Source: a virus
Lineage: Duplodnaviria; Caudoviricetes
Direction: 5' to 3' (one strand)
DNA: 59,753 nt
Virus record (IMG/VR): IMGVR_UViG_3300006802_000105
Location: 1 to 59,753 of that record
In this document: piece after piece, positions 1 through 59,753 of the stretch
How the letters are laid out: each line of letters opens with the position of its first letter
Position numbering within the stretch: the stretch's first letter is position 1
Translations under genes and position numbers: made by a program
The notes under the pieces: model-generated
Told to the model about the DNA's origin: nothing
The model's database searches: none
Seen by the model: only the letters and a program-made list of their open reading frames with translations

Positions 1-42
1 AACACCCCCCCGTGCCAAAAATAACACCCCTGCAAAAATTTT

Positions 43-51
43 TGGTATATT
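43..51 (+). promoter_or_regulatory. Possible extended -10 promoter (TGgTATATT) for the packaging operon
   Basis: TGnTATATT about 30 nt upstream of the ATG at 82; the same TGcTATATT occurs at 8699-8707. Confidence 0.35.
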
Positions 52-81
52 CGCCGCATCGCCTCTGGCTGCTTAAAATTT

Positions 82-600
82 ATGCAAACTCCCGATATCG
101 ATACCGATATTCCCTATGCGGACTACCCGCCGACGTTTGAAGACCTTCAGGCTCGGGTAAATGCTGCGTTTAACAGCCTCGCGGAGATTGCGGATGAAGT
201 CGAAGTCACCGACGAAGATATTGCCACCGCCCATGCAGTTTTTACGGGCACCCAGCAGCCCACTGCAACCACACTCTCGTCCCCCGGCTCGGTTGTTCAC
301 ATCAAGGCAATCTTGGACGAGTACGACAAAGTCGTTGTGCAGTCAGCCGCCCAACTGCGAACCTACGTCACAAACAAGCTGATCGTCGATTCGACGAATC
401 CAGACCCCCGCATACGGCTCAAGTGCTACGAACTGCTCGGGAAGATTTCCGACGTTGGGCTGTTCACCGACAAGACAGAAGTGACCATGCGTCACAGGCC
501 GACGGAGGAGCTTGAACAGCTACTGCGGGAGCGTCTGATGCGGACCCTTGAAGCGGATGAGGTGGGTACGCCGCCTGAGCAGCCCCTGCTAAATGACTGA
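82..600 (+). CDS. Putative terminase small subunit
   Basis: 172-aa helical protein overlapping the start of the large terminase; C-terminal 'ELLGKISDVGLFTDK' is TerS-like. Confidence 0.65.
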   Translation: MQTPDIDTDIPYADYPPTFEDLQARVNAAFNSLAEIADEVEVTDEDIATAHAVFTGTQQPTATTLSSPGSVVHIKAILDEYDKVVVQSAAQLRTYVTNKLIVDSTNPDPRIRLKCYELLGKISDVGLFTDKTEVTMRHRPTEELEQLLRERLMRTLEADEVGTPPEQPLLND

Positions 601-2155
601 AGCTGAAGAGGTCAAGCGGCTGCTTGCCAATATCAAGACCATGTCCCATGAGGAGATGGCGAATACGTTGGCGCTGCTGGATGAGTTGGAAGAGCGCAAG
701 CGCACTAATCTGGCGCGGATAGACTTTCTGGCGTTTATTGCAGCCGTAGACCAGAACTACAAGTTTGGAGTTCACCTGAAGCGGCTCGGTGCATTGCTTA
801 TGCAGGTAGAGAGCGGGGTAAAAGACCGGATTGCCGTGTCTATGGCCCCCCGGTTTGGCAAGAGCCAGATGATTTCTATCTATTACCCTGCATGGTATTT
901 AGGCAACCACCCCGACCATAAGATGATTGTGGCCTCCCATACGGTTGATCTTGCCGTGGATATGGCTCGTAAGGTGCGAAACCTGATGCAGACAGCCGAG
1001 TACAAGGCGATTTTCCCCGGAGTAGCCATTGCAGCCGACGCAAAAGCCGCAGGAAAGTGGAATACGACCAAGGGCGGCGAGGTTTACGCCACTGGTGTGG
1101 GTGGTGCATTGGCTGGACGGGGTGCGCATTTGATCGTTGTGGACGATCCGCTGTCGGAACAGGACATAAAAAGCGGGAATACGACCTCTCTCGACGGTGT
1201 TTATGAGTGGTTCCGTGCAGGTTTGCGGACTCGTCTGATGCCGGGAGGGAAAATCTGCATTTTGCACACGCGCTGGCACCAGCGAGACCTGATTGGGCGG
1301 CTGCTGAAGGACGGAAGTCTGAACGAAGACGGTGATCAGTACGAAATGTTCGAGTTTCCGGCCATTATTGAGCGTGCAAACCCCGCAGCGGACCCAAAAG
1401 ACGCCAATTTTGACCCTGACGCCCCCGCAATTCTCCAAAAATCGTTGTGGCCGGAGCAGTGGAGCTTGGAGTCCCTGTTGCGAACCAAGGCGAGTATGCC
1501 TGCGTGGCAATGGAACGCCCAGTACCAGCAAAATCCCACGGCCCAAGAAGCTGCAATCATCAAACGGGACAATATAAAGTGGTGGCCGAAGGAAAACCCG
1601 CCATCCGTGGACTTTATTGTGCAGTCCTACGACACGGCGCTGACGACCAAGGAGCGGTCTGACTATTCGGTGTGCCAGACATGGGGTGTGTGGAAGAATG
1701 AGGACGGGGTTGACAACGTCATTTTGCTCAACCGGGTCAAGGGTAAGTGGGAATTTCCGGAGTTGAAGAAGATGGCCTTGCAGCAGTCGCAGGATTGGAA
1801 CCCGGATAGCTGCATTGTGGAGGCGAAGGCCAGCGGCCAGCCACTGATTGACGAGATGCGCCGCTCGGGGTTGTTTGTGCAGGACTACAGCCCGGGGAAG
1901 GGGCAGGACAAGATTGCCCGTATGAACTCGGTGAGTGATATGTTTATGACGGGACAGGTATGGTTCCCAGAGACTGGGTGGGCGGCTGAGGTGGTCGAAG
2001 AGATACTGGCGTTCCCATCCGGGGAGCATGACGACGATGTTGACGCCATGACGCTGGCGCTGATCCGCATTCGTAAGGGCGGTCTGTTGCGGTTGAACAC
2101 CGACCACGAGGATAATACAGGCCACCACCTGCCACGCAAGGCAGCATACTACTAG
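593..2155 (+). CDS. terL: Terminase large subunit
   Basis: Walker A-like MAPRFGKS, Walker B LIVVDDP, 'TRWH' coupling motif, RNase H-like nuclease domain (QSYDTA...HDDDVDA). Confidence 0.95.
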   Translation: MTEAEEVKRLLANIKTMSHEEMANTLALLDELEERKRTNLARIDFLAFIAAVDQNYKFGVHLKRLGALLMQVESGVKDRIAVSMAPRFGKSQMISIYYPAWYLGNHPDHKMIVASHTVDLAVDMARKVRNLMQTAEYKAIFPGVAIAADAKAAGKWNTTKGGEVYATGVGGALAGRGAHLIVVDDPLSEQDIKSGNTTSLDGVYEWFRAGLRTRLMPGGKICILHTRWHQRDLIGRLLKDGSLNEDGDQYEMFEFPAIIERANPAADPKDANFDPDAPAILQKSLWPEQWSLESLLRTKASMPAWQWNAQYQQNPTAQEAAIIKRDNIKWWPKENPPSVDFIVQSYDTALTTKERSDYSVCQTWGVWKNEDGVDNVILLNRVKGKWEFPELKKMALQQSQDWNPDSCIVEAKASGQPLIDEMRRSGLFVQDYSPGKGQDKIARMNSVSDMFMTGQVWFPETGWAAEVVEEILAFPSGEHDDDVDAMTLALIRIRKGGLLRLNTDHEDNTGHHLPRKAAYY

Positions 2156-2162
2156 ACAACAC

Positions 2163-2429
2163 ATGGGAACACAGAAGCATACGGGTGCGAATGAGTTGAT
2201 TGACCGACTGGCTACTCAGGTTGGGAGCCGGGATTTGGCTATTGGTTTGCTGCGTAAGCGCGGGCAGATGGAGCAGGATTCGGAAACCCTTACTGAGGCT
2301 GGGCGGGCACGCAACGCCATGACAGCCAGTGAGCGGGCAAAAGATAGGGCTGCGAAACTCTCCGGCAGGCCCGCAAGCCAGTATAGCTACAACGTGAAAA
2401 CTAACCGCGCGACGCTGAAGCGGCGCTAA
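2163..2429 (+). CDS. Hypothetical basic protein between terL and portal
   Basis: 88-aa ORF that fills the gap exactly. Confidence 0.6.
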   Translation: MGTQKHTGANELIDRLATQVGSRDLAIGLLRKRGQMEQDSETLTEAGRARNAMTASERAKDRAAKLSGRPASQYSYNVKTNRATLKRR

Positions 2430-2445
2430 TGTCTAAAGGATTCCT

Positions 2446-5031
2446 ATGGCAACGAACAGCATGTCCCCGTCTCTTTACGCGGCTCCTTTGGGGCTTGACT
2501 CCATCGTACCGGACAAGTTCGACACTGGCGAAGGGCCTGCTGCGCTTGAAATAGAGATCGAGAACCCGGATCAGGTGACGCTGTCTGACGGGAGTGTGGA
2601 GGTTACGCTGATCCCCGACGCGGAGGAAGGCGAGTCATTCGACTCGAACCTTGCGGAGTACATGGAGGAGAAAGACCTCGCCATGCTGTCCTCCGAGCTA
2701 ATCGCACTCGTAGATGCGGACATCGCGTCGCGCAAAGACTGGGTAGATGCCTACGTCAAGGGCTTGGAAGTGCTGGGCATGAAGTACGACGAGCGTACGG
2801 AGCCTTGGTCAGGGGCCTGCGGGGTGTACAGCACCGTGCTGACGGAAGCGGCCATTCGCTTCCAAGCGGAGATGGCAACGGAGACGTTCCCTGCACAGGG
2901 GCCGGTCAAGACCCAGATTGTTGGTGCCATCGACAAGATGAAGGAAGATGCCGCTGCACGGGTGCAGGAGGACATGAACTACCAGATTCTGGAGAAGATG
3001 CCGGAGTACCGCCCCGAGCATGAGCGCATGTTGTTTAACCTTGGGCTGTCGGGTGCGGCGTTCAAGAAAGTGTACAAAGACCCGTCGCTGGATCGTCAGG
3101 TGTCCGTGTTCGTGCCCGCCGAGGAGATCATCATTCCTTACGGAGCTTCCGACGCCCGGGCAGCAGAGCGAGTTACGCATGTAATGCGCAAGACTCCCAA
3201 CGAAGTACGCAAACTTCAGGTAGCTGGGTTTTACCGGGATGTCGATCTGGGCGACCCCGTGCAGATTTCCACGGATGTGGAGAAGAAGAAAGCCGAGGAG
3301 CAAGGGTATACCCTAACTGATGATGAGCGCTTCCAGCTTCTGGAGATCCACGTTGATTACGACTTGCCGGGGTATGAGGACGACGACGGCATTGCGCTTC
3401 CTTATGTAATCACCATCGAGCGCGGAACGAACGAGGTGCTGGCAATCCGGCGCAACTGGGACGAAGACGACAAGAACCGGATCAAGAACCAGTATTTCGT
3501 GCAGTACACGTACATCCCCGGCTTCGGGCCGTACGGATTGGGGCTGATTAACCTGATTGGTGGCTATGCCCGTGCGGGCACGAGCCTGATCCGTCAGTTG
3601 GTGGACGCGGGGTCGCTGGCTAACCTGCCCGGTGGGTTGAAGTCCAAGGGGCTGCGGATCAAGGGCGACGACACGCCTATCGCTCCGGGGGAGTTCAGGG
3701 ACGTGGATGTGGCCTCTGGGACGGTGCGTGACAACATCATGCCCCTGCCGTACAAGGAGCCTAGCCAGACCCTCTTGGCGCTTCTGAACCAGATCACCGA
3801 CGAAGCCCGCAGGCTGGGTGCCATCTCGGACATGAAGATTAGCGACATGAGCGCTAACGCGCCTGTCGGCACCACGCTGGCGCTCCTTGAGCGCACACTG
3901 AAGACCATGAGTGCCGTGCAGGCTCGGGTCCACGCCTCGATGAAGCAGGAGTTCAAACTTCTGGCGGCAATCATTCGGGATAGCGCCCCTACGGAGTACG
4001 AGTTCGACCCGGCTACGGGCGACCGCAAGGCCAAGCGGGAAGACTACTCGCTGGTGGAGGTTATCCCCGTCAGCGACCCCAACAGTTCCACGATGGCGCA
4101 GCGGATCATGCAGTACCAAGCTGCCATCCAGTTGGCCCAAGGCGCACCGCAGATTTACGACTTGCCGCAGTTGCACCGCCAGATGCTGGAGGTCTTGGGG
4201 ATCAAGAACGCCGCAAAGCTCGTGCCGATTGAAGACGATATGACCCCGCGCGACCCGGTGTCTGAGAACATGGCACTGCTTACCGGCAAACCCGTCAAGG
4301 CGTTTATCTACCAAGATCACGACGCCCACATTGCCGTACACACCGCCCTGATGCAAGACCCGCTCCTGATGGCGCAGATTGGGCAGTCCCCACAGGCGCA
4401 GAAGATGCAAGCGGAGATCATGGCGCACGTCTCTGAGCATCTGGCGTTCGCCTACCGCAAGAAGGTCGAAGAGCAACTTGGCGTGCCACTGCCGCCCCCG
4501 GATGAGGAAATGCCCCCGGCAGTCGAGACCGCGCTGGCGAAAATCGTCGCGCAGGCCGCTCAACAGGTTCTGGCGCAGAGCAAAGGACAGGTTCAGCAAC
4601 AGCAGGCCCAGCAGGCCGCACAAGACCCGTTGGTGCAGATTCAGCAGGCGGAGTTGCAGATCAAGTCTCAGGAAGCCGCTACCAAAGCTAAAAAGGTCGC
4701 GGGCGACCTCGCAGTCAAGCAGGCAGAACTGGCCCTGAAGCAGCAGGAGTTGGCGTCCAAGATTGGCGAAACGCCGGAAATGTTGCAACAACGCCACATG
4801 TTGGAGATGTCCCAGCAGCATGCTCAGATGCAGATGATGCAGGAGAAACACGCCCAAGAGCTACAAATGGCCCAGCAGCAACACCAGCAGGGCATGGCCC
4901 ACGGCGGGCAGGTTCATGGTCAGAAGCTGATGCAGGCCCACCACGCCCACCAGCAGAAGCTATCCCACGCGGAAATGATGGCACAGCGGGCGGCGCAAGC
5001 GGCTGCACAGAAGCCGGAGGCTAAAGAATGA
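2446..5031 (+). CDS. Portal protein with long Q/H-rich C-terminal coiled coil
   Basis: 861 aa following terL; AAGGA RBS; P22-like size; Q-rich helical tail. Confidence 0.88.
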   Translation: MATNSMSPSLYAAPLGLDSIVPDKFDTGEGPAALEIEIENPDQVTLSDGSVEVTLIPDAEEGESFDSNLAEYMEEKDLAMLSSELIALVDADIASRKDWVDAYVKGLEVLGMKYDERTEPWSGACGVYSTVLTEAAIRFQAEMATETFPAQGPVKTQIVGAIDKMKEDAAARVQEDMNYQILEKMPEYRPEHERMLFNLGLSGAAFKKVYKDPSLDRQVSVFVPAEEIIIPYGASDARAAERVTHVMRKTPNEVRKLQVAGFYRDVDLGDPVQISTDVEKKKAEEQGYTLTDDERFQLLEIHVDYDLPGYEDDDGIALPYVITIERGTNEVLAIRRNWDEDDKNRIKNQYFVQYTYIPGFGPYGLGLINLIGGYARAGTSLIRQLVDAGSLANLPGGLKSKGLRIKGDDTPIAPGEFRDVDVASGTVRDNIMPLPYKEPSQTLLALLNQITDEARRLGAISDMKISDMSANAPVGTTLALLERTLKTMSAVQARVHASMKQEFKLLAAIIRDSAPTEYEFDPATGDRKAKREDYSLVEVIPVSDPNSSTMAQRIMQYQAAIQLAQGAPQIYDLPQLHRQMLEVLGIKNAAKLVPIEDDMTPRDPVSENMALLTGKPVKAFIYQDHDAHIAVHTALMQDPLLMAQIGQSPQAQKMQAEIMAHVSEHLAFAYRKKVEEQLGVPLPPPDEEMPPAVETALAKIVAQAAQQVLAQSKGQVQQQQAQQAAQDPLVQIQQAELQIKSQEAATKAKKVAGDLAVKQAELALKQQELASKIGETPEMLQQRHMLEMSQQHAQMQMMQEKHAQELQMAQQQHQQGMAHGGQVHGQKLMQAHHAHQQKLSHAEMMAQRAAQAAAQKPEAKE

Positions 5032-5219
5032 CTGAGCTAGACGCGCTGGAAAAGATGATGAACCTCAATGAGGTTGACATGACAGACGCCCTGAAAAACG
5101 GGCGGTGTAAGGACTTTGGTGAGTACCAGAGGATTTGCGGGGTGTTACACGGTCTTAACCTCGTAAAGATGCACATACAAGACCTGCGACGACGATTGGA
5201 AGCAAATGAAGATGAATGA
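5028..5219 (+). CDS. Hypothetical protein
   Basis: ATGA-coupled to the portal; 63 aa. Confidence 0.65.
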   Translation: MTELDALEKMMNLNEVDMTDALKNGRCKDFGEYQRICGVLHGLNLVKMHIQDLRRRLEANEDE

Positions 5220-5610
5220 GTTTGACGTGAATGCCGTAGACCTTTCGGGGGTACTTGGCAAAACTTCAGAGGAAAAAGCCAGCCAGATTCCGGAGCCTCA
5301 GACGTACCACTTGCTGTGTATGCTGCCTGAAGCTAAAGAGGAATACGAAGGTGGGCTGCTCAAGGCTGGGCAGACGATGATGTACGAGGAGCTTCTCTCC
5401 CCCGTGCTGTTCGTCATGAAGATGGGGCCGGATGCGTTCAAGGACGAGAAGCGATTCCCGTCGGGGCCGTCCTGCAAGGTGGGGGACTTTGTAATCGTTC
5501 GTCCAAACTCCGGTACGCGCATGAAGATTCATGGCCGTGAATTCAGGATCATCAATGATGACTCTGTTGAAGCAACCATCCAAGACCCTCGCGGTGTCCA
5601 GCGTGTTTAA
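5206..5610 (+). CDS. groES: GroES/Cpn10-like co-chaperonin
   Basis: Pattern GGLL...VMKMGPDAF...KVGDFVIV...GTRMKIHGREFRIINDDSVEATI follows the Cpn10 fold. Confidence 0.82.
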   Translation: MKMNEFDVNAVDLSGVLGKTSEEKASQIPEPQTYHLLCMLPEAKEEYEGGLLKAGQTMMYEELLSPVLFVMKMGPDAFKDEKRFPSGPSCKVGDFVIVRPNSGTRMKIHGREFRIINDDSVEATIQDPRGVQRV

Positions 5611-5619
5611 GGAGTAGTC

Positions 5620-6564
5620 ATGGCTGAAATCGAAAAGACCGAGTTTGTATTCCCTGACGAGGCGGAGAAAAAGAATCCGCGCGAGGGCGGTAAGGTAGTT
5701 ACACCCGCCGCCGACACTGAAATCGAGATTGTGGACGATACCCCTGAGAAGGATCGTGGCCGCAAACCAATGGCGGAACCCCCGTCGGACCCCACGGAAG
5801 AAGAGCTTGAGGCGTACTCTGAGAGCGCCAAGAAGCGAATCAAGCACTTTACCAAGGGCTACCACGAAGAACGCCGCGCCAAAGAAGCCGCACTCCGAGA
5901 GAAGGAAGAGGCTGTTCGTGCTGCGCAGGCTATCGCCGAAGAGAACCGCAAGCTCAAAGGCTCCCTGAATGAGGGGCAAAAAGCGCTGTTGGAGCAGGCC
6001 AAGAAGGTAGTTCAGCAGGAGCTTGAGGAGGTTAAGCGCGAATATAAGAATGCATACGAGGCAGGGGATGCAGACGCGCTGGTTGCGGCTCAGGAGAAAA
6101 TGACCGCAGTTAAGATAAAAGCAGACCGTGTAAGTAATTTCCGGCCCGCCCCTGTACAAGAATCTAAACCTGTGGTACAAACACCACAGCCCGCAGCAGT
6201 AGACGAAAAAGCTGCTGCTTGGCAGAGGGAAAATGACTGGTTTGGTTCTGACGACGAGATGACCAGCTTCGCTCTTGGCTTGCACAGCAAGCTAGTAAAA
6301 GAGGGGGTTGACCCACGGTCTGACGAATACTACGAACGGGTTAATTCTCGCGTGCGGCAAGTGTTTCCAGAGAAGTTCGACTCTGAGGAAACCGCTGATG
6401 CTCCTTCTCAGCGCACTAATAAACGGAACGTGGTTGCACCCGCCACAAGGAGTACTGCGCCCAAGAAAGTCGTACTTACCCAAACGCAGGTGAATATCGC
6501 CAAACGGCTTGGAGTTCCTCTGGAACTGTATGCTCGTAAGGTTGCGGAAGAAATGAGGAAGTGA
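5620..6564 (+). CDS. Putative capsid scaffolding protein
   Basis: Acidic N-terminus, long coiled coil, C-terminal 'IAKRLGVPLELYARK'; upstream of the capsid genes; GGAG RBS. Confidence 0.7.
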   Translation: MAEIEKTEFVFPDEAEKKNPREGGKVVTPAADTEIEIVDDTPEKDRGRKPMAEPPSDPTEEELEAYSESAKKRIKHFTKGYHEERRAKEAALREKEEAVRAAQAIAEENRKLKGSLNEGQKALLEQAKKVVQQELEEVKREYKNAYEAGDADALVAAQEKMTAVKIKADRVSNFRPAPVQESKPVVQTPQPAAVDEKAAAWQRENDWFGSDDEMTSFALGLHSKLVKEGVDPRSDEYYERVNSRVRQVFPEKFDSEETADAPSQRTNKRNVVAPATRSTAPKKVVLTQTQVNIAKRLGVPLELYARKVAEEMRK

Positions 6565-7013
6565 ACATGAACGGACCTAAATTGACTCGTGAGAACGAAA
6601 CCCGCGCGAAGCTGGAGCGCCCTGCAAAGTGGATGCCCCCGCAACTGCTGCCCGACCCGCATCCGGAGCCGGGATATGCATTCCGTTGGATTCGTATCAG
6701 CGCACGCGGCGAACCTGATCCCATGAACATCTCCTCGAAAATGCGTGAGGGTTGGGAGCCTGTAAAGGCGTCGGAACACCCCGAGATTCAACTGATGGGC
6801 GCAGGTAAAACCTACCCCGACAGCATCGAGATTGGTGGTCTGCTCCTTTGCAAAACACCCACTGAGTTCACTGAGCAACGCGATGCCTACTACCGGCAGC
6901 AAGCGGACGGTCAGATGAATTCTGTTGACAACAACTTCATGCGTGAAAACGATCCTCGTATGCCGCTCTTCCGTGAGCGTCAGTCCAAGGTTTCGTTTGG
7001 GCGCGGTTCTTAA
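6561..7013 (+). CDS. Head-region hypothetical protein
   Basis: Coupled ORF with 'GYAFRWIR...EGWEPV...GGLLLCK'. Confidence 0.75.
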   Translation: MNMNGPKLTRENETRAKLERPAKWMPPQLLPDPHPEPGYAFRWIRISARGEPDPMNISSKMREGWEPVKASEHPEIQLMGAGKTYPDSIEIGGLLLCKTPTEFTEQRDAYYRQQADGQMNSVDNNFMRENDPRMPLFRERQSKVSFGRGS

Positions 7014-7027
7014 CTTAGGAGCTTTTT

Positions 7028-7633
7028 ATGGCAGCAACTGCTACTCCTTACGGCTTCAAACCCGTAAACCTAGTGGGCGGTCAGCAATACGCTGGCTCTA
7101 CCCGCTCTCTTCTCATCGACCCGGCAGGGTACGCTTCCAACATCTATAACGGATCGTTGGTCTACGTTCACTCCACCGGATATCTGCAACTGGTTACCGC
7201 AACCGGCGCGGACGCTACCACTAACGCATTCCCGGCAGGCACCGCCCTGACTGGTGCGGTTGGCGTGTTCGTTGGCTGCTCGTACATCAACGCGCAAGGG
7301 CAGCAGATTTACGCCCAGTACTACCCCGCTAGTACCACGGGTGTTGTCACTGCGTACGTCGTTGATGATCCGGATGTCATCCTGCAAGTTCAGGCTGACG
7401 GCTCTGTGGCGCAGGCGAAACTTGGCGAAAACGTCTACATGACCTCTGGCGCTATTACTACCGGCTCGACTCAGAACGGTAACTCCACCGCCTCGGTAAA
7501 CGCTACGTCGATTACCACGACCGCTCCCTTCCGTATTGTTGGTTTTGCGTCTACCCCCGGTGATGCCAAGACTGATTTGCTGGTGAAGTGGAACATCGGC
7601 TGGCATTCGTATAACAACGCCGTTGGCTTCTAA
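7028..7633 (+). CDS. Putative capsid decoration/cement protein
   Basis: Beta-rich, A/T/G-rich 201-aa protein just before the major capsid gene; AGGAG RBS. Confidence 0.6.
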   Translation: MAATATPYGFKPVNLVGGQQYAGSTRSLLIDPAGYASNIYNGSLVYVHSTGYLQLVTATGADATTNAFPAGTALTGAVGVFVGCSYINAQGQQIYAQYYPASTTGVVTAYVVDDPDVILQVQADGSVAQAKLGENVYMTSGAITTGSTQNGNSTASVNATSITTTAPFRIVGFASTPGDAKTDLLVKWNIGWHSYNNAVGF

Positions 7634-7643
7634 GGAGTAAATC

Positions 7644-8561
7644 ATGGCAATTTCACGCGCACAGCTACTTAAAGAACTCCTCCCCGGCCTCAACGCGCTG
7701 TTTGGTATGGAGTATGCCCGCTACGGCGAAGAGCATAAGGAAATCTACGAAACCGAAACTTCTGAGCGTTCGTTCGAAGAAGAGACCAAGCTCTCTGGCT
7801 TCTCCGCAGCGCCTGTGAAGAACGAAGGTCAGGCGATTACTTATGACAACGCCCAAGAGGCATGGACCGCTCGGTACGTCCACGAGACTATCGCTATGGG
7901 CTTCTCTATCACCGAAGAGGCGATGGAAGACAACCTGTACGACAGCCTGTCGGCACGCTACACGAAGTCTCTGGCTCGGGCTATGGCATATACCAAGCAG
8001 ATCAAGGCTGCGGCCATCCTGAACACGGGCTTTACCGGCGCAGGCAACCCCACCTACGGCGACGGCAAGGTTCTGTTTGCTACTGACCACCCGCTGGTCA
8101 GCGGCGGCACCAACAGCAACCGTCCTACCACTGGCGCTGACCTGAACGAGACTTCTCTGGAAGCCGCCGTTATTCAGATCGCTGCGTGGACGGATGAGCG
8201 CGGCCTGCTGATCGCAGCCAAGCCCCGTAAGCTGATTGTTCCTCCGGCTCTCCAGTTCGTCGCAACCCGACTGCTGGAAACGTCGCTGCGTGTCGGCACG
8301 ACCGATAACGACATCAACGCGCTGAAGAACAACGGTTCGATCCCCGAAGGCTACACCGTCAACCACTTCTTGACCGATACGAACGCTTGGTTCCTGACCA
8401 CGGATGTTCCGAACGGCCTGAAGCACTTCGTGCGTACGCCTCTGTCCACTTCGATGGACGGGGATTTTGATACTGGCAACCAGCGTTACAAGGCCCGTGA
8501 GCGTTACAGCTTCGGCGTCTCGGACCCGCTGGGTGCCTACGGCTCCCCCGGTTCGTCCTGA
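7644..8561 (+). CDS. Major capsid protein
   Basis: 305 aa, AAGGAG RBS, strongly biased codons, HK97-like elements (PRKLIVPPAL; ERYSFGVSDPLG), followed by a terminator. Confidence 0.88.
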   Translation: MAISRAQLLKELLPGLNALFGMEYARYGEEHKEIYETETSERSFEEETKLSGFSAAPVKNEGQAITYDNAQEAWTARYVHETIAMGFSITEEAMEDNLYDSLSARYTKSLARAMAYTKQIKAAAILNTGFTGAGNPTYGDGKVLFATDHPLVSGGTNSNRPTTGADLNETSLEAAVIQIAAWTDERGLLIAAKPRKLIVPPALQFVATRLLETSLRVGTTDNDINALKNNGSIPEGYTVNHFLTDTNAWFLTTDVPNGLKHFVRTPLSTSMDGDFDTGNQRYKARERYSFGVSDPLGAYGSPGSS

Positions 8562-8582
8562 TTTATCAGGGTTAGCACCTAG

Positions 8583-8613
8583 AAAAGGCTCCTTCGGGGG
8601 CCTTTTTCTTTTT
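8583..8613 (+). terminator. Rho-independent terminator after the capsid gene
   Basis: AAAAGGCTCC-TTCG-GGGGCCTTTT followed by TCTTTTT. Confidence 0.9.
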
Positions 8614-8678
8614 GCCTGTGTCGTAACTCTTGTTTACCGTGTCGAACCACACTACCTGTAACTAAGTCCAATACGCTG

Positions 8679-8707
8679 TTGCCCGTAGGGTGAAAACCTG
8701 CTATATT
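8679..8707 (+). promoter_or_regulatory. Sigma70-like promoter
   Basis: TTGCCC, 17 nt, TATATT, with an extended -10 TG; lies just after the terminator. Confidence 0.6.
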
Positions 8708-8716
8708 GACCCCATT

Positions 8717-8783
8717 CCGGAAATCCGGCGTAGCAAACTGTTCCGGCAGACGACATACCGATTGCTACGCCTAACTTGTATGT
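8717..8783 (+). ncRNA. Candidate structured leader RNA (kissing-loop/pseudoknot topology)
   Basis: Three perfect, interleaved complementary pairs: 8717-22/8741-46, 8727-36/8762-71, 8753-58/8778-83. Confidence 0.5.
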
Positions 8784-8795
8784 AAGGAAAAAATC

Positions 8796-9278
8796 ATGAG
8801 CTTTGCCTCCTTTTCCGGCCCCCTGCGCGTAGGTACGGTGCTGAACAACCCCGGTCGCAATGCTGGCCTTGTGGTTCTCTCTCAATCGTACGACTCTGGC
8901 AATCTGGCGGGCACCACGACGGGTAACTACGACGTAGCCGCAATGATTCTGCCCGCTGGGGCGCAGATCATCAACATCGTAATTGACCAAGTTGTCGCAG
9001 CCACGGTGGGAACGACCACCGTCTCTGTCGGAACCACGTCTGGCGGCGCTGAACTGTCCGCCGCTGTTGCTACCTCGCTTGGCGGGCGTTTTACGGGCAC
9101 CACGACCGCTGCAACGCAGTTGGCATGGCAGACTTCCACTTCGGCGGATACTACCGTCTACATTCGTAACGTAGTGGGCACTGGCACTCTGGGTGCTGGC
9201 CGCTTTATTGTCACGGTCAACTACGCGCAGAAGGCCGTGAGCGGCACGACGGCGATTGCTAACCCGGTCTCTGCTTAA
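8796..9278 (+). CDS. Virion structural protein (beta-rich)
   Basis: T/A/G-rich 160 aa; AAGGA RBS. Confidence 0.75.
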   Translation: MSFASFSGPLRVGTVLNNPGRNAGLVVLSQSYDSGNLAGTTTGNYDVAAMILPAGAQIINIVIDQVVAATVGTTTVSVGTTSGGAELSAAVATSLGGRFTGTTTAATQLAWQTSTSADTTVYIRNVVGTGTLGAGRFIVTVNYAQKAVSGTTAIANPVSA

Positions 9279-9283
9279 TTGAT

Positions 9284-9299
9284 GGGGGCTTCGGCCCCC
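9284..9299 (+). terminator. cUUCGg hairpin (weak terminator or stabilising stem)
   Basis: GGGGGC-TTCG-GCCCCC followed by only TGTTT. Confidence 0.5.
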
Positions 9300-9312
9300 T
9301 GTTTACAGGAGA

Positions 9313-9597
9313 TTGAGCATGATGCAAACCGACGTTAAATCCGGCGCTGCGGCTGCTGGAGCTACGACCACAATTTTTGCCGGACCCACCCGAATCAAGG
9401 GCGTGACGATCAGCTATCCTTCGGGCGGCACGGTTGTTCTGAACGACGGTACGGGCGGCACCGCCGTGTTCTCATTCACAGCCCCTGCTGCGATTGGTGC
9501 GCTAAATATCCTGTTCCCCGGCGAGGGCATCAAGTGCAACACTAACGTATCTGCGGTGTGCGCTGCAAGTACGACGGCTATTGTCTTTTATGGGTGA
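9313..9597 (+). CDS. Small virion structural protein
   Basis: 94 aa, beta-rich; AGGAG RBS. Confidence 0.7.
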   Translation: MSMMQTDVKSGAAAAGATTTIFAGPTRIKGVTISYPSGGTVVLNDGTGGTAVFSFTAPAAIGALNILFPGEGIKCNTNVSAVCAASTTAIVFYG

Positions 9598-9609
9598 GAC
9601 GGAGTAATC

Positions 9610-10188
9610 ATGGCTTTTCAACCGCCCCGGATACCCCTGCGCCCCGCCGAACCGTCGCGGGGAACACGAACCTCCGTACTTTCGCGTGGGGTACAACCTC
9701 CGCGTAGTACGCCTATGCCCCAGCAAGGCTCCGGGTCACCGACAAAGGGCCTCCCACCGCAACTAAGCCCCACACCCCTGCAAGGCTCCGGATTGCCATC
9801 ACCCGGCCTCACGGCGCAGCCAAGCCCCATGCCCCAGCAAGGCTCCGGGTCGCCGACAAAGGGCCTCCCGCCGCAGCCGCAGATGTCTGAATACGAGGCC
9901 GCAAAGCTGCAACGTAACCCCGGCGTGACGTTAGATCAGTTGCGGACCCCGACTCCCGTATCCCCGGAGGCTAAAGTAGCTGAGGCCGCTGCGGCGGCGC
10001 GTAACTACATGCCTAAGCCTTCGTCTTTCGTGTCTCCGGAGGATAAAGTAGCTGGGGCTACCGCAGCGGCAGGTAACTACATGCAGCCCCTTGGAGGGGG
10101 CATGAAAAAAGGTGGTAGCGTCAAGGGGTACAAGGCCGGTGGCCGCGTAACCGGCTACAGGGGCTACGGCATAGCCAAAAAGGTATGA
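9610..10188 (+). CDS. Pro-rich repeat protein with C-terminal MKKGG/YKAGG tag
   Basis: GGAG RBS; two internal duplications; ends GMKKGGSVKGYKAGGRVTGYRGYGIAKKV. Confidence 0.7.
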   Translation: MAFQPPRIPLRPAEPSRGTRTSVLSRGVQPPRSTPMPQQGSGSPTKGLPPQLSPTPLQGSGLPSPGLTAQPSPMPQQGSGSPTKGLPPQPQMSEYEAAKLQRNPGVTLDQLRTPTPVSPEAKVAEAAAAARNYMPKPSSFVSPEDKVAGATAAAGNYMQPLGGGMKKGGSVKGYKAGGRVTGYRGYGIAKKV

Positions 10189-10189
10189 C

Positions 10190-10444
10190 ATGGCTAAATC
10201 CCCGGCATGGCAGCGTAAGGAAGGCAAATCCGAGTCCGGCGGCTTGAACGCCAAGGGGCGGGCGTCCTACAACAAAGCTAACCCCGGTAAGCCGGGGTTG
10301 AAGGCACCGCAGCCTGAAGGCGGGCCGAGGCGGGACTCATTCTGTGCCCGGATGTCGGGCATGAAGAAGAAGCTAACCAGCGCCAAGACGGCGAACGATC
10401 CGAACAGCCGCATAAACAAAAGTCTGCGTGCGTGGAAGTGCTGA
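10190..10444 (+). CDS. Small basic phage protein
   Basis: MAKSPAWQRKEGK...RRDSFCARM...SLRAWKC, a pattern I recognise from other phage head regions. Confidence 0.75.
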   Translation: MAKSPAWQRKEGKSESGGLNAKGRASYNKANPGKPGLKAPQPEGGPRRDSFCARMSGMKKKLTSAKTANDPNSRINKSLRAWKC

Positions 10445-10445
10445 C

Positions 10446-10631
10446 ATGAAAGAGAATCTTTCGCACCTTGGTGATAACGCAAAGCACATCATCGATGTCT
10501 TGTCGATTGCCACAGTTATAGGAACTCTGGCAGAGATGTTACCTTCCATAGCCGCGCTCTTCACCATCATCTGGACCGGAATCCGTATCTGGGAAACCGA
10601 CACCGTACAGCGTTTGTTTGGGAGAAAGTAA
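10446..10631 (+). CDS. Small membrane protein (two hydrophobic segments; holin-like)
   Basis: IIDVLSIATVIGTL and IAALFTIIWTGIRIW with a basic C-terminus; ATG at 10446. Confidence 0.65.
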   Translation: MKENLSHLGDNAKHIIDVLSIATVIGTLAEMLPSIAALFTIIWTGIRIWETDTVQRLFGRK

Positions 10632-10999
10632 TGCCCTCCTCTTCCAAAGCGCAACACAACTTCATGGCGGCTATTGCACACTCACCGTCATTTGCCAAGA
10701 AAGCTGGCGTTCCTATGAGTGTGGGTAAAGACTTCACAGCGGCTGATAAGGGCCGCAAATTTGCAAAAGGCGGTGATGCTATGGCTACCAAGGGTATGAA
10801 CCTGTTCAAGGGTAAGGAGACTTACGGCGAAGAGCTTAAGGAAGCCAAGGCCATCAAGTCCGGCAAGATTACTCCGCAGCAGTACGCGCGGGGTGAGAAG
10901 ATGGAAGAGGCCAAGAAGATGGCTAAAGGTGGTGGTGTAGAGTCCAAGGGTAAAACCAAGGGCAAGATGATCGCTATGAAGAAAGGTGGGAAGTGCTAA
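10631..10999 (+). CDS. Lys-rich protein with three xxKGG motifs
   Basis: FAKGG, MAKGG, MKKGG. Confidence 0.75.
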   Translation: MPSSSKAQHNFMAAIAHSPSFAKKAGVPMSVGKDFTAADKGRKFAKGGDAMATKGMNLFKGKETYGEELKEAKAIKSGKITPQQYARGEKMEEAKKMAKGGGVESKGKTKGKMIAMKKGGKC

Positions 11000-11211
11000 T
11001 GGGACGCCCTACAGACCAAGAGATTAAAGATATCATCAACGCGCCTAAGCTTGAGAAGGCGTATCAAAAATCTTTGACCTCCACCGAAGAAGCCCCTATG
11101 GATACCCCATCCCCCCTGCGGGACAAGATTCGCGGGCAGCGCGGCTACGCCAAAGGCGGCTCTATTGATGGGTGCGCTCAACGCGGTAAGACTCGCGGCA
11201 GGATTTGCTGA
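10999..11211 (+). CDS. Small protein with YAKGG tag
   Basis: TAATG coupling; ends GYAKGGSIDGCAQRGKTRGRIC. Confidence 0.65.
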   Translation: MGRPTDQEIKDIINAPKLEKAYQKSLTSTEEAPMDTPSPLRDKIRGQRGYAKGGSIDGCAQRGKTRGRIC

Positions 11212-11221
11212 AAGGCAATGT

Positions 11222-11743
11222 ATGGGACGCCTTAATAAGCCTGAAATTCCCGGGTATCGGTATCGGTCTCCGGGGCAGACAAATGCAAACGACCTCACGC
11301 CAAATTTGTATGAGGACGTAGTCGCGTCTCAGAGAGCCGATGCCGACCGCATTAAACGCGGCCTAGATACCGCCGATACCCGCCCCCAGAACCGTACGCG
11401 GTCCCAAGAGGCTGGGGGTAGAGCTATTCTTCGTTCGGTAGGCAGAGCAGGGTTAGCTAACGCAGCGCTGCAAGGCGGCTATGATCTGGGTAGGGATATT
11501 GACGAGCGTACCGGGCTTGGAAAAAGTTTAGTTAATAAGTCTAGCGTTCTTAAGTCAATTGCAGACAAACTAGGTAGTAGCAGCCGCGTAGAGTTGTCAG
11601 AAGACGCTAAAGACCGAATTGCCCACGAGGAAAATTCTAAAGCGCTGCGTGACATAGACGCAGAACGTACCGGTATGAAAAAAGGCGGTTCTGTAAAAGG
11701 CTGGGGAATGGCACGCGGAGCGCGGTCAGCGAAAATCGTATGA
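11222..11743 (+). CDS. Hypothetical protein with C-terminal MKKGG tag
   Basis: ATG at 11222 after AAAGG; ends MKKGGSVKGWGMARGARSAKIV. Confidence 0.7.
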   Translation: MGRLNKPEIPGYRYRSPGQTNANDLTPNLYEDVVASQRADADRIKRGLDTADTRPQNRTRSQEAGGRAILRSVGRAGLANAALQGGYDLGRDIDERTGLGKSLVNKSSVLKSIADKLGSSSRVELSEDAKDRIAHEENSKALRDIDAERTGMKKGGSVKGWGMARGARSAKIV

Positions 11744-11988
11744 GACCGTCCCGTGGGATGGGGGCTATCGCCCCCTCCAAAATGCCGAGGGGCACGCGCA
11801 AGGCGAGGCGTGACAATACGGACTTCACGCAGTATGCGGAAGGCGGGGAGGTTGGGCTGTATGCAAACATCAACGCAAAGCGTAGGCGAATCGCTCAGGG
11901 CTCTGGCGAAAAAATGCGCTCTGTGGGGCAAAAGGGTGCGCCTACAGCTAGTGCTTTCAGGCAATCTGCGAAGACGGCTAAAGGGTAA
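11740..11988 (+). CDS. Small basic protein (YAEGG; GLYANINAKR)
   Basis: ATGA-coupled; basic. Confidence 0.7.
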   Translation: MRPSRGMGAIAPSKMPRGTRKARRDNTDFTQYAEGGEVGLYANINAKRRRIAQGSGEKMRSVGQKGAPTASAFRQSAKTAKG

Positions 11989-11991
11989 GTA

Positions 11992-12684
11992 ATGGCAACC
12001 TCTGGAACGTCTACCTTCAACCTAGACCTCAGTGAGATAGTTGAGGAAGCGTTTGAGCGCTGCGGCTCGGAGCTACGCTCGGGTTACGACCTTCGCACGG
12101 CTAGGCGGTCCATGAACCTGCTGTTTGCAGACTGGGCGAATCGCGGGATTAACATGTGGACTATCGAGCAAGGCTCGATCCCACTGGTGCAGGGGACTGC
12201 AACATACTCGCTGCCGGACGCCACCGTTGACCTGATTGAGCATGTCATCCGCACTGGAGCGGGGAGCGTATCGACGCAAGCAGACCTGACCATTACCCGG
12301 ATTAGTGTATCTACGTACTCCAGCATCCCGAACAAGCTGACGCAAGCTAGGCCAATCCAGATCCTGATTAACCGTTTGGAGGCCCCGAGCGTGACCGTTT
12401 GGCCCGTGCTAGATGGGTCGCAGGCGTACACTTTGGTGTACTGGAGGCTGCGCAGGATTCAGGATGCAGGCAACGGCGTGAACACGATGGATGTGCCGTT
12501 TCGCATGATTCCAGCAATGGTGGCGGGCTTGGCGTACTACCTGTCCATGAAACTCCCCGGTGCGCTAGACCGGATGCAGATGCTCAAAGCCCAGTATGAC
12601 GAGGCATGGAACCAAGCATCTGACGAAGACCGCGACAAGGCTGCGGTGCGGTTTGTACCCCGACAGATGTTTATAGGGGGGTGA
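11992..12684 (+). CDS. Putative head-tail adaptor protein
   Basis: 230 aa; alpha/beta pattern with 'GLAYYLSMK' typical of podovirus adaptor/tubular proteins; position. Confidence 0.6.
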   Translation: MATSGTSTFNLDLSEIVEEAFERCGSELRSGYDLRTARRSMNLLFADWANRGINMWTIEQGSIPLVQGTATYSLPDATVDLIEHVIRTGAGSVSTQADLTITRISVSTYSSIPNKLTQARPIQILINRLEAPSVTVWPVLDGSQAYTLVYWRLRRIQDAGNGVNTMDVPFRMIPAMVAGLAYYLSMKLPGALDRMQMLKAQYDEAWNQASDEDRDKAAVRFVPRQMFIGG

Positions 12685-12685
12685 T

Positions 12686-13123
12686 ATGAGTGACTCCGAC
12701 GAAAACATCGTCATGCGAACGCATAAGTACCTCAAGAATAACCACCCCCTTGCGTACGAGGCGGCACAGATTTTTCCGCCGGTTGGCATGACCGCAGCCG
12801 CCCTAGAAGGCGCGGACGCAATAAAAGCCGGGGACTACAACGAACTTGCAAAAGCGGCCCTGTCCGCAATCCCTGTTACTAGGGCGTATCGTGTTGGTGA
12901 CAGAGTGGCCCGGGCGGCAAGAGATGTCGTTGGCTCTGGAACTGCTTTGCAGAAAGCCAAAAAAGTAGTCGGCAAAGCGGGTGCTGGAGAGAACGTAGCG
13001 GAAGCTGGCGAAGCAGGATACAAACAAGGTGAACTGGCAAAAGGTGAGCAGGACTATAAGCGCGGTGGTTCTGTGCGCGGCTGGGGCATGGCTCGTGGCG
13101 CGAAGAAAGCTAAGTACCGATGA
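12686..13123 (+). CDS. Hypothetical protein with C-terminal YKRGG tag
   Basis: Ends YKRGGSVRGWGMARGAKKAKYR, nearly the same as the tail of 11222-11743. Confidence 0.7.
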   Translation: MSDSDENIVMRTHKYLKNNHPLAYEAAQIFPPVGMTAAALEGADAIKAGDYNELAKAALSAIPVTRAYRVGDRVARAARDVVGSGTALQKAKKVVGKAGAGENVAEAGEAGYKQGELAKGEQDYKRGGSVRGWGMARGAKKAKYR

Positions 13124-13476
13124 GTAATCGGTTTACCCTTGGCAATAAGGCTATCGCGGAGTGCGATAGGTGCGGCATTCGAGTCAAGCTGAAAGACCTG
13201 AAGAAGCTCATCATCAAGACGAAGCAGACATCCATAAAGGTTTGCAATGAGTGTTGGGAAGAAGATCATCCGCAGTTGCAACTTGGTATGTACCCGGTTG
13301 CTGATCCACAGGCTGTTCGTGAGCCACGTCCTGATTTTGCTGGGTACGTTCAGAACCGGGACATTCAGTGGGGCTGGAATCCTGTAGGTGGGTCGAAGTT
13401 CTTTGATTCCGTGCTAACGCCAAATACCTTGGTGTCAGTCGGTTATGTTGGTATAGTTACGGTGCAAACCTCTTAG
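13120..13476 (+). CDS. Zn-binding virion-region protein
   Basis: CDRC...CNEC, 'DHPQLQLG...DPQAVREPRPD'. Confidence 0.75.
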   Translation: MSNRFTLGNKAIAECDRCGIRVKLKDLKKLIIKTKQTSIKVCNECWEEDHPQLQLGMYPVADPQAVREPRPDFAGYVQNRDIQWGWNPVGGSKFFDSVLTPNTLVSVGYVGIVTVQTS

Positions 13477-13484
13477 GAGACGAT

Positions 13485-13619
13485 ATGGCTACTCAAGGTG
13501 CAAAGACCGCTCCCATCCAAAAGGGTGGCAAGGGTGGATTCGGCGGCAAAACCAACGAAGACATGAAGAAACTTGGCCGCAATCTGGCTAAGGTCGCTGC
13601 TCAAAAAAGGGGCAAGTAA
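13485..13619 (+). CDS. 44-aa basic protein (not in the ORF track)
   Basis: AGGAG RBS; MATQGAKTAPIQKGGKGGFGGKTNEDMKKLGRNLAKVAAQKRGK; TAATG-coupled to the next gene. Confidence 0.7.
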   Translation: MATQGAKTAPIQKGGKGGFGGKTNEDMKKLGRNLAKVAAQKRGK

Positions 13620-13882
13620 TGGCTACGTTTAGCAAAAAGATGATGGGCAAGGAAGTCGGCAACGCTGCCGTCTACGCCAAGCCGCACACTATGAGTGGTG
13701 GAAAAGTCAGCCTGAAGAACGCTGGGTACGACGGCGGGGATCGCGGCACGCTCGACGACCTAGCAGTATCTGTGGGCGGCGTCCGCAGCCAGCCGTACAA
13801 GGAGCCAAAGACCAACGGCATTAAAATCCGGGGTACGGGCGCGGCTACCAAAGGTGTAATGGCTAGAGGACCGATGGCGTGA
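13619..13882 (+). CDS. Small basic protein with RGxGAAxKG tail
   Basis: Ends GIKIRGTGAATKGVMARGPMA. Confidence 0.75.
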   Translation: MATFSKKMMGKEVGNAAVYAKPHTMSGGKVSLKNAGYDGGDRGTLDDLAVSVGGVRSQPYKEPKTNGIKIRGTGAATKGVMARGPMA

Positions 13883-14532
13883 ACTACGCTGACTTGTGTG
13901 CCAATATCGCTGATATCTGTGAAAACCAATTCACAGCGGACGAGTACAAGCTGTTTACGCAGCAGACCGAGCAGCGCATATACAACACAGTTCAGCTTCC
14001 TTCGCTTCGCAAGAACGTCACGGGGACTTTGACGGCCAATAACAAGTACCTGTCTGCCCCGTTGGACTTCTTGTCCGCCTTCTCTCTTGCCATCATCGAC
14101 CCGGTTACGCAGGACTACACGTATCTCCTGAACAAGGATGTGAACTTCATCCGCGAAGCCTATCCGTCAGCAGCGGATACTGGAGCGCCCCGGTACTACG
14201 CCATCTTTGGCCCCCGTTCTGACCTAGCTAAAGAGTTGAGCTTTATCGTTGGCCCGACTCCAGACGTTGCGTACGCGGCGGAACTGCACTACTACTTCTA
14301 CCCGGAGAGCATTGTCACTGCCAGCGAGACGTGGCTCGGCGACAACTTTGACTCGGCGCTACTGAACGGTGCGCTGGTTGAGGCTATTCGCTTCATGAAG
14401 GGCGAACAGGATATGGTCAAGCTGTACCAAGATATGTACGCGCAGTCCATTGCTCTGCTCAAGAACCTTGGCGACGGCAAGCTGCGGCAAGATGCATACC
14501 GGGACGGGCAGCTTCGGATTGAGGTGAACTGA
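13879..14532 (+). CDS. Putative second adaptor / tail tubular protein
   Basis: 217 aa; 'GAPRYYA...GPTPD...ELHY...ALLNGALVEA' pattern. Confidence 0.6.
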   Translation: MNYADLCANIADICENQFTADEYKLFTQQTEQRIYNTVQLPSLRKNVTGTLTANNKYLSAPLDFLSAFSLAIIDPVTQDYTYLLNKDVNFIREAYPSAADTGAPRYYAIFGPRSDLAKELSFIVGPTPDVAYAAELHYYFYPESIVTASETWLGDNFDSALLNGALVEAIRFMKGEQDMVKLYQDMYAQSIALLKNLGDGKLRQDAYRDGQLRIEVN

Positions 14533-14960
14533 TGGCAATCACCCAAGGCCAGACTGACAGCTTCAAGGCGGAGCTTCCGCAGGCGGTGCATGACCTCCTG
14601 ACGGACGTAATCAAGATCGCCCTGTACACAAGTAGCGCTTCGCTGGATCAGACGACGACCGCCTACACGAGCGCAGACGAAGTTGTAGCGTCGGGGTACA
14701 CCGCTGGCGGGGTGCAGCTTACGGGCGTGACGATAAACACCGCAGTTACCCCGTCGGCGCGGACTACGTATATAGACTTTAACGACGCATCTTGGACAGC
14801 GGCACTTACCGCCCGGGGCGCGTTGATTTACAATTCCAGCAAGGGCGGCAAGTCAATCGCGGTGCTGGACTTTGGGGCTGACAAAACGTCAACCACCACC
14901 TTTTTGGTCACTATGCCTGCCAACGCCGCAGACAGCGCGGTGATCCGAATGGTCACTTAG
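14532..14960 (+). CDS. Tail/fibre-attachment structural protein
   Basis: 'IKIALYT...GYTAGG...ARGALIYN' motif. Confidence 0.7.
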   Translation: MAITQGQTDSFKAELPQAVHDLLTDVIKIALYTSSASLDQTTTAYTSADEVVASGYTAGGVQLTGVTINTAVTPSARTTYIDFNDASWTAALTARGALIYNSSKGGKSIAVLDFGADKTSTTTFLVTMPANAADSAVIRMVT

Positions 14961-14969
14961 GAGCTATAA

Positions 14970-15380
14970 ATGGCAGTATATAACAAGTACACGTCGGCGA
15001 TTGAGCCGCTGTTGGAAGGCATTAACGCGGGTTCGGATGCGTGGAAAGTAGCCCTTGCCGCCACGGTCAACGCTGCGGATACCACGTTTACCCCCGGTAC
15101 GACTGATCTTGCGACGGGCGGTGGGTATACCGCAGGGGGGAATGCTGCTACGGTAACGTCCGCAACTGTGTCCACAGGTATATATACCCTGATACTCAGC
15201 AGCCCCGCTGTGTGGACTGCTACGGGTGCGGGCTTCACCTTCCGGTACGCCATCCTCTGGGACTCCACGACCAGCACCCCTGTCGGGTACTGGGACTACG
15301 GCTCTTCGCAGGCGGTTGCCGCTGGCGAAACCGTTACGGTGACTCTCAACGGCACTACCGGCGTCTTCCAAGCAACCTGA
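14970..15380 (+). CDS. Structural protein, distant paralog of the preceding gene
   Basis: 'KVALA...GYTAGG...FRYAILWD...YWDYG' aligns by eye with 14532-14960. Confidence 0.7.
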   Translation: MAVYNKYTSAIEPLLEGINAGSDAWKVALAATVNAADTTFTPGTTDLATGGGYTAGGNAATVTSATVSTGIYTLILSSPAVWTATGAGFTFRYAILWDSTTSTPVGYWDYGSSQAVAAGETVTVTLNGTTGVFQAT

Positions 15381-15383
15381 TAA

Positions 15384-16745
15384 ATGGCTGATAACGTCAC
15401 TCTCCCAGGAACAGGCTCGGTTGTCGGCACCGACGATGTTGGTGGCGTACAGTACCAGCAGGTCAAGCTGGTCGATGGCACGCTTGATTCCTCCACGCCT
15501 ATCGGCACCAACAGCAACCCGCTGAAGGCCACCGGCCCCGACTGCGTTTCCCTGCTATCGACAACGATTACGGTAGAGGGCGCGTCGGCGTCGATGGACA
15601 CTTCTGGATACGGCGCGGTGGTGGCGCAGATCAGCGGTGTGTGGCAGGGCAATTGCACGTTCGAGGCCAGTAACGACGGGACTGTCTGGGACACGGTTCT
15701 GGTGTTCAGTCGCGACAATTTGTCCTTGCAAGACATCATCACCAGCGGCGGGCTTTTCACCGTGCGCCCGAGCGGTCGGTACTTGCGCATCAATGTGCAA
15801 GAGATAAACGGATCGATGGTCATCAACGCGCTGGGCCGCGCTGCAGAGGGTATTGCTGCTGCAGACATTTTGTCGCTGGCGATGGATCGGCAGAACAATA
15901 CGCCGCTGAATGTCTCGCTGCTGGGCACAAAACAAGACGCTCAGGGTGCGTTGATTCCTAGCGATGCGGCGGGGCCGTTTTATGCGACAGCAGTTGGGGC
16001 TATAAATTCAACCGTCATTGACACGCAAGGCTATCCATCTTTGACAGTTTCTGCGGTTGTTGGCGCTGGCACCGTTCAAGTTTATTTCTCTGATGATCAA
16101 AGATCATGGACAAATATTGTTCCAGCCGTTTACGGACAGGCAACCGGAGTAAATATGCCCAACGGAGGCACAGTTAGTGTTTCCGCAACAACTCCTTTAG
16201 TTGGTCAATGGCCGTGCGTTGGGCGTTACGCGCAAATACGATTCGGTTCTGTAACAACCGCACCCTGCACTGTTGTGGCCTATCTTCGCGTACATCCTAC
16301 GCCACAGCAGATCGGCTTTAACGTAGCCGGGGGTGTTACCAATGTTTCATTGAGTGCCAGCACAACCTTGCTAGGTGATTTTGGACTTCAATATCGCGCA
16401 TCTGCCACGGGCGCCGCCACGATCAGCAAATTTACCGCAGCAGCAACAACAAATGCTGCAAGCATTAAAGCATCTGCGGGTCGCGTGATTGGCTGGCACC
16501 TGTACAACACGACCGCCAGCGCCAAGTATTTTCGATTTTTCAACAAAGCATCGGCCCCAACGATGGGGACAGACTCGCCTGCCTTTGTGGTGGTAATTCC
16601 GGCCAACTCACAAGCGTTCAGTCAATACGCCGGTGGGCTTGCATTCGCCACTGGCATTGCCATCGCGTGTACGGGCGCGGTGGCCGACTTGGACACAACC
16701 GTCACTGCTGCGAACGATGTTCTCGGCGCATTTTTCTACGCATAA
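15384..16745 (+). CDS. Beta-rich virion protein (fibre/spike)
   Basis: 453 aa; repeated beta-sandwich modules (...GRYLRI, ...GRYAQI). Confidence 0.65.
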   Translation: MADNVTLPGTGSVVGTDDVGGVQYQQVKLVDGTLDSSTPIGTNSNPLKATGPDCVSLLSTTITVEGASASMDTSGYGAVVAQISGVWQGNCTFEASNDGTVWDTVLVFSRDNLSLQDIITSGGLFTVRPSGRYLRINVQEINGSMVINALGRAAEGIAAADILSLAMDRQNNTPLNVSLLGTKQDAQGALIPSDAAGPFYATAVGAINSTVIDTQGYPSLTVSAVVGAGTVQVYFSDDQRSWTNIVPAVYGQATGVNMPNGGTVSVSATTPLVGQWPCVGRYAQIRFGSVTTAPCTVVAYLRVHPTPQQIGFNVAGGVTNVSLSASTTLLGDFGLQYRASATGAATISKFTAAATTNAASIKASAGRVIGWHLYNTTASAKYFRFFNKASAPTMGTDSPAFVVVIPANSQAFSQYAGGLAFATGIAIACTGAVADLDTTVTAANDVLGAFFYA

Positions 16746-16760
16746 CGAAAGGAGAGCAAT

Positions 16761-17384
16761 ATGCTTTCGCAAGGACAAGTAGGACCAATCACATCTACTG
16801 CAGACGGTGTACAGGTTGCTTTGCGGCAAGGCAAGCTGGGCGACCAGATCGTCAGCGAACTGCACGGCCGTTACTACGAAACGTGCTATCGCCGCAATCA
16901 GTTTTTTGCGGCAAACCCCACGGGCGTTACAACCGTTGCGTTCACCTCTGGTACGACCACGGCTCTGCTTGGAGTATGTGTGTCGAACCCGGTTGGATCG
17001 TCAATCAACTGCGTTCTTAACAAGTTTGGGTACTCATTTCCCGTGATAAACACTACGGTGAATGAGGTGCTGCTGGCCGTTGGTTATAACGCCGCAACAA
17101 ACGTCACGCATACGACCGCTTTGACGACCCGCAATGGGTTTATTGGAGTTGGGGCCGCATCAGTTGCCTTTGCGGATGCGTCGTGGACATGCCCAACAGC
17201 CCCGAATACTTTGATGCTGCTTACGTCCATGCCATCAGCAACCACATTGCCTGCTGATACATACGGCGACTTTGAAGGCTCAATTATTTTGCCGCCCGGT
17301 GCATATGCCATGATTATCACAAGCGCGGCATCGGCGGTATCTGGTTTCAAGGCCAGCCTCGGCTGGGAGGAAGTCCCGGTATGA
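16761..17384 (+). CDS. Virion structural protein
   Basis: AAGGAG RBS; ends 'IILPPG...LGWEEVPV'. Confidence 0.7.
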   Translation: MLSQGQVGPITSTADGVQVALRQGKLGDQIVSELHGRYYETCYRRNQFFAANPTGVTTVAFTSGTTTALLGVCVSNPVGSSINCVLNKFGYSFPVINTTVNEVLLAVGYNAATNVTHTTALTTRNGFIGVGAASVAFADASWTCPTAPNTLMLLTSMPSATTLPADTYGDFEGSIILPPGAYAMIITSAASAVSGFKASLGWEEVPV

Positions 17385-17707
17385 GTCTGAACTACGACGG
17401 GTCTCAGGTCGGCGTACCCTATGTCCGCGCGCCGCGCATCACCATCAACTACGCAGCAGACCGACGCACCACCGCGACCATTGAGCAGGCGCTTGCCGTC
17501 AAGCTGGCAGACGGAACGGTGCGAAACATTGAGCCTCTGCCGCCCATTACATGCGAGCTGGACTTCGCTGCAGACGGCGACACGCCCGTGCCAATGATCT
17601 CGCCCGACAACGCCGCCCCGCTGGGGACGGACACCACGCTCAACCAAGCGTTTTTGGCAGTGCTTGCCATCGTCCACGACCGGCAAATAAAGGCCGAGCA
17701 GGCTTAA
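17381..17707 (+). CDS. Putative fibre-associated/chaperone protein
   Basis: ATGA-coupled; paralog of 21087-21401. Confidence 0.65.
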   Translation: MSLNYDGSQVGVPYVRAPRITINYAADRRTTATIEQALAVKLADGTVRNIEPLPPITCELDFAADGDTPVPMISPDNAAPLGTDTTLNQAFLAVLAIVHDRQIKAEQA

Positions 17708-17725
17708 AGTTAAAGGAGCGGCAGT

Positions 17726-18817
17726 ATGTCGCTGCTGCTTTTATTTAACCAACCAGCAGGCGGGGCGTATGTCCTCGCAGGCGATACTGGTAACTATTCG
17801 GTAACGGGCCAAGCGGCCACGCTGCTCCGCAGCACGCTGGTTACCTCTGACAGCGGCGCGTACTCCGTTACTGGGCAACCGGCGACGATTACTAAGTCGC
17901 GTATCCTTACCGCTGATAGTGGGTCATACCTCCTTAGCGGGCAAGCGGCTACGCTGCTGCGTTCCAGAGTCCTGATTGCGGAAACTGGCTGGGCCACCGG
18001 GGCTTGGGGCCAGAACGTATGGAACGTAGGTGTTTGGGGCGGGCTACCAAGTACTGGCTACAACCTAACAGGGCAAGCGGCTACTCTTAGCAAGGGGAAG
18101 TCCTTAGTAGCAGACAGTGGCTCGTACGCAGTTAATGGGCAACCGGCGACGATTACCAAGTCGCGTATTCTTGTCGCCGCCAGCGGCTCGTACTCGGTCA
18201 ATGGTCAGGCAGCTACCCTTAGCAAAGGAAAGACCCTTGTAGCCGCCAGCGGCTCGTATTTGGTCAGCGGGCAGGCAGCTACGCTGCTGCGTAGCAAGCT
18301 ACTTACTGCCGCCAGCGGCTCGTATTTGGTCAGCGGGCAGGCGGCTACGCTGCTGCGTAGCAAGCTACTTACTGCCGCCAGCGGCTCGTATTTGGTCAGC
18401 GGGCAAGCAGCCGCTCTTAACAAAGGGAAGACCCTTGTAGCTGCCAGCGGCTCGTATTCAGTCAATGGTCAGGCAGCTACCCTTATTAAAGGCAGGGCGA
18501 TATCCGCCGCCAGCGGCTCGTACTCGGTCAATGGTCAGGCGGCTACCCTTAGCAAGGGGAAAATACTAGCTGCTGAGAGTGGTTTGTATGTTGTTGTCGG
18601 GCAGTCGGCAACGATTCGACCGCGTGTCTGGGAGCCGATTGACGACACCGAAACCGCTAACTGGGTGGATATAAACAACACGCAGGCACTGGGTTGGGTG
18701 GATATAAGCACTCCCCAAACCCCCGGGTGGACGCCTATAATTGGGGAACCGGCTCCGTCATGGAGCGACATCGACGACACTGAGACTGCCGACTGGCAGG
18801 AAATCCAGACCGTTTAG
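17726..18817 (+). CDS. Repeat-containing fibre protein
   Basis: About a dozen ~22-aa repeats (AASGSYxVxGQAATLxK), a GW-rich patch and C-terminal W-x-x-I repeats. Confidence 0.75.
   Translation: MSLLLLFNQPAGGAYVLAGDTGNYSVTGQAATLLRSTLVTSDSGAYSVTGQPATITKSRILTADSGSYLLSGQAATLLRSRVLIAETGWATGAWGQNVWNVGVWGGLPSTGYNLTGQAATLSKGKSLVADSGSYAVNGQPATITKSRILVAASGSYSVNGQAATLSKGKTLVAASGSYLVSGQAATLLRSKLLTAASGSYLVSGQAATLLRSKLLTAASGSYLVSGQAAALNKGKTLVAASGSYSVNGQAATLIKGRAISAASGSYSVNGQAATLSKGKILAAESGLYVVVGQSATIRPRVWEPIDDTETANWVDINNTQALGWVDISTPQTPGWTPIIGEPAPSWSDIDDTETADWQEIQTV
18178..18560 (+). repeat. 66-bp tandem coding repeats
   Basis: GCCAGCGGCTCGTA...GGCAGCTAC units recur, some nearly identical. Confidence 0.85.
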
Positions 18818-18825
18818 GAGCAAGT

Positions 18826-20898
18826 ATGCCGTATACATCTCTACTGGGGCTTTCCCTTCCGACTACAGGCAGTCTGTCTGGTACATGGGGCGATGAGGTC
18901 AACAACGCTATTACGTCGCTGCTAGACTCGGCAGTTGCCGGAACCACCACGCTATCGACTGATGCAGATGTAACGCTGACCTCCACTGACGGGTCTGCAA
19001 ACCAAGCACGCTCGGCAGTTATCCTGTGGACAGCAGGCGGCTCGGTAACCCGCAACGTCACGGCACCGGCCCGAAGCAAAGCCTACGTTGTCATCAACGC
19101 CACCTCCGGGTCGCAGTCCATCGTTATTCGGGGGTCGGGGCCGACAACCGGGGTCACGGTTGTGGCGGCGGAAAAAGCAATTGTTGCGTGGAACGGGTCG
19201 GACTTTGTAAAGATTAGCAGTAGCGCAGTATCTGGTAGCGCACTAAGCGCAGTCACCGCAGCTACCACCTCGGCTACGATTGCCAATGGCAACAACCCGA
19301 TTGCGTGGAACTGGACTCAGACCACCGCGTCTCAAACCGGCTTTGCAATTGGCGAGACGACGGCGAGTACCGGCGGCGCGGGCAGTCAGGTGCTGCACAA
19401 AATTGGAACGCTGGCGGCATCGACTGCCGACCCGTTGCAGGTTCAAACGCGAGGTGTAGACACGATTCGCATTTCACGAACCGGCACGGTAACAATTACG
19501 GGCCTTAATGGGGCTACTGGTGGAGGCGCGGCAGGAAGTGACGTAACAATTACTGCTGGGCAAGGCGCGGCTACATCGAATGGCGGCACCGCCTATATTA
19601 CCGGCGGGGCCGGGGGGGCTACTTCAGGCTCTGGGGGGGCTGCAGGTGTTTATGGTGGGAACGCAACAGCAGGGACATTTAGTGGTGGGTCTGCGAGTGT
19701 AGTAGCGGGGGCTGGTTCAGGCGGGTCTTCGGGCGGTAATGTGGATATTACTGGGGGTATAGGCGGTGCCACGGGCCAAGGGGGACTAGTAAATATTACG
19801 TCCGGTGCCGCTGGAAATAGTGGCGCTGGTGGGCCTAGTGGGGCTATAACCATAACCAGTAACGCGCTAGGTACAGCCTCTGGAAATGTAAATGTTTCTG
19901 TAGCTACGCCGTCTAGTGCAACTGGACTTGCCGGAATTTTGACGCTGCAAGGTGGCTCATCAAAGACCACCCAAAGTGGCAATTCAGGCGGCGTAGTCAT
20001 TAATGGCGGAAACGCTGGTGCAGTTGCCTCCATTGCAGGCGGTCCTGTGGTAATTGCTGCTGGGGCAGGCTCGACAACGACTACTGGTGGTGTGGGGGGC
20101 GCGTTGACTCTCACTGCTGGTACAGGTGGCCTTGCTGTTGCCGGAGGCGCTGTATCTATTACTGGGGGCACAGGCGGAGCATCTGGCGGCTCTGGTGCCC
20201 AAGGCGGAGCAGTATCCTTAACCGGAGGTACAGGAGGTGGGTCTTCTGGTCCGGGTGGGGATGTAACAATTGCTGGCGGCTCTGGTGGCGCTACAGCTTC
20301 CCAAGGTGGTACCGTAACAATTTCTGGCGCTAATGGGAAAGGTGCAAACCTTTCTGGCTACGTGACAATTAACGCGGGAAGTTCAACTGGAACTGGTTTA
20401 GCCGGAATATTAGCATTAAATGGCGGGACATCAAGAGCCGCCCAATCTGGTAATTCCGGTGGCATCGTCTTAACCGGCGGCGCTGCCGGTCCGATTGCTT
20501 CCGTTGCCGGTGGTCCTATTGTTCTCACCGCTGGCACAGGCTCCACAACCACAACGGGTGGCGTAGGTGGAGCCGTAACCATCACTGCGGGTGCTGGGGG
20601 TCTTGCAGCTACGGGGGGCGCAGCGACATTAGCCGCAGGCAATGGAGGCGCAACTGGTGCAGGCGGAGCGGTAGCCATCACAGCGGGCAACGGTAACAGT
20701 GCAGCAGGCGGCGACATCACCCTGACAACCGGCACGGGTTCTACCAACGGCGCAGTAAACTTCGTGAACACGAACGTGGCAAATGGCACCGTGGCAACTA
20801 CACTCACCTCGCTTGGGCCAACGGGTGCAAGCACAACCGTCGTCGGCTGGCTGAAGATCAAAGTCGGCGGCACCACTCAATACATTCCCTACTGGTAA
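18826..20898 (+). CDS. Gly-rich tail fibre
   Basis: N-terminal 'LGLSLPTTG..SGTWGD.VN' fibre anchor; many GGxVxITxG repeats; C-terminal 'WLKIKVGGTTQYIPYW'. Confidence 0.8.
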   Translation: MPYTSLLGLSLPTTGSLSGTWGDEVNNAITSLLDSAVAGTTTLSTDADVTLTSTDGSANQARSAVILWTAGGSVTRNVTAPARSKAYVVINATSGSQSIVIRGSGPTTGVTVVAAEKAIVAWNGSDFVKISSSAVSGSALSAVTAATTSATIANGNNPIAWNWTQTTASQTGFAIGETTASTGGAGSQVLHKIGTLAASTADPLQVQTRGVDTIRISRTGTVTITGLNGATGGGAAGSDVTITAGQGAATSNGGTAYITGGAGGATSGSGGAAGVYGGNATAGTFSGGSASVVAGAGSGGSSGGNVDITGGIGGATGQGGLVNITSGAAGNSGAGGPSGAITITSNALGTASGNVNVSVATPSSATGLAGILTLQGGSSKTTQSGNSGGVVINGGNAGAVASIAGGPVVIAAGAGSTTTTGGVGGALTLTAGTGGLAVAGGAVSITGGTGGASGGSGAQGGAVSLTGGTGGGSSGPGGDVTIAGGSGGATASQGGTVTISGANGKGANLSGYVTINAGSSTGTGLAGILALNGGTSRAAQSGNSGGIVLTGGAAGPIASVAGGPIVLTAGTGSTTTTGGVGGAVTITAGAGGLAATGGAATLAAGNGGATGAGGAVAITAGNGNSAAGGDITLTTGTGSTNGAVNFVNTNVANGTVATTLTSLGPTGASTTVVGWLKIKVGGTTQYIPYW

Positions 20899-20902
20899 AA
20901 AC

Positions 20903-21094
20903 ATGACTGATGAACTCGAACTGAACGCGCGTTTTGAACTGCTGATTGCCCAGCGCAACAACGCCCTGAACCAAAACGTACTGGACGCCGGGACGATTGC
21001 GTCCCTGCAAGCAAAGATTAAGGCGCTTGAGGCGATGGCCCCAGCACCAACCCCCGAAGACAAAGCTAACGCAAAGGAGCAGATTGATGGCTAA
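20903..21094 (+). CDS. Small coiled-coil protein (possible fibre chaperone)
   Basis: 63 aa directly after the fibre gene. Confidence 0.6.
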   Translation: MTDELELNARFELLIAQRNNALNQNVLDAGTIASLQAKIKALEAMAPAPTPEDKANAKEQIDG

Positions 21095-21401
21095 CTATCA
21101 AGAGACTCAAGTCACCGGCACCAAGTGGCAGCGATGCAATCAGGTGCTTATCAACAACCCGTACAACACGACCCCCGCCGTTGCGTTCAAAGAAGAGACG
21201 GTTGTTGTTCTGGACAGCGGCGTTTTCATTCAGTCGCAATCGGGACTGGCCTGCGACTTCGATCCGCAGGGGGTTATCAACCTGCGCGACCCGGCCACTG
21301 GTGCGCTAACCGGCCAAACGATGTCGCAGCAAGACGTTTATGTCGCTCTGTACAGTATGTACCTCCAGCTTGCAGAGCAGCGTGATCAAGCCGCGCCGTG
21401 A
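21087..21401 (+). CDS. Putative fibre-associated protein
   Basis: AAGGAG RBS before ATG 21087 (MANYQETQ...); paralog of 17381-17707. Confidence 0.7.
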   Translation: MANYQETQVTGTKWQRCNQVLINNPYNTTPAVAFKEETVVVLDSGVFIQSQSGLACDFDPQGVINLRDPATGALTGQTMSQQDVYVALYSMYLQLAEQRDQAAP

Positions 21402-21661
21402 ACTGGTCTGACGCACTCAAAGCCGTAATCCCTATAGTGGTAGCCAGCCTAGCGTGGCTACTCGGCGAAGTGTCGTCCTTCAATACCCGCCTGACCAAGA
21501 TTGAGGGCAACATGCCCGCCCTGATTACCGCCACCGGGGTGCCGACTGACAGCCCCATCTCGGCAGAAAAGCGCCACGCACTGAAGGAAGAGATTTACAG
21601 GGACCTCCACGACTTGCAGGTTCGCCTCAAGCTGATGGAAGAAAGAGCGAAGGTGAAATGA
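21398..21661 (+). CDS. Single-TM coiled-coil protein (lysis cassette)
   Basis: N-terminal TM segment AVIPIVVASLAWLLG. Confidence 0.65.
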   Translation: MNWSDALKAVIPIVVASLAWLLGEVSSFNTRLTKIEGNMPALITATGVPTDSPISAEKRHALKEEIYRDLHDLQVRLKLMEERAKVK

Positions 21662-22128
21662 TGTTTGCTGCACTGTTGTCGTTTCTGGGCGGGTCTGTAT
21701 TCCGGATGATCTGGGGCGAAGCCTCGGCATTCATCAACAAGAAGCAGGACCACAAGCATGAAGTCGAGATGCTGCAACTCCAGTCCGAGCTTGACGACAA
21801 GGCCCACCAGCGTGCGCTGGAAGCGCAGCGTGTGCAGGCTGAACTGGGCATCAAAACCATCGAAGCACAGGCCATAGCGGCAGTAGATAAGTCAGAGGCA
21901 GACGCATTTGGTATGGCAGTCGCGCAGGCGTTCAAGCCTACTGGGTACTCTGTCGTAGATATTTGGAACGGCGTCATTCGCCCCTGCGCTGCAACAATCG
22001 CGCTCACCCTCTGGGTAATGAAGCTGTATGCCAACAAGTTTGTGATGGACGACTGGGACCGCGAACTTGGCGGCGCAGTGCTTGGCTTTTTCTTTGCTGA
22101 CAGGTCATTAGGGAAGCGCGGAAAATAG
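21658..22128 (+). CDS. Putative holin-like membrane protein
   Basis: Hydrophobic N-terminus, 'NGVIRP' plus TM, C-terminal 'GFFFADRSLGK'; upstream of the lysozyme. Confidence 0.6.
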   Translation: MMFAALLSFLGGSVFRMIWGEASAFINKKQDHKHEVEMLQLQSELDDKAHQRALEAQRVQAELGIKTIEAQAIAAVDKSEADAFGMAVAQAFKPTGYSVVDIWNGVIRPCAATIALTLWVMKLYANKFVMDDWDRELGGAVLGFFFADRSLGKRGK

Positions 22129-22695
22129 TCAGGCCGCATCCTCCGGTAGGTCTTTCCACCGAACATTGTCTTTTATAAGGTCTATCGTGCTAGATGAAAC
22201 ACCGGCCACAACGGATAATGCATTTGCGCTTACGCCTTGGCGAAGAAGCCTTCTAATGTAGACAACTTGTTTGCTTGTAAGTTTATGATTGGGTTGCATT
22301 TCTCCGCGAAGGCTTACCAATCCTGTACGCCACTGATGCTTTGTGTTGTCCGCAAGGCTAATCCACTCCAAGTTTTCAATGCGGTTGTCAGTTTTTACGC
22401 CGTTTATATGGTTTATGGTAAGGTCTTCGGCGTATCCCGGAACGAACGCCATGCCGATAAGACGATGCACAAGATGCTTAATGCGCTTACCGTTTTTTGC
22501 CGCAGAAACTTCCAGATAGCCAGTTCTGGTTTTTGTTTGTGCCAACGGCTTTTCTTGAAAAGAGGCTGTAAACGTCTGGTTTTTTCCGTTTCGCGTTCGC
22601 GTGTACGTACTTGTGTGCGCTGGAGTTCTAATTTCACCAGTGGCACAAACAATCCAGTCAATTCCTTTAGAGTGAATAGTGGTAGGGGCGCTCAT
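22129..22695 (-). mobile_element. Free-standing HNH homing endonuclease, antisense within the lysis cassette
   Basis: GYLEV...VHRLIGMAF...INHINGVKTDNRIENLEW...N plus a C-terminal HTH; GGAGGA RBS before ATG 22695; lower GC. Confidence 0.88.
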
Positions 22696-22727
22696 AACTG
22701 TCCTCCAAGTACAGTTGGGATTATAGC

Positions 22728-23189
22728 ATGGCAACAGTAAGAGATGACGCGTTACTAATTGCGGCTGCACTATGTCGTAGATTTGAGGGCCTTTACCTTC
22801 GTCCTTACTTGTGCCCCGCCGGAATTCCCACAATTTCTTATGGGACCACAGCCTACGAGAACGGCGTCAAGGTAACGCTGGCAGACCCCCCGGTGACCAA
22901 AGAGCGTGCAGAGCAGTTGCTTATGCACGAACTCATGGACATCTACCCCAAGGTACTCAGGCTCTGCCCCGGTCTGTCGGAACTCGGCCCCGGCCCTACG
23001 GCGGCTATTCTGGACTTCACATACAACCTCGGTACTGGTAGACTTCAGTCCTCAACACTCCGTAAGAAGATCAACTCCGGAGAACTTGAAGCGGCGCGAG
23101 AAGAACTTGGGAAGTGGGTGCGCGGTGGGGGCAAGGTTCTCCCCGGACTGGTCAAACGCCGCGACGCCGAAGCCCTATTGTTGAGGTAG
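22728..23189 (+). CDS. Endolysin, GH24 phage lysozyme
   Basis: FEG...PYLCPAGIPTI.YG.T, 'DFTYNLG...SSTLRKKIN', 'LPGLVKRR.AE'. Confidence 0.93.
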   Translation: MATVRDDALLIAAALCRRFEGLYLRPYLCPAGIPTISYGTTAYENGVKVTLADPPVTKERAEQLLMHELMDIYPKVLRLCPGLSELGPGPTAAILDFTYNLGTGRLQSSTLRKKINSGELEAAREELGKWVRGGGKVLPGLVKRRDAEALLLR

Positions 23190-23191
23190 CC

Positions 23192-25333
23192 ATGCCCTTA
23201 CAGAAGATCACACTCAGGCCGGGTGTAAACCGAGAGAACACGCGCCTGACTAACGAGAATGGTTACTACGAGTCGGAGAAGATTCGTTTTCGGCAGGGCA
23301 CGCCAGAGAAGATCGGCGGCTGGCAGCGTATCTCCAACAATACCTATATCGGTACGTGCCGCTCACTGTGGAACTGGACCACGCTGGCTGGCGCAAACCT
23401 CATGGGTGTCGGTACAGAGAGCAAGTTCTACATCGAACAGAGCGGTTCGTACTACGACATTACCCCGCTGCGGGCAACTGTTTTGCTGGGCACAAACCCG
23501 TTTACGACGGTACTGAACTCACCTACGGTCACCGTGACAGACGCCGCCGGGGGGTTCTCCGTTGGAGACTACGTTACGTTTTACGGGGCCACGGCTGTCG
23601 GCGGGCTGACGCTGAACGGCGAGTATAAGATTCAGACCGCGCCTACTAGCTCCACGTACACCATCACTGCGTCGGGCAACGCTTCGGCCAACGCGTCGGG
23701 TGGGGGTACTGCCGTCTACGCTGCCTACCAGCTTCATATTGGAGACGGCTTGAATACCCCGGCGGCAGCTTGGGGTGCGGGGGCATGGAATTCTGGTAAC
23801 TGGGGCGGTGCGGGTCTGTCGGCGGCGTCTACGCTGCGTATCTGGTCGCAGTACAACTTTGGCGAGAACCTGATCTTCGGGCCGAAACAGGGAGCCATGT
23901 ATTACTGGGCGGCGGGGTACGTTCCTAATCTCGCGTCCCCAACAACCTGCACGATATCCAACGCAACGCCGGGGCTTGTGACCTTGACGACCAACACAGG
24001 CTACCCGATTCCGGCCAATACGCCAATCATGTTCAATACGACGGGGGCGCTTCCCGCGCCGCTGATTCCGCAGACGATTTACTACACCAAGTACGTAACG
24101 GCAACCACGTTCAACCTAGCCACAACTTCGGGCGGGGCGGCTATCAATACGACGACCGTGGGTTCTGGTACGCACACCATCTCCATCCGGGCCGTGCCGG
24201 TATCGTCGCTCACAGGAGCCAACTCCGTCCCGCTCACTCAGAACACGCTGATTGTGTCGGACACTAGCCGCTTTACGCTCATCTTTGGAACCAACGACTA
24301 CCTCAGTACCGTGTACGACCCTATGCTGGTGCGGTGGTCTGATCAGGAGAGCGTGACCGAGTGGGTGCCCGCTGCAACTAACCAAGCGGGCAGTATCCGC
24401 CTTTCGCATGGTTCGCTGATCACCAGCGTCTTGCAGGCTCGACAGGAAATCTTGGTCTGGACGGACGCGGCGGTGTATTCGTTGCAGTACCTCGGACCTC
24501 CGGGCGTGTGGAAGACGCAGCTTCTGTCCGACAACATCTCGGTAGCGAGTCTTAACGCCACTGCGTACGCCAGCGGCGTGTCCTACTGGATGGGTACGGA
24601 CAAATTCTATAAGTACGACGGTACGGTTCAGACGCTTCGCTGCGACCTTCGGCAGTACGTCTACGGAGACATAAACAAGGCGCAGGCGTCGCAGATCTTT
24701 GCGGGGACTAACGAGGGGTTTAACGAAGTCTGGTGGTTCTATTGCTCCTCTACCAGCAACACCATAGACAAGTATGTCGTCTATAACTACGCAGAAGATT
24801 TGTGGTACTTTGGTTCGATGGCGCGTACTGCATGGCTAGATACGTCGCTTAGGGATTACCCTGTAGCGGCCACCTACAGTCAGGTCTTGGTGAACCATGA
24901 GTACGGCGTTGATGACGGGGAACCGGCTGTTCCTATTGCCATTGACTCTTACATCACGACTTCGCAGTTCGACATTGGCGACGGGCACAACTTTGCGTTT
25001 GTCTACCGGCTGCTGCCTGACTTGACGTTCAGGGGGTCTACGGTGGATGCGCCATCCGTGACGATGTCTTTGCAGCCGTTGAAGAACTCCGGTTCGGGGT
25101 ACACCACCCCGCCATCTGTGGGCGGCATAAGCACTAGCGCGGATGCAACCGTTTCGCAGACTGCGGGGACTACCCCGCCGGTCACCTCTGTGCAAGTTGA
25201 CCAGTACACCGGGCAGATCTACATCCGCATCCGCGCACGGCAGATGTCCATGAAGTTGCAGGCTAACGGGCTTGGAGTGCAGTGGCAGATGGGTTCCACG
25301 CGCATCGACCTCCGAAACGACGGCAGACGCTGA
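23192..25333 (+). CDS. Tail nozzle / DNA stabilisation protein (P22 gp10-like)
   Basis: GAGG RBS before ATG 23192; beta-propeller-like 'VRWSDQE...NQAG', 'FNEVWWFY'. Confidence 0.65.
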   Translation: MPLQKITLRPGVNRENTRLTNENGYYESEKIRFRQGTPEKIGGWQRISNNTYIGTCRSLWNWTTLAGANLMGVGTESKFYIEQSGSYYDITPLRATVLLGTNPFTTVLNSPTVTVTDAAGGFSVGDYVTFYGATAVGGLTLNGEYKIQTAPTSSTYTITASGNASANASGGGTAVYAAYQLHIGDGLNTPAAAWGAGAWNSGNWGGAGLSAASTLRIWSQYNFGENLIFGPKQGAMYYWAAGYVPNLASPTTCTISNATPGLVTLTTNTGYPIPANTPIMFNTTGALPAPLIPQTIYYTKYVTATTFNLATTSGGAAINTTTVGSGTHTISIRAVPVSSLTGANSVPLTQNTLIVSDTSRFTLIFGTNDYLSTVYDPMLVRWSDQESVTEWVPAATNQAGSIRLSHGSLITSVLQARQEILVWTDAAVYSLQYLGPPGVWKTQLLSDNISVASLNATAYASGVSYWMGTDKFYKYDGTVQTLRCDLRQYVYGDINKAQASQIFAGTNEGFNEVWWFYCSSTSNTIDKYVVYNYAEDLWYFGSMARTAWLDTSLRDYPVAATYSQVLVNHEYGVDDGEPAVPIAIDSYITTSQFDIGDGHNFAFVYRLLPDLTFRGSTVDAPSVTMSLQPLKNSGSGYTTPPSVGGISTSADATVSQTAGTTPPVTSVQVDQYTGQIYIRIRARQMSMKLQANGLGVQWQMGSTRIDLRNDGRR

Positions 25334-25336
25334 CCT

Positions 25337-26713
25337 ATGGCCCTGATCGTCACCTCCGACTACGAGCTACAGCACACGGTAGCCCCACGCCTGCCCAAAG
25401 CACCGCCGCAGTACCAAGCGCAATACCAAGACCAACTGACTAATGTCCTGCGGCTGTACTTCAACCAACTCGACCAAATCATAGGGCAGCTTATGACCGG
25501 CACCACTTCGACTGTTCCGGTAAGCATCGACGGAACCAATACCGACGCCTTTGGGCGGTTGCGGGTCAGCAGCCCGTATACCCTCTTCGATAGCCAGAAC
25601 CGCTTCGCTGCCGACAACCAGTTTGATACGGCACTGACGGGCACGGGTTCATCTACGTGGCAAGTCAACAAGTCTGCGGTGGACATGGCGGTTACTGCTG
25701 GTGGAGTTGGCTCCGTTGTACGGCAGACGTACAGGGTTTTCCCTTACCAGCCCGGTAAAGGTTTGTTAGTGCTTGCTACGTTCGTAATGGACGGCAGCAC
25801 GGCCACGACGCTTACGCAGCGGGTAGGCTATTTTGGCACCCAGAACGGCGTGTTCTTCCAGAAGGTTGGCAGCACCAACTCTTTTGTCCTGCGCTCATAC
25901 ACATCTGGCTCTGTCGATGATTCCCGCACGGTTAACCAGTCTGCATGGAACGGCGACAAGCTGGACGGCACAGGGGATAGTGGGTATGTGCTGGACCCCT
26001 CCAAGTCGCAGATTCTGTGGATGGACTTCGAGTGGCTGGGCGTTGGGTCAGTTCGGTGCGGGTTCATCATCGACGGGCAGTACATCGTCTGCCACACGTT
26101 CAACAACGCCAACTCCATCACTGGCGTGTATATGACAACCGCAATCCTGCCCGTGCGGTACGAGATAACCTCAACCGTCGCCGTTGCGGCTACGCTGACC
26201 CAGATATGCTGTTCTGTAGTCTCTGAGGGCGGGTACGAGCAGACATCAATCGCCCACGCAGCTAGGCGCACAGCCGTACTGACTACGATTGGAACTACCT
26301 TCCTTCCGCTGGTGTCTATCCGTATCGCGTCCACTGCACTGGGTGCTGTGGTGCTGCCAAGCACGATTTCTGTAATACCAACCACCAGCCAAAACTACGA
26401 GATTGCTTTGGTGAAGAACCCCACCCTGACGGGCGCGTCTTGGGCTTCGGTTCCAACGGACAGCAATGTGCAGTACGATGTGGCTGCTACCGCAGTTACC
26501 GGCGGCTCCATTGTGCAGACGCAGTACGTTACTTCCAGCGGCAGCGGCGGAACCGGCACGGTGAGCGTACCTACTGGGTACAACTGGGACTTGCAGCTTG
26601 GCGTTTCGTTGACCAGCGTTAGCGATATCTACACTATCCAGATCAGAACTGTTTCTGGAGCTACGACGGGTGACGCTTTTGGAACCCTGTCTTTCTACGA
26701 CTTGACGCAGTAG
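25337..26713 (+). CDS. Tail-associated structural protein
   Basis: N-terminal helical 'LRLYFNQLD' fused to a beta domain 'DAFGRLRVS...YQPGKG...WLGVG'. Confidence 0.7.
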   Translation: MALIVTSDYELQHTVAPRLPKAPPQYQAQYQDQLTNVLRLYFNQLDQIIGQLMTGTTSTVPVSIDGTNTDAFGRLRVSSPYTLFDSQNRFAADNQFDTALTGTGSSTWQVNKSAVDMAVTAGGVGSVVRQTYRVFPYQPGKGLLVLATFVMDGSTATTLTQRVGYFGTQNGVFFQKVGSTNSFVLRSYTSGSVDDSRTVNQSAWNGDKLDGTGDSGYVLDPSKSQILWMDFEWLGVGSVRCGFIIDGQYIVCHTFNNANSITGVYMTTAILPVRYEITSTVAVAATLTQICCSVVSEGGYEQTSIAHAARRTAVLTTIGTTFLPLVSIRIASTALGAVVLPSTISVIPTTSQNYEIALVKNPTLTGASWASVPTDSNVQYDVAATAVTGGSIVQTQYVTSSGSGGTGTVSVPTGYNWDLQLGVSLTSVSDIYTIQIRTVSGATTGDAFGTLSFYDLTQ

Positions 26714-26745
26714 CTGCACTAAAACACGAACAAAGGTAGAACGAC

Positions 26746-29700
26746 ATGGACGGCGGGTCAAAAACAAAGGGCGTGCAGCATTTCGAAGGTGGGGGCAGCG
26801 CTGAGAACTTTGATAACTCAACCGGCCTTCCACTGGGGTACTACTGGGTTGGTAGTGGTGAATCCGGTCACATGGAGCAGATTCCGCTGCCTGATTTCCC
26901 CGGTCAATATGACCCCGAAAAAGACCCAAATCTTTTGCCGGGTGGTTGGGCATATGGCGGCTATGGCCCAATTATTGCAAATATGCCAACTGGGGGAGGA
27001 GGTAGCCCGGACGCGGGGTACGAGCCGAGGTTTCAATCTGCTCCGATGGAGTTGACCGGGTACAGCAGGTATCTCGGCAACAATATGGTCGCGGTGTACG
27101 ACACCTCTGGTAAGTATCTGTACTCCTACGACCAAGGTGGCGACGGTTTAGGGGCACTTGGGTTCATACTTATAGTTGGCGCAGCAGTCCTTGGCGCACC
27201 ATATATCGCGGAGCTTATCGGCGGCTTTGGAGCACCTACTGTTGGAAGTGCCCTTACGGAAATGGGCGTTGCAGAGCTTGCAGGCTCAATGTCTGCTGAG
27301 GCGTTAGCTACAGCCGCTACAGAATTGACCGTAGCCTCGGCTTCGCCCACGGTGGCGGCTACGATTGAAGCAGCGCAACTTGCCGGACTGACCGGGGCGA
27401 CTACAGCGGCGGAAGCAGCGGGGCTGACTGGAGCTACAACGGCTGCGGAGACTGCGGCAGCTACAACGGCTGCGGAAACTGCGGCAGCTACAACGGCTGC
27501 GCCCGCAGCTACAACGGCGGCAACAACTGTCGCACCGGCGGCGGCAGCGGCCCCAGCGGCAACTCCGGGGTTCACGTTCTCCAACTTGGTTTCAAACCCC
27601 GGGCTGACCATTGGAAAAGCGCTCGGTATAACAAACCCCATTGCGGCGCAGTTCGTAGGAAATACCATTGTCAATACCGCCATGAACGGTGGCGACATCG
27701 AAGCGGCGGCAAAGGGTGCCATCATCAGCACCGGCATAGGCGTTGCCGCAGACAAACTCTCCCCCGCCCTCACTACGGCGCTCAAAGACGTAGACCTACC
27801 CCCTGCCGTCAAAGAAGCTGTAGTAAAAGGAACGACTAACGCGGCCAAGGCGGTAGCCACCGCAGTAGTTACCGGGCAAGACCCCGCCGCTGCGTTTATT
27901 AACTCGGTAGCTACATCCGCCTTCTCAGAAGTTTCTAAGCAGATGGGCGGCACGGGGCTTCCGCCCCAAGCGCAGAACGTGGCAATGGCCGCAGCGGTTG
28001 CGTCTTTGCGGGGCCAAGATATTACGCAAGCTACGCTTAACGCGGCGCTGAAAGAAGCAATCAAGACCACAGCAGACTACGCTGACAAAGCGCTCGGCTT
28101 GGGCGGGCTGACTCCAGAGCAAATCTCCGCCGCGTACCGCGATGCTAGTCGCCGTCTGGATGTTCCGCAGACAGCTATCCCTGCCCAGCAGGTAGACGCC
28201 GCAGTTACCACCATTATTGCGGAAAACGAGCTTCCACCCCTCCCCCCGCCACAAGAAACGGCGGCTGCGGAGCCTGCTATTGAGACCGTCCTGACAGACG
28301 CCGGATTGGTTCCGGGCCTGCCGCAAGGGATCGACACAGACTTTAAGCTGACTCCGGACTTGCCGCAAGAGACAGTCAATGCCATTTTAGGCCCCCAGAC
28401 CCCTGCCGAAGGGACGCAGTACGCCGCAGTAGATTCTGGGGTGGTATCCGATGCAGGCCCGCAAGGGGAGCCGACGATTGCACCTGAGCCTCCACCTGAG
28501 CCGGAATTAGTAGCCACTGACATAACGGGCGAACCGGCTACCAGCAATACGGTTTCTAATGCTGCGAACCAAAACCTGCTGGCTGATGCGGGCGACACTG
28601 ACGCGCAGGCTACCTTGATATCGGAGCCTACCACGGTCATTGCGGTCGATGCTGATACGGGTACTGCTCTGGTAACTACGCCAGATGGAAGTGTAAATAT
28701 CGTAGAAAACCCGGATAACGTATTCCAAGTTGGCGACACTATTCCTGTAGATGTAACCCCGCCAGTTAGCTCGGAGACGTTCTACAACGAATACGCATCT
28801 GGGGAGCCTCCACCTGCGGAACAGCCGTTGGAGATGAGCGACCTATTTGGGCCTCCCGAGCCTCCACCTGCGGAACAGCCGTTGGAGATGAGCGACCTAT
28901 TTGGGCCTCCCGAGCCCCCACCTGCGGAACAGCCGTCGGAGACGTTCTACGACCAATTTACGGGTATGGAGCCCCCACCTGTAGATGTAACCCCGCCAGT
29001 TAGCTCGGAGACGTTCTACGACCAATTTACGGGTATGGAGCCCCCACCTGCGGAACCCACACCTCCGGATTTGAGCGAACTTTACGGGCCGCAGCCCGTA
29101 TCTAACGCGGCAAACCAAAACTTGCTGTCAAACGAAGAGGCGCAGACCAGCTACATAACCGGCCCGACTACGGGTTCGGATGACTTCCCCAACGCTACGA
29201 CTACGGAGACTATCACCGATAGCCCGCAGAGCGACTACATAACCGGCTCACTTACAGGTACTGACACCGAGCCAAACGCTACGACTACGGAGACCATCAC
29301 CAGCCCGACTGCGGACCCGACGGACGCACAGACCACGTACATAACCGGCCCAACTACAGGCGCGGACACTTTCCCCAACGCCACGACTACGGAGACTATT
29401 ACCGACAGTCCGCAGACCACGTACATAACTGGCCCAACGACGGGGGCAGATACCAAGCCAAACGCCACGACTACGGAGACTATTACCGAAGGAGCGCAGG
29501 CTACGCCTATAACCGGCCCAACCACGGGCGCGGACACTTTCCCCAACGCCACGACCACGGAAACCATCACCAGCCCAACTGATGATCCGACGGGTGCGCA
29601 GACCACATACATAGGCGATTCCAACGCGGCGAACCAGAATACCATCACCAGCCCAACTGATGATCCGACGGGTGCGCAGAGTGACTACATAACCGGCCCA

Positions 29701-30156
29701 ACTACGGGCGCGGATACGCCGCCCAATGCGACGACTACGGAAACCATTACTGGCGGGACGGGGGGTACTGGGGGTACTGGGGGTACTGGCGGTTCCGGTA
29801 CTGGCGGGACGGGTGGCTCGGGTACTGGGGGTACTGGTGGCTCGGGCGGCGGCTCGGGTGCGGGTACGCGGACAGTTCTTATGCCGTTTGGAACCGCGCA
29901 GGCTCCACTGGCTGCACCTAAAGAGCCAAAACTCGCCGGGGCCGCAGGTTGGGCGGATGAAGAGGGGCCGATTGACTACACACCCTTCGAGTACGTAGCC
30001 CGCAAAATAGCCGCCGATGAGGCTAAGAACACTACTAAAATGGCACAAGGTGGCTCTGTGGACGAAATACTTGCGCTTCTCGGTGTTACCAGCCAAGATG
30101 ACGCTTATTCCACAGGCGATGCGTACCTCGATGAGTTACTGCGCACACTACGATAG
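26746..30156 (+). CDS. Large internal virion/ejection protein with TM segment and acidic T/P repeats
   Basis: 1136 aa; TM 'LGALGFILIVGAAVLGA'; repeats; FEGGG near the N-terminus and MAQGG near the C-terminus. Confidence 0.65.
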   Translation: MDGGSKTKGVQHFEGGGSAENFDNSTGLPLGYYWVGSGESGHMEQIPLPDFPGQYDPEKDPNLLPGGWAYGGYGPIIANMPTGGGGSPDAGYEPRFQSAPMELTGYSRYLGNNMVAVYDTSGKYLYSYDQGGDGLGALGFILIVGAAVLGAPYIAELIGGFGAPTVGSALTEMGVAELAGSMSAEALATAATELTVASASPTVAATIEAAQLAGLTGATTAAEAAGLTGATTAAETAAATTAAETAAATTAAPAATTAATTVAPAAAAAPAATPGFTFSNLVSNPGLTIGKALGITNPIAAQFVGNTIVNTAMNGGDIEAAAKGAIISTGIGVAADKLSPALTTALKDVDLPPAVKEAVVKGTTNAAKAVATAVVTGQDPAAAFINSVATSAFSEVSKQMGGTGLPPQAQNVAMAAAVASLRGQDITQATLNAALKEAIKTTADYADKALGLGGLTPEQISAAYRDASRRLDVPQTAIPAQQVDAAVTTIIAENELPPLPPPQETAAAEPAIETVLTDAGLVPGLPQGIDTDFKLTPDLPQETVNAILGPQTPAEGTQYAAVDSGVVSDAGPQGEPTIAPEPPPEPELVATDITGEPATSNTVSNAANQNLLADAGDTDAQATLISEPTTVIAVDADTGTALVTTPDGSVNIVENPDNVFQVGDTIPVDVTPPVSSETFYNEYASGEPPPAEQPLEMSDLFGPPEPPPAEQPLEMSDLFGPPEPPPAEQPSETFYDQFTGMEPPPVDVTPPVSSETFYDQFTGMEPPPAEPTPPDLSELYGPQPVSNAANQNLLSNEEAQTSYITGPTTGSDDFPNATTTETITDSPQSDYITGSLTGTDTEPNATTTETITSPTADPTDAQTTYITGPTTGADTFPNATTTETITDSPQTTYITGPTTGADTKPNATTTETITEGAQATPITGPTTGADTFPNATTTETITSPTDDPTGAQTTYIGDSNAANQNTITSPTDDPTGAQSDYITGPTTGADTPPNATTTETITGGTGGTGGTGGTGGSGTGGTGGSGTGGTGGSGGGSGAGTRTVLMPFGTAQAPLAAPKEPKLAGAAGWADEEGPIDYTPFEYVARKIAADEAKNTTKMAQGGSVDEILALLGVTSQDDAYSTGDAYLDELLRTLR
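28740..29870 (+). repeat. Nested coding repeats
   Basis: EPPPAEQPLEMSDLFG x2, SETFYDQFTGMEPPP x2, about 7 copies of ITGPTTGADTxPNATTTETIT, and a GGT run. Confidence 0.85.
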
Positions 30157-30167
30157 AGAGGCGAGAT

Positions 30168-32126
30168 ATGGATGACGAATATAACTACGTTCTTGACGAG
30201 CCTACTGACACCTCTACGGACACCCCTACTTACACCTATACTGACACCCCTACCGACACTTCCGGTACGCTATCCGCCGGGGATCAAGAGTTCCAAGACT
30301 TTATGTCTGGCGCTGCGGGGGACCAAGAGTTCCAAGACTTTATGTCTGGCGCTGCGGGGGATCAGGACTTCGAGGATTTCATGACTGAGGCCGCAAAGGC
30401 CGATCCAGCGGCTAAAGGGATTTTGGCATCCGCAATTAAAGCCTTTGGGGCGGGGGCGAAAGATTTCATAAAAAAATACTTCTACAACTCAGAGACAGGG
30501 AAGTTTAATTTTGCGGGGGTAGCCACTGCGGGGCTTGCGCTTTATTCCCTGCTTGGAAAAGGCAGTGAAGTTGAAAAAGGCGGTTACAACACGCCTGTAC
30601 CTACGTTCACGGCAACGCGCAAGCAAGTACAATACGACGATACCAACCGCCGCCCCGGCGCAGGCGGACGGAGTTACTTTACCCCCACGCAATTCACTGC
30701 GCCCGCAGATGCTGGTACAGCGCAGTCCACAGCCGACACGCAGGCTCAGGGCATCCTAGCGGGGTACACTCCCCGTGCTGCGGAAGTAAACCCCTATGCG
30801 GGCAAATTCAGGACGCCGTGGGAAGCCCCCCCGGCGGCTACCGCCCCCGCTGCAACGGCCCCAGCCTCTGGGGTGGCGCAACTCATGCCGGTTCCCAACG
30901 CAGCGACCTACGATCCAGTAACCGGAGTTAAGACTATGGCAGACGGTGGTATTGCTGCATTGGCGCGAGGCCGGTACCTTGCGGGTAAGACTGACGGTAT
31001 GGCGGACAAAATCCCAACGTCCATTGATGGCAAAGACCCCGCTGCCTTGAGCCACGGTGAGTTCGTTATCCCCGCCGATGTAGTGTCGCATTTAGGCAAC
31101 GGAAACTCTGAAGCTGGCGCAGAAAAGCTCTACGCCATGATGGACAAGGTTCGCAAGGCCCGTACCGGCACTACCCAACAAGGCAAACGGATTAACCCGG
31201 ACAAATTTATGCCGGGAGGTCTGGCGGGGTATGCGGGCGGCGGCGCGGTGAAGAAGTTTGATGGAACCTCCGGAAGTCTTGTACCTACGACAACGTCAAC
31301 GACAGCGCCAACGACGACCGCGCCAAATATGTCCACCTCATCCAGTCTGTCTCCGTGGGCGGGTCCGTATGTCACTAACATGCTAGGCAGGGCCGAGGCT
31401 TTGGGTTCGGAGCCGTACCAAGCGTATACCGGCCCCCTGTCTGCTGGGGCGTCTGATCTTCAAAACCAAGCCTTTGCAGGTATCGGTACGCTGGCAGGTG
31501 CAGGGTACACCCCCACTACCTACTCGGGCGGCACGTTCGGTGCCCAGCAAGCCCAGCAGTACATGAACCCCTACATCCAAGCTGCGCTCGACCCCCAGTT
31601 GGCGGCAATGCGTCGGGAGGCCGACATTCAGCGTACCAATAGGGCGGCGAAAATGACCCAAGCAGGCGCGTTTGGCGGCACCCGGCAGGCTGTTGAGGAC
31701 GCGCTGGGTACTGAATCGTTGCAGCGGCAGCAAGCCCAGACTATTGGAACCGGCTACCAAACTGCTTTTGACAAGGCAATGGGGCAGTACAACACGGATC
31801 AGGAGCGCAGGCTGGGTGCAGAGAAAGCTACCGAAGCCTCCCGGCAGTACAGTTCGGACTTCGGTCTCAAGTCGCTGGACGCTATGGCGAGGTTGGGCCA
31901 GACACAGCGTGATATTGAATCTGAGGGCATTGCAGCAGATAAGGCTGAGTTCGAGCGGCAGCGTGACTACCCGGCGTCCATGATTAAGTTCCAGCGCGAT
32001 CTGGTTACGGGGCTTCCGATTACCACTACGGATACGTCTGCAACCACCGATGCAATTGGCCGAATCAGCGGGCAGATCAACGACTTAGTTGGGCTGTATA
32101 AGACTCTCTCCGCGCTGGGTCAGTGA
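30168..32126 (+). CDS. Internal virion/ejection protein with 'DxIPA...LSxGEFV' domain
   Basis: MADGG, DGMADKIPTSIDG...LSHGEFVIPADVVS, YAGGG; C-terminal YMNPY/GAFGG/Q-rich region typical of DNA-transfer proteins. Confidence 0.7.
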   Translation: MDDEYNYVLDEPTDTSTDTPTYTYTDTPTDTSGTLSAGDQEFQDFMSGAAGDQEFQDFMSGAAGDQDFEDFMTEAAKADPAAKGILASAIKAFGAGAKDFIKKYFYNSETGKFNFAGVATAGLALYSLLGKGSEVEKGGYNTPVPTFTATRKQVQYDDTNRRPGAGGRSYFTPTQFTAPADAGTAQSTADTQAQGILAGYTPRAAEVNPYAGKFRTPWEAPPAATAPAATAPASGVAQLMPVPNAATYDPVTGVKTMADGGIAALARGRYLAGKTDGMADKIPTSIDGKDPAALSHGEFVIPADVVSHLGNGNSEAGAEKLYAMMDKVRKARTGTTQQGKRINPDKFMPGGLAGYAGGGAVKKFDGTSGSLVPTTTSTTAPTTTAPNMSTSSSLSPWAGPYVTNMLGRAEALGSEPYQAYTGPLSAGASDLQNQAFAGIGTLAGAGYTPTTYSGGTFGAQQAQQYMNPYIQAALDPQLAAMRREADIQRTNRAAKMTQAGAFGGTRQAVEDALGTESLQRQQAQTIGTGYQTAFDKAMGQYNTDQERRLGAEKATEASRQYSSDFGLKSLDAMARLGQTQRDIESEGIAADKAEFERQRDYPASMIKFQRDLVTGLPITTTDTSATTDAIGRISGQINDLVGLYKTLSALGQ

Positions 32127-32142
32127 TAGCTAAAGGACTGCC

Positions 32143-34080
32143 ATGAATCTTGTACGACTCCAAGACGAACTCCGGGGACTTCCGCTCCCCGTGTTGGACG
32201 CGAAAGCCAAAGGGCAAGACCCGCAGACGCCGCCGTGGCTGGCTACCGCTGTTCTGAACGAACGGCTGGCTGCGAATGAAAAAGCTGACCTAGCCCGAGG
32301 GGCCGCGCAGGGAGATAAACCTAGCGTTGCGGAACAGCTTCAGCAAAAGGCCGGACTTATGGCCCTGCAAGATCAGCAACAGCAGCAAGCCCAGCAGCAA
32401 CTCATGCAGCAGATGGCCCAAGCCCCGCAGCCCGCGCCAGAAGGCATTCCCCAGCCGGAAGCCCAGCCTCAACCCGCGCCGTTTATGGCCGCTCGTGGGG
32501 GCCTCGCACGGCTACCCGTAGACCCCCGGATGTTTAACTACAAAGAAGGCGGCGTGATTGGGTTTGCTACGGGCGGAGATCCAAACGCAGCGCTACGGGA
32601 GTTCCTAAAAAGTATTGGTAAGACTGCGTCCGAGTTTGCGAATGCTGACCCGGGCACGCGGAAGTCAATTCTTGACGCATTCAGAGCCGCCACACAGGGA
32701 CCGCCTGCCCCTGCTCCTGCTCCTGCTCCTGCTCCTGCTGCGGTGCCTAGAGGGGGGTACGCGCAGCAGCCCAACCCGCGCGGGCTTGAAGTTCTTAGGA
32801 CCGCGCTAAAACCCGGGCCGCTTGCAGGGCTTGCCGCTGGCGCGGGACTAAGCTATGGGGCCGCTAACGCTTTGCAGAATATGTCTCCGGAGCAGCGAGG
32901 GATGCTGGAAAGTGCTGGCGGCGGGGACGATACGGCGTTTGCGGCTGCGATTCTGAACGCGGCACAACCCTCTGAAGCAGCGGCGAAAGCCCCAAAAGCC
33001 GCACGCGCCGCTCCGAGCCTCCCCCCTGAGAGTGGTGATATGGGTGCTAGGGATATGAGCCGTGGGTTGCCTGCCGCGCCCGCCGCCTTGGGGGGCGTCC
33101 CCCCGGAGCGTGGTGATATGGGCGCTAGGGATATGCGCCGTGGGCTACCCGCAGCCCTTCCAAAAGTCCCCGCCGCTATGCCCCCCGCTGCACAAGCACC
33201 CGCAACTCAGCCTCCGGCAGCGCCAACCGAGCTTGAACGGATGCAGTTGGAGACGCTTAAGGCCGAGCCAAAAGCGATGACGGTAGATGAGGCGAGGAAA
33301 GAATTCAACGCTACTAGGCCCGACTTGCTAAAGACGCCCGCTGGGCTGGAGCAGCTTGCACGGCTTAAAGCGCAGCAAGAAGCCTACGACAAGACTAAAG
33401 AAGATCGTGGGGTTGAGCGCCTTATGCAGGTTCTGAGCGCCCGTGCGCGGGGCGGACTTGGTGGGTTTGGTACTGGCTATCTGAATGCAGTCACCGGAGA
33501 GCGTGCAGCCGATGCAGCGCAGGCCGCGTACCAAGACAAGGTAATGACCGCCGTTGAAGCCGCGCGTCGTGGCGAAGCTACTAAGGAGCAGGAAGAGCTT
33601 CTGAAGACCTTGGGCGAAAGCCGTAAGACCGCCGCAGAGAACCAGCGTAACCGTACAACTGCGCTTACCAGCGCGGTGGGTCACGAACTGACAGCACGGT
33701 CTGCAAGAGAGCAAAACGCATCTCAAGAAAGAATTGCAGAAGCCCGAAACGCGACGAGCCTCCAAGTTGCGAGAATACAGGATGCAGCTACAAGATTTGC
33801 GGCTGAAGGCCGTATCGGTAGCGCCGATGCTAGACAGACTTTGGCCACAGCAAGAGCGCAACTGGATAGCGTGCAGAAAGAGCTTACTGAACTGTCGAAG
33901 AACGCCTTTATTAAGGCGAACGCAGAGCGCATAAAAGAGCTTCGCCCACAGCTTGACTCGCTGCGCCAAGCAATTGCGGTATTGGAAGGCGGCGGTACAA
34001 TGCCCGAACGCCCCGGCGCGGCAACAACAAAAGCAGCCCCGGTGTTGAAGTACAACCCCGCAACGGGGAAGATTGAATGA
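32143..34080 (+). CDS. Internal virion/ejection protein
   Basis: 645 aa, A/P/Q-rich, coiled coil; AARGG, YKEGG and FATGG motifs. Confidence 0.65.
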   Translation: MNLVRLQDELRGLPLPVLDAKAKGQDPQTPPWLATAVLNERLAANEKADLARGAAQGDKPSVAEQLQQKAGLMALQDQQQQQAQQQLMQQMAQAPQPAPEGIPQPEAQPQPAPFMAARGGLARLPVDPRMFNYKEGGVIGFATGGDPNAALREFLKSIGKTASEFANADPGTRKSILDAFRAATQGPPAPAPAPAPAPAAVPRGGYAQQPNPRGLEVLRTALKPGPLAGLAAGAGLSYGAANALQNMSPEQRGMLESAGGGDDTAFAAAILNAAQPSEAAAKAPKAARAAPSLPPESGDMGARDMSRGLPAAPAALGGVPPERGDMGARDMRRGLPAALPKVPAAMPPAAQAPATQPPAAPTELERMQLETLKAEPKAMTVDEARKEFNATRPDLLKTPAGLEQLARLKAQQEAYDKTKEDRGVERLMQVLSARARGGLGGFGTGYLNAVTGERAADAAQAAYQDKVMTAVEAARRGEATKEQEELLKTLGESRKTAAENQRNRTTALTSAVGHELTARSAREQNASQERIAEARNATSLQVARIQDAATRFAAEGRIGSADARQTLATARAQLDSVQKELTELSKNAFIKANAERIKELRPQLDSLRQAIAVLEGGGTMPERPGAATTKAAPVLKYNPATGKIE

Positions 34081-34088
34081 GGTAGGTT

Positions 34089-37000
34089 ATGCCGTATACG
34101 GTTGCTTTGCCCGACGGGCGCATAGTCGAGTTTCCTGACGACGTATCGAGGGACAAAGCAGCCGCAATAATCCAGCAACAGTTCCCGGCGCTGGCACCCA
34201 AACCCGCTCCAACCACGATGTTGGGGCAGGCCAAAGAGTTTTTCAAAGGCATCCCAGCCGGGGCCGTAGGTCTGCTTGAGAGCGCCGCTACGGGCGCGTC
34301 CGCGCTGCTGCCCGAGGAAACTGAGAAAGCTGCCCGGGAGAAAATCAAGAGCGTAGCCACTGCGGCGAAGCAGCCGTTTGCTGCGACCCCGGGGTATGAG
34401 GAGGCGGTTGGTAGGAAATTTGGAGAAGCCGTCGGGTCTACCGTGCCGTTCTTTGCAGCAGGCCCGCTTGGTACCGCAGGTAGGGTAGGTGCTACTGCCT
34501 TGGGTGTGGGTGCCGGAGCAGGCGAAGCCCGAGTACGCGCCGAAGAAGGTAAAGCAGAAGCCGGGGGCCGGGGCACCGCCACCGCGCTGGGCGCAGTAGT
34601 GGGTGCTACTGAGATGCTGCCGGTGTTTAAGTTTATCGAGCATCTCGGTAAACCGCTGGTGGATGGTATTACAAGCCAGATTCGCCGTGCCCTAGCAGCA
34701 GGTGGCGCAGAAGCCGCACAGGAAGCCGCCGCACAGATTGCTCAGAACCTTATTGCCAAAGGCATTTACAAACCCGAGCAAGCCGTCATCGAAGGTACCG
34801 GGGAGGCCGCTGCTTATGGCGGTGCTACTGGTGCGCTTATCCAAGCGCTTACGGATATGGCTCTCGGGCGACGCGCAAAAGCCCCCGCCCCTGCAACGCC
34901 ACCCACGCAAGAACCCGTAGGTACCCAAGGTGAGATGTTTAGCCCCGCAGAAATGGGTCAGGGTCGAGCGCCGAGAGTTAGCCAACCACCTGCCGCACCC
35001 ACGCCCCCTGAAAAACCGGCGGTTCCGGAAGGGCAGATGGACCTTGGGTTGGACTATCAACGAGACGTAGAGCAGTTGTATCTTGAGCGGGAACGCCTTA
35101 AGCAGGGCGCGCAAACTCCAGAGGTAAAGCAGCGGATTGCGGACCTTAGCGCTCAGATTCGCAGCTACGAGGAAATGAGCGTTGCAGAGCAACGCGCACA
35201 GGTAGCGGCTGATGCAGAGCAGGCTCGACAAGACGAACTTACTCGCAAGAAGTTCCCAGCGCTTGCTAACGCCCCAGATTTAATTGCCGCGTCGGATGAG
35301 GTTAAGGCCCGCACCCAAGGTAGTCTGTTTACGCCCGAAGAGCTTGGTGGGGAATTCGCAGGGCCGCAGATACCCGCTGCGCCAGTTAGCGTGGAACCCA
35401 CTGAACCGACCCCCGCGCCACCATACGCACGTACGGGTCCGTACCAGTATAAGTTGCCGCTGCGCCAAGCATCCGAAGGCCAGCCAACAGCTACGAAGCC
35501 CACACCGCCCACACCGCCCACACCGCCCAAGGCGGAAACTCCTGCTGCGCCGCCCACACCTCCCGCAAAGCCCGGTGCAATTACTGCTACGGAAATCAAG
35601 CAGTTTGGAACGATGTCCAAAGCTAACCGGCGGTGGCTGATTGATAACGTAGAAGGAAAGACTCCTGATGAAGTGCGGGATATGGTGGAAGCCGACCCCA
35701 CGATACTTACCACCCGCAAAGGCGTTGCCGCCGCACTGCGCGAGATCATTGCGAACGCCACACCCAAGGAGGCTCCCAGTGCCCCGACTCCCAAAGTTCC
35801 TGCAACTAAGTTGCCAGTTAAGCCCCGAGGAAGTAAGCCAAGCGTGGGAGTACCTAGTGAGCCTGCCGGAGCCGTCCCAAGTGAACCCGGAACCGGAGGA
35901 ACCGCCACCACCACAACGCCTACAACGCCTGACAACAGTGGACTGGTTCCTACTGAGCAACCTGCTGGAGAGGGAAATGCACCTCAAGGAGCAGAACCCG
36001 CTGCACTGACGGTAGAGACGGCGATACCTGCGCTACAAGACCTAATCAAAAACGCTGGAACGGCCCTTGCCCGAAAGCGGGCGGCTACCAATGCTCTTGC
36101 TGCGCTGCAAGATCCCAAGCTAAACGAAACAGCAGAAGACCGTGCGGGCAACTTGCGCCTAGCCGCGCAGATACTGGGCCGAAAGATGGCCCCAGCGGCT
36201 CCAGTCAAAACCACTATTGCCGCGCAACCAACCGCTCCTAAGCCAGCAGTCCCTGCGGGTATGTTTGGGGCGCTCGTCAAGCCCGGAACGCCCGACTTGA
36301 CCGAAGAGGAAGCTGCGCCCCCAGCACCCCCGGCACCCCCGGCACCCAAAACTACTGAACCTAGCGTCTGGGAAGGTAAGGGGGAAAGCAAAATTGGGGC
36401 GGACCTCAAGACGACTTCGGAAGACAAGCAGTCCGATGCCGCTGCGCGTCGCGCCGAACCTCCGTCGCCTACCGCAATCACCCCAACGCCTCCTGCACAG
36501 GAAACTACAGGGGCTGCAAAGCCGACGGAAGCTGCGAAGCCCGCAAAGCCCGCGAAGCCGACGGAAGCTGCAAAGCCCGCTACGCCACCTACGCCAAAAG
36601 GCCCGCGCACGGAGTTGGAGACCGCCAACATACTCAACGGGATGAACCTGCTGGATGCGGCTCGGTGGGGTGCAGCGAACTTCACTGACCCAGACTTCCG
36701 TTTGATTGCGCAGCGTGTAGCGGACACCTTGCAGATACTCAAGAACGTAGGGTTGCAGATTGGGTCCATCACGGTTACTGACCCAGACAAGCGCATTGCC
36801 AGTGGTGCAAAAGGCGTAACTTCTTATAAACTCGACAGGGCTGGGGGGCCATCGCTTGTCAGGATCACGCTTAACCACCCGAACAACGGGAAAAACTCAG
36901 GTACGACAGACGCAGTAATCCTGCACGAACTGATCCACGCTGCGACGATAGGGGCAACCCGGATCGGCAATCTACAAAGAGCGAAAGGCACCCGGGTAGC

Positions 37001-40000
37001 CAAAACCGTTTCGGAGTTGTACGCCGTAAGCAACGCCGTTTTCGCCCATGTAGATGCCAAAGCCGCGCGGGGCGAAACGCTATCTACGACCGAGAAACGG
37101 CTACGTACAAATTACATGCGGGACGTAGACGAGGTTCTGGCATGGGCTCTGACTGACCGGGACATGCAGGCGTACATGGAAACGGTGCCATACAAAGGTA
37201 CGACTGCATGGGACAAGTTTGTAACGCTCATCCGCGACATGCTCGGGTTGACGCCGAAGGCAGATACCGCCCTTAGCGAGATTCTGCGTATCGGTGGGGA
37301 ACTAACCTCTTTGACTGACGCCGACCTTGCGGAAGCAACTAAAGCAACCGGAAGACAATTCTCCCTCTCCCCCACAGCCGAGTCGCTCATTGCAGGCTCC
37401 GGTGCCGTAGACCCGGTGGAGGTGGGTGCGCTCAAGCGCATGATCAACGTCATCAAAGGCACGCCGAATGTTGACTACGCTACGAAGTTCCGCACACAGG
37501 TAGCAGATATCGCAGCAACGATTGAGGCGCGGCTTACAAGGACGTTTGATGGTGCCGTACGAACCTCTCTTGGTGAACTTAACCCGATGGGGCTGTACCG
37601 TCAGGCACAGGACTACACCAAGATGCTGCTGGAGTTCTTCCAGCAGGGGTCGCTCGTAAAGAACCCAACCACCGGGCTGTGGGAAGTTACACGGAACAAA
37701 GAAGTACGCGCCCCGGCAGAAGTCTATAAGCTCGTTGAGAATTGGGGTAGGCAAAACGGCTGGACCCGCGAAGAGGCTACGCAACGCGCAAGCCGGATTC
37801 TGGAGGCTGTGCGGCTTGACGGTCTGCGAACTGCAAACAATACGCAGGGTGCGTCATTCACGCTGCACAAGATCGACCCCACATCAGCACTTTCCATCGA
37901 CCAGCAGATCGACACGCTGCTTGCAGAATACCGGGCTGACCCGGCGCTGGCTGAGATGAACACGCTGATGGACGAGTCGCGTAAAGCCTTGGTAGACCAC
38001 TTGGTGGATGTGGGGCGGCTGTCGCCGGACCAAGGGCAGGACTGGAAAGAAGTAATCGGATACGTGCCGTTTGACCGACTGAGTCCGGATTCTCTGGAGG
38101 AGTTTAGCAAGGTCAAGCGCATCAGCGGCAGGGGCTTGGCGCAGGTTGGCAAGCTGCCAGAACTCGAAGGAACGACCCGGCTTGCAGTGGGTAACGTGTT
38201 CAACAACTACATCGACACGATGGGCTGGATGGTTGGTCAGGTAGTCAAGACCGATGCCACCGTGCGTACGCTGCGCAGCTTGGAGAGAGTCACCTCTGCT
38301 AGGTTCCTCGGGCAGTCTAAGCAGGGTAGGCCCAACACCGTGGGGATGTATGTTAAGGGCGTGATGAACTATTGGGAGTTGCCGTCCAAGTACGACGTGA
38401 TGGCCTTCAAAGACCTGAACCCGCCAAAATCTAACTGGCTGCTACAACTGGGCGCGTTCTCAAATGTGTTGCGTAAATCCATCACTGCCTTGCCTCCCTT
38501 TGCGTTAAAGCAGGTAACCGACGACGTGCAGCGGGCGATCTTTACGTCGGGTGTGAAGAACCCCGGAGCGCTGCTGCGGATGGCGCTGACCAACTTCCCC
38601 AAGCTGGCTATCGCAGAACTGCGCGGCATCCAGCACCCCACGGTGCGTGAGTTTGGCGCTATGGGGCTGACGGGTGAGTACGACTTCCAAGCGGGCAAGC
38701 CTGCGTCCTCTCTGCTCAAGGATATCGGCGTGCTTAAGCGTGGCAAGTGGGAGACCCTCATGCACCGGCTTGACGGCATCACCCGTGCGTCGGACTTGGC
38801 GGTACGCAAGGCCATCTACGACCAGACCATGAAGGAGTCCGGCAACGACACACTGCTGGCGCAGACTCGGGCGCGGGAGTTCATCAACTTCCGTAGGCGC
38901 GGAGCGAGTGAGTTTGTCGGCGCGATGGTGACTACGATCCCGTTCTTTAATGCGTACGTACAAGGTATGGACGTGCTGTACCGCGCAGCGTCCGGCAAGG
39001 ACTCAAGCGCGTCAGTGGGGCGGGCGCAAGCACGCAGGATGTTCTGGAGCCGCATGGCTATCGCCGCTACGCTGAGTTCGCTCTACGCACTTGGAAAGGA
39101 CGACGACGATGAAGAGTACAAGAACATGGACTTGCGTGCCCGGGATAGCAACTGGGTTCTCGGTAACGGGTTTAAGATCCCTGTGCCGGGGGAGCTTGGT
39201 GCCATCTTCAAGGTGATCCCCGAGCGCATCGTCGAGTACATGCGGCGGCAAGGAACTCCGGAGGAGCAAGAGGCTTTTGAAGCGGTACGTACCACGCTGG
39301 CTTACATGTTCGAGCAATACGCTGGGCGTATGACTCCAGTACCGCAAGCTATCAAGCCCGTCATGGAAGCATGGGCTAACAAGTCATTCCTGACCGGGCG
39401 TCCATTGGAAGGCTTCCACCAGCAGATGATGGACCCCAGTGCAAGAACTACCGAACAGACCTCGGAGCTTGCAAGGGCCATTGCGAACTTTAGCCGCGAC
39501 GTACTCAAGACTGAGTTTTCGCCCATCATGATTGACAACGCGCTGCGCGGCTACTTTGGCTCTACGGCTGCGCTGCTGACTGCCGTCACTGACAGCTTGC
39601 TGAACCCCACGCGGATCGACCGCCCCTTGCACAAATGGGCGCTGTTGAGCAACTACATGTATGACCCGGTTGGTACGCGCCGGACAACGGAGTTCTACGA
39701 TGAGCGGCAGACAATGGGCCGTGCCAACTCTACGCTCAACGATCTGGTGAAGACTGATACCGACCGTGCAGTCAAGTATGCAGAGGAGCATCAGGACGAT
39801 CTGGTCTTTGAGTCCGCCATCAACTCGACGCTGGAGCAGCTAGAGCGCACTCGGGCATACCGCAACTTTCTGAACAGCCCAGAAGGGGCTAAGGAGATGC
39901 CAGCTACAGAGCGCGAAGCGGAAATGAAGGAGGTAAAGAAGTATGAAGCGGAGTTGGTGAAGTGGGTGCGAGAGGCCAAGACCGCCTACGAGAAGTCCAA

Positions 40001-40007
40001 ACCCTAA
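34089..40007 (+). CDS. Giant internal virion (large polyvalent) protein with HExxH metallopeptidase-like and LPD38-like C-terminal regions
   Basis: 1972 aa; ILHELIHAAT...DEVLAWAL; 'IPFFNAYVQG...KIPVPGELG' resembles LPD38; last gene of the virion arm. Confidence 0.7.
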   Translation: MPYTVALPDGRIVEFPDDVSRDKAAAIIQQQFPALAPKPAPTTMLGQAKEFFKGIPAGAVGLLESAATGASALLPEETEKAAREKIKSVATAAKQPFAATPGYEEAVGRKFGEAVGSTVPFFAAGPLGTAGRVGATALGVGAGAGEARVRAEEGKAEAGGRGTATALGAVVGATEMLPVFKFIEHLGKPLVDGITSQIRRALAAGGAEAAQEAAAQIAQNLIAKGIYKPEQAVIEGTGEAAAYGGATGALIQALTDMALGRRAKAPAPATPPTQEPVGTQGEMFSPAEMGQGRAPRVSQPPAAPTPPEKPAVPEGQMDLGLDYQRDVEQLYLERERLKQGAQTPEVKQRIADLSAQIRSYEEMSVAEQRAQVAADAEQARQDELTRKKFPALANAPDLIAASDEVKARTQGSLFTPEELGGEFAGPQIPAAPVSVEPTEPTPAPPYARTGPYQYKLPLRQASEGQPTATKPTPPTPPTPPKAETPAAPPTPPAKPGAITATEIKQFGTMSKANRRWLIDNVEGKTPDEVRDMVEADPTILTTRKGVAAALREIIANATPKEAPSAPTPKVPATKLPVKPRGSKPSVGVPSEPAGAVPSEPGTGGTATTTTPTTPDNSGLVPTEQPAGEGNAPQGAEPAALTVETAIPALQDLIKNAGTALARKRAATNALAALQDPKLNETAEDRAGNLRLAAQILGRKMAPAAPVKTTIAAQPTAPKPAVPAGMFGALVKPGTPDLTEEEAAPPAPPAPPAPKTTEPSVWEGKGESKIGADLKTTSEDKQSDAAARRAEPPSPTAITPTPPAQETTGAAKPTEAAKPAKPAKPTEAAKPATPPTPKGPRTELETANILNGMNLLDAARWGAANFTDPDFRLIAQRVADTLQILKNVGLQIGSITVTDPDKRIASGAKGVTSYKLDRAGGPSLVRITLNHPNNGKNSGTTDAVILHELIHAATIGATRIGNLQRAKGTRVAKTVSELYAVSNAVFAHVDAKAARGETLSTTEKRLRTNYMRDVDEVLAWALTDRDMQAYMETVPYKGTTAWDKFVTLIRDMLGLTPKADTALSEILRIGGELTSLTDADLAEATKATGRQFSLSPTAESLIAGSGAVDPVEVGALKRMINVIKGTPNVDYATKFRTQVADIAATIEARLTRTFDGAVRTSLGELNPMGLYRQAQDYTKMLLEFFQQGSLVKNPTTGLWEVTRNKEVRAPAEVYKLVENWGRQNGWTREEATQRASRILEAVRLDGLRTANNTQGASFTLHKIDPTSALSIDQQIDTLLAEYRADPALAEMNTLMDESRKALVDHLVDVGRLSPDQGQDWKEVIGYVPFDRLSPDSLEEFSKVKRISGRGLAQVGKLPELEGTTRLAVGNVFNNYIDTMGWMVGQVVKTDATVRTLRSLERVTSARFLGQSKQGRPNTVGMYVKGVMNYWELPSKYDVMAFKDLNPPKSNWLLQLGAFSNVLRKSITALPPFALKQVTDDVQRAIFTSGVKNPGALLRMALTNFPKLAIAELRGIQHPTVREFGAMGLTGEYDFQAGKPASSLLKDIGVLKRGKWETLMHRLDGITRASDLAVRKAIYDQTMKESGNDTLLAQTRAREFINFRRRGASEFVGAMVTTIPFFNAYVQGMDVLYRAASGKDSSASVGRAQARRMFWSRMAIAATLSSLYALGKDDDDEEYKNMDLRARDSNWVLGNGFKIPVPGELGAIFKVIPERIVEYMRRQGTPEEQEAFEAVRTTLAYMFEQYAGRMTPVPQAIKPVMEAWANKSFLTGRPLEGFHQQMMDPSARTTEQTSELARAIANFSRDVLKTEFSPIMIDNALRGYFGSTAALLTAVTDSLLNPTRIDRPLHKWALLSNYMYDPVGTRRTTEFYDERQTMGRANSTLNDLVKTDTDRAVKYAEEHQDDLVFESAINSTLEQLERTRAYRNFLNSPEGAKEMPATEREAEMKEVKKYEAELVKWVREAKTAYEKSKP

Positions 40008-40237
40008 GCTATCCGCCACACCCGCACGCCGTAGTAGCCAAACTCGCAGCGGTTGTGGGCGCGTAGCGTTATCTGGAAGTGCTTCTCGGCATTGCGAAGC
40101 CGCTTGGTGACCTCGGCGGCGCTGGCTGTTGTCTTTAGAAAGAAAGAGTACCCGGGGAGCATCTGCTCCCACCGTATAAAGTACGGCACGCCGTAGAGGT
40201 TTATGTGCCGAACATCGTCAGGTACTCGTCGCGCCAT
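40004..40237 (-). CDS. Small hypothetical (probable DNA-binding) protein
   Basis: 'W..M.PG.SFF...GVRVWR' pattern; probable ATG at 40237. Confidence 0.65.
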   Translation of the reverse strand: MARRVPDDVRHINLYGVPYFIRWEQMLPGYSFFLKTTASAAEVTKRLRNAEKHFQITLRAHNRCEFGYYGVRVWRIA

Positions 40238-43085
40238 TGGTGAATGCGTCGTTGTCGATACCCACCTCGGTGCCGTCAATGCAGTAGCACCGCACCCCCA
40301 TAGACTCGAAGCTGCCCACCGCCCCAGCACCGATACGCTTGGTGACAGCGGCTCCGTTGTGCTTGAGTATCTTGGCCGCAGTAAGCTCCTTGATGGCTTG
40401 CTGGAAGTCCACCTGACGGGCGACGAACACGTCGCGCAACGCCGCCGCAGGAATCCACAGTTCGCGGGTGTCTGGCTCGTACCGCAGCCGCAGCGCACCG
40501 TGGGGCATCTTGATGGGTGCGTGCGGGGTGCCGTTGTTCTTTACGCCGTTGATGACCAGCGCGTTGTTCGTGTTCTCGTTGATGTAGGTAGTCAAAGTCT
40601 CTTGCGCGGCAAGCTCCGTATCGGACGCGGGCTGCACCACGTCCCGCCGAATAGTGTCCATCGTGCTGAGTGCGTACTGGTAGACCCGCTGCACGTTGAT
40701 GTTGTGCAGACCGAGCCGCGCGGCTATGGTGCCTCCGGCAAACGCGCAAGCCAGCACGATAGAGTAGAAGCGGTCTGACTGGTCGAGGTTGAGGTCTCGG
40801 TCTAGCTTGCGCTGAATCTTGCGGGCCAGCGCCTCCACATCCGGTATTGTCTTGAGTACATGCTGCATATACACCGGCCCTGCAACGCCGTAGTTTTCTT
40901 CGAGGGCTCCAAACACCTGATCGGACTCCTGCTTGGAAACCTCCACAGGGCGGTTGATCCGCAACTCTATAAGTCTGCGCAACTCTCCATCCGACGTACT
41001 CTTTAGCCGCCGCAGTTTGTCGTAGAGCGATGAGTTGCTGGACATGATGACGAACGTAGCCCATGCGATTACGTTGGCCCGCAGCTTGTTGGAACTAGCC
41101 TCCATGCGGTGCTTGCCACGCCCTTGCGGAATGTCGTAGACAAGTTCAGAAAGCTCTTCGTCTTCAAGGTTCGTAACCTCGTCCATCGTCGCCGCAATGC
41201 TGTTGAGCATACCCATCCACTGCACCTTGGACATGGTGGTATCGGACTTCTTCATAAGCAGTTCGCTAGGGTGCCCGAAGATCGAGTTGACTACCATCTG
41301 CGCAGTAGTCTTGCCCGTGCCTGACTTGTTGGACATCAGGTTGATTGCCGCGCCACGCACGGTGACCCCGCCAATAAGGCGCAGGAGCGGAGCCCCAAAG
41401 CCAAAGAACACAGCCAGCGCGTGCGCCTCCATGCCGGGACGGTCGTAGAAGTTCACCATCTTCGTCCACTCGGTCAGGGTGCCCTTGGGGATCATCATGG
41501 GGGCCATGATCTTGGTGCCGCTTGCAGCGGGAGCCAGCCGCGCTCCGTTCGCTGTGTACTCAAGCTCACCAACAACAAACCCAGAGTTATCCGGAGTCCA
41601 CCCCATCTGACTGCGCGTGCGGTCAGAAGCAAACATCTTTTGCAGGTTACGAATGGAGGATGCGAAATACGCCATGATTGAGTCCAAGTCTTTGTTGATT
41701 GCGATAACTCCGTGCTTGAGCAAGGTATCCCGCATCTTCTCCTTTGTTAGTAGCGTAGCTACGGGCGATACGATGCGACGAATCCCGTCGTGGGGCGTGT
41801 GCAGGTTAACCCCCACCATCTCCCCCTCACCTTCACCTTGCTCGTTGATGTCGTAGAACCGTGATGTCAGGTACAGGTCATGCTTGTAAATCTCAACCTC
41901 AACGGGGTCGCCGTCGGCATCCTTTGTTTTAAGGTACACACCGCCGTGGATGCCACGGAAATAGGGGAAGGGGTACGCAGGTATGGATACCTGCACGGTC
42001 TGGGGTGTGGATGTGTATACGTTGTCAGCTTCCAACTGCTGCTCGACCACATAGGCATCCCCGACAATCTGCGCCTCTTCAACCTTACGCCCGATAGTGA
42101 TGGGACTGGTGCAGCGCTGCGTACAGCCCGTGCATAGGGCGCTGTAGTTGTTTTTGTACCACTCACAGGTCATGGGGCCTACGGTAGCCTCGGCCTTGCG
42201 TAGCGTGTTTTCAAACGTGTAGTCTGGGTGCGCTCGGGACAGGGTGTGTATGGCAGTCTCGGCGTCCGTACACCGCCAAGCGATAGAGAGCGCAGCCCGC
42301 CAGAGCGGCTCCTCCAGTGTCGCGGCGTCCTGCACAGCGTGGGCTATCTGGGCGCAGCCCCTGCCCTTAAGACTGCGGCGCACGATGCGTGCAAACTCCG
42401 TAGGAGGGAAGTCCCCACCGGCCAGCGCCCGCGTCATCTCGTCGGGGCCATACTCCCGCGCAGCACTCAGGTCAACTTCAGACGATACTGGCAGTAGCCC
42501 TATAAGCACGGCGAGATCAGACACGACACCTGCGCTAATCAACTGCACGGGCAGCGGCGGCTCTTGCTTGAAGTTCTCTGTATCCAGCATACGCAGGATA
42601 CGCGCGGCGTCTGCGGTGACTGCCGGGTCGATGCGTAGCTTGTTCTCTATGCAGAGTTGCTTAAAGCGCCGCGACAGTGGTCGCCATGTCGTCAGGTTCA
42701 GGACTTCATGGAACGGCCAGTAGACGTGCAGCCCGCGCCCAGAGTTGACGACGAACGGCTCCGGTAGCTTCGTAGTTTGCAGGAACTCACGCAGCGCAAC
42801 AGCGCCCGCTGCCTGATCTTCGTAGGGCTTGCCAGCGCCGCAGTCTATGTCAGCAAAGAAACAACGAAAGCTCTTGGCGTTCTCAGCCTTGCGGCCATCC
42901 GCAGGGTCTATATAGCTTGCCAGCGCAAAGTACGTATCGAATCGTTTGGCGTGTAGCTCGGTGCCGTGGGCCAGAAGATCGGAGATCGTAGTGTGGAAAC
43001 TTGGGACTACTTTGTCTTGCGATATCCCTACGGCACAGTAGGGGCCATCCGGAGGAAGGACGGCTGTGTAGAAAGAATAATTCAC
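40218..43085 (-). CDS. Primase-helicase (RepB-like primase + DUF927-like NTPase)
   Basis: FFADIDCG, VNSGRGLHVYW, DAARILR; Cys cluster; Walker A SGTGKTT, Walker B TMDEVT. Confidence 0.85.
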   Translation of the reverse strand: MNYSFYTAVLPPDGPYCAVGISQDKVVPSFHTTISDLLAHGTELHAKRFDTYFALASYIDPADGRKAENAKSFRCFFADIDCGAGKPYEDQAAGAVALREFLQTTKLPEPFVVNSGRGLHVYWPFHEVLNLTTWRPLSRRFKQLCIENKLRIDPAVTADAARILRMLDTENFKQEPPLPVQLISAGVVSDLAVLIGLLPVSSEVDLSAAREYGPDEMTRALAGGDFPPTEFARIVRRSLKGRGCAQIAHAVQDAATLEEPLWRAALSIAWRCTDAETAIHTLSRAHPDYTFENTLRKAEATVGPMTCEWYKNNYSALCTGCTQRCTSPITIGRKVEEAQIVGDAYVVEQQLEADNVYTSTPQTVQVSIPAYPFPYFRGIHGGVYLKTKDADGDPVEVEIYKHDLYLTSRFYDINEQGEGEGEMVGVNLHTPHDGIRRIVSPVATLLTKEKMRDTLLKHGVIAINKDLDSIMAYFASSIRNLQKMFASDRTRSQMGWTPDNSGFVVGELEYTANGARLAPAASGTKIMAPMMIPKGTLTEWTKMVNFYDRPGMEAHALAVFFGFGAPLLRLIGGVTVRGAAINLMSNKSGTGKTTAQMVVNSIFGHPSELLMKKSDTTMSKVQWMGMLNSIAATMDEVTNLEDEELSELVYDIPQGRGKHRMEASSNKLRANVIAWATFVIMSSNSSLYDKLRRLKSTSDGELRRLIELRINRPVEVSKQESDQVFGALEENYGVAGPVYMQHVLKTIPDVEALARKIQRKLDRDLNLDQSDRFYSIVLACAFAGGTIAARLGLHNINVQRVYQYALSTMDTIRRDVVQPASDTELAAQETLTTYINENTNNALVINGVKNNGTPHAPIKMPHGALRLRYEPDTRELWIPAAALRDVFVARQVDFQQAIKELTAAKILKHNGAAVTKRIGAGAVGSFESMGVRCYCIDGTEVGIDNDAFTNGATST

Positions 43086-43119
43086 GAGTCCTCACGGTCG
43101 GAAATTACGGGAGAAAGGT

Positions 43120-43200
43120 GGGGCAGCGGCCCGTGTTCCGCTTTGTCGGGGAGAGATCAAGTCCCCCAAGCCCCGGACCGGGACTATACCCGGTCTTTTT
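43120..43200. other. Multi-stem structured intergenic element upstream of the primase-helicase
   Basis: Three-way junction 43120-43174 plus hairpin GACCGGG-ACTATA-CCCGGTC-TTTTT. Confidence 0.45.
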
Positions 43201-43432
43201 GGTGCGCCTCAAGCATTTGTGTGATGCCGTCCACAAATTGCCGTGTTGGCTTGTACTTGCCCGTGAACCACCAGTACACCGTCTGCCGCGTTACACCGAA
43301 CTGTTTTGCAACATGCATTACAGGGATGTCCCGCTCGACGCACATACGTCCAAGCTGGACCCCTAATAGTTTGGAGTCCGCAGCTAGGATGGCTTTAACA
43401 AGGGCGTACGAATAGCCCCGGGCGTCACTCAT
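43184..43432 (-). CDS. Cro/XRE-like HTH protein
   Basis: 'VAKQFGVTRQTVYWWFTGKYKP'. Confidence 0.8.
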   Translation of the reverse strand: MSDARGYSYALVKAILAADSKLLGVQLGRMCVERDIPVMHVAKQFGVTRQTVYWWFTGKYKPTRQFVDGITQMLEAHQKDRV

Positions 43433-44300
43433 CGTCCGAACCCCACTCGTCCAGCACCGCGCTCACATCCTTGGTAGGTGCAACGGGCTCCGGCTTCTTG
43501 GACGCACGCTTGGTGGGCTGTGCGGGTGCCTCTTCTGCCTCTGCTGCGGGCTTTGCAAACGCAGGGGGCAGCGCAGGTGCAGCCTGTTCCTTCGGGGGAG
43601 CCAGCTTGAACTCGATGGCCTGACGCGCATCGTCCGATGCACCTTGGCTACGTGCGACAGCCAACTCCTCGCGGCTCAGGGGGCGCACTGCGCGGAACTT
43701 CAGCACCGGCACAGACACCGACGTATCGAACCGAGCTTCAGTAACGATGCCAGACAGCGGAACGCCATGCCCCGACAGGAACCGAGCGTAGGCTTGCATG
43801 GGCATCTTGTCGCCCTCGGGCTTGCCAAAGATCGACGTAGCCGGAAGCTGCAAGCGATACACATTGCCGCTCAGGTCATGCTCAAGGATCACCGCAAACC
43901 GTTGGTTGAAGCGGCACGCACGCGAGTCCCCTTGGCCCGAGCCAGCTACGTTCTGCGGGCAGGTAGCGCATGACTTGCTCTGCGGGTTCTTGATGGACGG
44001 GTCTGGCGTCTTGCCGTCGCCCGATGCGCAGACAGGGCTGGCTGCTTCGCCCTTCACGTACGCACCAACGTAGTACGTCCGAGAGACATCCTTGGCAGCG
44101 TTGACGAACACCATGTTCATGGAACGGTCTTCGTTCTTGGCGATCTCGTCGCCGCCCACGATCATGCGGAACACGCCGCCCTCCGTGGAGATGGACTTGC
44201 CAGCGTTCCCGCCAGCAAGCCGCTTGGTCATCTCATCAGGCTCCGAGCGCAGGTAGTCGGGGAGCATGGCACCAGATTTGAAAAGAGTAAGTTCTGACAT
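43425..44300 (-). CDS. Putative ssDNA-binding protein
   Basis: Cys cluster (C...CATCP...C), flexible linker, acidic aromatic tail 'LDEWGSDDE'. Confidence 0.65.
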   Translation of the reverse strand: MSELTLFKSGAMLPDYLRSEPDEMTKRLAGGNAGKSISTEGGVFRMIVGGDEIAKNEDRSMNMVFVNAAKDVSRTYYVGAYVKGEAASPVCASGDGKTPDPSIKNPQSKSCATCPQNVAGSGQGDSRACRFNQRFAVILEHDLSGNVYRLQLPATSIFGKPEGDKMPMQAYARFLSGHGVPLSGIVTEARFDTSVSVPVLKFRAVRPLSREELAVARSQGASDDARQAIEFKLAPPKEQAAPALPPAFAKPAAEAEEAPAQPTKRASKKPEPVAPTKDVSAVLDEWGSDDE

Positions 44301-44311
44301 ATTGATTGGTA

Positions 44312-44324
44312 TCTAACGGTTAGA
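44312..44324. promoter_or_regulatory. Palindromic operator-like site TCTAAC-G-GTTAGA (copy 1 of 3)
   Basis: Identical 13-mer also at 56258-56270 and 57971-57983, each just upstream of a - strand start. Confidence 0.7.
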
Positions 44325-44356
44325 AAGTTGCTTAAGAATTGATGTGATGGCGTAGA

Positions 44357-44761
44357 TTACTTCGTAGCTCTCCTTACGGTTATGGAATACTTGGAATCGA
44401 CATTCAGCCCGTCGGGCAGCAAGCCCGGGTTCTCGTTCAGGAACGTCTTCATGTTGGTCTGTGCAACCCGGCGCTCCAAAAGCTCCACAGCATCGTGCTG
44501 CTTGATGAAGCGATACATGGCGTCCCAGTCGTTCGTCCAGTAGCGGGTCTTGACGGTGCGCGTAAACGAACCGTGTGCGGTCTTGCCGCCATCTTGCCCC
44601 GTAGCCTTGCAGATCTCCAGAAGTTCGTTCTCGATGAGTTCCATCTTCCCTTCAAGCTCAAGTATCTTGGCGTCATGGTCGGCCACCATCTGCGCTTTGG
44701 CGTCGCGCATCTTGATGTAGACCTTTACGAGCTTGTCAGCGTCTGCGATTCTTTCGGTCAT
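44357..44761 (-). CDS. Replication-region hypothetical protein
   Basis: AAGGAG RBS; coiled coil followed by 'KTRYWTNDW...LLERRV'. Confidence 0.8.
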   Translation of the reverse strand: MTERIADADKLVKVYIKMRDAKAQMVADHDAKILELEGKMELIENELLEICKATGQDGGKTAHGSFTRTVKTRYWTNDWDAMYRFIKQHDAVELLERRVAQTNMKTFLNENPGLLPDGLNVDSKYSITVRRATK

Positions 44762-44786
44762 TTAGTTCTCCTTGGTTGGTTCAGTC

Positions 44787-44814
44787 ATTATACAGAGTCA
44801 ATTGTCAACGTCAA
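44787..44814 (-). promoter_or_regulatory. Near-consensus sigma70 promoter
   Basis: On the - strand: TTGACG, 16 nt, TATAAT; upstream of 44761. Confidence 0.75.
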
Positions 44815-46361
44815 GCTATTTCTTGTCTATAGAGGTCTACCAGCCCTTGATGAAGGTCGATCTTCCCGTCCAGCAGGGCGTACATCCGCCGCTCCACCGG
44901 GCTCCCTTGCAGTCGCACGACGGTGACCTTGTTGGTCTGCCCCGCACGGTGGGCACGGGCGTTGCCTTGGATGTACAACTCCGCTGACGGCACTGGCCCC
45001 CACCACACTACGGTGTCTGCACGGGTGAGGGTAATCCCATGTGCAGCAGCTTGCGGGATAAGCAGGATGACCTTGGGGTCTACCTCCGTTTGGAACTGCT
45101 TAATGAAGTCCGCCCGCTGCGCCGCAGGGGTTCCGCCGTGGATAGCACGGAACGACACTCCAGCCTTTGCAAGCTCTTGCTCCAGCATCTCCAGCGTGTG
45201 CCTGAACGGCACGAACACGATGACCTTGTGGGCGGTCTGTGCAACCACATCGAGCAGTTCGTTTACTCGGTTGCTGACATCGAACTCAACAACTTCTTTC
45301 TCGGTGGTGTACGCGCAGCCCGCGCTGACTTGCAGGAGTTTGTTAAGTAGCCCCGCTGCGTTTACCGCCGTGATTTCGGCACCTGCGGCTTGCGCGACCA
45401 TCGACTTCTTGATTACGTCATAGTAATGTTGCTGCTGCTTGGTAAGCGGGACTTCGCGGTTGGTGTACAACATATCGGGAAGGTCTAGGCACTCTTCCTT
45501 CGTAAAGCGAATCGCGGGTTGCAGTACCTTGAAAACTGTATCCTGCGCAGTACGCTTTGGTGCCCATTTGAACTGCGTAACTTTGTACATCACCATGTCT
45601 CGGAATGCTCCGGCAAAGCGCGGCACCGCTGCTGGGTTCACCAGCTTGGCAAGCCCATACGCATCTACGGGTGACTGCGACGCAGGTGTGCCCGTCATGA
45701 GCCACAGGCGCGTCGCGGGCGTAACCAGACTGTTGAGTGCCTTCCAACGGTCGGTGCTTGTGGACTTGATGGCAGAGGCTTCGTCCACAATGATGAGGTC
45801 GAACTTAGCCGCTGCTAACTCCTCACGAACAACCTTTACGCCGTCGAAGTTGATGATGACAAACTCGTAGCCACCGTTGATGACGCGCAGCCGCTTGTCG
45901 CGTGCCCCCGATGCAATCGCCACCGTGCGATGCATAACCGTCTTGAACAAGTCCGAGCGCCACGCAGTGTCCATGATGGACACAGGGCACACCACCAGAA
46001 CGCGGGTTACTTCGCCTTGGCGCATCAGGTAGTCCGCAGCCCACGCTGCTGCACTGGTCTTGCCCGTCCCTGCTTCGGATAGCACAAGGCACTTAGGATG
46101 CGTTGCCAAGAATGCGGCGGTCTCTCGTTGGTGCGAGAACGGGGTGTAGACCCCGGGCCATTTGTACCGCCCGATGATGGGGTGCGGCACATCTTTGATT
46201 TGCAAATTGCGGAGCAGCTTCGCTTCGTTGTGCCCCCAGTTGACGATGATTCGTGCTTTGTCGCCGTTGCGGGCGATGACCTTGCTCTTGGGTATCAGGG
46301 CAGTGATCTGGTCTGCCTTTCGTGTCACAAACTGCAAAGCCCGGTTGTCTATTATTTCCAC
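44811..46361 (-). CDS. SNF2-family (SF2) helicase
   Basis: AGTGKT, IIVDEAS, MTGTP, HGITLT, QGNARAHRAGQ. Confidence 0.92.
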   Translation of the reverse strand: MEIIDNRALQFVTRKADQITALIPKSKVIARNGDKARIIVNWGHNEAKLLRNLQIKDVPHPIIGRYKWPGVYTPFSHQRETAAFLATHPKCLVLSEAGTGKTSAAAWAADYLMRQGEVTRVLVVCPVSIMDTAWRSDLFKTVMHRTVAIASGARDKRLRVINGGYEFVIINFDGVKVVREELAAAKFDLIIVDEASAIKSTSTDRWKALNSLVTPATRLWLMTGTPASQSPVDAYGLAKLVNPAAVPRFAGAFRDMVMYKVTQFKWAPKRTAQDTVFKVLQPAIRFTKEECLDLPDMLYTNREVPLTKQQQHYYDVIKKSMVAQAAGAEITAVNAAGLLNKLLQVSAGCAYTTEKEVVEFDVSNRVNELLDVVAQTAHKVIVFVPFRHTLEMLEQELAKAGVSFRAIHGGTPAAQRADFIKQFQTEVDPKVILLIPQAAAHGITLTRADTVVWWGPVPSAELYIQGNARAHRAGQTNKVTVVRLQGSPVERRMYALLDGKIDLHQGLVDLYRQEIA

Positions 46362-46380
46362 GGGTCTCCTTTCACAGACG

Positions 46381-46410
46381 AAAAAAGCACGGTAAGGTTA
46401 GCTACCGTGC
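46381..46410 (-). terminator. Rho-independent terminator/attenuator before the helicase
   Basis: - strand GCACGGTA-loop-TACCGTGC-TTTTTT. Confidence 0.7.
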
Positions 46411-46463
46411 AATCAATTACCAATCAGGGAGAAGCCAACTTGCGTTGGCGTCGCCAGTTTACA

Positions 46464-46742
46464 CTACCTAGTCGCTTCGCGCTTGCTAATTTGCGACTTC
46501 ATGGCACCAGTTTTGGTGCGGGAAAAACTACGGTTGGCGGAGCGCGATGCCGCCCGCAGGTTGCCGAGATCGGACGAACCGCCCTTGGACATAGCCTTCT
46601 TGTGGTCTACATCCACATTGTCCGGCAGCGTGCCATGCGCCTTCTCGTACGCCCGTCGAGCCTTGTGCCGCTCTGACTGCGCGGCAAGTTGCTTCGGGGT
46701 GCCTTGGTACCGCTCATATTCGAGCTTGTAATTTCTCGCCAT
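46464..46742 (-). CDS. Small HNH endonuclease
   Basis: DVDHKKAMSKGG...NLR...NRS; GGAGG RBS before ATG 46742. Confidence 0.8.
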   Translation of the reverse strand: MARNYKLEYERYQGTPKQLAAQSERHKARRAYEKAHGTLPDNVDVDHKKAMSKGGSSDLGNLRAASRSANRSFSRTKTGAMKSQISKREATR

Positions 46743-46750
46743 ACGGCCTC

Positions 46751-47410
46751 CTACCTGTGATGTTCGCACGTTGTAACGGGGCAAAAGCCGCACAAGCCAC
46801 TCGGGCGTGCGTTCCATACACCACCGTCCAGCGCAGCCTCGATCATACTCGCGTGCCCTGCCCATTTGGAGAAAATCTCAGGGAGTTGCGCTCGTGTGTA
46901 CTCGGCTTTCACAATGTCGTTTGCAACAACAAACAGCAACGCACCCTTGACCGAATTGATCTTGGGGTAGTGCGCCATCACCATTGCCGCCATAAGCTCC
47001 AACTGCTCCGTGTCCGCATAGCGGCTCGACTTACCTGTCTTGTAGTCCCCAATGCGGGCGATGCCCTTCTCGTGGTTGAGGGCTAGGTAGTCAGGGACGC
47101 CCCGGAACCATACGTCCTTTGCAAAGAACTCGCAGGGTGAGAAGTCGCGCCTGATGCCGAGCTTGAGTTCGCATTTGAGTTCCCCCGCGACCCGGGCGAG
47201 AGGCTCCACAAAGCGCTCGTAGTGCTTAAGATTTTCTGGAAGGGGTGTTCCGTTTTGGATGTAGAGTTCAAAGGCTTTATGCACACGCTCCCCGTAGAGC
47301 GTGGCTTCCGTGGGTGATGATTTGAAGTTCTTGAGAATGCGAACTTCGTGGTACCTGCGCTGGCATCCAAGGTAGTCTTTGATAGAGCTATAGGAATGTG
47401 CAAGCGCCAT
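46751..47410 (-). CDS. PD-(D/E)xK Cas4-like exonuclease
   Basis: SYSS...C, G..VH, RGVPD, DYKTGK, QL, C-terminal CGFCPVTTC; probable ATG 47410. Confidence 0.85.
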   Translation of the reverse strand: MALAHSYSSIKDYLGCQRRYHEVRILKNFKSSPTEATLYGERVHKAFELYIQNGTPLPENLKHYERFVEPLARVAGELKCELKLGIRRDFSPCEFFAKDVWFRGVPDYLALNHEKGIARIGDYKTGKSSRYADTEQLELMAAMVMAHYPKINSVKGALLFVVANDIVKAEYTRAQLPEIFSKWAGHASMIEAALDGGVWNARPSGLCGFCPVTTCEHHR

Positions 47411-47448
47411 AGGTTTTTTCTGCGTTGAGTGGGCGCTAATTGTAGCGG

Positions 47449-50190
47449 TTAGCACTCCCCATAGGAATAGCCGACGCCCGACTCGCAAGCCAGCGGCAAG
47501 CCTGCCGCCCATTTGGGGTTCCATGACATGCACTCCTCTACGTATGCTCTTGCTTCTTTAGCATCTGACTCCTTGGCAATGATGGCAACCGCGTCATGCA
47601 CGGTCAGCACCACCTTGTACCGCTTGGCGATACGCAGCATCTGCTCCGCAACAACGCAGCGGGCGACGGCCTGAGTGAAGTTCTCCACGCAGTTATGAAC
47701 TAGAAATGGTCCCTCAGAACCTCGGACCACGAAGCGCGTTCTGGGTCCTGCATTGAGGAGGTCATAGACAGGTTCCGGTGCCATCGGTATAGAAGAGTGG
47801 ATCGCGGCACCCCCGTTATGGACTGCGCTTTCGCCATGTCTATCGGTAGCGCTCCGCGCCGATTCCCCGCTTGTATTTTGTACGACACCCAACGGCAGTT
47901 CTCCGGTGTGTAGTCCCCTGAGTTGTCTGTTCGATCCAACGTCAACCCCGGCTGATACGAAGGCCCCATGTCTGCCCAAAATGCCTCGAACGATTGCTCC
48001 CACCGCGTACACACCCTTATCCCACGCCCGCCGTAGTTGTGCCACGCCTGATGCGAAGGTAGCCGACATCGATCCCTCATAGACCTCCACACCCAATATG
48101 CTGGATGGCCCGAAAGTCCGTGCGATTTCGACTTCTGCCCGACGGCACATCCGCAAGACGGGTTCCCGCCCCGCTTGGCGTACTTCACCACATCTATCGC
48201 GGTGCGCGTTACCAATGTCCCGCACTGGCACTGGAACTCCCAAACTGAACGTCTCTCGGCTCCCGCATACCTCACTGCCGTCAGGCATCCAAAAGTCTGC
48301 CCCGTGTAGTCCCTCGCACGATGATGCACTTTGCCACCCTTCTGTTGTAAGTACGTTGTGATCTGGCGTCATGCGGACACCGTTAAGTACGATGGTAATC
48401 TTTTCACCTTGATATGTCAACCCGCTATGGTTGACCCACTCAACACCGTCCCACACTCGGTCCTGTACCGTAACGGAGGCTATCTGAATCCACCCGCGCT
48501 CAGTGAGCACTTCAGTATCGGCCGCTAGGCACTTGCCGCCGTATATGTAGACCGGCAAGCATTTCGATATGTAGCGCCACTGGTTCTTCTCTTCGCCCTC
48601 GGCGTTCTTCATGAGTACGCGCTTGAGGTCAGGGTATCGGATGAACAACCCGCTTGGTAGCGTCAGCCCTTCGTCAGGTACGACGTTGACGACGCCCGGT
48701 ACATCGACCCGCATTGCATTGCCCATTGCCAGCGCCCGCAGCGCAGCCTCGCCCTGCCTCCACAACTCTGGAATCTTCGGGTACGTGGCGCGGTACTTAT
48801 CGACGATGCGCTTGGCCTCCTCCTCGGACACATCCACCTTGGCTTGCATCTTCAGGAACGCCCGCAGCTTCTTGTGCCCGACACCGTAGCCCGCACCAAG
48901 AATGACGGTCTTGCCCACCTGCCGCTGCCCCGGGTCGATCTGATCCACAGGCACGTCGTAGATGGAGCTTGCCATGATCTTGTACACATCCTGCTTGTCT
49001 GCAAACGCTTGTACCAAGTCATGCTGCCCAGCCAGCCACGCCAGCGTGCGGGCTTCGATCTGCGAAGAGTCGCAGTCAATCACAACATGCCCGGGCGGTG
49101 CCATGATTGCCCTCTTGATGCGCCCTGCGCTGGGTCCACGCGCTGGCAAGTTCTGGAGGTTCACGGAGTCCTGCCCGCTCCACCTACCTGAGTGTGCGCC
49201 GTAGTACCGCAATGGCACAGGGAACGCCCCGCGCTCGGCCATGCCGATGAACCGTTGCGTGCGTGTCTCTTCCAGCGTTGTCTTGTTCCCTAACCGTGCA
49301 GCAACAAGTCCCTGCACATCCGGGTCGGAATGCTCCTCCAACGCCTTGAAATCCTCATCCGTCTTTGCAAACGCATAAGTCATCTTGCCTGTAGTGGGGC
49401 TGCGCTTCATGGGCGGCTCGACGTTGAACCGACGCAGCAAGTCCGCGAACTTGTCATTGGACATCAGCAGCTTCTTGATACCGTCAATGCCCTCGGTGTA
49501 CACCGCATGTACGTAATCCGGGTCACCGCCCGCCAGCATCATGTCGCGTACCCTGTCCAGCAGTGCTTCCTTGCGGTCTACAACATCTTTCAGATGCGTT
49601 TGCAGCGCCGCCTTGTCCAGCACCAGCACGGGCTCCACGAACATCCGCAGCGTAAGGTCGATAAGCTCCAGTTCCTGCCGGGGGAAGCCCATTCCCATGT
49701 ACTTACAGAACAGAGAGTAGGTTAGCTCCGTGTCGTTCTTGCAGTACTCCCCGTAGCGCTCCAAGGCTTCCGTGCCAAAGTCCGCGTAGCGAAGGCCCAG
49801 TGCATGGATTACCTCGTCTCCCTTGGCACCGATGTCGGCCCGCGCGGCTTGCGCTGCAAGGCTATGTGACTGCGCGTGCGGGAACAACGCACGGGACATA
49901 CCCAGCGTATCCAGCCACGCCTTCGGCTGCACTCCGTAGTGCCAGTGCAGAATGGCCGCATCAAACGCCGTGTTCTGGCACACAACAAACTTGCTCGACC
50001 AGTCTATGCTCTTCAGCACTTCGGCTACTTGCGGCTTTGGATACCACTGCGCCGGGGCATCGTCGATCTTGAGGCTGAGTCCAATCACCTCGAACTCCGG
50101 GCTACGAACGTACTCCTCGGTAGTGATCTTGCTAAGACTGAACTCCCTGCTGTAGTAAGTCTCGATGTCGATTGTCACGATCTGGGGCAT
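47449..50190 (-). CDS. polA: Family A DNA polymerase, intein-containing
   Basis: Exo I DIET, Exo II NTAFD, Exo III YCKND; motif A DSSQIEAR, motif [15 protein letters not shown], motif C TVHD. Confidence 0.93.
47692..48531 (-). mobile_element. Intein (280 aa; residues 554-833) in the DNA polymerase
   Basis: Block [11 protein letters not shown], block B MTPDH, block F PVYDL...FVV, block G VHN/C; removal restores [15 protein letters not shown]. Confidence 0.93.
47700..48329 (-). CDS. HNH homing endonuclease nested out-of-frame inside the intein
   Basis: [11 protein letters not shown]...CQCG...SCGC...HG...W.SMRDRC...[20 protein letters not shown]...TLDRTDN.G.Y.PENCRW...Q..N; GTG start; +1 frame relative to polA. 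Confidence 0.9.
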
Positions 50191-50326
50191 TGGTTCTCCA
50201 AGGTTGGTTTGTTTTGAGCGCGTACCGCTTACGGTCGCGCTCTCGTTTTGCAGCTAATTGCTGTTCTTCTTTAGCAGCGGCAACGGCTCCACCTTGGAGC
50301 GCGTTGCGTACATCTTTGATGGTCAT
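50132..50326 (-). CDS. Hypothetical protein
   Basis: ATGA-coupled to VRR-NUC; overlaps the polA start. Confidence 0.5.
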   Translation of the reverse strand: MTIKDVRNALQGGAVAAAKEEQQLAAKRERDRKRYALKTNQPWRTNAPDRDNRHRDLLQQGVQS

Positions 50327-50619
50327 GGCCGCTTCTTGAGCGTCTCGATTGTATGGGGCAGCGCCGCCACCCCATCCTCGTTTACCACTATCGCCACGCC
50401 ACCTGCCTTGGTAATTGCGGCGATCTCTCTGTCTTGCAGCACAGTCGTCTTACCCGCACCCGCCTTGCATTCGATAGCCAAGTAGCGCCCATCCACGCAG
50501 CAGATGATGTCGGGGATGCCGACCCGCCCGTAGCCATTGGCGGCGGGGGAAAAATGGTACACCCCATGTGCGTCAAGGATCTTCTTTACCGCAGTCTTAA
50601 CCTTTGCTTCAGGGGTCAC
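50323..50619 (-). CDS. VRR-NUC / Holliday junction resolvase-like nuclease
   Basis: TPEAKVK...GIPDII...AIECKAG...LQ...I...GG. Confidence 0.88.
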   Translation of the reverse strand: MTPEAKVKTAVKKILDAHGVYHFSPAANGYGRVGIPDIICCVDGRYLAIECKAGAGKTTVLQDREIAAITKAGGVAIVVNEDGVAALPHTIETLKKRP

Positions 50620-50816
50620 TTCCAGTCATCCTCCGCGTTTTTGGCACGCTGCCGCAGCATCTTCATGGCGTCTTTGAGGTCGAGCCTGAGTTGCTCGATT
50701 GCTGCCTCCTGAGCTTGCAGCTTCAGGTACGCATCCTGTGCGAACCGCACAAGTGTTTCAAGATTCCACGCGCCAAAGTTGGGGATGTCAGGTTTATCCC
50801 GCTGCCCTTGAGTCAT
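50616..50816 (-). CDS. Small coiled-coil hypothetical protein
   Basis: Probable ATG 50816 coupled to the upstream stop; 'PNFGAWNLETLVRFA'. Confidence 0.6.
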   Translation of the reverse strand: MTQGQRDKPDIPNFGAWNLETLVRFAQDAYLKLQAQEAAIEQLRLDLKDAMKMLRQRAKNAEDDWK

Positions 50817-51031
50817 CACGCATCTCCTTTCAGTTCGAGTTCGATTAACTTCTCCAGATAGTGCCTCGCCTTGCGTAGGTCTTCGACGCCGCCCTTGTCG
50901 CGCCACCTCGAAACGTACTTAACGATGTTGCCCTCGAAGTACCCTAGCTTGTTAGCTGCGATGTAGTCCCACGGCTGAATCGCTTGCCCTTTATAGTGGA
51001 TGCCGCCGACTTGCGTGCTGTTTGCTGTCAT
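50816..51031 (-). CDS. DUF3310-like protein
   Basis: QVGG.HY...GNIVKYVSRW..KGGVEDLRKA.HYL; GGAG RBS before ATG 51031. Confidence 0.85.
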   Translation of the reverse strand: MTANSTQVGGIHYKGQAIQPWDYIAANKLGYFEGNIVKYVSRWRDKGGVEDLRKARHYLEKLIELELKGDA

Positions 51032-51176
51032 GACTTCTCCGTTGTTTGTCAGGCACAACGATCTCCTGCGTTGTAAACCTGTGCTTGTTGCCGCACTCAT
51101 ACCTGCGCCGCTTGCCCTTGGGGTTCGTGCGCGTCTCCATGACTTCCGTCCACGCCCCGCATTCGGGGCATCTCAC
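50991..51176 (-). CDS. Zn-ribbon protein (similar to the NrdR N-terminal ribbon)
   Basis: CPECG..T.V.ETR...RRRYEC...HRFTT.E. Confidence 0.75.
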   Translation of the reverse strand: MRCPECGAWTEVMETRTNPKGKRRRYECGNKHRFTTQEIVVPDKQRRSHDSKQHASRRHPL

Positions 51177-51349
51177 TTGTTGTCCCTAGCGGGGTTATAC
51201 ACCGGGCGCGTCCACAAGTTGTTTTCCGGCGGCAGCGCCTCATGGGGGTGCCGCACACGCGGTACGTAGTCTCCCCACTTCGTGATGCGTCGCGCCCTTG
51301 CACTGAGTACGTGCGGCTTTTCCTGTGTGGGTTTGCTTGGTGGTTTCAT
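51173..51349 (-). CDS. 58-aa hypothetical (not in the ORF track)
   Basis: MKPPSKPTQEKP...RDNK; coupled at both ends. Confidence 0.5.
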   Translation of the reverse strand: MKPPSKPTQEKPHVLSARARRITKWGDYVPRVRHPHEALPPENNLWTRPVYNPARDNK

Positions 51350-51561
51350 GTATCACTCCTTGCTCGGATAGCTTTGGCGCACCGCCTTGCCTCTGCATCT
51401 TCGCGGTTACCGTGGCCTAAGTCTCGGGCTTCACAGACCTTTGCACACGCCTCGCGCTCATTCTGGGCAACAAGAGCGGCAAAGGCAAGCAAGTTGTCGG
51501 AGGCGCACAGAAGATCAAGCCCGTTGTACCTCGCCAAGCTCGTAATTTCGTCGCGGGTCAT
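51346..51561 (-). CDS. 'MTRDEI...EREACA' family small protein
   Basis: Paralog of 53003-53269. Confidence 0.7.
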   Translation of the reverse strand: MTRDEITSLARYNGLDLLCASDNLLAFAALVAQNEREACAKVCEARDLGHGNREDAEARRCAKAIRARSDT

Positions 51562-52256
51562 GCTGCAACCTCATAATCTTTAAACACGGCACCCAAGGAC
51601 GCATCACCCACTTTGCACGGGCGTACCCAGACGTTCTTACCGCTTCGCAGCCGCCTCAGATGTCCACGCCTGTCATGCAGCCGAGGTGATGCATGGGTTC
51701 CTCCTTGTGGCTCCGCCTTTGACTGCGCCGGTTTGATGACGACAGTACGCCAGTCATAAGTCGGAGCTTTTCCGGCTGCGATCTTTCGTCGGTTTGTCCA
51801 GGTAGGCTGTAGTCTAGGACTATGCATTTCGCACCCGGCAGACATGGCTGCGTACCACTTTGACAGCAAGCCAAGGATCGTCCTTGCTACATCCTCGTCC
51901 ATCTGATCGTTCTCATTTGCAGGCCCGTACTTGATAACGTCTCCATCAATGGCGTAGACAAGCATTGGGAAATCCTTTGGCATTTGTCCATACGGCCCCT
52001 TCCACATCGTGACCACAATGCCCTCATGCGGATCTTGTCCAGCAACAATCATCATGAGGTCATAAACAACATGATTTCTGGACGGCCCACGGTAAACGAC
52101 AAAATTCCTCTCGAACGGCGGGCGACACTCCATCAAAAAGTCTCTTTCGCCAGGCCCATCATCCAACGCGGATATGTCAAACCATTGCAGTTCGCTCGGG
52201 TCAAGACCGCCATCAATGACTAAGCCCATGGCATCTCTAATTGCTTGAGTTGTCAT
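51558..52256 (-). CDS. Phage hypothetical protein
   Basis: C-terminal 'HASPRLHDRRGHLR...VWV...VG' motif. Confidence 0.75.
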   Translation of the reverse strand: MTTQAIRDAMGLVIDGGLDPSELQWFDISALDDGPGERDFLMECRPPFERNFVVYRGPSRNHVVYDLMMIVAGQDPHEGIVVTMWKGPYGQMPKDFPMLVYAIDGDVIKYGPANENDQMDEDVARTILGLLSKWYAAMSAGCEMHSPRLQPTWTNRRKIAAGKAPTYDWRTVVIKPAQSKAEPQGGTHASPRLHDRRGHLRRLRSGKNVWVRPCKVGDASLGAVFKDYEVAA

Positions 52257-52486
52257 ATCAAACCCGGTTCAATCACTGTCCAACCGGCCTCGCGCAGCGC
52301 CTTGTTCTCAACAGCAATCCTGCTCCCATCTTGCCGCAATGCATCGATCTCGTCGGCTAGCGGAGCGCATTCAGCAGCGGCGACAAGGGCAGCGAAGTAA
52401 TGCTGCTGCGTCGTAAAACCAAGGCGCATGCCTTCAGCATCATCTTGGCTTTGCAGCCACATCTTGTTTATGTCGTCGCGGGTCAT
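52253..52486 (-). CDS. 'MTRDDI...FAALVAAAE' family small protein
   Basis: ATGA-coupled. Confidence 0.65.
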   Translation of the reverse strand: MTRDDINKMWLQSQDDAEGMRLGFTTQQHYFAALVAAAECAPLADEIDALRQDGSRIAVENKALREAGWTVIEPGLI

Positions 52487-52671
52487 GCTTGCCCTCCTTG
52501 CTTGATGCGCTCCATGTGCGCGAAATACTCACGCGGAAGGGCGTTGTGTTTGTAGAGGTCGCGCAACAGCGGCATGGACAAATCCGGAATGGATTCCAGC
52601 ATGACCTCCGCATATCGACCAAACTCTGGTGACTCGGCGGCGGCTTTGGCGAGGATGGTTTCAAGCCTCAT
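52483..52671 (-). CDS. Hypothetical protein ending IKQGGQA
   Basis: Flanked by junction repeats. Confidence 0.6.
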   Translation of the reverse strand: MRLETILAKAAAESPEFGRYAEVMLESIPDLSMPLLRDLYKHNALPREYFAHMERIKQGGQA

Positions 52672-52778
52672 GTCTGCCGCCCTCCTTGCTTGATGCCGAC
52701 AGGCTCACCCATGAACGTCGGACTTTCGCGTTCGTGGATGGCGTTCATGGCGCTGCGGTACTCGCCAATCGTCTTCAT
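52668..52778 (-). CDS. 36-aa ORF ending GIKQGGRQT (not in the ORF track)
   Basis: MKTIGEYRSAMNAIHERESPTFMGEPVGIKQGGRQT; ATGA-coupled. Confidence 0.45.
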   Translation of the reverse strand: MKTIGEYRSAMNAIHERESPTFMGEPVGIKQGGRQT

Positions 52779-52790
52779 CGCCCCGTCCCA

Positions 52791-53003
52791 TCATTCAACT
52801 CCGAAATGTTCTTTGATAAATTCTGCCGATGACACGGAGCCATTGTTGTAATTGTCAGCACCGTCAAATTGGTTCTTCATACAAATATCAATACATTCCC
52901 GGACAATCAACTCGGCGAACTTTTCCAATTTAGTAGGAACATTGTTGGGATTATGCACTAACAATCCAGCTTCATTGGCGAGTTCTTTAATTCGTTCGTT
53001 CAT
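52791..53003 (-). CDS. 'MNERIKELA...EKFAELIVREC...IKEHFGVE' family small protein
   Basis: AT-rich ORF with a recognisable phage small-protein pattern. Confidence 0.75.
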   Translation of the reverse strand: MNERIKELANEAGLLVHNPNNVPTKLEKFAELIVRECIDICMKNQFDGADNYNNGSVSSAEFIKEHFGVE

Positions 53004-53269
53004 TATTTGGTTCCATAATACTTTTCAACTAACGTAGGTGCTTTTTTACCAATTGCACGAATAGCAGCAGCACATCTACGAGCTTCTGCATCTTCACGGT
53101 TAAAGTAACCCTGGTCTCGAGCTTCACATAGTCGAGCACACGCCTCGCGTTCAGCAGCGGCGACAAGTGCGGCGAAGTTGATGAAAAACGACTCCCACAG
53201 TTCAGGCAGCGGGTTGTCTTTGAACGCGCCAGCCTCCCGCGCTAACTGAATAATTTCTTCATGAGTCAT
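53003..53269 (-). CDS. 'EREACA' family small protein
   Basis: Shares EREACAxxCEARDxGxxNREDAEARRCAxAIRA with 51346-51561. Confidence 0.7.
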   Translation of the reverse strand: MTHEEIIQLAREAGAFKDNPLPELWESFFINFAALVAAAEREACARLCEARDQGYFNREDAEARRCAAAIRAIGKKAPTLVEKYYGTK

Positions 53270-53493
53270 TGTTGATCTCCTTCAATACGTAGGGCGCGGA
53301 GGTCAGTGGCAAACACAGCCCGTGCGTTCCACGCACTGAGGTCGTCATGCACCACGGTGTTTTCGATCTGAGTTGCAGCATGCTCCAGTGCCTCCCTCAT
53401 GGCCTCACGCTGCAAATCTTTGATCTCCGCAAGCGACAGCAATTGGCATTCCTCGTCCTTGTACGGCCAGATCAACTTCGGCAGGGGGATCAT
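53266..53493 (-). CDS. Hypothetical protein
   Basis: ATGA-coupled. Confidence 0.6.
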   Translation of the reverse strand: MIPLPKLIWPYKDEECQLLSLAEIKDLQREAMREALEHAATQIENTVVHDDLSAWNARAVFATDLRALRIEGDQQ

Positions 53494-53837
53494 GCTTGCC
53501 CTCCTTGCTTGATGCCGTATTCCTCCCCATCACCCGCCTCTGCCTGCCGAGGGCGGCGGAACGGGCCGCAGAGGGCATACACGGCGTTCTGAACCAGCGC
53601 GTCGGGATCAAAGTCCGGCGCTTGCCCGCGATTCGTTGCGCCGCGCACCGCGTACCTGATTGCAGCGACGACCGTTTCCCGATCCGCCTGCGTCAAGATC
53701 GGATTCGGCAACTCAATTGGTTCGTCCTCGCCATCGCGGTACTCCCAAGGGGCATACAGCCAATGTTTTTGAGGGAGCGGGTACGAGATGACGCCAAAGG
53801 CGCTGCCATCGGGAAGAAGTGTGATTTCATTGCTCAT
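53490..53837 (-). CDS. Hypothetical protein ending GIKQGGQA
   Basis: 'RYAVRGAT..G...DFDPDALVQN'. Confidence 0.7.
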   Translation of the reverse strand: MSNEITLLPDGSAFGVISYPLPQKHWLYAPWEYRDGEDEPIELPNPILTQADRETVVAAIRYAVRGATNRGQAPDFDPDALVQNAVYALCGPFRRPRQAEAGDGEEYGIKQGGQA

Positions 53838-54073
53838 AACGCACCCCCAGTCGCCTTGGCGATGGCGGCGCGGGATTGCTCTTTTGCCAACAACCAGTCC
53901 ACCACCTCGGGGTCAAACAGCTTGTGCGCTTCGGTCAACTCGATCCAGCGACCGGAACTGTCCTCAACCCGGCAGACGCCGCCATCATTCAGCAAGAACG
54001 AGTAGCGCGGCAGGGCACACATGGCTTTGCGCAGGGCTTCCACGGCTGCGTCGTACTCTCGTTTCTCGGTCAT
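53834..54073 (-). CDS. Hypothetical protein ending RAAIAKATG
   Basis: ATGA-coupled. Confidence 0.6.
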   Translation of the reverse strand: MTEKREYDAAVEALRKAMCALPRYSFLLNDGGVCRVEDSSGRWIELTEAHKLFDPEVVDWLLAKEQSRAAIAKATGGAL

Positions 54074-54237
54074 GACGCCAACCTTTCTCCTGTTTCGTAA
54101 GACTCACGCCCGTCCATTGAGTGATGCACCCAGACATCGGGAAAATCATCGTCTTCGATTGGTTTGCACCAACAGTCCACGCTGGCAATGTGCTCACGCA
54201 GGTCATTGAGCGGCACGACGTGTACGGCTTCGGTCAT
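54070..54237 (-). CDS. 55-aa His/Cys protein (not in the ORF track)
   Basis: MTEAVHVVPLNDLREH...CWCKP...VHHSMDGRESYE; coupled at both ends. Confidence 0.7.
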   Translation of the reverse strand: MTEAVHVVPLNDLREHIASVDCWCKPIEDDDFPDVWVHHSMDGRESYETGERLAS

Positions 54238-54539
54238 GCTTGCCCCTCCGCTTTCTTGATGGCGGCGCGGCCCAGGTCGATCTCGTCGAGTGCCCGGTTG
54301 AATTCGTCGGACTCCGAAAAGCCTGTGCCATCTATGCGATCAGTTAGCGCATCAAGCGCATGGACGGCGTCGCGCACTCTTTCCAGTAGCATCTGATTCA
54401 CAGCATGCAGGCGGCGCAGTTCGGCGGCGGCGTACAGCGGCTCACACTCGGAACAATCGCTACCCGTTGGGGCATCGTAGTATTCGTACCCGTCCTCATG
54501 CAGGTGGCGGTAAGCCACTGCCTTCTGTTCTGTTGTCAT
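54234..54539 (-). CDS. Hypothetical protein ending RAAIKKAEGQA
   Basis: 'AAELRRLH' module. Confidence 0.65.
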   Translation of the reverse strand: MTTEQKAVAYRHLHEDGYEYYDAPTGSDCSECEPLYAAAELRRLHAVNQMLLERVRDAVHALDALTDRIDGTGFSESDEFNRALDEIDLGRAAIKKAEGQA

Positions 54540-54631
54540 AACGGACTCTCCTCGTAGTTGTCCGGGTTAAACGGGATAGGCCGCGCCGGGACAGGCGGCG
54601 GCAGTTTGGTGGGGAAGGGCCACGTACGCAT
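54536..54631 (-). CDS. 31-aa Pro-rich peptide (WPFP)
   Basis: MRTWPFPTKLPPPVPARPIPFNPDNYEESPL; coupled at both ends. Confidence 0.55.
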   Translation of the reverse strand: MRTWPFPTKLPPPVPARPIPFNPDNYEESPL

Positions 54632-54825
54632 CACTTCTCCAGCTTCGCAAGAAAAGATTTCAGCCGCTTGCAGCGAGACTCGTTGTAGTCGATGAGCGAC
54701 TGTGCGTATTCCTTATGCGTCATGGCAGTCAGCAGTTCCAGTTCCGCATCGGCAAGTTCTTTGGACGCAACCTCGGCGGGGGTGAGTCGGCGCATGACGC
54801 GCTTGAGTGCGTTTAGTAAAGTCAT
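54631..54825 (-). CDS. Small helical hypothetical protein
   Basis: GGAG RBS. Confidence 0.65.
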   Translation of the reverse strand: MTLLNALKRVMRRLTPAEVASKELADAELELLTAMTHKEYAQSLIDYNESRCKRLKSFLAKLEK

Positions 54826-54983
54826 TTGTATTCTCCGTAGTTGGTAAGGGTGCTGGGTTGTGCGTTCCCTGCCCAGCGCAGGGTAGGGGAGCGCAGTGTG
54901 GGGGTACTAGCTAGGGGGCCGCACACTGCCATCGCTGTCCATCGTAGACGCACCCATCAGGAGCGACGATGCAAGAACCCCCC

Positions 54984-55382
54984 TCACTTGTTCGGGTCAA
55001 ACACCTCGCGCAGTTGCAAGTACAGGCGACGGGCTTCCGCCAGTGGCAGGGCGTCGATGTCGATCTTGGCGGGTGCGGATGCAGCCACGGGTGCTACAAC
55101 CTCCACGGGTTCCGTCGGGGCCACGGTGGCTACGGGTTTCTCTTTAGACATAGCGCGTTTATCCTCGCAAAAGTAAATGAAGCGAGAGACGCGACGGGCG
55201 TCGGACTCTCGGTAGTAGTGTGCGCGTTCACGGCGCACAAGTTTATACCGCGTCAACCGCAGCATCGTAGTCGCAATGCCATTGGGCGTGCCGCCAAGCG
55301 TAGCGGCAATATCCTCCGAGTCAACGCCGGGGTTCTTGCGGACTTCTGCCAAAATCTCTTTGTACGAAACCATGTCTATCAC
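54984..55382 (-). CDS. Putative winged-helix DNA-binding protein
   Basis: 'ILAEVRKNPGVDSEDIAATLG...LRLTRYKLVRR'. Confidence 0.6.
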   Translation of the reverse strand: MIDMVSYKEILAEVRKNPGVDSEDIAATLGGTPNGIATTMLRLTRYKLVRRERAHYYRESDARRVSRFIYFCEDKRAMSKEKPVATVAPTEPVEVVAPVAASAPAKIDIDALPLAEARRLYLQLREVFDPNK

Positions 55383-56236
55383 TCCTCACTAACGACGACG
55401 ATGAACGTCTGGTCGCTAACCTTGATACCGATGTTACGCACCGGCACGTTTCGCTCCACCATCTTCAGGATGTTCATGTTGCGGAACTGTTCGGGCAGTT
55501 CATCCGCTGGGTACTTGGTAACCGCATCCTTGTACTTGACGTACCAACCCTGCGGGGTCACCGCAACAACGGCTACGTCTCCACCTGCCACCCGACGGAA
55601 GTGCTGGATGGTGTCGCGCTTCTCGACCGCTTCGTCGCGCGTTTCGAGCGTCTTGGCAGTATCACGCTTGGCAGCAACGCCGAACGTAGCCTCGTACTGG
55701 ATGAACTGCGCCTTGAACTGGGGCGACATGGCAAACGCAACAGCCGCCTCGGACAGTGCAGCGTCCGCACTATCGACTGCCTTGTCTGCGTAGTACATCG
55801 GAGTGTGCAGCGCACCAGAAACATCACCGGCAACTTCGTCGTACGCTTCCTCGTCAGTGCGTGGGTACACCGCCTCACGAATCTTGCGCAGGATAGGCGC
55901 AGCCTCTGCGTTGGAGAAGACGGTATCCCCGGAGCGTCTACGCCCCAGTCGATGCGCGTTGAGGTGCGGGATGTACGTCGATGCCCGACTCGACCACTGT
56001 ACCTCGACAGAGGCCAACCTTTCTTCGCCGTGGTAGATGAAGATCCGCGTGTCCAGGGTCTTGAACGTCCAGTCACGATGCTCCAGCGCAGCGTTGAAGA
56101 GAATCTTCCGCAGCGTATCGTGGTTGATGACGGTGTCGGCGGCATTTACCTTCACGTTTGGCAGTCCCGCACACATGGCCCACGTTACGTTGTGGATCAG
56201 GTTGTGTCGGGTGCGGGTCTTCTTAGATTCGCTCAT
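55379..56236 (-). CDS. Hypothetical protein
   Basis: 285 aa; AGGAG RBS. Confidence 0.75.
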   Translation of the reverse strand: MSESKKTRTRHNLIHNVTWAMCAGLPNVKVNAADTVINHDTLRKILFNAALEHRDWTFKTLDTRIFIYHGEERLASVEVQWSSRASTYIPHLNAHRLGRRRSGDTVFSNAEAAPILRKIREAVYPRTDEEAYDEVAGDVSGALHTPMYYADKAVDSADAALSEAAVAFAMSPQFKAQFIQYEATFGVAAKRDTAKTLETRDEAVEKRDTIQHFRRVAGGDVAVVAVTPQGWYVKYKDAVTKYPADELPEQFRNMNILKMVERNVPVRNIGIKVSDQTFIVVVSEE

Positions 56237-56257
56237 TTAATTTCTCCTGAAAGGTTT

Positions 56258-56270
56258 TCTAACGGTTAGA
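56258..56270. promoter_or_regulatory. Palindromic operator-like site (copy 2 of 3)
   Basis: TCTAACGGTTAGA upstream of the RBS of 56236. Confidence 0.7.
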
Positions 56271-56742
56271 TACGGTTGTACAAAACGTCGCGTAGATCAG
56301 GTGCCCTCCAGCCCTCGGGCTTAAGGATCTTGCCGTCGTCGCGCTTACGCACAGCCCCGGTCTTGGCGTCGATCTTGGCGAAGTTGGAGCGCATGACTTC
56401 CTGCCAGCCATCCAGCATGGGGAAGCCGCGCGATAGACCGTATCCGATGCACACGACAATGATGTCGATGATGGCGTCGAACTGCTCCACTTCGTCGTTG
56501 TCGTGTATTGCTTTCTCAAGCTCTTGACTCTCCTCCAGTATCAAGTTCAGGTACAGACGGGCTTGCTCTTCGTTATCCACCGTAGTGGACTGCCCACAGG
56601 CCCTCATGAATGCCGCTTGGTCGTGGAAGACTGACTGCGGCTGCTGCCGCATATCGAGTCGCTCGGCAAGGGCGTGGACGATGCCGCTGTGCCCATCCGC
56701 TTCGCGGATGAGTTCACTGTCGCTCATGTTTTCATAGTTCAT
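56266..56742 (-). CDS. MazG-like / all-alpha NTP pyrophosphohydrolase
   Basis: LILEE..EL...D.VE..DAIID...EVMRSNFAK...DGKILKPEGW..PDL. Confidence 0.85.
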   Translation of the reverse strand: MNYENMSDSELIREADGHSGIVHALAERLDMRQQPQSVFHDQAAFMRACGQSTTVDNEEQARLYLNLILEESQELEKAIHDNDEVEQFDAIIDIIVVCIGYGLSRGFPMLDGWQEVMRSNFAKIDAKTGAVRKRDDGKILKPEGWRAPDLRDVLYNRI

Positions 56743-57074
56743 TGGGTGTCGCCTACAAAGTCAACAAAGGAATGAAGTGCGGTGCCACCGGAGTCGGTGC
56801 GAAACCACACAATGATGTCGGGGGGTGGGGTAGATACTTGTTTTGCATGGGCTCCAATACGGGATATGTTGATGATGTTGACCAGCCACTCTGGTCTAGT
56901 CTCCAGTAGTCCTTCGCTAGAGGTTTCGTGGCCGTTGTTCCATGTACGCAGCTTGTACTCACCTGCGTACTCTTCGTAGCGGTGTTCCGCTAAGTCTTTG
57001 TGGTGTTTAGTCACTTTGCTAAAGATCATGTTCATTTGGCGGAGCGAGTCCGCCAGTACTTCGCTTCGTTTCAT
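56739..57074 (-). CDS. Hypothetical protein
   Basis: ATGA-coupled at both ends. Confidence 0.65.
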   Translation of the reverse strand: MKRSEVLADSLRQMNMIFSKVTKHHKDLAEHRYEEYAGEYKLRTWNNGHETSSEGLLETRPEWLVNIINISRIGAHAKQVSTPPPDIIVWFRTDSGGTALHSFVDFVGDTQ

Positions 57075-57956
57075 TCGGAGATCGCCCAGTCAAAGCTATC
57101 CAAGATGGCATCGACCTTACGCTTGGTCTCCAAGCGCGTGCTGTCCTCCTCCCGCAGTTCTTTGGGAGTGACGCCCGTCAGGGCATCGACCAGCTTGCAA
57201 CGGGCACGCTCAAGGTCAGGGTCGTTCGTCACGTTCATGACGGTCAGCAAGTCGCACAGTTCCTCGGCGTTGGTTACCAACGTGTCATGGAACACGCGCT
57301 TCTTGCCATCCTCATCCACGGTCAAGACGGTCGCTCATCTTGGTGAGTGCGGTATGCAAACGATTCCAAGAGTCTTGGTTGGCTTGCGCCAACTGCGCCT
57401 TGGCCCGCGCCTCGTACTGCTCCACAAGTTCACGCTGCACACTGGACTCGATGTCGAGCCTGAAGTCGCCCGCCGTGGGCAGCGGCGTGAACGACGTGTC
57501 GAACGAAAACTTACGCGCCACCTGATCGCGTGTCGGGTACTCCTCACGGTCAAACAGCGTACCGAGTTGGAACGCGGCAGCAGCAACCAGTGTGTCGTAC
57601 TTATCCAAGAACTTGTCCACCAGCGCTTTGAACTCCTGATCGTTCTTGGTCATCACGCCCTGATAGTCGAACAGCGCTTTGGTAGGCAGCAGCCGCTGCC
57701 CGTTGTCTGACCAAGGCAGTGTGAGCCTGTAGTGTTCGTTGCGAACCTTGGCTTGGAACTTGATGATGGCGTCCAACTCTTTGCATTCGGCAAAGAGACT
57801 CTTATAAACGCTGGCGGCTTTGGCCGACCCGCTGCCCTTGGCGGCGACAACCTCCCCCTGCGTCTTCTTATCTTGCTTACGCCCGGAGTACACGCTGATG
57901 GCGAGGTCTACAAGCATGGCCGAACGGGCAATGCCCGCAACTGTCTGAATACTCAT
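57071..57956 (-). pseudogene. DUF3150-like protein split by a 1-nt frameshift
   Basis: ORFs 57312-57956 and 57071-57325 join as ...KMSDRL-TVDEDGKKR... if one base near 57326 is removed. Confidence 0.65.
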
Positions 57957-57970
57957 TTTGATTCTCCTGA

Positions 57971-57983
57971 TCTAACGGTTAGA
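57971..57983. promoter_or_regulatory. Palindromic operator-like site (copy 3 of 3)
   Basis: ATCTAACGGTTAGAAAGTT is identical to 44311-44329. Confidence 0.7.
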
Positions 57984-58017
57984 AAGTTAATAGTGCGCTG
58001 CGAAACTTACAGATGGC

Positions 58018-58269
58018 TTACTCGGCTTGCGACGCGGTGAAAAACTTGAGCGCGTCATAGTCGTCGTCGGGCATAACCCGCACCACCAAGTTAGAGCGCA
58101 AGTCGTACGGCTGCAACAGATTCATAAAGTCGCTACCGTTGGTGCCCTTGCCCGTGCCCATGTACTTGGCCTGCACCATCTCGCAGCCGCGCAGTACGCT
58201 TGCCAGCGTCTCCAACTGCTCCGCGCTAAGGATGACCGAGCAGCCATCCACGTTTATCGTCAACTTCAT
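58018..58269 (-). CDS. Hypothetical protein
   Basis: GGAGG RBS. Confidence 0.65.
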   Translation of the reverse strand: MKLTINVDGCSVILSAEQLETLASVLRGCEMVQAKYMGTGKGTNGSDFMNLLQPYDLRSNLVVRVMPDDDYDALKFFTASQAE

Positions 58270-58270
58270 C

Positions 58271-59446
58271 TCACACCTCCAAATGAATCGTCGTACCGTA
58301 GGGAGCGACCATGTCGCTCGTAACTGCCCACAGCGTGGGCCACTCGCTGACCCCCCAAGAGCCTACGTACCCGTCCGTGAACTGCACGATGGCTTGCGGG
58401 TTGATGCGCTTCTCGCGCAGGTAGTCGAACAGAACAGACCCGTCGGTGCCGCCACCGCCACGGGGCTTGAGAGACTGCACAGCAAACTGACCGTCCTCGA
58501 ACACCTGATGACCACGGATGCTGGTGTCCCAATACACAACGTGGAGCTTTCCGGGCTTGATGTCCTCCATGATGTTTGTAATCTCGGATACAAACGCGGT
58601 CATCTCCGTAGTGTTGAAGCACGAACCGGACGTGTCGAAGCCGATCACCAACTCCGCAAGCGTGGTGCCAAGCATGGACGGCATATACACATCGTCAGTA
58701 ATGAACCTACGGTTGGGCTTGCGCCATGAGGACTCGTCGCGCCCTGCACAGGTCTCGGTGATGAAGTCACGCAGCACCTTGCGCCAGTCGATCTTGGAGT
58801 TCAGCAGATCGCCGAACGTACCGTCTGCGCCACCGGAACCCTTACCCTGCATCTTGCGACGCATGAGTTCACCCTGACGCATGGCACGGTCGATTTCCTT
58901 GGCACGATCCTCCGCCGTCTTCTCGTCTGCTTCCTTAGCACCTTCCCAGTCGTGGGAGTCAATCCCATCGTTCCCCGGCTCATCGCCGGGGCCTTTGCCG
59001 GGGCCTTTGCCCTTCTTCTCTTTCTTGAGGTCGTCGAATATCTGGCGCACTGACCAGTTGCGGTACTTCTGATCGGGCTGCACACCTTCCTTGGGCATAC
59101 GCACAAACCCGAAACCTGCGTCCATGATGATCAGAGACAGGTTCACGAAGTGGTCTGCCGCGAGATTGGCAAGTCGTGCGTCCTCATTCCAGAGTTCCCG
59201 CCATACATACAGGTGCCGATACGCTTTGTGCGTCGCCTCGTGCAGCACCAACAAGTTCAACTCGGCATCTGTGAGCTTGTCCACGAACTCCGGGTTGTAC
59301 GTTACGTCCCACCCGTTGGTACAGGCGGTTGGGATGCTGGTGCTTATGACCACCTTGCCACACGCCAGCAAGCCAGCGTAGGCACAGAACTGTTTGTGGC
59401 GCATGATTGCGACATGCGACTTACGAATTCGATCCAATGCGTTCAT
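58271..59446 (-). CDS. Metallopeptidase + vWA domain protein (DUF2201-like)
   Basis: PTACTNG, HEATH (HExxH), MIDAS DTSGS, GGGGTD, FTDGY. Confidence 0.88.
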   Translation of the reverse strand: MNALDRIRKSHVAIMRHKQFCAYAGLLACGKVVISTSIPTACTNGWDVTYNPEFVDKLTDAELNLLVLHEATHKAYRHLYVWRELWNEDARLANLAADHFVNLSLIIMDAGFGFVRMPKEGVQPDQKYRNWSVRQIFDDLKKEKKGKGPGKGPGDEPGNDGIDSHDWEGAKEADEKTAEDRAKEIDRAMRQGELMRRKMQGKGSGGADGTFGDLLNSKIDWRKVLRDFITETCAGRDESSWRKPNRRFITDDVYMPSMLGTTLAELVIGFDTSGSCFNTTEMTAFVSEITNIMEDIKPGKLHVVYWDTSIRGHQVFEDGQFAVQSLKPRGGGGTDGSVLFDYLREKRINPQAIVQFTDGYVGSWGVSEWPTLWAVTSDMVAPYGTTIHLEV

Positions 59447-59448
59447 GA

Positions 59449-59753
59449 TTACTCCTTAGAAAAAACAATACTTGCAGATAGCAGCAACCAAGCTGCGTGG
59501 TTGTCCGTATCAGATGCGGCAACCAGTCGCAGTGCGTCGGGCTCCAATGTCAGGTACACGGCGCTGTCGTCCCATGCGATAAGCGCAGCTACTGCGTCCA
59601 GTGCTGCGCCCAGTGCTGCGTCCCATGCTTCGTCCCGTGCTGCGCCCAGTGCTGCGCCCAGTGCTGCGCCCAGTGCTGCGCCCCGTGCTGCGTCCAGTGC
59701 TGCGCCCAGTGCTGCGTCCCATGCTTCGTCCCGTGCTGCGCCCCGTGCTGCGC
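59449..59753 (-). CDS. Partial gene with tetrapeptide (D/G)AA(L/R/W) repeats (5' end outside the window)
   Basis: Reads ...AARGAARDEAWDAALGAAL...DAVAALIAWDDSAVYL...WLLLSASIVFSKE*. Confidence 0.75.
   Translation of the reverse strand, partial: AARGAARDEAWDAALGAALDAARGAALGAALGAALGAARDEAWDAALGAALDAVAALIAWDDSAVYLTLEPDALRLVAASDTDNHAAWLLLSASIVFSKE
59593..59753 (-). repeat. 12-bp tandem coding repeat
   Basis: G(G/A)CGCAGCAC(T/G)G units. Confidence 0.9.

Follow-up and report, generated by a model that had tools for sequence, protein, structure and literature searches.

A phage family A DNA polymerase gene with a class-1 intein and an HNH-like gene nested in its +1 frame

Introduction

In the phage genome studied here, the gene for a family A DNA polymerase (polA) is interrupted by what we read as a composite mobile element, in which a class-1 mini-intein and a gene of a nuclease family share the same DNA. 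In the +1-frame gene the protein sequence is under selection, and in the overlapping part of the polymerase frame only the avoidance of stop codons is selected; to this architecture and this pattern of selection, taken jointly, we assign a probability of roughly 85%. The window, that is, the whole stretch of DNA analysed (59,753 nucleotides; IMG/VR record IMGVR_UViG_3300006802_000105), is a metagenome-assembled virus record representing a phage genome that is ~95% complete, with a G+C content of 57%. Direct observations cover the architecture, selection that differs by frame, the Hint fold, a sporadic distribution and several insertion points.

The Host Polymerase and Its Intein

The polymerase open reading frame (ORF) was recognised by Pfam (DNA_pol_A, E=1.3e-37, split in two stretches) and by PHROG (phrog_17 DNA polymerase, E=6.3e-91). 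It is a single ORF of 913 aa, and is not broken by the endonuclease gene as the host ORF of a split intein or fractured gene would be. Its parts are as follows.

47449..50190, minus strand: polA precursor ORF, 913 aa, unbroken across the intein (ORF list)
48532..50190, minus strand: N-extein, polymerase residues 1-553, ending ...IYGGK (comparison with intein-less relatives)
47692..48531, minus strand: class-1 intein, 280 aa, Cys1...His-Asn, polymerase residues 554-833 (boundaries, invariant residues, AF2 model)
48256..48531, minus strand: N-terminal splicing domain, intein residues 1-92, blocks A and B (pLDDT, codon-position variability)
47791..48255, minus strand: polymerase-frame linker, intein residues 93-247, a "shadow" translation of the nested gene (pLDDT, Pfam, identity)
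47692..47790, minus strand: C-terminal splicing domain, intein residues 248-280, blocks F and G (pLDDT, codon-position variability)
47449..47691, minus strand: C-extein, 80 aa plus stop, its first residue being the +1 Cys of CVEN (comparison with intein-less relatives)

In the intein-less relatives, the tail of polA is 80 aa long and begins with VVEN or CVEN, and all 74 of these relatives have an uninterrupted YGGK-VVEN at the insertion point of the window. The intein itself carries Cys1 (CLAADTEV), block B (MTPDHNVLT, in which the Thr-x-x-His motif reads TPDH), block F, block G (FLVHN) and the +1 Cys (CVEN). The coordinates given by an earlier sequence-only reading of the window were reproduced exactly, and its full set of splicing blocks was found. 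C1, T55, H58, D257, H279 and N280 are invariant in 16/16 aligned inteins, and across the nested loci both Cys1 and a Cys at the +1 position are present in 19/19. An AF2 model gave mean pLDDT values, in blocks of 10 residues, of 87-97 for intein residues 1-92 and 93-95 for residues 248-280, while pLDDT stays below 50 across residues 93-247, a linker of ~155 residues that is predicted to be disordered. A Foldseek search of this model against the PDB returned nine matches at E<=0.001, all of them inteins with a probability of 1.00, and the closest solved mini-intein was 7cfv (E=1.1e-4); a Hint domain in the window polymerase was not detected by Pfam. As modelled, the window intein has the Hint fold of a class-1 intein. 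Since its catalytic residues are intact and the host gene is essential, the intein should be able to remove itself and ligate ...YGGK to CVEN..., which would leave an active polymerase.

The Nested Gene and Its Start

Two further features lie within the intein.

47700..48329, minus strand: nested +1-frame gene for a 209-aa HNH-like (His-Me-finger-related) protein of a homing-endonuclease family, GTG start, TAG stop (ORF, phrog_374, AF2, dN/dS)
48337..48343, minus strand: Shine-Dalgarno-like AGAAGGG, 7 nt upstream of the GTG (sequence)

The nested ORF starts one base past a codon boundary of the polymerase and is therefore in the +1 frame. It extends from just past intein block B to 8 nt short of the intein end, and its TAG stop (47700-47702) falls in the Leu-Val codons of block G; the GTG, the AGAAGGG and this stop were all found as the sequence-only reading had placed them. 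The AGAAGGG is made up of Glu-Gly-Trp codons just after block B. An ATG, GTG or TTG is present in a short open stretch in 67/67 distinct loci, at the exact position of the window in 44; chance alone would give a start codon in ~34/67. All 67 distinct relatives also have an SD-like 4-mer 4-16 nt upstream of the start codon, by a criterion that is lax, and since the motif consists of conserved Gly-Trp codons, its conservation is inseparable from constraint on the intein. No conserved RNA structure was predicted around the nested start (0 pairs in 10 sequences). In a promoter scan, a single sigma-70-like site at 48420..48392 (minus strand) was set aside, as the number of such sites equals the shuffle expectation, and a terminator-like hairpin at 47721..47708 (minus strand) is within noise (4 found against 2.1 expected).

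An SD-like sequence a few bases ahead of the frame change might also favour programmed frameshifting, in which ribosomes would move to the +1 frame after block B and return before block F to make a bifunctional intein protein; the arrangement loosely recalls the +1 site of prfB. However, the junction bases contain no conserved slippery motif (GGCAAAG, GGAAAAG, GGCGCTG, GGAAGAA and others), two opposite shifts would be needed, every one of the 67 loci has a start codon of its own, and the stop avoidance described below, which spans the overlap, would be unnecessary if ribosomes left the polymerase frame. We consider frameshifting very improbable, and retain the reading of a nested gene with its own start.

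The same +1 offset is found in APSE-1, Caulobacter phage GB2A and Shewanella phage SFCi1. The RefSeq record of APSE-1 already annotates a nested "HNH endonuclease" CDS, covering only the 3' part, and is the sole record to do so. A scan of IMG/VR with the intein gave 496 relatives, the best 80 of which have the +1 nesting in 80/80. Nested loci also made up 17/80 of the IMG/VR loci found with the nuclease and 10/45 of those from bacterial genome assemblies; since such loci are related, their counts do not represent independent events. As the window is a metagenome-assembled record, two compensating indel errors might have displaced an in-frame HNH domain, an outcome that the sequence-only reading had itself named as fatal to its proposal. 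This explanation is refuted by the identical offset in the three independently sequenced phages, the 80 closest IMG/VR intein relatives and the 10 bacterial-assembly loci, and we give it practically no weight.

Selection in the Two Frames

The in-frame endonuclease domain of a canonical bifunctional intein is missing here, the nuclease homology being in the +1 frame. Pfam found no match in the polymerase-frame linker, and over the same bases amino-acid identity is 26% in the polymerase frame versus 48.5% in the +1 frame. Codon-position variability among 19 nested loci changes phase along the intein. At polymerase residues 554-620 it is 0.41/0.34/0.66 and at residues 807-833, where the phase is back in the polymerase frame, it is 0.29/0.24/0.63, with the third polymerase-frame position the highest in these splicing domains; in the overlap the most variable position is polymerase-frame position 1, which is position 3 of the +1 frame. 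Between the window and 10 relatives, NG86 dN/dS was 0.09-0.19 in the +1 frame and 1.3-2.3 in the polymerase frame, values that are to be read qualitatively since pS is near saturation (0.56-0.72), and dN/dS was lower in the +1 frame in 55/55 pairs.

The polymerase frame was then compared with expectation by holding the +1 protein fixed and resampling its synonymous codons 20000 times. In the window, 5.8 stops were expected and the polymerase frame was stop-free in 0.13% of resamplings (P=0.0013); the corresponding probabilities were <5e-5 for APSE-1, 0.0005 for GB2A and 0.006 for SFCi1. At-risk dicodons (36-51 in each of these four loci) are preceded by a T-ending codon in none of the cases. 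Across the nested loci, the polymerase frame contains 0 stops in 20/20, whereas the equivalent frame of 63 free-standing homologues has a median of ~11 stops and lacks them in only 2. Those two controls (L041, L080) were examined for hidden host genes, none were found, and their open second frame was taken as chance in GC-rich DNA; no Hint domains were found in long HNH-frame ORFs of three other loci (L031, L051, L076).

A decaying relic of an in-frame endonuclease, shifted by two compensating indels and left open by chance, would also produce a nuclease-like ORF in the wrong frame, and both the 57% G+C of the window and the two open free-standing homologues make chance openness conceivable. 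Yet the purifying selection on the +1 frame contradicts decay. The ORF is also intact in all 80 closest intein relatives and in APSE-1 (46% G+C), for which the expectation in the other frame is 12 stops. In addition, an in-frame version was not found among proteins of 367-2000 aa, which is weak evidence. The relic is thus even less probable than frameshifting. The results agree instead with the sequence-only reading that 630 nt are dual-coded around a junk linker kept free of stops: stop resampling, pLDDT and dN/dS point the same way, purifying selection is confined to the +1 frame, and polymerase-frame stops, which would have spoken against it, are absent from the nested homologues.

Distribution, Insertion Sites and Mobility

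A DNA-level search of phage records gave one weak match, and relatives were therefore sought at the protein level. Among the 80 closest polA relatives of the window, 74 are complete and all of these are without the intein, the remaining 6 being cut by the contig end. Four insertion points, K|CVEN, GGKx|CEN, xxEN|CxQA and ENL|CQA, lie within six polA codons, and the intein-plus-nuclease element is also found in SNF2 helicase genes. In a related phage (locus L149), polA is fractured, and its intein and nuclease belong to the same families as those of the window. Between the window and L004, the closest of its IMG/VR relatives retrieved with the nuclease, identity is 70% for the splicing domain, 68% for the nuclease and 48% for the host polymerase. 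Across loci, the identities of splicing domain and nuclease are correlated positively but weakly (Spearman 0.28), and no claim of co-evolution is made. Mini-intein alleles without the nested gene were not seen among the best 80 of the 496 intein relatives. APSE phages are described in PMC7313666 as differing in intein presence. Judged from sequence comparison, the polA element is mobile: its absence from 74/74 complete relatives, together with several sites and two host genes, resembles the behaviour of an active homing element.

The Nested Protein

The nested protein matches phrog_374, "HNH endonuclease" (E=4.1e-55), and its family, whose relatives are present in 1028 phage records, is otherwise free-standing in phages. 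Neither Pfam nor NCBIfam has a family for it and no Pfam HNH model matches; profile searches of the two frames, suggested by the sequence-only reading, therefore identified the nuclease family in the +1 frame through PHROG, and neither Hint nor HNH through Pfam. In the ESM Atlas, only unnamed or auto-named viral clusters were found ("AP2 domain-containing", "HNH endonuclease family"), and no cluster had a Pfam family in common. The AF2 model has a mean pLDDT of 88.5. In the protein, an N-terminal Cys4 beta-barrel precedes a His-Me-finger-like core and a C-terminal helix-turn-helix (HTH). The core is listed here.

47862..47942, minus strand: putative beta-beta-alpha metal-finger core, nested-protein residues 130-156, LDR..Y..N..W....N (model, I-HmuI alignment)

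It is modelled as strands 130-133 and 145-148 followed by a helix at 150-155, and aligns with residues 66-117 of I-HmuI, which the nested protein matches at E=0.013. In that alignment N144 and N156 pair with the equivalent Asn residues of I-HmuI, and R133 sits opposite His75, the general-base His. Together with Y140, which the model places in the loop joining the core strands, and W147, these residues are invariant in 67 aligned family sequences. Foldseek found nothing in the PDB at E<=0.001, the best match being the HNH nickase 4h9d (E=0.59). With VIA-align, residues 64-159 matched PacI best, at a Z of 5.4 that is below the tool's trustworthy level (rmsd 3.2 over 78 residues, 17% identity), and residues 2-55 matched an SH3-like barrel with a middling Z; at the sequence level, PacI gave no match.

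The Cys knuckles, YGGRGI and the further motif on which the sequence-only reading had based a "complete HNH endonuclease" are present, and the family assignment holds, but the catalytic His position is taken by an invariant Arg. With Arg there in 67/67 sequences, the canonical HNH mechanism is excluded, and nuclease activity of the nested protein would rest on analogy. The protein might accordingly be DNA-binding only, as a regulator or as a helper recruiting another nuclease, with the element spreading otherwise or vertically; the lack of a Pfam HNH match and the HTH-like C-terminal segment are consistent with such a role, and two His-Me groups that have neither the His nor an equivalent Tyr have probably lost nuclease activity, according to PMC5714182. 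The same source describes PacI as a case in which a loop Tyr takes on the role of the missing His. The invariant Y140, the weak structural resemblance to PacI, the invariant motif positions N144 and N156, and a patchy distribution over several sites and two host genes therefore speak against a purely DNA-binding function, which we regard as unlikely, though the most serious of the alternatives. The data point to a large family of putative phage nucleases in which Arg replaces the canonical His and the Tyr of the loop is invariant.

Proposed Mechanism, Stability and Significance

Under the composite-element reading, the intein would be translated within the polymerase precursor, its two lobes tethered by the disordered linker, and would remove itself to leave the joined polymerase. 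The nested gene would be translated independently from the GTG at 48329 behind AGAAGGG, and its product may cut intein-less polA alleles near YGGK/VVEN during co-infection; repair from the intein-bearing allele would then copy the intein and the nuclease gene together (homing). On the sequence evidence, we lean towards independent initiation combined with nuclease-driven homing, with appreciable room for doubt.

The suggestion of the sequence-only reading that this is an intermediate in endonuclease capture was not borne out: the best 80 of 496 intein relatives all keep the +1 arrangement, which therefore looks stable rather than transitional, and no in-frame fusion was found, which is weak evidence. 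A broader proposal, that dual coding is obligate and evolutionarily stable in a large family of composite mobile elements, His-less Tyr-dependent nuclease included, is tentative, and we put it at somewhat less than even. If it is true, the nested nuclease would be shielded from deletion and nonsense decay by the essential host gene, because a frame-breaking lesion would kill the polymerase too. The element would also be able to move its insertion point codon by codon, to enter SNF2 helicases and to give rise to fractured genes with split inteins, and its nuclease would use a His-less, Tyr-dependent His-Me finger chemistry that has not yet been shown for any homing endonuclease.

More generally, an intein that seems "mini" or "degenerate", with a middle that reads as junk, may be a fully armed mobile element that carries its nuclease out of frame, and gene callers and intein surveys overlook such cases. 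The occurrence of nested and fractured forms of one intein and nuclease family in related phage polymerases provides a system for studying endonuclease acquisition, and with these two forms, adjacent sites and two hosts, the model of a splicing domain that comes first and is later invaded by an endonuclease could become testable. For the engineering of inteins, this family suggests that an unconstrained linker of ~155 residues is compatible with splicing in cis.

Comparison with Known Systems

The sequence-only reading had taken the arrangement for a third architecture; out-of-frame intein endonucleases have, however, already been described. Endonuclease genes in another frame or on another strand than the intein were reported by Gorbalenya 1998, as cited in later papers; actinophage inteins include an endonuclease VII-like gene in frame 3 (bioRxiv 10.1101/2025.01.02.630785), and a cyanobacterial dnaX intein includes a LAGLIDADG gene in a +2 ORF (bioRxiv 10.64898/2026.09.14.751524), although the former preprint gives the dnaX endonuclease as antisense. 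The window element is of this described kind, with a same-strand nested ORF between the lobes, an open host frame and purifying selection in the nested frame. Full-text searches yielded no paper on an out-of-frame HNH-like gene nested in an intein of polA or SNF2, for which the supplementary tables of the 2025 preprint might list more cases, nor any that treats APSE-1 P46 as a nested-nuclease intein; neither this nuclease family nor these host genes were met in published accounts of the architecture.

The dnaX intein (10.64898/2026.09.14.751524) is similar in having a same-strand, other-frame endonuclease ORF between the splicing domains, an in-frame stretch predicted to be disordered, an SD motif upstream of the nested start, and a low omega for the nested frame against a high one for the host frame; its authors also propose secondary invasion of a mini-intein. 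It differs in its LAGLIDADG family, +2 frame and bacterial dnaX host, as opposed to the His-less HNH-like protein, +1 frame and phage polA or SNF2 helicase hosts here, and in having homologous mini-intein alleles, which are absent among the best 80 of 496 relatives of the window intein. The actinobacteriophage inteins (10.1101/2025.01.02.630785) are likewise phage inteins with an endonuclease in another frame that is kin to free-standing phage genes; they still appear mobile, and the authors warn that annotation pipelines miss such inteins. The same-strand case there is the endonuclease VII-like one in frame 3, whereas the HNH inteins are in-frame, and the hosts are actinophage genes, the polymerase host being DNA polymerase III alpha.

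Fractured genes (Dassa et al. 2009, PMC2677866) resemble the window element in placing an endonuclease gene of free-standing type between intein halves, with short coding overlaps, and this form is present in the polA of L149. In the window, by contrast, the host ORF is unbroken and the intein, being in one piece, should undergo cis-splicing. The nuclease families of the fractured genes are GIY-YIG and Vsr-like. The ShiLan insertion in a phage DNA methylase (PMC11855218) also has an out-of-frame, GTG-started HNH gene in a stop-free host ORF, with the nuclease-gene stop at the very end of the insertion. ShiLan lacks splicing domains and the insert is thought to persist as a methylase loop, while the intein here should remove the junk peptide.

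At the protein level, I-HmuI / HNH_3 and PacI (His-Me groups 2 and 20, PMC5714182) share with the nested protein the Zn-knuckle decorations and an HTH-type DNA-binding module. The nested protein departs from I-HmuI in having Arg in place of His75, and resembles PacI in lacking the catalytic His and carrying a Tyr in the loop; the HTH is N-terminal in PacI and C-terminal in the nested protein.

The host gene, the intein and the nested gene

The family A DNA polymerase gene (polA) that carries the intein belongs to a minus-strand replication module in a metagenomic virus record of 59,753 nt, which is 95% complete according to CheckV. The features of this region are as follows.

44811..46361, minus: SNF2 helicase
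46464..46865, minus: small ORF, 133 aa, matched by Pfam HNH_3 below threshold (21.0 bits; cut-off 24.8)
46751..47533, minus: PD-(D/E)XK nuclease
47449..50190, minus: family A DNA polymerase ORF, 913 aa (Pfam DNA_pol_A, E=1.3e-37 in two stretches; phrog_17, E=6.3e-91)
47692..48531, minus: intein, 280 residues, equal to polymerase residues 554-833
47700..48329, minus: nested +1 ORF, 209 codons, GTG start, entirely within the intein
50323..50619, minus: Hjc-like resolvase
50816..51100, minus: DUF3310 protein

The intein starts with CLAADTEV, contains block B (MTPDHNVLT) and block F, and ends in FLVHN followed by Cys; the nested gene has the motif AGAAGGG placed 7 nt upstream of its GTG, and its TAG stop lies 8 nt before the intein end. 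The ORF listing and the sequence motifs reproduced every element of the anatomy described in the sequence-only reading, with the same coordinates. No second copy of the nested gene was found within the window. The second gene downstream of polA, the 133-aa ORF, overlaps the PD-(D/E)XK nuclease ORF at the 3' end of the latter. Its D-H-K-K ... N motif is of the classical type, and it may be a second HNH gene, free-standing and canonical. The record ends within a 12-nt tandem repeat that occupies positions 59592-59753 (consensus CTGCGCCCAGTG, 13.5 copies, 84% matches), and another 12-nt repeat, a short one with 2.2 copies, was observed at 58985-59011.

Information carried by the two frames

The +1 ORF matches two phage families annotated 'HNH endonuclease' (phrog_374, 4.1e-55; phrog_3377, 7.8e-43), its product has relatives in 1028 phage records, and a model built from a 67-sequence alignment reaches a mean pLDDT of 88.5. 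The polymerase-frame translation of the overlap, the DNA shared by both genes, has no family match in Pfam. When the whole intein was modelled, pLDDT stayed below 50 over residues 93-247, and 10-residue block means were 87-97 for residues 1-92 and 248-280. Solved mini-inteins match these confident segments, led by the Spirulina DnaX mini-intein 7cfv (E=1.1e-4), and all nine matches at E<=0.001 in the structure search with the intein model are inteins.

Variability at polymerase-frame positions 1 / 2 / 3 across 19 nested loci
Intein N domain: 0.41 / 0.34 / 0.66
Overlap: 0.59 / 0.40 / 0.36
Intein C domain: 0.29 / 0.24 / 0.63

Within the overlap, variability peaks at polymerase-frame position 1, the third codon position in the +1 frame, a pattern that shows selection acting on the +1 protein there. 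The same bases give an amino-acid identity of 48.5% in the +1 frame vs 26% in the polymerase frame. Closer relatives pointed the same way. For the window compared with 10 of them, the +1 frame gave a dN/dS of 0.09-0.19 and the polymerase frame one of 1.3-2.3, values that are only qualitative because pS is near saturation, and dN/dS was lower in the +1 frame for all 55 pairs.

Selection for an open polymerase frame

The polymerase frame is kept open by selection, as the sequence-only reading had suggested. The +1 protein was held fixed and its synonymous codons were resampled 20000 times with the polymerase's own codon usage.

Stop-free trials and expected stops in the polymerase frame
Window: 0.13%; 5.8
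APSE-1 (Hamiltonella phage): <0.005%; 12.1
GB2A (Caulobacter phage): 0.05%; 7.2
SFCi1 (Shewanella phage): 0.6%; 4.9

Among the dicodons able to create a stop, the first codon ends in T in 0 of 36, 46, 50 and 51 cases at the four loci, T-ending codons being common elsewhere. A natural control is provided by the corresponding frame of 63 free-standing homologues, members of the same nuclease family outside any intein: the median number of stops in this frame is about 11, and just two homologues (L041 and L080) have none; these two are GC-rich, probably open by chance, and no host gene was found in them. Across all 20 nested loci examined, the polymerase frame contains no stop. A duplicated N-terminal Cys-knuckle module was also observed in the family members L041:2812-3453 and L080:2806-3519.

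Expression of the nested gene

The most likely way for the nested gene to be translated is independent initiation at an internal start codon. An ATG, GTG or TTG occurs in the short open stretch (median 12 codons) before the conserved N-terminus in each of 67 distinct relatives, and at the window's exact position in 44, the chance expectation for relatives with a start codon being about 34 of 67. Each start (67/67) is also preceded by an SD-like 4-mer, which is composed of conserved Glu/Asp-Gly-Trp codons, and therefore its conservation is inseparable from the constraint on the intein. Neither a conserved slippery site in the alignment nor a predicted conserved RNA structure was found around the nested start, and a promoter scan gave no promoter above chance. 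A terminator-like hairpin with a 5-bp stem and a T-run (47708-47721, minus) lies over the nested-gene stop codon, inside the polymerase ORF; the region holds four such hairpins vs a shuffle expectation of 2.1, an excess that is not clear.

The nested protein

The model of the nested protein opens with a small beta-barrel that bears four conserved cysteines (C34, C36, C59 and C61), continues through helices into a strand-strand-helix core (residues 130-155), and has a helix-turn-helix-like segment at the C-terminus. In sequence searches, I-HmuI is the sole relative with a solved structure (E=0.013 with a single sequence, 0.078 with a profile), and its His75 is aligned to Arg133 of the nested protein. 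According to PMC5714182, the His that closes the first core strand serves as general base in the His-Me finger, and in PacI, where this His is missing, a Tyr of the loop takes its place. Among solved structures, PacI comes closest to residues 64-159, with a Z of only 5.4. Arg133, Tyr140, Asn144, Trp147 and Asn156 are invariant across 67 sequences. We call the protein 'HNH-like' because Arg133 occupies the position of His75 and the PacI match is weak. By analogy with these enzymes, we infer nuclease activity, and hypothesize that it may depend on a Tyr.

Distribution of the nested arrangement

The same +1 offset is found in the isolated phages APSE-1, GB2A and SFCi1, and the RefSeq record of APSE-1 annotates a nested 'HNH endonuclease' CDS, P46, inside polymerase P45. 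The offset recurs in independent records (isolates, IMG/VR and bacterial assemblies), which rules out a sequencing or assembly artefact. In the nuclease search of phage records, the best 17 of 1028 all lie inside polymerase genes; the same query in IMG/VR gave 17 nested loci among 80, the rest being free-standing genes. With the intein as query, IMG/VR yielded 496 relatives, and all of the best 80 carry a nuclease-like ORF at offset +1 in an open host frame, with intein lengths of 260-316 aa and no mini-intein or in-frame nuclease among them. Ten of 45 loci in bacterial and MAG assemblies are nested, including records labelled Parapusillimonas, Alicyclobacillus, Chloroflexota, Clostridia and Oscillospiraceae. 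No fused form was found among proteins of 367-2000 aa, a search that constitutes weak evidence.

The RefSeq start of APSE-1 P46 (L001:2729-3151, product 140 aa) is internal to a homologous open frame that begins with a GTG at 2501 and encodes 216 aa, and therefore the public annotation probably truncates the gene. In an APSE-like copy from an Arsenophonus endosymbiont record (L175), the nuclease frame is open for only 161 aa and the host frame for only 382 aa; this copy looks like a decaying prophage remnant, with which remarks on Arsenophonus in PMC7313666 agree.

Empty sites, insertion points and host genes

Among the 80 polymerases closest to that of the window (52-83% identity over residues 300-553), the intein is absent from all 74 complete ones, whose uninterrupted sequence reads YGGK-VVEN-FCQAVAR; the other six end at contig ends, and one of these carries the element, i.e. 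the intein with its nested gene. APSE polymerases also differ in intein presence, as stated in PMC7313666. Four insertion points, spanning at most six polA codons, were distinguished.

Insertion points in polA (vertical bar, junction)
K|CVEN: window, L210-L218
GGKx|CEN: APSE-1, GB2A, others
xxEN|CxQA: SFCi1, L004, others
ENL|CQA: L281, L288

The window's closest IMG/VR relative by nuclease search, L004, is 70% identical in the splicing domain and 68% in the nuclease, but just 48% in the host polymerase, and the two differ in insertion point. SNF2-family helicase genes, identified by Pfam, also host the element (L022, 1830-4262; L023, 586-3888). In L023, Pfam also detects another intein, at residues 169-462 of the helicase, and L176, L262 and L278 are candidate SNF2-helicase insertions assigned by similar junction motifs only. 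Three further loci with intein and nested gene, L264, L269 and L286, have junctions (LHDVSN|CIRL, GRFFKN|CTQG and KLLQIS|CGAV, respectively) unlike the polA or SNF2 sites and may represent further host genes.

Comparison with known systems

In one relative, L149 (510-3415), the polymerase is 62% identical to that of the window and has the window's insertion site without an intein; its polA is broken at another site, ...GRFSG|C, into three ORFs overlapping by 131 and 20 nt. The N-part finishes with the N-half of an intein, which shares 40% identity with that of the window (E=4e-11); the middle ORF is a free-standing member of the nuclease family to which the nested gene belongs (E=8e-12); and the C-part starts with MLVPVYDILNCGPRHRF...LVHN|S, where identity to blocks F-G of the window is 63% (E=4e-7). 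Such a layout is the 'fractured gene' described by Dassa et al. 2009 (PMC2677866), made from the same intein and nuclease components. Nuclease matches at the position of this break were also observed in L150 and L151.

The sequence-only reading had considered the nested arrangement a new architecture, a claim that is not borne out, since out-of-frame intein endonucleases are already in print. Gorbalenya 1998 is cited in preprints for endonucleases whose genes use a different frame or strand from that of the intein. A 2025 actinophage survey (bioRxiv 10.1101/2025.01.02.630785) describes antisense LAGLIDADG and Vsr-like genes and, in frame 3, a gene resembling endonuclease VII. In a 2026 dnaX preprint (bioRxiv 10.64898/2026.09.14.751524), a +2 ORF encodes a LAGLIDADG endonuclease, the in-frame stretch is disordered, an SD lies upstream and omega is frame-specific. 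An out-of-frame HNH gene in a phage methylase, without an intein, is reported in PMC11855218. In full-text literature searches, we found no account of this intein family, of this nuclease family in an intein, or of these host genes. Therefore, the element is a new example, from an apparently large family, of a known and recently described kind, the out-of-frame intein endonuclease.
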